Shown here piece after piece: positions 1 to 29,054 of a DNA stretch of 29,054 nucleotides (positions within the stretch are counted from its first letter, which is position 1; the number at the start of each line of letters is the position of its first letter). The notes below the pieces were generated by a model that was not told where the DNA came from, ran no database searches, and worked only from the letters and a program-made list of their open reading frames with translations. Made by a program: the position numbers and the translations under genes. The DNA comes from Promethearchaeota archaeon Loki_b32 (GTDB lineage Archaea; Asgardarchaeota; Lokiarchaeia; Sigyniarchaeales; SOKP01): the NCBI GenBank assembly GCA_005223125.1, contig NJBH01000042.1:1-29054 (forward strand), given 5' to 3'.

Positions 1-246
1 GAAACATATGAAATCGATGAAATAATCTTAATTGAGAAAACTTATAAGCCACGACCCGTTGTAGAAGCTTTAATTAATCCTTATAAATTAGTATCTTTGA
101 ATGAAATTTTTCTAGCTACTGGAGATATTCAATTTAGAGCAGTTCTTTGGGAGGATGATAAGGAACACTTTTTATTTACTCAAGAGGAACTTGAAGAGTT
201 AATTTATGAATTAACCGGAAATATTACTAGCGTTGAATTTCAATAA
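1..246 (+). CDS. 3' end of an archaeal NusA-like KH-domain protein (partial, begins upstream of window)
   Basis: Frame 1 is open from base 1 to TAA at 244-246: ETYEIDEIILIEKTYKPRPVVEALINPYKLVSLNEIFLATGDIQFRAVLWEDDKEHFLFTQEELEELIYELTGNITSVEFQ*. The C-terminal 'EELE.LI.ELTG....VEF' pattern and position upstream of pth2-truD resemble the archaeal NusA-like family. Not in the ORF track. Confidence 0.6.
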   Translation, partial: ETYEIDEIILIEKTYKPRPVVEALINPYKLVSLNEIFLATGDIQFRAVLWEDDKEHFLFTQEELEELIYELTGNITSVEFQ

Positions 247-293
247 TCAGTAATCTTTAATTTCCTAAATTCTTAATATTAGATAGATTTACT

Positions 294-650
294 GTGGAAG
301 AATATAAACAAGTAATTTTAATAAGAACAGATCTTAAAATGGGAACTGGTAAAAAGTGTGCCCAGTCATGTCATGCAAGTGTTTCAGCTTCAGATCTAGT
401 AAGAATCCAAAATAAATCAGCGTGGAAGAGTTGGAAGAATACTGGACAGAAGAAAGTTGTTCTTAAAGTACAAAGTATGGATCAATTAAGAGAGTTAATC
501 CTCAAACTTGAATCGAAAAACGTTCCATATTTCATTGTTAATGATGCAGGATTGACTCAACTAATTCCAGGTACAACAACAGCAATTGGTATTGGACCAG
601 TGTTATCAACAGAGATAGATAAAATAACTGGAGATTTAAAATTACTATAA
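294..650 (+). CDS. pth2: Peptidyl-tRNA hydrolase 2 (archaeal/eukaryotic Pth2)
   Basis: [33 protein letters not shown] and [19 protein letters not shown] are Pth2 signatures; GTG start. Confidence 0.97.
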
Positions 651-673
651 TAGAAAAACTATAGGCTAAAAAT

Positions 674-2059
674 TTGTCTGAACTAGAAGCAGATTCTTAT
701 TCTTTTGAGGAAAATAATGAAAGAGAAATTGAGAAGTTTGTAGGAATTCAGTCTTATGCTACTTCTAATATAGGTGCTATAAGAGGAGAGTATAAAACAA
801 TTTTTAAGGATTTTATTGTCAGAGAAATTGATAATCACGGTAAAACTCTAAACATAAAGGAGGATAATAGAAATCACTTTTTTTCTGAAGAATTAAAAGA
901 TCGTTATACAACTTTTAATTTAATAAAAATTAATAAAGATACATTTGAAGCAATAAGAAGGATTAGTAAAAAGTTGAATATACCTTATGGTCTCATCAAA
1001 TATTCAGGTCTAAAAGATAAATTTTCCATTTCAGTTCAAAAATTTTCCATTAAAGGAGATTATGTCGAAAAATTAAGAAATCTGAAAATCAAAGACATTT
1101 TCATTAGAAATATTAAACCAACTAAAAAACCTGTTAGAGTGGGTAGTCATTGGGGTAATAATTTTATAATCGTATTTAGAAATATTGTTTATAAAAAGAA
1201 TTTAAAAAGCAATATTGAGAAATTTATAAAATTCCTAAATAACTTTGGATTTCCTAACTATTTTGGTCTTCAAAGATTTGGGAGTTATAGACCTAATTCA
1301 CATATAGTTGGTCGTTGTCTTCTGGAAGGTAATTTTAAGAAAGCATTTGAAGAATTTGTATCAAAAACATATTCACCTGAATCTTTAGAATCAAAACTAG
1401 CTAGAGGAGAGTTTAGAAAAACTGGCAATCTTGAAAAGGCTCTCAACGATTTTCCTAAAAGGTTGAATTATGAAAAAAAAATGATCGCTCATTTAATTGA
1501 AAATCCAGAAGATTATGAAGGTAGTATTAATACATTGTCTTCTGATCTGAAGAATTTATTAATTAATTCTTTCCAATCATATCTATTTAACAAGATGCTT
1601 TCAAAAAGAGTTGAAAAAGGAATTTCTTTATTTAAACCCATAAAAGGCGATGTTATTAGTATATTAGATGATGATAATGGGAACGTTACTCAAGTTAAAT
1701 ACATTTATGGGGATTATTATGATAAATATTTGAACAAAGCATTAAATCTAAAGCGTGCTGCTATAATAATCCCTTTAGTTGGTACTAATACAAATTTAGA
1801 TGATTTTCCATTCATGAAATCGCTCTTCGAAGAGATTTTAAAACAAGAAAATGTTGATAAAGATATTTTTAAAAATAATTTGATTGACGAACAAAGATTT
1901 AAAGGTTCTATTAGACCAATGGTCGTGAAACCGACTGCGTTAAAAATATTGGAATTAGACGATGATGATCTTAATCCCGGAAAGAAAAAAATCAAATTTG
2001 AATTTTCTCTTCAGAAGGGAAGTTACGCAACAATGTTAATTAGAGAGTTTATGAAATAG
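674..2059 (+). CDS. truD: tRNA pseudouridine(13) synthase TruD/Pus7
   Basis: DFIVRE, GLKDK (catalytic Asp), GNNF, FPNYFGLQRFG, SFQSYLFN and FSLQKGSYATMLIRE motifs; TTG start. Confidence 0.96.
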   Translation: MSELEADSYSFEENNEREIEKFVGIQSYATSNIGAIRGEYKTIFKDFIVREIDNHGKTLNIKEDNRNHFFSEELKDRYTTFNLIKINKDTFEAIRRISKKLNIPYGLIKYSGLKDKFSISVQKFSIKGDYVEKLRNLKIKDIFIRNIKPTKKPVRVGSHWGNNFIIVFRNIVYKKNLKSNIEKFIKFLNNFGFPNYFGLQRFGSYRPNSHIVGRCLLEGNFKKAFEEFVSKTYSPESLESKLARGEFRKTGNLEKALNDFPKRLNYEKKMIAHLIENPEDYEGSINTLSSDLKNLLINSFQSYLFNKMLSKRVEKGISLFKPIKGDVISILDDDNGNVTQVKYIYGDYYDKYLNKALNLKRAAIIIPLVGTNTNLDDFPFMKSLFEEILKQENVDKDIFKNNLIDEQRFKGSIRPMVVKPTALKILELDDDDLNPGKKKIKFEFSLQKGSYATMLIREFMK

Positions 2060-3539
2060 TTTTAATGGGATATGACTTTATAGTTTCAATTCCGAAAATA
2101 TCAATTATCTTCACTGAAATTTTATGACTTCCTGACTCCTTATATTGATATTCATCAGATTTTAAAGAAAGGATCCTACTTTTAGGAGTTCTAAAAGAAA
2201 ACCACATATTTAAAAAAATTTCGTTTCCAGAATCAAAATCAATCGACCAATAATCAATTAAGTCTGAATATGACTTTATCTTTTTTTTAATTTTATCTGA
2301 GATAAAATCCTCAAACGGTATTTTGTAATCAATCAATTCTACTCTAATTTTATTGTCCTTTTGATGTATTTTTACACTTAAATTCGGCGTTTCTCTCAAT
2401 TCAACTAATTTTTTATTTCGGTAATCTTTACTCAAAAATACATTAGGTATTCTATTTATTTTATCTTCCTTATCAATGTTTAAGATATTAAAGGAATTTG
2501 GTTCTTTATTATAGAATTTTTTCCAATTTAAAGCATCATTACTTTTACTTAAATTGAGGATTCTTTTCCTTATTATATGGATTGAATATAAATTTGAATC
2601 ACATCCAATCCATTTTCTACCAAGCTTTTCTGCTACTGTTAGTGTGGTACCTGAACCGCAAAAAAAATCAGCTATGATATCCCCTTCATTTGAAGATGCT
2701 AAAATTATCCTTCTTAAAAGGCGTTCTGGTTTTTGGGTTGAAAAACCTTGATATTCTACTGTATTCGCCCTGATATAAGGAATATCGTTCCAAACGTCTC
2801 TAGGAAAAATTCCATCCTTTTCTATATATACTTTCCTAGATAATTTCTTTCCATTATGACTCCCACCTCTATAGTAAAATACCCCTTTATCATCTTTTTT
2901 TAAAGCATTTTTTACACGATCAGAAAATTCTTGGTATATTTTAGGATTATCATTAAATACGTAATCATCAGATATTGAATAGAAAAGAATAGTATCATAA
3001 GACCTAATAAAAAATCGTCGTGTTTTAGCAGAAGCAGCGGGATAAGCCCAAATTATCTCATTTCTAAAATTTTCACATCCAAAAATTTCATCCATAATTA
3101 ATTTTATATAGTGAGATATATGCCAATCAAGGTGCACATAAATAGAACCATTTTCAGCTAATAATTCCTTCATTAAAACAAGTCTTTCATATAAAAAGTT
3201 TAAATATGAGTCTACCCCTTCTCTCCATTTATCAGTATAAGCGATTTTATCTAAATAATTTTTATTTTTTCCTATTTGAATTTTAAGATTAAATTCACCT
3301 CCCGTAGCAAAAGGAGGATCAATATATATTAGATTTATTCTATTTTTGAATGTTTTCAACAAAGATTTTAATATAGCTTTGTTTTCTCCCCAAATCAGCA
3401 GATTTTTCCATTCATCTACTAATTTGAAGGAAAATCTGTTAGAAGAATAAATATCATGAATACAAAATGGACTAGTTTCATCCATTTCTGAAAGAATATC
3501 ACTTTCCTTTTTTTTCCCATTCCATTTTAAAATTACCAT
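2049..3539 (-). CDS. Orphan beta-class amino (N6A/N4C) DNA methyltransferase, Mod-like
   Basis: Catalytic IYIDPPF precedes SAM-binding DFFCGSGTT; also FRNEIIW and TQKPERLL. No restriction endonuclease is adjacent. Its 3' end overlaps the truD 3' end by 11 nt. Confidence 0.93.
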   Translation of the reverse strand: MVILKWNGKKKESDILSEMDETSPFCIHDIYSSNRFSFKLVDEWKNLLIWGENKAILKSLLKTFKNRINLIYIDPPFATGGEFNLKIQIGKNKNYLDKIAYTDKWREGVDSYLNFLYERLVLMKELLAENGSIYVHLDWHISHYIKLIMDEIFGCENFRNEIIWAYPAASAKTRRFFIRSYDTILFYSISDDYVFNDNPKIYQEFSDRVKNALKKDDKGVFYYRGGSHNGKKLSRKVYIEKDGIFPRDVWNDIPYIRANTVEYQGFSTQKPERLLRRIILASSNEGDIIADFFCGSGTTLTVAEKLGRKWIGCDSNLYSIHIIRKRILNLSKSNDALNWKKFYNKEPNSFNILNIDKEDKINRIPNVFLSKDYRNKKLVELRETPNLSVKIHQKDNKIRVELIDYKIPFEDFISDKIKKKIKSYSDLIDYWSIDFDSGNEIFLNMWFSFRTPKSRILSLKSDEYQYKESGSHKISVKIIDIFGIETIKSYPIKTIS

Positions 3540-3709
3540 AACTTATAGATAAGAAGGTAAAAATTTTATTTTTAATTTAACTTTTAAAATTATATTTTTT
3601 TAATAAAAAATTAAAAAATTGATGCGATTATATACTAGAAAAACTAGGAGATTGGAGAAAAACACATTATACAAAAGATCTCTCTCCAGATATTGTTGGA
3701 AAAGAAGTT
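3189..3709. repeat. Direct repeat copy 1 (MTase 5' end + divergent promoter + aspS 5' end)
   Basis: Aligns to 5959-6478 at offset ~2770. Hand-counted identity is 49/60 for 3481-3540 vs 6251-6310 and 56/60 for 3541-3600 vs 6311-6370; 3559-3602 equals 6329-6372 exactly (44 bp). Confidence 0.95.
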
Positions 3710-4097
3710 CATTAGAAATATTATTACTCTCAAACTCCCAATTCTCCAACTTAGTGATAAATTGAATAAGATATTGCATTACCTTATTTCTATAATATTT
3801 CTCATTAAATTTAAAAAATTTACTAAGAAAAATCTTTGAATTCTCTATAAAATAACTATCATAAATATACATTTTTGTGTTATTAGAATTTAAAATTTCA
3901 ATAATATTAGCTTTTTGGATATCAATATCTTTCTTATATTTCAAGTAAAAATATAATATAATTGATGCATGAATATTAGGGCAATTTCTGTTAAAAAAAT
4001 TTAAATATTCTTTTAATTTATGTGGTTTTTGAATTGAATTTACAAAATTTAAAAAGATTTTTATAATATCTTTTAATTCATTATTAGGATTATGGAA
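3600..4097 (-). pseudogene. Internal fragment of an unknown AT-rich gene, read through into the antisense of the aspS relic
   Basis: The frame of track ORF 3600..3944 stays open upstream to 4097 (FHNPNNELKDIIKIFLNFVNSIQKPHKLKEYLNFFNRNCPNIHASIILYFYLKYKK...) with no ATG/GTG/TTG in the extension. Its last ~37 codons are the reverse complement of the aspS relic and promoter. Confidence 0.5.
3632..3715 (+). pseudogene. aspS: Truncated aspS 5' relic (27 codons)
   Basis: ATA CTA GAA AAA ... GTT CAT TAG = ILEKLGDWRKTHYTKDLSPDIVGKEVH*, versus intact MLDKLGDWRKTHYTKDLSPEMVGKEVI at 6401. Confidence 0.93.
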
Positions 4098-4177
4098 TTA
4101 CACTTATAGGTTTTGTACGTGGTTCAAGAATGAATATTTATTCCCATCCAAATAGGATAGAACTTTAACTTTTCAAG

Positions 4178-5293
4178 CTATATTTTCCAATTTCCTTCTT
4201 CATAAATCACTTTTTCATCTGCAATAATTTTAGAGCCTGGTTTTTTCATATCCTTTAATATATCCCAATGAATAGCACTTTCATTGCAAGAGCCTGTTTC
4301 TTTAAATCCATCTCCAAGTGCACAATGCATTGTTCCTCCTATTTTTTCATCAAATAACATTTGTTTTGTAAATAAGGAAATTCCATAATTTGTTCCGACT
4401 GCAAATTCTCCTAAAATATTAGCATTCTCAACTTTTAGTACCTCTTGAAGCAATTCTTGCCCCTTATAAGCTGTTGCATGAATAACGTTACCATTCTTGA
4501 ACTCTAAATAAATATTTTCAATCTCATTGCCCCTATATATTCCTGGATATGTAAATCTTATATGACCATCTACAGAATCTTCAATTGGACTGGTATAAAC
4601 TTCACCATCAGGTAAATTTACTTGTCCAGAACAATTTATCCACTTTCTTCCTTTAACAGATAATTTTAAATCAGTATCTTCTCCCAGAACATGTATTTTA
4701 TCGACTTTATCTAAATATTCAATTAATTTATTTTGTTTTTTTTCAAAATTTTCCCATTCTTTAATAGGATCTTCTTTATCTAGGAATAATGCCTTTTTCA
4801 CGAAATTAGTATAAGAAAAAAGATCCATATTTGCCTCTTGAGCGTAAGAATGACAAGGAAAAGGAATCCCAACCCATCTTGCTTCTTTTTTTGCCACTCT
4901 ATCGTAAAATGTAGCCCAAAGCTCTTTCATTTCCGATGATCCATAGCGTTTAGAAATTAATTGAGAATCAATTGAACTTAAATATTTTGTGTTATATTTT
5001 GCATCGATGGTAATCATACAATCAAATTCCCTATTTATCATTTTCCATATATTATCTATATAAGTCAATTGCTTTTCCGAAGCATATTTGAACAATAATT
5101 CCTCCTGCCCTTCAATAAAGGGGAGTAAAAGTGGGTGGCCCCCTGCCTTAATAATTTCGATAAATAAAGCTTGAAAAAGCTCATCTGCGAATGTTGGACC
5201 TAAAACAAATATTCTGTCCCCCTTTTTAACTTTTATAGAATAGTTCACTGCTAATTTTGCGAGCTTCTCAAAAAATGGATTGATCATATTCAA
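4178..5293 (-). CDS. Aminopeptidase, peptidase family M29 (AmpS/aminopeptidase T)
   Basis: KLAKLAVNYS, NLPDGEVYTSP, GEFAVG, LFDEKIGGTMHCALG and SAIHWD M29 motifs. Confidence 0.95.
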   Translation of the reverse strand: MNMINPFFEKLAKLAVNYSIKVKKGDRIFVLGPTFADELFQALFIEIIKAGGHPLLLPFIEGQEELLFKYASEKQLTYIDNIWKMINREFDCMITIDAKYNTKYLSSIDSQLISKRYGSSEMKELWATFYDRVAKKEARWVGIPFPCHSYAQEANMDLFSYTNFVKKALFLDKEDPIKEWENFEKKQNKLIEYLDKVDKIHVLGEDTDLKLSVKGRKWINCSGQVNLPDGEVYTSPIEDSVDGHIRFTYPGIYRGNEIENIYLEFKNGNVIHATAYKGQELLQEVLKVENANILGEFAVGTNYGISLFTKQMLFDEKIGGTMHCALGDGFKETGSCNESAIHWDILKDMKKPGSKIIADEKVIYEEGNWKI

Positions 5294-5316
5294 TAAAATT
5301 GTACTAATGATATAAA

Positions 5317-5940
5317 TTATACTAGTCTTTTTTTTACTTTTTTAGTATATTCCGTGTATCCTTCAAGTTCTTCGTGCAATAATTTTTCTTCATATGAAAT
5401 TCGTACTATTAATAAGATAGTTATGAATACCACTGGAATAAGACCATAAAGAGAGCCTAACGCTATCGACATTGAAAAAAACCACAATATAGATCCAGAA
5501 TACATTGGATGGCGTACAACGGCGTAAGGTCCAGTTGTGATGACTTTATGTTCTCCCTCTTTATCAACCCTTACTACTTTCGAAGCGTAAGAATTTTCCT
5601 TCATGACTAAAACTGTAATGATAAAAACAATAACAAAACCGATAAATCCAATTATCTTACCCCATAGTGGAACCGTTGACCAGTGATAACGCCCTCCATC
5701 TAGACAAACCACAATAAAAAATGCGAAAAAAGAGGCAATCAACAAGATCATGGGGATTATATCTTTTTTTATCATCCCCTTCACAGAAGTCCGACTTCTA
5801 AGAACTTTTAGGTTGTGTTTATTTAGCTAAAAAAACATATAGGCCATCAAAAAGGTTAAGATGATTAAAAAAATCCATGCTTCCATCCAGAGAAGGTTAC
5901 CCGATAGGAAAAATAAAATAAATCCAAAAATTACATTTTT
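5317..5940 (-). pseudogene. Isoprenylcysteine carboxyl methyltransferase (Ste14/PEMT) family membrane protein, probably a pseudogene
   Basis: ENSYAS, ITTGPYAVVRHPMY and EEKLL...GY.EY motifs. The frame continues upstream of the track start (KNVIFGFILFFLSGNLLWMEAWIFLIILTFLMAYMFF*LNKHNLKVLRSRTS) through an in-frame TAG at 5827-5829 and is cut at ~5940 beside the repeat junction. Confidence 0.8.
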
Positions 5941-5955
5941 TCAATAATCAATTAT

Positions 5956-6309
5956 TTAGTATATAAAATTGAAATATGAATCTAATCCGTCCTTCCATTT
6001 ATCATTATAAGCGAGATCTTCAAAAGATTTTCCAAGTCCCCCTATATAGATTTTTAATTTAAAGTCTCCTCCTGTTGTGAATGGAGGATCAATATAAATC
6101 ATAGATATTTTATTTTCATAATTTTCTATGAGAAAATTCATAAATATTTTATTTTCTCCCCAAATCAGTAGATTTTTCCCTTCTTCTTCTAATTTGAAGG
6201 AAAGTCTGTTATAAGAGTAAATATCCAGCATATTAAATGGACTGGTTTCATCCATTTCCAAAAGGATATCATTTATCCTCTTTTTGCTATTCCATTTTAA
6301 AACTACCAT
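5956..6309 (-). pseudogene. Truncated N-terminal copy of the DNA methyltransferase
   Basis: 117 aa, colinear with residues 1-117 of 2049..3539 (71/117 identical by hand count). It retains DPPF, lacks the SAM-binding motif and stops at the repeat boundary. Confidence 0.92.
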
Positions 6310-6478
6310 ATTTTATATATAAGAAGGCAAAAATTTTATTTTTAATTTAACTTTTAAAATTATATTTTTTTATTAAAGAATTACATGTTGGTATAAATAT
6401 ATGCTGGATAAACTAGGAGATTGGAGAAAAACTCATTATACTAAAGATCTCTCCCCAGAAATGGTGGGTAAAGAAGTT
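5959..6478. repeat. Direct repeat copy 2 (MTase 5' fragment + divergent promoter + start of intact aspS)
   Basis: See copy 1 (3189-3709). Confidence 0.95.
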
Positions 6479-7720
6479 ATTTTAGGAGGTTGGGTCCGAA
6501 ATTACAGAGATCTCGGGGGATTGAAATTTATCTCTTTACAAGATAAGTATGGAGAACGTCAAATAACATTAAAAAGGGGAGTTGTTTCTGATGAACTGTT
6601 TGAAAAGGCAAAAGTTGGATATCAATATTGTTTAATGGTAAAGGGAATTGTAAAAGCCTTTAATGAAGCGCCTGGAGGTATTGAAATAATCCCTTCTGAA
6701 TTAAAAGTATTAAATACAACACCTGAAAAGCTTCCTATAGATATGACTGGAGAAACTGTATCTGAGCTTGATCTAAGATTAAATCATAGAGCTTTGGATC
6801 TAAGATCTCTTAAAAATCAAGCTATTTTTAGAATCAGGGGAGAGATGTTGAGATCTATTAGAAAATTCTTATTCGAACGAAATTTCACTGAAATTACGAC
6901 TCCCAAAATTATAGGATCTGCAACAGAAGGAGGTACTGAATTATTTCCGATTATCTATTTTGATAAGGAAGCATTTCTTACCCAATCTGCTCAATTGTAT
7001 AAAGAACAGTTGAGTGGAGTATATGAGAGAGTGTTTGAAATAAGCGATTGTTTTAGAGCTGAAAAAAGTCGTACAAAAAGACATATTTGTGAGATTTTTA
7101 CTTTAGATATTGAAATGGCTTTCTCAACAATGGAAGATATTCTGAAAATATTAGAAGAAATAGTTCATAACACCATTAAAGATATAAGAGAGAATCAGAT
7201 GTCAGCATTAAAATATTTAGAAATGGAAGATAAAACAATCGTACCAGAAATTCCTTTTCCAAGATATAGATATGAAGAAATTATTAATTTATTAAACTCT
7301 AAATTTAAAATTGATATTGAATTTGGTGAAGATATTTCTACCGATGCTTATAGAAAATTAGGTGAAGAATTAACAAGCTATTATTATATAACTCATTGGC
7401 CAATGTCTATTAAACCATTTTATATCATGCCTTCAGAAAATCCTAAATATAGTGAATCTTTCGATTTACAAAAAGGAATGTTAGAATTGACTTCTGGAGG
7501 AACTAGAGTTCATAATAAGCAACAATTATTAAATGCACTTGAGAATCAAGGTCTCAGTCCAATATCTTTTAAAACACATTTAAAAGCATTTGATTATGGA
7601 ATGCCTCCACATGCAGGATTAGGTTTAGGTATAGATAGGTGGCTTACAATGATTTGTGGTTTAGACGATATCAGAGAAGCAGTTATGTATCCGCGAACTC
7701 CAGACAGATTAACACCCTAA
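6401..7720 (+). CDS. aspS: Aspartyl-tRNA synthetase, archaeal type (probably non-discriminating Asp/Asn)
   Basis: GWV..RDLGG OB-fold, RLNHRALDLR, ATEGGTELF, QSAQLYK, FRAEKS and GMPPHAGLGLGIDR. The 'APGGIEI' loop Pro is typical of non-discriminating enzymes. Confidence 0.97.
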   Translation: MLDKLGDWRKTHYTKDLSPEMVGKEVILGGWVRNYRDLGGLKFISLQDKYGERQITLKRGVVSDELFEKAKVGYQYCLMVKGIVKAFNEAPGGIEIIPSELKVLNTTPEKLPIDMTGETVSELDLRLNHRALDLRSLKNQAIFRIRGEMLRSIRKFLFERNFTEITTPKIIGSATEGGTELFPIIYFDKEAFLTQSAQLYKEQLSGVYERVFEISDCFRAEKSRTKRHICEIFTLDIEMAFSTMEDILKILEEIVHNTIKDIRENQMSALKYLEMEDKTIVPEIPFPRYRYEEIINLLNSKFKIDIEFGEDISTDAYRKLGEELTSYYYITHWPMSIKPFYIMPSENPKYSESFDLQKGMLELTSGGTRVHNKQQLLNALENQGLSPISFKTHLKAFDYGMPPHAGLGLGIDRWLTMICGLDDIREAVMYPRTPDRLTP

Positions 7721-7745
7721 GTGTGATAATTAAATTTCTTAAATT

Positions 7746-8666
7746 ATGACTGATAATAATTTTATTCAAGATTATATTAAAGCTGGAAAGGGTGTGATTG
7801 CTGCCAAAAAATTGGCAAGGAAATTAACCAAGCCAGGAACATTATTTTTGGAAATTGCAAATAGGTGCGAAGCTGAAATTATTAAAAATGGGTGTGGTTT
7901 TTCTTTCCCGATTAATATGTCTTTAAATGAAATTGCAGCTCATTATAGCCCTCCTATTGACGATCAAACTATAGTACCAGAAAAGGGATTATTAAAAATC
8001 GATATAGGAGCACACTATAATGGATATATAGCAGATTCTGCATTTACCATTAATATAGATGAAGATCCTAAGCTTCAGAATTATATTGAGGCAGCAAAAG
8101 AAGGTCTTGAAGCTGCAATTCAATTATTTACCCCTGGAGTTAAATTATATGAACTTGGAGAAGTTATTGCTCAAAAGATAATAAATCGAGGATTACGACC
8201 AATAACAAACCTAGGTGGTCATGAATTAAAACAATATAATTTACACGCAGGTCCCTTCATCCCAAATTATAAAGAAAAAATGCATAATCAAGTTTTAAAG
8301 CCTGGAGATGCCTATGCATGTGAACCTTTTGCAACTTCTGGAATAGGCAAAGTTGAAAATGGAAGAGATGCTTATATTTTTCGATTTGTAAAAAGAATAA
8401 AGAAAAATATGTCATATGAGCATCTAGCTTATATGAATAAAATTGAGAAAAACTTCAAACACCTTCCATTTTCCCCAAGATGGATAGAAAATAATAATTT
8501 AATATCTAAAAATAAAATACAGAGAACTCTTGAAACTTTCATAGGAAAAAAAATTTTAGATAAATACTCCATATTACTAGAAAAAACAAGAGAACCTGTT
8601 GCTCAAGAAGAGCACACAATAATTTTGGATTTGGAAGGGAATAAGATTGTCACTACTAGAGAATAA
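7746..8666 (+). CDS. map: Methionine aminopeptidase type II
   Basis: FPINMSLNEIAAHYSP, KIDIGAHYNGYIADSAFT, NLGGH, LHAG, EPFAT and AQEEHT. Confidence 0.97.
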   Translation: MTDNNFIQDYIKAGKGVIAAKKLARKLTKPGTLFLEIANRCEAEIIKNGCGFSFPINMSLNEIAAHYSPPIDDQTIVPEKGLLKIDIGAHYNGYIADSAFTINIDEDPKLQNYIEAAKEGLEAAIQLFTPGVKLYELGEVIAQKIINRGLRPITNLGGHELKQYNLHAGPFIPNYKEKMHNQVLKPGDAYACEPFATSGIGKVENGRDAYIFRFVKRIKKNMSYEHLAYMNKIEKNFKHLPFSPRWIENNNLISKNKIQRTLETFIGKKILDKYSILLEKTREPVAQEEHTIILDLEGNKIVTTRE

Positions 8667-9525
8667 GCTTAAAAAAAAATTAACTATTGTTATTTTATGT
8701 GCTGGGGAGGGAAAAAGACTTAAAAAATTAACGAGATATACTCCCAAACCTTTATTGAAAATTAAATTATTAGAGAATGAATCAATTCTCCAAAACACTA
8801 TTTTTAAATTAATAAATTTAGGAATTAAACAGATAGCAATTATAATTGGGCACTTAGGAGATAAAATTCAAGAGTTTATTTCGTACCTAGTAAAGAATAA
8901 TGAATCTTTACTGAAAAACTTAGAAATAATTAATTCTGAAAGTCAATATAAATTAGGTCCATTGCATTCCTTCTTATCTATAACCAAAAATAATACTATT
9001 TTCAATCATAACAATTACTATATTTTAATTCCAGGAGATACAATCTTTGATTTAAACCTATTAGAGGAAATTCTGTTCATAATCATGAATAATTTTGAAT
9101 TATTGCAGAAATATCCATTTGTTTTTTATCGAAATATTGAATCAATAAGATTAAATGATACTTATGACAAAAAAAAGTTAATCTCTAATGCTGAACTTGA
9201 CAAAACTGGTTCAGAAATTGTGTTAAAAAGGATTTCACAATTAAAAATGAAAAATATTCATTCTAAAGCTATAGTTCACCAAATTATACCGATTTTTGCT
9301 TTAAATTATGATTTCATCAACAATATCCTAAATTTAAAGAATGAAATTCCAGCAATTACAATTTGGGAAACATTGAATTATATGATTTCTAAAAGAAGGA
9401 AAGTAGTTGCTTTCAATATTGAAAATAAATACCAATTTTTTGATATTGATGAAAAATATGATCTCAAAAAATTAAAAAAAAAAGAAAAGGACAATAGATG
9501 CCCCGATTATTCAATGAATAATTAA
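8647..9525 (+). CDS. Sugar-phosphate nucleotidyltransferase (NTP_transferase family)
   Basis: VILCAGEGKRL...PKPLL N-terminal signature, PGD and FFDID. TTG start overlaps map by 20 nt; the C-terminal codons run into the 3' end of the putative ncRNA. Confidence 0.85.
   Translation: MSLLENKLKKKLTIVILCAGEGKRLKKLTRYTPKPLLKIKLLENESILQNTIFKLINLGIKQIAIIIGHLGDKIQEFISYLVKNNESLLKNLEIINSESQYKLGPLHSFLSITKNNTIFNHNNYYILIPGDTIFDLNLLEEILFIIMNNFELLQKYPFVFYRNIESIRLNDTYDKKKLISNAELDKTGSEIVLKRISQLKMKNIHSKAIVHQIIPIFALNYDFINNILNLKNEIPAITIWETLNYMISKRRKVVAFNIENKYQFFDIDEKYDLKKLKKKEKDNRCPDYSMNN
9474..9483 (-). terminator. Oligo-U terminator of the putative ncRNA
   Basis: A10 run on + (U10 on -) abuts the terminal helix; oligo-T tracts are established archaeal intrinsic terminators. 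Confidence 0.5.
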
Positions 9526-9874
9526 TTCAGAGGAAATATCCACTAGTAATCCAATGAAGCAATTGGGTAATCAAAGCTCCTATTAGTTTATTTATATTTG
9601 TTTTATTGGTATAATGTTTTAAAGTCTCTTGTATCCATAAAAACCTAAATATAATCAACAAGAACTCAATCTTCTTATTTGTGTCATATACCAATATCGG
9701 AATATAGTTAAAAAATTACCGCTCCAAAGTGCTGATTTATATTTTTCTTTTAAATCTGTGATATATACATTCTATGCACTACAGGAACAAATGAATTGTA
9801 AATATGATTTCGTATGGAATCGAACAAAAAATATAACTTCTTGGTAAAAAATCTCAGTATAATGTGTCCTTTTC
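9484..9874 (-). ncRNA. Putative ~390-nt structured non-coding RNA of unknown family
   Basis: No ORF of meaningful length. Ends pair (GAAAAGGACA 9484-9493 / TGTCCTTTTC 9865-9874), with nested perfect 10-bp helices (9604-9613/9687-9696 and 9737-9746/9827-9836). Minus-strand TATA at -31..-24 and U10 directly after the terminal helix. Confidence 0.6.
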
Positions 9875-9897
9875 AAATAGATATATGACAATTTGAC

Positions 9898-9912
9898 TAT
9901 TTAAATCTTGTT
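9898..9912 (-). promoter_or_regulatory. BRE + TATA box for the putative ncRNA
   Basis: Minus strand AACAAGA-TTTAAATA (TATA = 9905..9898) ends 23 nt before the G at 9874, which is canonical archaeal spacing. The AT-rich background lowers specificity. Confidence 0.55.
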
Positions 9913-10006
9913 ATTAAACAAATCCTCAGAATTTTCGACATAAATAATATGATATTAAAAGATTTTAAAATAATATAAATATCAGAAATTACATTATTTA
10001 TAAAAT

Positions 10007-10381
10007 ATGAGTGTACCAATAAAGATTAATTTATTCGGAATTGGGATTATTGAAGGTGAAATTATCCGTTATATCGCCCCTCTTACTGCAGATGCGATAC
10101 TTGATAAATTACCTATTGTTTTAAGAGGTAGATTTAGTTTTGGTTCAAAGAAATATTGGACTTTACCTGGTATAGAAATATATAAAGGAGCTAATTCTAA
10201 ATCAAAGGCTACAGTAGAAAAAGGTGACATTCTATACAATCCTAAAACTGATGAGCTGATAATAACTTTGGAGAATTTAGAAATGCCAAATAAAGTAAAT
10301 AAAGTTGGGAAGGTTGATACTAACCTTGACATATTATTACAGGCAAAAAATGGATTAAATACAAAAATAATTAAAAAATAG
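10007..10381 (+). CDS. Cyclophilin-like fold protein (TM1367/DUF369-like)
   Basis: APLTADAILDKLPI, VEKGDILY.P and VNKVGKV patterns; 124 aa. Confidence 0.75.
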   Translation: MSVPIKINLFGIGIIEGEIIRYIAPLTADAILDKLPIVLRGRFSFGSKKYWTLPGIEIYKGANSKSKATVEKGDILYNPKTDELIITLENLEMPNKVNKVGKVDTNLDILLQAKNGLNTKIIKK

Positions 10382-10388
10382 TATTAAT

Positions 10389-11213
10389 ATGGCAGTTCCG
10401 AAAAAGTTAACTATTGCATTTACATTTTTTTATTTAGTAGTTATTGCTTACATAATGCTATTTCTCTATGTACCCCAATTTCAAAGTATTATTATAACTT
10501 CAAGACAAAATCTAACAGTAATTACGCAAGGTTCTAATTATTTTTGGGCTCTATTAATTTCTTTTGGAGTATGCTTCTTAGGTTCAGCATCAATAGGATT
10601 TCCTATTCCTTTTCCATTCGTACTGTTTTCTCTATCAAATTCTGTATTCCTTAAATATTCTAACAGTGGGTTAGAACTCACACAAATTTTGCAAACCGGT
10701 CCATTTTGGTTAGAAATTCTTGGTCTTGCCTTAGTAGGCGGTTTAGGTAGTGCTTTTGGAGAATCTACAGGTTATATTGTTGGTTATGGTGCAAAAAAAA
10801 TAGCAGATGAAAGAGAATCAGAATTATTAAATAATGTAAACGGTTTTGGCAAGTTAATCTTAGAAAATGAGAAACGAACACCCTTGTATATATTTTTATT
10901 TGCTCTAACTCCTCTCCCAGATGATATTTTATTTTTGCCTTTGGGTATGATTAAATATCCTTTTTGGAAATGTATTATTCCTGGTTGGTTGGGTAAAAAT
11001 TTTACTACTATGTTTTACTGCTGTTGGCCAATATTTGTAGCATTAGGATTCATAGCCCAGGGCATTCAATCTAATGATAATTCAAGCATAATTACTGAAG
11101 CATTACTGCTATTAGTAACAATTACTATTATGTTTTTTATTATGGCTTTTGATTGGACAAAATATCTTGAGAGGAGAAGCCAAAAGAAGCTCAATAAAAA
11201 ATCAGCTTTATAA
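10389..11213 (+). CDS. VTT/DedA-domain membrane protein (VMP1/TMEM41/Tvp38 superfamily)
   Basis: Re-entrant SIGFPIPF, GLGSAFGESTGYIVGYG, FLFALTPLPDD and GWLGK. Confidence 0.85.
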   Translation: MAVPKKLTIAFTFFYLVVIAYIMLFLYVPQFQSIIITSRQNLTVITQGSNYFWALLISFGVCFLGSASIGFPIPFPFVLFSLSNSVFLKYSNSGLELTQILQTGPFWLEILGLALVGGLGSAFGESTGYIVGYGAKKIADERESELLNNVNGFGKLILENEKRTPLYIFLFALTPLPDDILFLPLGMIKYPFWKCIIPGWLGKNFTTMFYCCWPIFVALGFIAQGIQSNDNSSIITEALLLLVTITIMFFIMAFDWTKYLERRSQKKLNKKSAL

Positions 11214-11301
11214 TTAAATATGAAAATTTACTTACTTGCTCCTGTAATCGGATAAAACAAATGATGATAACAATTATTTGAGAATCTAAAAACCAAATCA
11301 A

Positions 11302-11472
11302 CTATTTATCTTTATCTAAACAATTTTTGCAAACAAAAACAGTTTTTCTTTTCTTTTCAGAGTTTTCATCATAATAAATTCGTTTATAAATGAAATTATT
11401 ACAGATCTCACATACCGCAGGAGTTCTCGTTTCCGAGATCATTAATCCTAAATGTTCAAATTTAGCTTTCAT
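11302..11472 (-). CDS. Small 56-aa C4 zinc-ribbon protein (not in ORF track)
   Basis: MKAKFEHLGLMISETRTPAVCEICNNFIYKRIYYDENSEKKRKTVFVCKNCLDKDK*; two CxxC motifs; ATG lies 3 nt after the Alba stop. Confidence 0.85.
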   Translation of the reverse strand: MKAKFEHLGLMISETRTPAVCEICNNFIYKRIYYDENSEKKRKTVFVCKNCLDKDK

Positions 11473-11475
11473 AAC

Positions 11476-11793
11476 TTATGTCATTGATTTGGTTTGAAGC
11501 GTAATTTCGATTTTAGAAATTCTGTCGATTTTTTTCTTATTATCTTTACGGTAGTTTCCATGTTGTCTTCTATTAAAGTAAGGACGGCTTCCTAAAGAAA
11601 CATTTGAAATTTCTATTCTAGGATACATGCGATTTTTTAAAATTTCAGCGACTTCTACGGCAGTACTGATTTCTTGCCCTTCACCCTTTATTAACAGTGA
11701 TTTCCTACCTCCAGAAAATGCAAAAATTGCGTCTTTAATTGACTTATCTTTATCATCTCTGTTTCTTATAATAATTGTAGTTTCATTAACCAT
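11476..11793 (-). CDS. Alba-family nucleic-acid-binding protein (divergent)
   Basis: LLIKGEGQEISTAVEVAEILKNR and ISKIEITL match the Alba '[21 protein letters not shown]...VSTIEIVL' pattern. Confidence 0.88.
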   Translation of the reverse strand: MVNETTIIIRNRDDKDKSIKDAIFAFSGGRKSLLIKGEGQEISTAVEVAEILKNRMYPRIEISNVSLGSRPYFNRRQHGNYRKDNKKKIDRISKIEITLQTKSMT

Positions 11794-11958
11794 GAATGAT
11801 AGAACCTCATTCGCAATAGAAATTTTATAATTTATTAAAAAGAAGCTAACTTAATTCTTAATAATTCATTATTAATAATAAATTTTACTAAAGTTCTTAA
11901 TTTGTTAATATTTTTTTATATTTTTAAAGTTTGATAAATACAAAATAAAATACATATG

Positions 11959-13080
11959 CTAATTTATTATCAAATTTAATTCTGAACGCTCATTTAATTC
12001 ATCTAAGATCGTGCAATATTCAGAGCTTCTCTCTTCTAAATATTCAATAACCTTTCTTTCATTAGTGTCTAAATTATCGTAGAAAGGAAAGATTTTTTCA
12101 ATTCTATTAGAGAGATCATTCATTAGTTTATCATACCATTCATTAGGTGTTTTTAACATATTTTGTATTTTTTTTTTTAGTTTCTCTTTTCTCTTTTCAA
12201 ATTGTTCTTTATCGTTTTTTTCACTTAGTTGGTCCAATTCGTCATAAGCCGCTCCAATAGTATTTTCTATTTTTTCTCTAAATTTAGGAATACGATATGA
12301 TTTTTTAAAGAAATCCGGGTCCCATACATACAGATGAAGGTCATCTGCCAATTCTTCATCATCAGTTACGATAATCTCTTTTTTAGGAACCAAAATTAAT
12401 CCATAATTTCTTTGTAATTGAGCTAAAGCCTTTTTACGCAGTACTTCCTTAATATATTCAATTTCCTTGATGACTTTCTCTATGTTTTTATTTACATTTT
12501 TTATTACTTTTTCAACTTTCTCTACCATTTCCTCTTTTTCAAATTCATAATTCAATTCTATTAAGTTATATGCAGAGGAAATCCCTAATTCTGGATCTTT
12601 TAATCTCAAGCCAGCCACTCCCAAAAAATGCGAATCAGATTTCTTTTCACAATGATCAAAAATTAGGCCTACTGCATAGGGATTCGGGATTTGATATCCT
12701 AATTGTGTCATACAATCGATTGGACTATAGAAAAAACCAAAACCAGGATGTGTGTGAAACCAGCCTATAATAAAATCTGTTTTGTCATCTTGAATAGATC
12801 TTTCAAACACAGTTGCGTCAATTTGAGCCATATCGACATATTGTTTGTTTTCATATTTTACACCGGCTCTATCTCCAACTACCATTGGAATTGCATCTTT
12901 TACAATAACCTTAGATTTGTTTTCTATAGAACCAATTAAAATTCCATATACCTCACGCCACTTATCAGAATTTATATCATCACTAGCATATCGTATTGCA
13001 TAACCTACAATTCTTTTGTAAGCTTTTTGAGTCAATAGTACAGGTGTTTTAAATGGATCAAGTTTTTTATTTTTCTTCAT
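11959..13080 (-). CDS. JAB1/MPN+ (JAMM) metalloprotease, Rpn11/CSN5-like, with helical C-terminal extension
   Basis: EVYGILIG ... GWFHTHPGFGFFYSPIDCMTQ gives a complete E-xn-HxH-x7-S-x2-D JAMM motif. Confidence 0.92.
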   Translation of the reverse strand: MKKNKKLDPFKTPVLLTQKAYKRIVGYAIRYASDDINSDKWREVYGILIGSIENKSKVIVKDAIPMVVGDRAGVKYENKQYVDMAQIDATVFERSIQDDKTDFIIGWFHTHPGFGFFYSPIDCMTQLGYQIPNPYAVGLIFDHCEKKSDSHFLGVAGLRLKDPELGISSAYNLIELNYEFEKEEMVEKVEKVIKNVNKNIEKVIKEIEYIKEVLRKKALAQLQRNYGLILVPKKEIIVTDDEELADDLHLYVWDPDFFKKSYRIPKFREKIENTIGAAYDELDQLSEKNDKEQFEKRKEKLKKKIQNMLKTPNEWYDKLMNDLSNRIEKIFPFYDNLDTNERKVIEYLEERSSEYCTILDELNERSELNLIIN

Positions 13081-13199
13081 AACTTTAGCATTTTTTTGCT
13101 TTGTTATGTTATTCTTTAAAAGTTTTATATCTTATTCTATATAGAATTTAAACAAAGTCTAAATATTTAAATTATATTCAATGAAATTTTCCTTTAAAT

Positions 13200-13742
13200 A
13201 TGAAAGTATTAACAATTGTAGGTTATCCAGGTTCGGGTAAAACAACCGCTATAGAATCAATAGAAGATTTAGGTGTCGTTGTATCAATGGGTGATGTTGT
13301 TCGAAATGAAGCTAAAAAAAGGAATTTAGAACCTTCTGGGGCCACAATCGGTAATATAGCAAAGGAATTGCGTGAAAAAGGGGGACCTGCTATAATAGCT
13401 GAGAAATGCGTGGAGTTAATAAAAGAAGTAAATTCTAAAATTATTTTTGTTGATGGAGTTAGATCTCTCTTTGAAGTTAACATATTTAGGAGATTTTGGA
13501 AATTTCCCATTATAGCTATTATTGTAGATGAGGAACAAAGATTTAATCGCCTTTTTGAAAGAGGACGTAGAGATGATCCTAAAAGCTTTGAAGATTTAAA
13601 AGAAAGAGATAAAAGAGAAATTGAATTTGGACTGGATAAAGTGTTAGAAAATGCGGACTACACAATCAAGAATAATTCTACAATTGAAGATTTAAAGAGA
13701 AAAACAAGAAAAATGGTCATAGATATTATTAATAATTACTAG
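13200..13742 (+). CDS. Archaeal dephospho-CoA kinase-like P-loop kinase (UPF0200/COG0237)
   Basis: GYPGSGKT, VSMGDVVR, VDGVRS and RGRRDD...RDKREIEFGL. Confidence 0.88.
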   Translation: MKVLTIVGYPGSGKTTAIESIEDLGVVVSMGDVVRNEAKKRNLEPSGATIGNIAKELREKGGPAIIAEKCVELIKEVNSKIIFVDGVRSLFEVNIFRRFWKFPIIAIIVDEEQRFNRLFERGRRDDPKSFEDLKERDKREIEFGLDKVLENADYTIKNNSTIEDLKRKTRKMVIDIINNY

Positions 13743-13756
13743 TGTTTACGATTTTC

Positions 13757-14659
13757 TTATTTAAGGTAATCAGCTATTATTTTTGCTAAAGAAACTTTAC
13801 TAGCTTCGTTATCAATAGAGTCTGTACCAATTATTTCATCAGCTCCAGCTTTTATGATCCTAAATTTAGCTTGTTGTAATAATAATGCGTGAGTTGCTAC
13901 CGCAAAAACTTTCCGTGCTCCACTCTCTTTTGCTATTTTGATTGCAGTGGCCATTGTTCCTCCTGTAGCAATAATATCATCTGCTATAACAACATCTTTA
14001 TCTTTAAGGTTTAAAGTACCACTCATTTCTATTTCACCAGTTTTAACATTTCGTTCTTTTTCTAACAGTTCTACCGGAATATCTTCTCCAAAGTGTTTGG
14101 CAAATGCACTAGATCTTTCAATAGCTCCTTTATCAGGAGATACTACAACAATATCTTTGGCTCCCTTTGATTTAACATAATCAGCTAGTAGTTTCATAGA
14201 ATCAATATTAATTGCTTTACACAAACACTCTTCCATAATTAAAGGCGCGTGAATATCAACGGCATAGAATTCATCAATACTCAAAGCGTTTATTAAACGG
14301 AGTATGACATTACCAAATTGACTTTCTCCTGGTCGAAATATTTTATCTTGGCGTGTGTAGGCTAAATAAGGAGCAACGATAATTACCTTTGCAGCACCCA
14401 TACGTTTAACTGCATCAATCATCATAAATAGTTCAATTAACCTTGCATTTTGATCAGCGCTAGTACTTGGACCTGTTGATTGCACTATAATTACTTCTTT
14501 CCCAGAGATTAAAGTTTCATCTTCTATATTAATTCTAAGGTAATTCTCTCCATCAGGAAACTTTTTAATTTCTGTATTTATTGATTCGATTTCTAATTCT
14601 TGGGCAATTTTTACACCAAGAATTTGTGAAGCTGGTCCTACAATTACTATTTTTTGCAT
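13757..14659 (-). CDS. prs: Ribose-phosphate pyrophosphokinase
   Basis: FPDGE, PYLAYTRQD, VDIH, SPDKGA and ADDIIATGGT. Confidence 0.97.
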   Translation of the reverse strand: MQKIVIVGPASQILGVKIAQELEIESINTEIKKFPDGENYLRINIEDETLISGKEVIIVQSTGPSTSADQNARLIELFMMIDAVKRMGAAKVIIVAPYLAYTRQDKIFRPGESQFGNVILRLINALSIDEFYAVDIHAPLIMEECLCKAINIDSMKLLADYVKSKGAKDIVVVSPDKGAIERSSAFAKHFGEDIPVELLEKERNVKTGEIEMSGTLNLKDKDVVIADDIIATGGTMATAIKIAKESGARKVFAVATHALLLQQAKFRIIKAGADEIIGTDSIDNEASKVSLAKIIADYLK

Positions 14660-14714
14660 ACTTGATCTACCTTTTTATTATAATTCAGTGTAATTTAACT
14701 TTTTATTTTCTTTT

Positions 14715-15437
14715 CTACACCTTTTTTAAGAATTCAAGAAAATATTTAAAAATTTCTTCTCTATGACCTTTAAATGAATGTCCACCATTATCAAATTTAA
14801 CCACATTTTTGTCATTTAATTCAAGATGTTCTTGTATTTGTATCAGGTTTTGAAATGGAATTCGATTATCATCTTTACAATGCGTAATAAAAATTCTATC
14901 ACTATTACGTGGATCTTTTTTTAAAAAATTATGAGGGCTGATTTTTTTAATAGCTTCTTCTTGAAATTTTATTTGGGTTGTATGATAATCATACCTAGGA
15001 GAAAGAGCAATTAAAATTTTTGCTCTTTCATCAATAAACCCATGAGATAAAACAATTGCTCCACCTAAACTTCTTCCAAACAATACAATCTTATCTTCCA
15101 ATAATCTTTTAGATTGACATTCAATAATCCATTCTAAAACTATATGAATGTCTGAAAATATTAATGGAAAAACTTTATTCCATCTATAGCCATACTTTGT
15201 TTTTGTCTCTCCATGAGCACGATAATCGTAAGACAAAACATAATAGCCCGCATCAGCGAATTTCTCAGAAAAAAATTTTACAAAACCACTCTGTCTATGT
15301 TCTAAAAAACCAGGCAAAATTATTATAAAGGGTGCTTTAGAATTTTTCTTATTTGTATAATATAATGAACCTTTAAGTAGTATACCATCTTGTTTTGTAG
15401 GAATCTCGATGTTTTCAATTATCAAATCTATCATCAT
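14715..15437 (-). CDS. Alpha/beta-fold hydrolase
   Basis: DYRAHGET, nucleophile elbow GRSLGG, acid D (KDDNRI) and GGHSF. Confidence 0.9.
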   Translation of the reverse strand: MMIDLIIENIEIPTKQDGILLKGSLYYTNKKNSKAPFIIILPGFLEHRQSGFVKFFSEKFADAGYYVLSYDYRAHGETKTKYGYRWNKVFPLIFSDIHIVLEWIIECQSKRLLEDKIVLFGRSLGGAIVLSHGFIDERAKILIALSPRYDYHTTQIKFQEEAIKKISPHNFLKKDPRNSDRIFITHCKDDNRIPFQNLIQIQEHLELNDKNVVKFDNGGHSFKGHREEIFKYFLEFLKKV

Positions 15438-15455
15438 AAAATTATGTTGATTTAG

Positions 15456-15722
15456 TTATTCTAAATGCTTTAAAACATGTTTTTCTAATCCAACAAGATC
15501 TTCTGGTTTTCTTTGATATTTTTTTAATATTTCTATAATTTTGTGGTTTAATTCTTGATGTTCTTTTAGACAACTTGTTTTTTCTAAAAATTCTTCTCCT
15601 CGTCGAATAGTAGCGGTATTTTCTGTAACTTTGATTAGTTCTGTAGCAATAATACCATTGATATAAATTAAATCTGCTAACATGTTTTTAATATACAATA
15701 GAATTGAAGTTTGTTCAGACAT
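15456..15722 (-). CDS. Hypothetical helical protein (88 aa)
   Basis: ATG-initiated ORF filling the gap, co-oriented with neighbours; no motif recognised. Confidence 0.8.
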   Translation of the reverse strand: MSEQTSILLYIKNMLADLIYINGIIATELIKVTENTATIRRGEEFLEKTSCLKEHQELNHKIIEILKKYQRKPEDLVGLEKHVLKHLE

Positions 15723-15796
15723 AATTAGAAAAAGTTTACTTAGAATAAAAAGTGTAATTATTGTAATAATACTAAAAAGAATGATGAAAATCTAAA

Positions 15797-17506
15797 TTAA
15801 ATAAGAAAAGAGATCATATTATAAATTGAATAAAATATCGATCCAATTATTAATATAAGGATTACAAATAGTCTTAAGCGAAAAGTTCGAATCATATCTT
15901 CCTTTAAAGCCTCACGTGGAAATTGCTTAACATTATTTAAAAATTTCTGAAGAATATTAGGTTTTTTTAACTTTGTCGTAACTTGGATTCTATATACAAT
16001 GGATGGTGTTTTAAATTCAATCACATCAACAGGAAGAAAAATATATAAGATCAAGAAAATAAAAACGATTGCCATGTAAATAGTGCTAATTATATTGTCA
16101 ATAATCGTATAACTTGTATCTGCTATAAACCAACCTTCGATTTGCTGAATTGTTAACATAATAATCATTGCTCCAAGCCCAAAAATATCAAAGAAATCCA
16201 ATTTCCTGAACCACTTTCTTATTTTGATTGATTCAACATTACGAGTAGTAATATATTGGAATTTATTACTAAATTTACGTCTAAATTTAAAAATCCCGTT
16301 TACTTTGTTATAATAAAATGTATCTCCCCCCTTTTTACTAAAGTCAAATGAATAACTTTTAACTAATAAGATAAAACCGTACATTAATGCGACCCACCAA
16401 AATAAGGGACCAAATAATACCATATTAATTGCCATTATGATTCCAGAAACAATTAGAAAAAGTCCGAATATCAAATTAAATAATTGAAAGTGAGTATTAT
16501 CTAACTCTGAAAATAATAATTGAGAGTTATCATTTGTATCATCTCCTTCAATATCACATTCAAAGAAATTACTAAGATCTTCTGTCAACTCTGACTTGTG
16601 CTTTAACTTAATGGGAGAAAACCACATTTCATATAAATGAGTCTTTGTAGCTATTTCAAAATAATTTTGCTGGAACATAACAAGTAATATTAAAACAATA
16701 ATTTCTAAAATTGAAATAGTTAAAAATATCCATGATAAAACGTAATCTGGTCCAGCTCTTTCAACCATAAATAAGGGAATTGCAGTCATTAACTGGTACA
16801 CTATAAAAGGTAAGATAAGCATTATCCAACCAAATTTTGGACCCAGATGATTGTTTTGATATCTTATTGCTTCAATATCTTTCTTAGGAACTTCAGTTAA
16901 CCAAGGACAAAATGGTCGTAATTCATAAAAGAAATAAAAATTTCTTGATTGTGAAAAATTTCCTCTAAAAGGACTTAAAATAAAATAAATAATTAAACCA
17001 AATCCTATTCCTAAAGCTGGTAGGCCCGTTACATAAAAAAAGGAGGGTCCGCCGAGCACTACAGCACTCCCATAATTTGTGTTATGATGTCCAACTTCGG
17101 CTCCAAAAACAAGTAGAGTTAATAAACCAACTATTATTAAGATAAAAGCTGCAATTAGTCGACTTATTGCGATTGAATTAAATTTTATATAATTATCAAC
17201 AGGTTCTCTTAATTCACGTATCTTTTTAATTGTAAGTGAATTTTCTCGAAGATAATAGGGAGCAATAAAAAATTTTGAAGTAATTATCATCCCAAGAATA
17301 ATGATTATAACATCAATCAGAAAAGAAATATTAATATCATCAATTATTATTCCAAAATCAAAACTGCCAATAAAAAACACAAATCCTATTAAGATAATAA
17401 AAATGCCAACGATTAGAAATGTAAACCTTAAAATCTTTTTAAGTGGATGTGTTTCTTTTAGTTTTTCGATATCTTCCGGTGTTAATAAGCTCATTAACCA
17501 TATCAA
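15797..17506 (-). CDS. Polytopic membrane protein of unknown function with internal duplication
   Basis: About 11 hydrophobic segments alternating with beta-rich soluble stretches; true start may be the ATG a few codons downstream (MSLLTPED). Confidence 0.85.
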   Translation of the reverse strand: MIWLMSLLTPEDIEKLKETHPLKKILRFTFLIVGIFIILIGFVFFIGSFDFGIIIDDINISFLIDVIIIILGMIITSKFFIAPYYLRENSLTIKKIRELREPVDNYIKFNSIAISRLIAAFILIIVGLLTLLVFGAEVGHHNTNYGSAVVLGGPSFFYVTGLPALGIGFGLIIYFILSPFRGNFSQSRNFYFFYELRPFCPWLTEVPKKDIEAIRYQNNHLGPKFGWIMLILPFIVYQLMTAIPLFMVERAGPDYVLSWIFLTISILEIIVLILLVMFQQNYFEIATKTHLYEMWFSPIKLKHKSELTEDLSNFFECDIEGDDTNDNSQLLFSELDNTHFQLFNLIFGLFLIVSGIIMAINMVLFGPLFWWVALMYGFILLVKSYSFDFSKKGGDTFYYNKVNGIFKFRRKFSNKFQYITTRNVESIKIRKWFRKLDFFDIFGLGAMIIMLTIQQIEGWFIADTSYTIIDNIISTIYMAIVFIFLILYIFLPVDVIEFKTPSIVYRIQVTTKLKKPNILQKFLNNVKQFPREALKEDMIRTFRLRLFVILILIIGSIFYSIYNMISFLI

Positions 17507-17593
17507 TTTTTCAAACTAAAATCAATTATTGTATTGTTAATTTCATTCTTTAATAAAATTTTAATTTTTTAATTATTTTTATAATAGTGGTAA

Positions 17594-18097
17594 ATGGATT
17601 TTAAGGACTTTAAGGATGGATTAACTAGTTTATCATTATTATTATCTGTTTTCTCTTTAACACTTATAATTGGCTCAATTGCACTTAAACCATATATAGG
17701 GTTGGAACCTCAAGAAAGAGATTTAATAGTTATTTTGTGTACAGTAAACTTTTTTTTTTCCCTCTTTTATTTGTGGAATGCTATAAGGTTAGAAAAGATT
17801 TTCAGGTTAGAAAATAAAAATATAATAAAATTTGGAAAGATTATGGGCTTTGCAACGCTTATTTATGTTATTCATCTAATTATATTCACAACACTTTTTT
17901 TAAGAGATTTACATAATCTTGAACTGGTTATGATATTTCTCGTCTTTCTTATAGAGATTATGTTAGTCGGTTTAGTACTAAAGGAAGTATGTGATCTAAT
18001 TTTTATGGAAGAATCTCAAAGAGACTTTGAAATTGAAGAAAATCGTAAAAAATATATAGAAAGAGAAAAAAACCCAATTCTGGGTGATGAAGTGTAA
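17594..18097 (+). CDS. Hypothetical 4-TM membrane protein
   Basis: Four hydrophobic segments and a charged C-terminal tail. Confidence 0.8.
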   Translation: MDFKDFKDGLTSLSLLLSVFSLTLIIGSIALKPYIGLEPQERDLIVILCTVNFFFSLFYLWNAIRLEKIFRLENKNIIKFGKIMGFATLIYVIHLIIFTTLFLRDLHNLELVMIFLVFLIEIMLVGLVLKEVCDLIFMEESQRDFEIEENRKKYIEREKNPILGDEV

Positions 18098-18123
18098 ATT
18101 ATAAGTATGAACAATTAGAAGAA

Positions 18124-19413
18124 CTATCTTTTGGCTAATTTTTCAATTGCTGTATCAATCATCTTTAATTTTGTAGAATATTTTTCCATAAGATCCGCAA
18201 ATTTCTCCACTTCTATCTCATTATTTTCCTTTAGTAGTTTTAGTTCATTAATAGTTCTTACGACTCCAGCCTTCTTATCTATTAGTTTTTCTTTTTTACT
18301 ATAGGGAATCTTTTCTTCCAATTTTTTTCTTTGGTAAGATTTAAATCGTTTCACATTCAAATCTTTAGGTACAAATTTAGTTAAATAAATAATATTTTTT
18401 GGAACAAATGGAGCTAAATTCTCGGGAATAATAATAATGGGTTCTGGATCTTGTATTTTCTTTATGTTTTCGTAATCTAATTGCTCCGTATCACTTTCCT
18501 TTAAATTTTCATCTACAATCGATAAATTTAATTCAATATTTTCTTTTTCTTCACTGGAAAGTGAAAGAGTTTTTAACATATCTTCCCAGATATCCTTGGA
18601 TTTTATGAAATACCATTGAGCTTTTTGTTGTAATTCTTTTACTTTTTCTTTATTAATTGATGTGATTGAAGATTCTAATGACGCACGCGCTTTGAGAAAG
18701 CATGCTTTTCCCATATCATAATGAAATTGAGCTCTGATTTGTTGTTTCTTTTTCTCTTCGTGTTTTTTAAGATAAAATAATCTTTTTGATAATAGACTAA
18801 GACCTGCATATAATTTTGAAGAAAAGTAAATATTATTATTATTTTCTTCTCTTAAAGCAGCTAAACTTTGAGCAAAAATTCTTGATTCTTCAGAATTTAA
18901 CTCGAGGTTTTCTGACATGAGAGTTTCTCCCATCTCCTTTTGATCTACAACAGCAGCGCTAAAATAAGCTGCAGTTTTATATATTTTACTGCATTCTGTC
19001 ATCGCTATAATCGCATTTTCCCACTCTTCTTCATCTTCATACTTTTCAGACAATTGTGAATAAGCTTTAGCTTTAACCCATAATACACGAGCACATTCAA
19101 ACATTATATCCTGAATTTCAACTTCTCTATTTGCTTGAACGTCATTATATGTTTGAGTGATATCTAAATCTTCTAAAATCTCTTTCTGATTTTCATTTTT
19201 ATAATTAATATTTAAGATTTTAGTATACTCCAATATAAGATTTAGATCGTCTAAGGTAAAAGTCTCATCATCTTTTTCTAAGGCATTTTCAATTTTTTTT
19301 ATTTTAAAATGCAGATATCGTATTCTCTGCATTAATTCTTCTGCAAAAAAAGTCATATTTGAATCGTTTCGTTTTTCATTAAATTTAGTTAAATTAAATA
19401 ATTCAAACATCAT
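18124..19413 (-). CDS. Hypothetical alpha-helical repeat (TPR-like) protein
   Basis: Ala/aromatic helical patterns (AKAYSQLSEKYE..EEWENAIIAMTECSKIY; FHYDMGKACF; AQWYFIKSKDIWE) and a coiled-coil C-terminus; start may be MTFFAEE. Confidence 0.75.
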   Translation of the reverse strand: MMFELFNLTKFNEKRNDSNMTFFAEELMQRIRYLHFKIKKIENALEKDDETFTLDDLNLILEYTKILNINYKNENQKEILEDLDITQTYNDVQANREVEIQDIMFECARVLWVKAKAYSQLSEKYEDEEEWENAIIAMTECSKIYKTAAYFSAAVVDQKEMGETLMSENLELNSEESRIFAQSLAALREENNNNIYFSSKLYAGLSLLSKRLFYLKKHEEKKKQQIRAQFHYDMGKACFLKARASLESSITSINKEKVKELQQKAQWYFIKSKDIWEDMLKTLSLSSEEKENIELNLSIVDENLKESDTEQLDYENIKKIQDPEPIIIIPENLAPFVPKNIIYLTKFVPKDLNVKRFKSYQRKKLEEKIPYSKKEKLIDKKAGVVRTINELKLLKENNEIEVEKFADLMEKYSTKLKMIDTAIEKLAKR

Positions 19414-19490
19414 TTTAAACCTAATCTTTCAAAATCTTTTTATAAGATACTAATGTAAAAAAATCTGAATATCATGAATTTAATTTAAAA

Positions 19491-20804
19491 ATGAGTAAAG
19501 ATATAATTTTTATTTTTGAGTTTGTTTCTGGTGGTGGTTTTAGTCAAGTAAATATACCAACTTCACTTTTTTGTGAAGGTTTTGGTATGTTAAGATCGAT
19601 TATAGCCGATTTTAAAGCATTAGATTTTGAGATTCATACGATTTTAGATTTTAGGATTTTTTTCTTATCTAAGTTTTTACAAGCTGATGTCACCAAAAAA
19701 GTAAATCTAAATGAAAATTATATAACGATTTTTAAAAATATTGCTCAAAAATGTAAATATACTTTCATTATTGCCCCAGAATCTTCAAATATTCTTTTTG
19801 AATTAACTAAAATTAGTAAAAACTGTAATAATATTATTTTAAGCACAAATCTAAGAGGTATAAAGCTAGGTAGCTCAAAAATAAAAACTTATAACTTCTT
19901 TAAAAAAAATAAGGTTTTCACTCCAAGAACTTATAAGATACCCTATACAAATAACAAGCTCCTTTTAGATGTAGATTTTATAATTCAAAAATATAGAGAA
20001 TTGAGATGCCCTATTGTAATTAAGCCAGAAGATGGTGTTGGAGCAGAGTCGATTTATTATTTTGAAAATGAAAATCACATAGTAGATTTTTGCAGTAATT
20101 CCGATAGAATCATAGATACTAATAGAACTTTTATACTTCAAGAATATATAAAAGGAAGAGATTTAAGCAGTTCATTAATAGGTATTTCAAATTTAGATAT
20201 GAATCCAATTATTTTAAGTGTAAATTCACAAGAAATTATAATTAAAAACCTGAAATCTGAGTATTTTGGAGGATATACACCTTTAGAAAATTATGAGGAA
20301 ATAAAAAAGAAATTAAGTTTTGTTATAAAAAGTATGGATCTCTCTAAAATTGAAGGATATTTCGGTATTGATTTCATTGAGAAACAAACTAGTTCTTTTC
20401 ATTTTATAGAGATTAATCCCCGATTAACTACATCATATATCGGAGTAAGAAATATAATTAATCTAAATTGCGCAGAATTAATACTTAAATCAAAATTAAA
20501 TATTCTAAGTACTCCCGAAATTAAGTTACTTAATCATTCTTATTTTACACGTTTAGATTTTTATTGTGATGAATTTGAAAATATGGAAGTATTCTCTGAA
20601 GAAATTATGCCCCAATTAATGAAATTAATTCCAGAATTTGTTACACCACCTATTTCACTTGATGGTTCAAACCAATACTCGTGTTTTATAGCAACAAAAA
20701 CAAAAAATTTACACTCCTCAAAAATAAGGGTTAGAAATATAATTCAATCTTTGAAATCTCAAAATTTTAAAATCATTAAACCAATACAAAAAGAATTATT
20801 GTGA
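19491..20804 (+). CDS. ATP-grasp ligase, tyramine-L-glutamate ligase (MfnD)-like
   Basis: IFEFVSGGG, EGFGML, IIAPE, VIKPEDGVG, QEYIKG, GYFGIDF and IEINPRLTTSYIG. Confidence 0.85.
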   Translation: MSKDIIFIFEFVSGGGFSQVNIPTSLFCEGFGMLRSIIADFKALDFEIHTILDFRIFFLSKFLQADVTKKVNLNENYITIFKNIAQKCKYTFIIAPESSNILFELTKISKNCNNIILSTNLRGIKLGSSKIKTYNFFKKNKVFTPRTYKIPYTNNKLLLDVDFIIQKYRELRCPIVIKPEDGVGAESIYYFENENHIVDFCSNSDRIIDTNRTFILQEYIKGRDLSSSLIGISNLDMNPIILSVNSQEIIIKNLKSEYFGGYTPLENYEEIKKKLSFVIKSMDLSKIEGYFGIDFIEKQTSSFHFIEINPRLTTSYIGVRNIINLNCAELILKSKLNILSTPEIKLLNHSYFTRLDFYCDEFENMEVFSEEIMPQLMKLIPEFVTPPISLDGSNQYSCFIATKTKNLHSSKIRVRNIIQSLKSQNFKIIKPIQKELL

Positions 20805-21666
20805 AACTCCCATAATGAAGTAACAGCGAAATTATTAAGCAACTTTCAATTTTTAATCCTTTCATGGCACATAAACCATATGATAATAACCATAACGACC
20901 AAACTTGAAAAACAATTAATAATATTTTATCAAGTAGATTAAATACACTAAGATTTAATAGCCAAAAAGATTTGAAAATCAAGTGAGTTATAAGATAAAA
21001 AACCATTGGAAACTGAATAATTGCGAAAGATATAAAAAAATTAAAAGTGTTTTCTTTTTTTTTGTAAAATAATCGAGAAATTCCTTCTATTATAATGAAA
21101 AATATAATCATATTTACTATAAAAGTAAAGCTTATTAAAATCTGTAAAAACAAATCCATATTACTTTGCTCACTCTCAATAAAGAACAATAAAAACGAGT
21201 AAAATCCATTTAATCCAGTTAAAATTGTCCCTGTTATTAAAATACTTAAAGAAATTATAGTTGTTAATGCTTTATCTTCTTTTTCAAATTGGATAAATCT
21301 TTTAGATGTAATCTTCATTAATTTACGTAATATTGGAGATCTAAGCTCTCTATGAGTGAAATCGGGTGACCTAATTGTTTCAATGTTATTTTTTAAAGAA
21401 CTATACGCATACACTCCTAATTCGCTCAAATAATATCTTTTATCTGTTTTTTGATCCACTAATTCTTTTAACGTCTCTAGGTGATGATAAATTGTTCCAG
21501 TACTCACTTCAAGTTCTTTTTTAAGATTAGTAAAAGTTGTATATTCATTATCTCCAATGATTTTTATGATTCTTCTTCGGATTTCATGACCTAAAGCATA
21601 ATAAAAACTCGATTCAACATCCCGTTCATCAGAATTATTCTCGATTTGATTAGGTTTTTCAGAAAT
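20776..21666 (-). CDS. ArsR-like winged-HTH fused to a multi-TM (Yip1-like) domain; probable ATT start
   Basis: The track GTG start (21507) falls inside the HTH. The frame is open to 21672, giving (M)SEKPNQ...FYYALGHEIRRRIIKIIGDNEYTTFTNLKKELEVSTGTIYHHL. There is no ATG/GTG/TTG in the extension; ATT at 21666 lies 2 nt after the upstream stop. Confidence 0.8.
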   Translation of the reverse strand: MSEKPNQIENNSDERDVESSFYYALGHEIRRRIIKIIGDNEYTTFTNLKKELEVSTGTIYHHLETLKELVDQKTDKRYYLSELGVYAYSSLKNNIETIRSPDFTHRELRSPILRKLMKITSKRFIQFEKEDKALTTIISLSILITGTILTGLNGFYSFLLFFIESEQSNMDLFLQILISFTFIVNMIIFFIIIEGISRLFYKKKENTFNFFISFAIIQFPMVFYLITHLIFKSFWLLNLSVFNLLDKILLIVFQVWSLWLLSYGLCAMKGLKIESCLIISLLLHYGSFTIILFVLV

Positions 21667-21668
21667 TC

Positions 21669-22091
21669 TTAATTACCATCCATCTGTTTTTCTATTGTGA
21701 TTAGTATATTTATTATATTAAAAAGTATTAATAGAAATCCAATAACTCCTAAGTAGAAACCTATGCCCGGATTAGAAATAAAATTAATCTCTTGTGTTAT
21801 ATAATCAATAAAGAAAATTATCATAAAGCCTAAACCAACAAAGAATATTATAACACATTTGATTTTTAACTCAATTTTGTAAATTACTAAAGAACTTGCG
21901 ATTAAGCAAATAATTCCACTCATTAGTGGAAATAAGTACAAAAAGGAATCCTCGATAGCGACGGAGGAATAAATAACATATCTTTCAATTAAACTATAAT
22001 CTGTAAACCATGAAAAGAATTCAGATATTATTAATATTACAGAACCTATTACACCTAATATATATATATTCAAGTATTTTTTTAGTTTCAT
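21669..22091 (-). CDS. Hypothetical 4-TM membrane protein
   Basis: Hydrophobic; FFSWF ... PGIGFYLGVIG pattern common in small membrane proteins. Confidence 0.8.
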   Translation of the reverse strand: MKLKKYLNIYILGVIGSVILIISEFFSWFTDYSLIERYVIYSSVAIEDSFLYLFPLMSGIICLIASSLVIYKIELKIKCVIIFFVGLGFMIIFFIDYITQEINFISNPGIGFYLGVIGFLLILFNIINILITIEKQMDGN

Positions 22092-22229
22092 TAAAAATCA
22101 TATATATATTTTCATTAAAATTCCAAAATTATAAAAATTCCAAAAGAATAATATTAAAATAAATTTTGAAAATATTAATTTTTCTTAGATCTTAAAAAGA
22201 AATCGAAAAAATAAAAATTTGAGATAAAA

Positions 22230-23627
22230 ATGTCTGCCCAATCTACAACAGAAATAGAAACTGAGTCACCTCCTTTATTCAATTATTTAAAAGAAGAAAT
22301 ACCTCTTGAAGATCTGAAAGATTATGCCTCACCTAGGCGTATTACCTCTATAGATTTTCTTAAAGGCTTTGCGATAATTTTTGTAATTTTAGCGCACACA
22401 GCACAAGGATGGCTTGCTCCTGATTCTATTTATTTATATGGATTATTGTTTGCTTTATTAGATATCCTAGGTCCCTCGCTATTTGTGTTTCTTTCAGCAC
22501 TGAGTGTAATTTTCAGTATTAAAAGGAAGGAAGGTATTGTACACCCTAAAATTATTAGAAATAGGATTTTTACACGTGGATTTGTAATGATAATTATTGG
22601 AATGCTTACTAATATCGTAGTTATTCAAGATGGAGTAGTGACAGTTGCTATTTATGGTTGGAATATTATCACATTTATCGGATTTTCTCAAATTTTTTCT
22701 TTTTATATCTTAAAATTAAGAAAATCTAGACGCATTTTGATTGGTTTATTGATCATATTTTTTTCTCCTGCTTTCAGAGCTATTCTCTATATAGGAAAAA
22801 CCGAAGGAAATATTCTCTTAAGTATTTTACATTATATTATAACCTCCCCAACACCTCATCTAACTCTTTTACCATGGGTGTCGATATGCTTTATTTCAAC
22901 CATATTTGGAGAATATATATATGAAGCAATGAATAAAGGAACAAAGGATGCTTATATAGGGCTGTTTAGGATATTCTTTGTATGGGGAATAATATTTATT
23001 TTGGTTGGGATCTTTTCCTATTATCCTAATGGACTCAATTTTACAGAATGGCAACCTGGTTGGTTTTTACAAACACCCTTATCAATGGAGGATATTGGTG
23101 AACTATCTGAATATCCACAGTTAAGATTATTAGCAACTGCTAATAAGCAGGATTTTTTTGAAATTCCAGGAATGCCAAGTTTTTTAATACGTGGAACAAG
23201 TGCTAACATGTTTTATAATCAAGGCGCGGCATTATTAATCATTGCTATTTTCTTCTATTATATTGATATTAAAGAAAATTCCAATAATTTCACGAATATG
23301 TTTATATATTATGGTAAAACATCACTGAGTTTATTTCTCATTCATTTTTTATTTATTCCCATATATTTCAACCAATATAATGTCGCCATCTTCTTAATAG
23401 TTAGTTTGGCCTACACTGGATTTCTTGGTATTTTCATGTATGTTTGGATGGAATATGCTAACGGTGTAGGATCTCCGGAGTGGATGATGATTCAAATTGG
23501 CCGGATCGGACAAAAATCTGGTGAGGCTGTCAAGAAAACGACAAAGAAAGTTTATAATAGATTAAAAAAAGAAAGAGTTAAAAAGATGGAAGATTTTATG
23601 AAGAAATTAAGTAAAGATGATGAATAG
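22230..23627 (+). CDS. DUF1624 / HGSNAT-like transmembrane acyltransferase (paralog 1)
   Basis: RRITSIDFLKGFAIIFVILAH, PSLFVFLS and YGKTSLSLFLIH; about 10-11 TMs. Confidence 0.82.
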   Translation: MSAQSTTEIETESPPLFNYLKEEIPLEDLKDYASPRRITSIDFLKGFAIIFVILAHTAQGWLAPDSIYLYGLLFALLDILGPSLFVFLSALSVIFSIKRKEGIVHPKIIRNRIFTRGFVMIIIGMLTNIVVIQDGVVTVAIYGWNIITFIGFSQIFSFYILKLRKSRRILIGLLIIFFSPAFRAILYIGKTEGNILLSILHYIITSPTPHLTLLPWVSICFISTIFGEYIYEAMNKGTKDAYIGLFRIFFVWGIIFILVGIFSYYPNGLNFTEWQPGWFLQTPLSMEDIGELSEYPQLRLLATANKQDFFEIPGMPSFLIRGTSANMFYNQGAALLIIAIFFYYIDIKENSNNFTNMFIYYGKTSLSLFLIHFLFIPIYFNQYNVAIFLIVSLAYTGFLGIFMYVWMEYANGVGSPEWMMIQIGRIGQKSGEAVKKTTKKVYNRLKKERVKKMEDFMKKLSKDDE

Positions 23628-23728
23628 TCAATTTAAAATCTTAGAATTTTTTAATTTATTATAATTATTTAACACCTATTTATTATGAGAAGTTTCTTTT
23701 TAAAAGATAAAATATTTGAAGATTATTA

Positions 23729-25009
23729 ATGAAAAATACCCAGATTTTCTTTTTATTCGCTGTTATATTAAATGCAGTATATTTAGTAATAACTTTCATA
23801 TTCTTTTTTTATTTAGAAAGTCCTCTGATGAGTAGCAGCAATAATGATTATTTAACTTTTTATAATGCAGGTTTAATTGTAATAGATGACCTCCCTAACC
23901 TATATAATTCATCTTTATATCTCTTTCCATTTAGATATTTGCCAATTTCAGCTTATTTCTTTACTCCTTTTTCTTTACTAGGACTTAAATTGGGATTTTT
24001 TGTATATCAAATATTTAATTATGCTTTAAATTTTGTTGTAATCTATTTGATCTATAAAATTATTAAAATTTATATGAAATCAAATAAGAAAATGAATATT
24101 ACTTATAAACTAAATAAATTTAGGGAAGTATTTTATGAACCAGATAATGAATCTATACTTCATCACTTTGGTATTCTTCTAATAATGCTTCCACAATTCA
24201 TGAACTATTTCTTAGGTCAGATTAATATACTCGTATCTTTTTTCATCCTTATTTCACTTTTTTACTTCTTAAAAGGTAGTATAAAGTATGACTTATTAGG
24301 TGGTTTATTCTTAGGATTAGGAATTTCATTTAAACCTTCCCTTATACTTCTTTTACCGTTTATTATTCTCTTAAGCTATAATAAGGAAACAAAGAAATTC
24401 GAAATGCCATTTAAAAGAACGGTTTCAAGGCTAATTGGCTCTATTATACTAATTCTCTTATCAGGATTATTTTTTTTAGTTTTGCCTGAAATGTTAACAG
24501 GATTTATCGAGGTTAATCTCACAGGAGAATACACCTATGATGTTGGAGGAGGTTTGGAGATCAACCCTTCATTTAGTCTCACGAGGATAGTATTGATTTT
24601 CTTTGAAGTACTTGCTATAGATATCAATTATTTTTTAGTTTTCATTATAATCGTTTTACTTTTTTGGCTTCCATTATTTATTATTTTTATCTTTTCTAAT
24701 ACTTCGGAAATTAAATTGATTAATGGGTATTTTACTGGTATCACCGTTATGCTTCTTGTCTATTTTGATTCGTGGCCTCATTATATAGTTGTTTTAGCGC
24801 CTTTCTTAATCTTTTTTATACTACTCGAAAAAGATTTTGAAATGTATAAATTATTTAAATACATTTACTATCTATTTGCATTTATAATATTAGCATTTTG
24901 GATTCTATTTTATCTTACCTATGAAATTTTCCCTTTCAATTTAGGAGGTCTGATATTGTTAATGTTATTGTATTATTCCTTAATAGTTTATTATGTTAAA
25001 TCAAATTAG
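23729..25009 (+). CDS. GT-C fold glycosyltransferase, GT87/DUF2029-like
   Basis: DYLTFYNAG, NLY, FRYLP, GQIN, SFKP, INPS and SWPHY; polytopic. Confidence 0.85.
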   Translation: MKNTQIFFLFAVILNAVYLVITFIFFFYLESPLMSSSNNDYLTFYNAGLIVIDDLPNLYNSSLYLFPFRYLPISAYFFTPFSLLGLKLGFFVYQIFNYALNFVVIYLIYKIIKIYMKSNKKMNITYKLNKFREVFYEPDNESILHHFGILLIMLPQFMNYFLGQINILVSFFILISLFYFLKGSIKYDLLGGLFLGLGISFKPSLILLLPFIILLSYNKETKKFEMPFKRTVSRLIGSIILILLSGLFFLVLPEMLTGFIEVNLTGEYTYDVGGGLEINPSFSLTRIVLIFFEVLAIDINYFLVFIIIVLLFWLPLFIIFIFSNTSEIKLINGYFTGITVMLLVYFDSWPHYIVVLAPFLIFFILLEKDFEMYKLFKYIYYLFAFIILAFWILFYLTYEIFPFNLGGLILLMLLYYSLIVYYVKSN

Positions 25010-25196
25010 AACCTATTCATAGAATATATTACAGATACATATTTAAAAATCATACATTTTCATCATTTAATCTGCTCTAAGTACAAAATAAACAAAAATC
25101 ATAACAAAAAGGTTTTTTATAGGTTAAATATATAAATATTTTAATTAGGGAATTGTATTTTTCCTCATTTTACAAAATAATTAAAAAGGATCAAGA

Positions 25197-26459
25197 ATGT
25201 CAATAACAATTGAAGATGACTTAAGCAACGATATTATAGATGATAGATCAAAGAGAATCGCTTCAATAGATTTTGTTAAAGGATTTGCTATAGTGTGGAT
25301 AATTTTAGCTCATTCTGCTCTTTTTTGGCTTGATAGCGATTGGAGATATATATATGGACTTCTTTTTGCATTTATGGATGTTCTTGGACCTTCTTTATTC
25401 GTTTTCCTTTCTGCCCTTAGTGTTATCTTCAGTGTTAGAAGAAAAAAAGGAGTTTTGCCAGAAAAAGTAATTCGTAATGGGATCTTGACTAGAGGGTTAG
25501 TGATTATAGTATTAGGGGTAATTTTCAATCCAATGTCATTACTGACTGCAGGAGAAGTGGTTTCCTTCCCTGCAAATTTATGGGGTTGGAATATATTTAT
25601 GTTTATTGGATTTTCTCAGATATTTTCCTACTATGTGTTAAAATTTAATAAGATCATGCGCGCTGTGATTGGTACAATCATTATTTACTTCTCTCCTTGG
25701 GTTAGACAAATACTCTATGAAGGGAAAGAAGCCGGAAATTTAATATTGGCTTTTTTGCATTTTATTATATCCTCACCTCTTCCACAAGTACCAATTTTAC
25801 CGTACCTAGCAATTTGCTTTATATCGACAATATTTGGTGATTATCTTTTTGATGCTATGATAAAAGGAACCAAAGAAGCCTATTATAAGTTATACCGAAA
25901 ATTTTTGATTTATGGAATAATTTTGGTAATTGTAGGAATTTTTCTTGTTGTTCCAAGCAGTGTTTCATTTGATCTATGGGAACCAGGGTGGTTATTTCAA
26001 AATGAATTTGATCCAATTTTATACCCAAACGGAATTATAAAATCTGAATATTTACATATTGATCTATTACGTATCGCTAATCAACAAGATTATGCTTATC
26101 TACCAGGAATGCCTATTTTTCTGATACGATGTACTGCACAAAATATGTTCTACAATCTTGGTGTGGCTTTTTTGTTTATTGCGGTATGTTTTTATTTTAT
26201 TGATATAAAAAAAAAATCCAACGATGTCATAAAATTAATTATTTTTTACGGAAAAACAAGTCTCTCGCTTTTTATAATTCAATTTTTATTTCTTCCATTA
26301 TATATGGGTCAATTCCCGATTACTTTTTATCCTGTCTGGGGTTTAGGATATTGTGGTTTTCTAGGTTTACTTATGTATATTTGGCTGAAATATTTTAATG
26401 GTGTTGGAACACCCGAATGGGTAATGAGAAAAATTGGAAGTAGTGGACCAAGAAAGTAA
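25197..26459 (+). CDS. DUF1624 / HGSNAT-like transmembrane acyltransferase (paralog 2)
   Basis: KRIASIDFVKGFAIVWIILAH, GPSLFVFLSALSVIFS (identical to paralog 1) and YGKTSLSLF. Confidence 0.82.
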   Translation: MSITIEDDLSNDIIDDRSKRIASIDFVKGFAIVWIILAHSALFWLDSDWRYIYGLLFAFMDVLGPSLFVFLSALSVIFSVRRKKGVLPEKVIRNGILTRGLVIIVLGVIFNPMSLLTAGEVVSFPANLWGWNIFMFIGFSQIFSYYVLKFNKIMRAVIGTIIIYFSPWVRQILYEGKEAGNLILAFLHFIISSPLPQVPILPYLAICFISTIFGDYLFDAMIKGTKEAYYKLYRKFLIYGIILVIVGIFLVVPSSVSFDLWEPGWLFQNEFDPILYPNGIIKSEYLHIDLLRIANQQDYAYLPGMPIFLIRCTAQNMFYNLGVAFLFIAVCFYFIDIKKKSNDVIKLIIFYGKTSLSLFIIQFLFLPLYMGQFPITFYPVWGLGYCGFLGLLMYIWLKYFNGVGTPEWVMRKIGSSGPRK

Positions 26460-26670
26460 AAGTCTTGAAACGTACCTCATTTAGAGGATTTTTAAAAATA
26501 ATTAAGCTTTATTATAAACATATAAATATCTTTAAAAGATAATATGAAATAATAAGCAATGAAATAATTAATATTATAATTTGTTTAAGATAATTCAATT
26601 AACATAAAAATTAATTAATTAAATTGTAAAAAGATACTCTAAATATTTATTTCTTACGAGGAAATTAAAG

Positions 26671-27192
26671 ATGAGCCCAGAATCTCAATATAAATTTAAA
26701 ATTACTCTTTTCGGGCCGGGAGGTGTAGGTAAAACTTCCTTATTGTTACGTTACATAAAAGATTATTTTAGTAATGATTTAAAAAAAACGATAGGGAGCA
26801 ATTTTTTAATAAAAGATGTGGAACTAGATGGAAAGTCTATCCGTCTACTTTTATGGGATATTGGGGGCCAACCTCAATTTCATAAGCTAAGAACTATATA
26901 TTTTAAAGGGAGTAATGCCGCACTTGGTGTTTTTGATTTATCATCTAGCCAAACTCTTCTAAAAATTCCTGGTTGGATCAGTTCTATTAAAAAAACAGTA
27001 AAAAAAACTATACCCATGGTACTTATAGGAAATAAAGCTGATTTAGAAAGAGAAGTTGACCGATTAGAGGCAGAAGATTTGGCTAAGAGACTAAATTGTG
27101 AATATATGGAAACATCTGCTAAAACGGGTGAAAATGTAGAATTAGTTTTTGAAAAAATTGCAAAGGCATGCCTTGAGGATTTAACTGAATAA
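26671..27192 (+). CDS. Rab-like small GTPase (Ras superfamily)
   Basis: G1 GPGGVGKT, G2 TIG, G3 WDIGGQ, G4 NKAD and G5 ETSAK; no C-terminal prenylation motif. Confidence 0.95.
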   Translation: MSPESQYKFKITLFGPGGVGKTSLLLRYIKDYFSNDLKKTIGSNFLIKDVELDGKSIRLLLWDIGGQPQFHKLRTIYFKGSNAALGVFDLSSSQTLLKIPGWISSIKKTVKKTIPMVLIGNKADLEREVDRLEAEDLAKRLNCEYMETSAKTGENVELVFEKIAKACLEDLTE

Positions 27193-27216
27193 TGAAATAA
27201 ATGTATAAAAATTTTT

Positions 27217-27834
27217 TTATATAAGCTTTAACTTTTTTAACTCTTCAATAAGTTCATCCGTATTTGTGTATTTTATGCTAACAATTCCTAATTCACTAGC
27301 TGAGCGTACGTTATTTAAACCATCATCAATAAATGCAATTTCTTCTGGTTTACAACCAGCTTTTTGAATTGTATATTTAAAAATTTTAGGATCGGGTTTA
27401 GTTAGATGAACTTCATGTGAAAGGATTAATTCATCGAAATAATCTATGAAATCCCATTCTTTTTTTAAAATAAAATCCCAATGGCTCGAATTCAAATTGG
27501 ATAAAGCTAAAAGTTTATATCGATTATTATCTCGTATTTTTCTTATTAGTTCAACTACTTCTGAATTAACACCGGAAATAATACTATTAAATGCATCAAA
27601 AAATTCAGATTGGTTTAACATACAAACTTGAAGAAGATCACATGCTAGTTGATAAAATTCATCACCAGACATATTTCCTTGATGGTATATATCAGATTGT
27701 CTAAAAAATTCCAACATAATCGGAGTTTGAGGTTTGTTTAAAGGCGATTGAGTTATAATCTTATTATAAAAATTTGAGAAATCTAAATCTATAACAACTC
27801 CGCCTAAATCAAATACAATTGTTTTAATTATCAT
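27217..27834 (-). CDS. HAD-superfamily phosphatase (YihX-like)
   Basis: FDLGGV, LSN, KPDPKIF, FIDD..NV. Confidence 0.92.
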   Translation of the reverse strand: MIIKTIVFDLGGVVIDLDFSNFYNKIITQSPLNKPQTPIMLEFFRQSDIYHQGNMSGDEFYQLACDLLQVCMLNQSEFFDAFNSIISGVNSEVVELIRKIRDNNRYKLLALSNLNSSHWDFILKKEWDFIDYFDELILSHEVHLTKPDPKIFKYTIQKAGCKPEEIAFIDDGLNNVRSASELGIVSIKYTNTDELIEELKKLKLI

Positions 27835-27846
27835 AAAAAATAAAGA

Positions 27847-29054
27847 TTATTTTCGAAAATAAATTCTTTTACTGAAATTTCTAAATGGTATTGGTAATTT
27901 ATATTTTGGGAAATTTCGTGTATCTTCTTCAAGTAATTCTAACAGTTTATCTAACTTGACATCATTTAATTGTTCACATGTTTGCTTTTTTGGACCAAAA
28001 GGCTTGCCTATCAATCTTTTTCGAATAGAGATTGATTGATTTTGTAGTTCCTTCTTACCGATTACTACAGTATATGGTATCCATTCTATCTCAGATTGTC
28101 TTATTTTTTTCCCAACAGTTTCTTCACGATCATCAAAATCCGCTCTGAATTCTTCGCTATTGAGGATACTAAGAATCTTTTTTGCATATTCATTCTGATC
28201 ATCACTTACCGTTATAATTCGCACTTGTATTGGAGATATCCATGTTTTGAACCCTGGAACTAATTTATCCTTATTTCGAATTGATGATTCAATCAAACCC
28301 CATAATACTCTCTCTAATCCTCCAGTTGGAGAATTATGAAGTATTATCGGATGTTTTATTTGACCATCAGTATCTGTGAAGGATATATTGTATTTTTGCC
28401 TTTTTACACCATCGTTATCCACTAAAAAATCCAAAGAACTCTCTACATCTATTTGATTCGTTGCTAAAGTTGCACTTTTGTCTTGAGCAGAAAGTACATT
28501 TCTTTCTAATTTCAATATATAATAATAATATCTATCTTCCCAAATTTCTAATAAAGCAGGATGATTTTCAGATTTGATTAAATCAATAATCCATTTCTTA
28601 TTTTCATCGTAGAACTCTTGTGTAACTCTAAAAATAACAAAGCTTTTTATCCCTAAGTCATTTTCTAGATTTTTTATTAATTGGTATTGTTTTATAAACT
28701 CATCAATTGATAATTCTAGATCTTTACATAGAGTATGAAGATCAGGCATAATAAAACCTCGTAATCTTCTTAATCCTGATAATTCACCTTCTTGTTCTCT
28801 TCGAAAGTCATACTGTTCGAATTCGTAAGCACGTAATGGAAAATAATGAGGTTTCAAATTCATTTGAGAAAATAAATCGAAAAGTAGAAAATCACTTGCA
28901 TATCTTAAAAGGTATCTATCTTTTCCGGATTCAACCCAATAACTTCTTGCCGGAAATCGAGCAGTTTGAGCAGTTAATTTCTTATTTTTTACAGTGTACA
29001 TGATTGGGGTCTCTATAAGTATAGCTCCATAATCTATTAGCCTATCTTCAACGA
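27847..29054 (-). CDS. thrS: Threonyl-tRNA synthetase, archaeal type (partial; continues beyond window)
   Basis: The frame is open to the window edge (VEDRLIDYGAILIETPIMY...). Motifs FRREQEGELSGLRRLRGFIMPDLH, ILHNSPTGGLER, WISPIQVR and DDREETVGKKIR. Confidence 0.95.
   Translation of the reverse strand, partial: VEDRLIDYGAILIETPIMYTVKNKKLTAQTARFPARSYWVESGKDRYLLRYASDFLLFDLFSQMNLKPHYFPLRAYEFEQYDFRREQEGELSGLRRLRGFIMPDLHTLCKDLELSIDEFIKQYQLIKNLENDLGIKSFVIFRVTQEFYDENKKWIIDLIKSENHPALLEIWEDRYYYYILKLERNVLSAQDKSATLATNQIDVESSLDFLVDNDGVKRQKYNISFTDTDGQIKHPIILHNSPTGGLERVLWGLIESSIRNKDKLVPGFKTWISPIQVRIITVSDDQNEYAKKILSILNSEEFRADFDDREETVGKKIRQSEIEWIPYTVVIGKKELQNQSISIRKRLIGKPFGPKKQTCEQLNDVKLDKLLELLEEDTRNFPKYKLPIPFRNFSKRIYFRK

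Follow-up and report, generated by a model that had tools for sequence, protein, structure and literature searches.

The window (i.e., the whole 29,054-nucleotide [nt] stretch of DNA analyzed here) derives from a Lokiarchaeia genome of 4.13 Mb (30% G+C content) and carries, on its plus strand, the end of an aspS-map-ntp gene run followed by a cyclophilin-like gene. The last gene of the run encodes an NTP transferase (ntp; positions 8647 to 9525), and the cyclophilin-like gene (positions 10007 to 10381) begins after an ORF-free gap (positions 9526 to 10006). On the minus strand, positions 9874 to 9484 constitute the gene of a noncoding RNA (ncRNA) that measures 391 nt from its first to its last paired base, as delimited with homologs and with contigs from RNA libraries. 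The ncRNA gene is convergent to ntp and divergent from the cyclophilin-like gene, which lies outside the ncRNA and serves as a synteny marker. It is preceded by a BRE and TATA box promoter (AATAACAAGA-TTTAAATA; positions 9915 to 9898), identified from the sequence and its conservation in homologs, and is followed by a U10 terminator tract (positions 9483 to 9474). The TATA box (TTTAAATA; positions 9905 to 9898) lies at -31 to -24 relative to G9874, and transcription probably starts at about positions 9875 to 9880. Both elements had been reported in an earlier note on this DNA and were confirmed when we checked the sequence. The BRE-TATA element has the same spacing in 97 homologs and in all 13 genera of the family, and a U-tract also follows the terminal helix (P1) in homologs.

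The earlier note had placed the RNA wholly within the ORF-free gap. All of its helices exist where it located them, but the 3' end lies inside the NTP-transferase ORF, the final 14 codons of which overlap the ncRNA. Since this ORF ends at position 9525, the last 42 nt of the ncRNA and the U-tract are antisense to coding sequence; this segment includes the 3' strand of P1, a hairpin at positions 9506 to 9522, and the U-tract itself. Close full-length relatives of the NTP transferase are found only in the same family (E values of 1e-15 or weaker in other families), and a search for related loci with the NTP-transferase protein gave no matches. Beyond the cyclophilin-like gene, positions 11476 to 13742 encode Alba, a JAB/MPN protease-like protein, and a small nucleotide-kinase-like protein, with no apparent link to the ncRNA.

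Homologs of the ncRNA were detected by BLAST in 23 of the 24 members of the genus, and a covariance model built on the 3' domain of the ncRNA (R1) was positive for 92 of 131 genomes of the family, usually with one copy each. When the R1 hits are combined with those from a promoter-plus-5' pattern and from synteny (ntp and cyclophilin-like neighbors), the ncRNA is placed in about 119 of 134 genomes of one Lokiarchaeia family, once each and in all 13 genera, a few of these assignments being based on the 5' motif alone. Of the 97 full-length copies, 92 adjoin both the ntp and cyclophilin-like genes, and the others adjoin one of the two; homologs range from 343 to 632 nt, and their ends are fixed. 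The named records that contain the ncRNA are mainly Promethearchaeota/Lokiarchaeia assemblies, including SOKP01, Loki_b31, AMARA, and TEKIR. Copies of the g14 type also occur in records titled Odinarchaeota, Hermodarchaeota, and Nanopelagicaceae, and these titles look wrong.

Outside the family, R1 was negative for all 19 genomes from other families of the order and for all 125 other-family genomes drawn from the phylum, while the promoter-plus-5' pattern occurred in 3 of 26 other genomes of the class, all of them atypical and chance-like. Twenty pattern matches outside the family lay mostly within ORFs, and none of them had the full closing strand. Since R1 is too narrow and missed eight genera inside the family, these negatives carry little weight for a diverged homolog. 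Within the family, g12 has lost the ntp gene and retains the ncRNA, with map directly facing it, and g17 retains the ncRNA with the cyclophilin-like gene 9 kb distant. The g17 copies are short (about 360 nt), while those of g13 are the longest (622 to 632 nt) and contain a repeated CAGAGAA...UUCUCUG hairpin module, together with a 10-bp helix between CAUUGG (a family motif beside P1) and the 3' end.

Folding of the present copy was only modestly better than that of shuffled sequences (z = -1.8 for the minus strand and -2.4 for the plus strand), although minus-strand z values were negative in 23 of 23 homologs tested. Since single-sequence folding was weak evidence, we turned to comparative evidence, which is clearest for P1. 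Its 5' strand (GAAAAGGACA; positions 9874 to 9865, minus strand) reads GGACAAUAG in most relatives, and its 3' strand (positions 9497 to 9484) contains the 9-mer CUAUUGUCC (positions 9497 to 9489). The helix between positions 9484 to 9493 and 9865 to 9874, which the earlier note had proposed as the terminal helix, was borne out against 83 homologs. Positions 1 to 9 of P1 are 100% paired (81 to 95 homologs contributed to each position), and both strands have changed at positions 1, 2, 4, and 10, with at least five double changes at position 10 by parsimony and C-G, U-G, U-A, or G-C at position 4, depending on the lineage. When P1 is read on the minus strand, G-U pairs outnumber A-C combinations by 18 to 2, and the BRE-TATA element before the ncRNA and the U-tract after it agree with this strand. 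An all-pairs covariation test with a tree-based null yielded no significant pair (the best was P1 position 10; E value of about 0.9). The interior helices therefore rest on conserved pairing rather than on proven covariation. RNAalifold recovered only arm C (see below) from the full alignment because the 5' ends were misaligned.

The inverted repeat formed by the two strands of P1 is also what a miniature inverted-repeat transposable element (MITE), or another mobile element with 10-bp terminal repeats, would present. We regard this alternative, which the earlier note had raised, as refuted by copy number and synteny: the host genome contains a single copy, the element occupies the same locus across the family, none was found in viral contigs, and its repeats tolerate G-U pairs on one strand.

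The 9-mer CUAUUGUCC is invariant, yet the overlapping ORF reads it in all three frames or ends before it, so protein coding cannot account for its conservation. No conserved small ORF was found in the ncRNA homologs. The stop codon of the NTP-transferase gene is overlapped by 9 to 43 nt in 21 of 23 genus members, with the frame being random and the overlap absent in some copies. We conclude that the C-terminal tail of the enzyme is fortuitous, its length and frame depending on how far the gene happens to run into the antisense RNA. An alternative reading is that the RNA regulates the aspS-map-(ntp) operon opposite it in cis by antisense action or helps to form the 3' end of its transcripts. 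Wherever the 3' end of the ncRNA was located, the genus in question has ntp or map convergent to it, and the stop codon overlap is frequent. However, the overlap is missing in some copies and random in frame, the conserved arms far from it would be unneeded for antisense action, and the same aspS-map-ntp end in one sister-family genome is present without such an RNA. We therefore consider a cis-antisense function quite unlikely.

From its 5' end, the ncRNA appears to consist of the terminal helix, a 5' domain, and three arms (A, B, and C), an architecture that largely replaces the two-domain fold of the earlier note, in which the conserved arms A and C had been missed. In most relatives, the initial GGACAAUAG is followed by CAUUGG, which is kept in 102 of 106 homologs; the motif or the 5' domain is lost in five genus members. 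The copy in the present genome is a reduced variant, in which AAUAG and CAUUGG have both been lost and the 5' domain is reduced, so that positions 9864 to 9857 hold a degenerate form (CAUUAUAC) of the motif. A short hairpin with a U-rich loop follows (positions 9840 to 9822); its stem was assigned by inspection of homologs, in which the U run is conserved and the stem sequence is variable.

Arm A (positions 9788 to 9721) is formed by the helices GUUCC/GGAGC and AGUGC/GCACU around an internal loop, which are paired in 76% and 80% of cases, respectively, among 83 homologs (slid controls, 10 to 58%). Arm C (positions 9584 to 9493) is the best-conserved domain and comprises AAUAGG/UCUAUU, GCUUUGAUU/AAUCGGGGC, AAUUG/UAAUU, UUCA/UGAA, and GGA/UCC. 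Ninety-four percent of its cells are paired (slid controls, 32 to 54%), with values of 69 to 92% in 83 homologs; it is mostly invariant, and changes on both sides occur in 2 of 27 pairs. Arm C also contains an internal look-alike of the P1 5' strand, with which the 3' strand pairs in the present genome. In 71 of 97 copies from the family, a better-than-shuffled local partner is available to the 3' strand in addition to its 5' partner.

Arm B (positions 9696 to 9604) has a lower helix (positions 9696 to 9687 with 9613 to 9604) and a tip helix (positions 9667 to 9658 with 9632 to 9624), in which GAGAC is nearly invariant; its tip is truncated or unalignable in deep genera. The inner helix of the earlier note (positions 9663 to 9658 with 9632 to 9627) survived the comparison (71% paired in 83 homologs), and the hairpin at positions 9506 to 9522 did so in part (64% paired in the same set). 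The remaining interior elements of that fold were paired at or near the slid-control level (i.e., the closing helix of domain A, 39%; the 10-bp helix of positions 9836 to 9827 with 9746 to 9737, 44%; the closing helix of domain B, 53%; and four hairpins, 43 to 47%). The two closing helices, the 10-bp helix of domain A, and most of the hairpins are private to this copy. The 10-bp helix at the base of arm B was likewise near this level (44%), with the alignment being uncertain there, and the T-loop-like GUUCGAUUCC proved to be private to this copy and not conserved.

The tip of arm B (positions 9657 to 9633) resembles a K-loop, with U.U, G.A, and A.G beside U-A and G-C. A K-turn or K-loop is recognized by a noncanonical stem next to which a G.A and an A.G pair stand in tandem (PMC5061560). 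G.A is the commonest pair at its position (53 of 84 copies), as is A.G (55 of 84), and both are present in only 33 of 84 copies, so that the motif can only be called a candidate. A K-loop-like tip that lies 8 to 11 bp above a large internal loop could suggest that the RNA gives rise to, or houses, an H/ACA or C/D modification guide centered on arm B. This reading is distinctly improbable: a conserved ACA box does not follow the lower stem, a second C/D pair is missing, the pocket strands are variable, and Rfam gives no match. An H/ACA guide RNA as such, which should have its ACA box 14 to 16 nt from the pocket and conserved guide strands, was rejected on the same ACA and pocket evidence.

Parts of the window were present in 10 RNA runs. 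Eleven contigs, from four runs of four studies, fall within positions 9539 to 9875, most of them at least 95% alike, while 3.6 kb of flanking genes matched only two contigs, each less than 90% alike. The runs had been selected for containing the stretch, the contigs carry no information on strand, ends, or level, and no contig falls at positions 9484 to 9538, where the comparison skipped a repeat, so that this gap counts neither for nor against transcription. DNA contamination is disfavored, since coverage of the flanking genes would then also be expected. One contig ends at position 9875, one base ahead of the first paired G, and several fold back on themselves, as we infer is often the case in cDNA of structured RNA. 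The ncRNA is apparently abundant. The central claim of the earlier note, namely, that of an undescribed large Asgard ncRNA that is transcribed from the minus strand and has a promoter and U-tract of its own, is thus upheld by its conservation, the compensatory changes in P1, the G-U asymmetry, and the RNA-library contigs. We hold with high confidence that this RNA is noncoding, is conserved at the RNA level, is encoded on the minus strand, is closed by P1, and is present in RNA libraries.

Searches against Rfam with this copy and 15 homologous loci gave no match at the gathering or E-value thresholds and returned chance hits only. Canonical RNase P RNA and SRP RNA were both found elsewhere in the host genome (RF00373 at 127 bits on another contig; RF01857 at 71.9 bits, only at positions 37341 to 37643 of contig C64). 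At 71.9 bits against an Rfam cutoff of 96.5, this SRP RNA would escape routine annotation. The ncRNA is not an SRP RNA, as RF01857 matches only C64 and the arm tips here are variable, in contrast to a helix 8 with its GNRA tip and SRP54 loops. The earlier note had also entertained a divergent RNase P/MRP-like RNA, and a paralog of this kind would share the size, end pairing, promoter, and U-tract of the ncRNA; GAGAC and UGAAAC moreover loosely resemble CR-II and CR-III. Yet the canonical RNA is encoded elsewhere, RF00373 does not match this copy or the 15 homologous loci even at an E value of 10, and neither CR-I nor CR-V is conserved in an alignment of 97 sequences. The conserved 3' strand leaves no space for P4 before P1, and GAGAC and UGAA are paired inside arms in the main genera. 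Look-alikes of the CR-II and CR-III T-loops, which in RNase P face each other at the base of P12, occur in g17 only. An RNase P/MRP paralog is therefore very improbable. Resemblances to U3 box A, U6 ACAGAGA, and 23S rRNA were dropped because the motifs concerned are either paired inside arms or not conserved.

Within the ncRNA itself, CAUUGG lacks a consistent pairing partner (mean z for a local partner, -0.4; pairing with the 3' end is clear only in g13). One alternative reading is that the ncRNA acts in trans by base pairing, with CAUUGG(U/A) beside P1 as the seed and with switching of the 3' strand exposing or hiding it. Retention of an unpaired motif in 102 of 106 copies would fit, as would the alternative local partner of the 3' strand in most copies. 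A search for targets of the conserved motifs, with a 16S rRNA that was only partly assembled and 15 tRNAs, found nothing above chance. The one 9/10 match in 16S rRNA is near chance and fits other genera better than the source genus, no targets were found in RNase P RNA, SRP RNA, or the detected mature tRNAs, and the complement is not enriched at start codons. Moreover, the motif is absent from the copy in this genome. We thus consider a trans-acting function unlikely. The rRNA genes of the host genome lie on separate contigs (16S pieces on C61 and C48; 23S on C68), and ARAGORN detected only 15 tRNAs in the whole genome. A different small structured RNA, whose copies have a U-rich block in common, occurs three times on contigs C49 and C64, and its pairing with the ncRNA was not consistent.

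Another alternative reading involves tRNA, which the RNA might bind or mimic: UGG(U/A) might base pair with the NCCA of tRNA, an interaction like that of T-box antiterminators, and CAUUGGUUUA is reminiscent of a D-loop. UGGU is the widespread form and follows a 7- to 10-bp acceptor-like helix, and GCAGUGAC/GCAGUCAC and GGUUGGAAC in g17 resemble the elbow-binding (CR-II/CR-III) loops of RNase P. These g17 motifs are not, however, family-wide, a T-arm before the 3' strand and a CCA end are both missing, and ARAGORN was negative on 13 sources. As there is also no downstream gene on the same strand to control and no Rfam match, we judge a tRNA-related role improbable. A tmRNA or tRNA-like RNA was rejected on the ARAGORN result, the lack of a conserved ORF, and the nonconservation of GUUCGAUUCC, and a T-box or riboswitch leader was rejected because the downstream gene is convergent rather than on the same strand.

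The ncRNA thus fits no known RNA family, which does not in itself demonstrate a new mechanism. The explanation that we favor, with moderate confidence, is that the gene stands alone, is present in single copy, and yields a stable ncRNA that is so far limited to one Lokiarchaeia family. Whether this RNA works as a protein-binding scaffold is about evenly balanced in our judgment; fixed ends combined with free arm lengths fit such a role. The BRE-TATA promoter would drive transcription, and the U-tract would end the transcript by aCPSF1-type termination, archaeal transcripts being known to end at U-tracts with aCPSF1 (PMC8716108). P1 would then seal the ends and, together with the adjacent CAUUGG, may provide the site at which a partner recognizes the RNA, as the sequence of both is kept beyond the needs of pairing. 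The interior arms, free in length, would carry docking modules; the K-loop-like tip of arm B is a candidate site for L7Ae, which structures archaeal ncRNAs via k-turns (PMC5539422), and the U-rich loops are candidate sites for Sm-like proteins. The host genome encodes both L7Ae-family and Sm-like proteins. The look-alike of the P1 5' strand that arm C contains could capture the 3' strand and may have done so in the lineage of this genome. A more speculative extension, to which we assign a low probability, is that the ncRNA lies at the heart of an undescribed ribonucleoprotein (RNP) machine of Asgard archaea, with L7Ae and Sm-like proteins assembling on one long scaffold and toggling of the 3' strand between the 5' end and arm C exposing CAUUGG. 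Such a combination of scaffold, L7Ae and Sm-like proteins, and toggling recognition sequence is otherwise that of eukaryotic small nuclear RNPs.

To our knowledge, few long housekeeping-type RNAs have been described in archaea beyond rRNA, SRP RNA, and RNase P RNA, and we know of no cultured member of the family that bears the ncRNA. In a literature search of incomplete coverage, we found no paper on a long housekeeping-type RNA in Asgard archaea. An RNA of 350 to 630 nt that occurs once per genome in 13 genera and is seen in RNA libraries from sediment suggests that an undescribed RNP exists in relatives of the ancestor of eukaryotes.

Several known systems share features with the ncRNA. Archaeal H/ACA and C/D guide RNAs have a K-loop-like motif at a hairpin tip, whereas the ncRNA is much longer and lacks an ACA box, a C/D plus C'/D' pair, and a conserved guide. 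Y RNAs likewise combine a sequence-conserved end stem and a subsequent U tail with a variable interior, but the ncRNA is 3 to 5 times longer, has no bulged C in its stem, and comes from a genome in which no Ro60/TROVE gene was found; we rejected the Y RNA assignment because P1 is unbroken and Ro60 (PF05731) was not found in the genome, which is 95.5% complete. The yeast telomerase RNA TLC1 is a flexible scaffold RNA. As an analogy of architecture, with no homology implied, both RNAs have ends that meet at a conserved base and arms that vary and may carry protein-binding modules; the ncRNA differs in that no template or pseudoknot was seen and no reverse transcriptase is linked to it. A retron msr-msd was also rejected, since the neighbors are ntp or map and the cyclophilin-like gene, with no reverse transcriptase. 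The archaeal SRP and RNase P RNAs resemble the ncRNA in their single copy, TATA promoter, U-tract, paired ends, and possible L7Ae site, but they are universal, while the ncRNA was detected in a single family and lacks their defining motifs. OLE, ROOL, GOLLD, and raiA are lineage-restricted, abundant bacterial RNAs of several hundred nucleotides that have their own promoter and terminator and were found by comparative genomics. The ncRNA differs from them in being archaeal and AT rich (26 to 31% G+C content), in its poorly conserved interior and variable length (343 to 632 nt), and in lacking an Rfam match and a linked partner gene. Although it belongs to none of these bacterial RNA families, it is closest to them in kind, with a similar size, its own promoter and terminator, and a lineage-restricted distribution.
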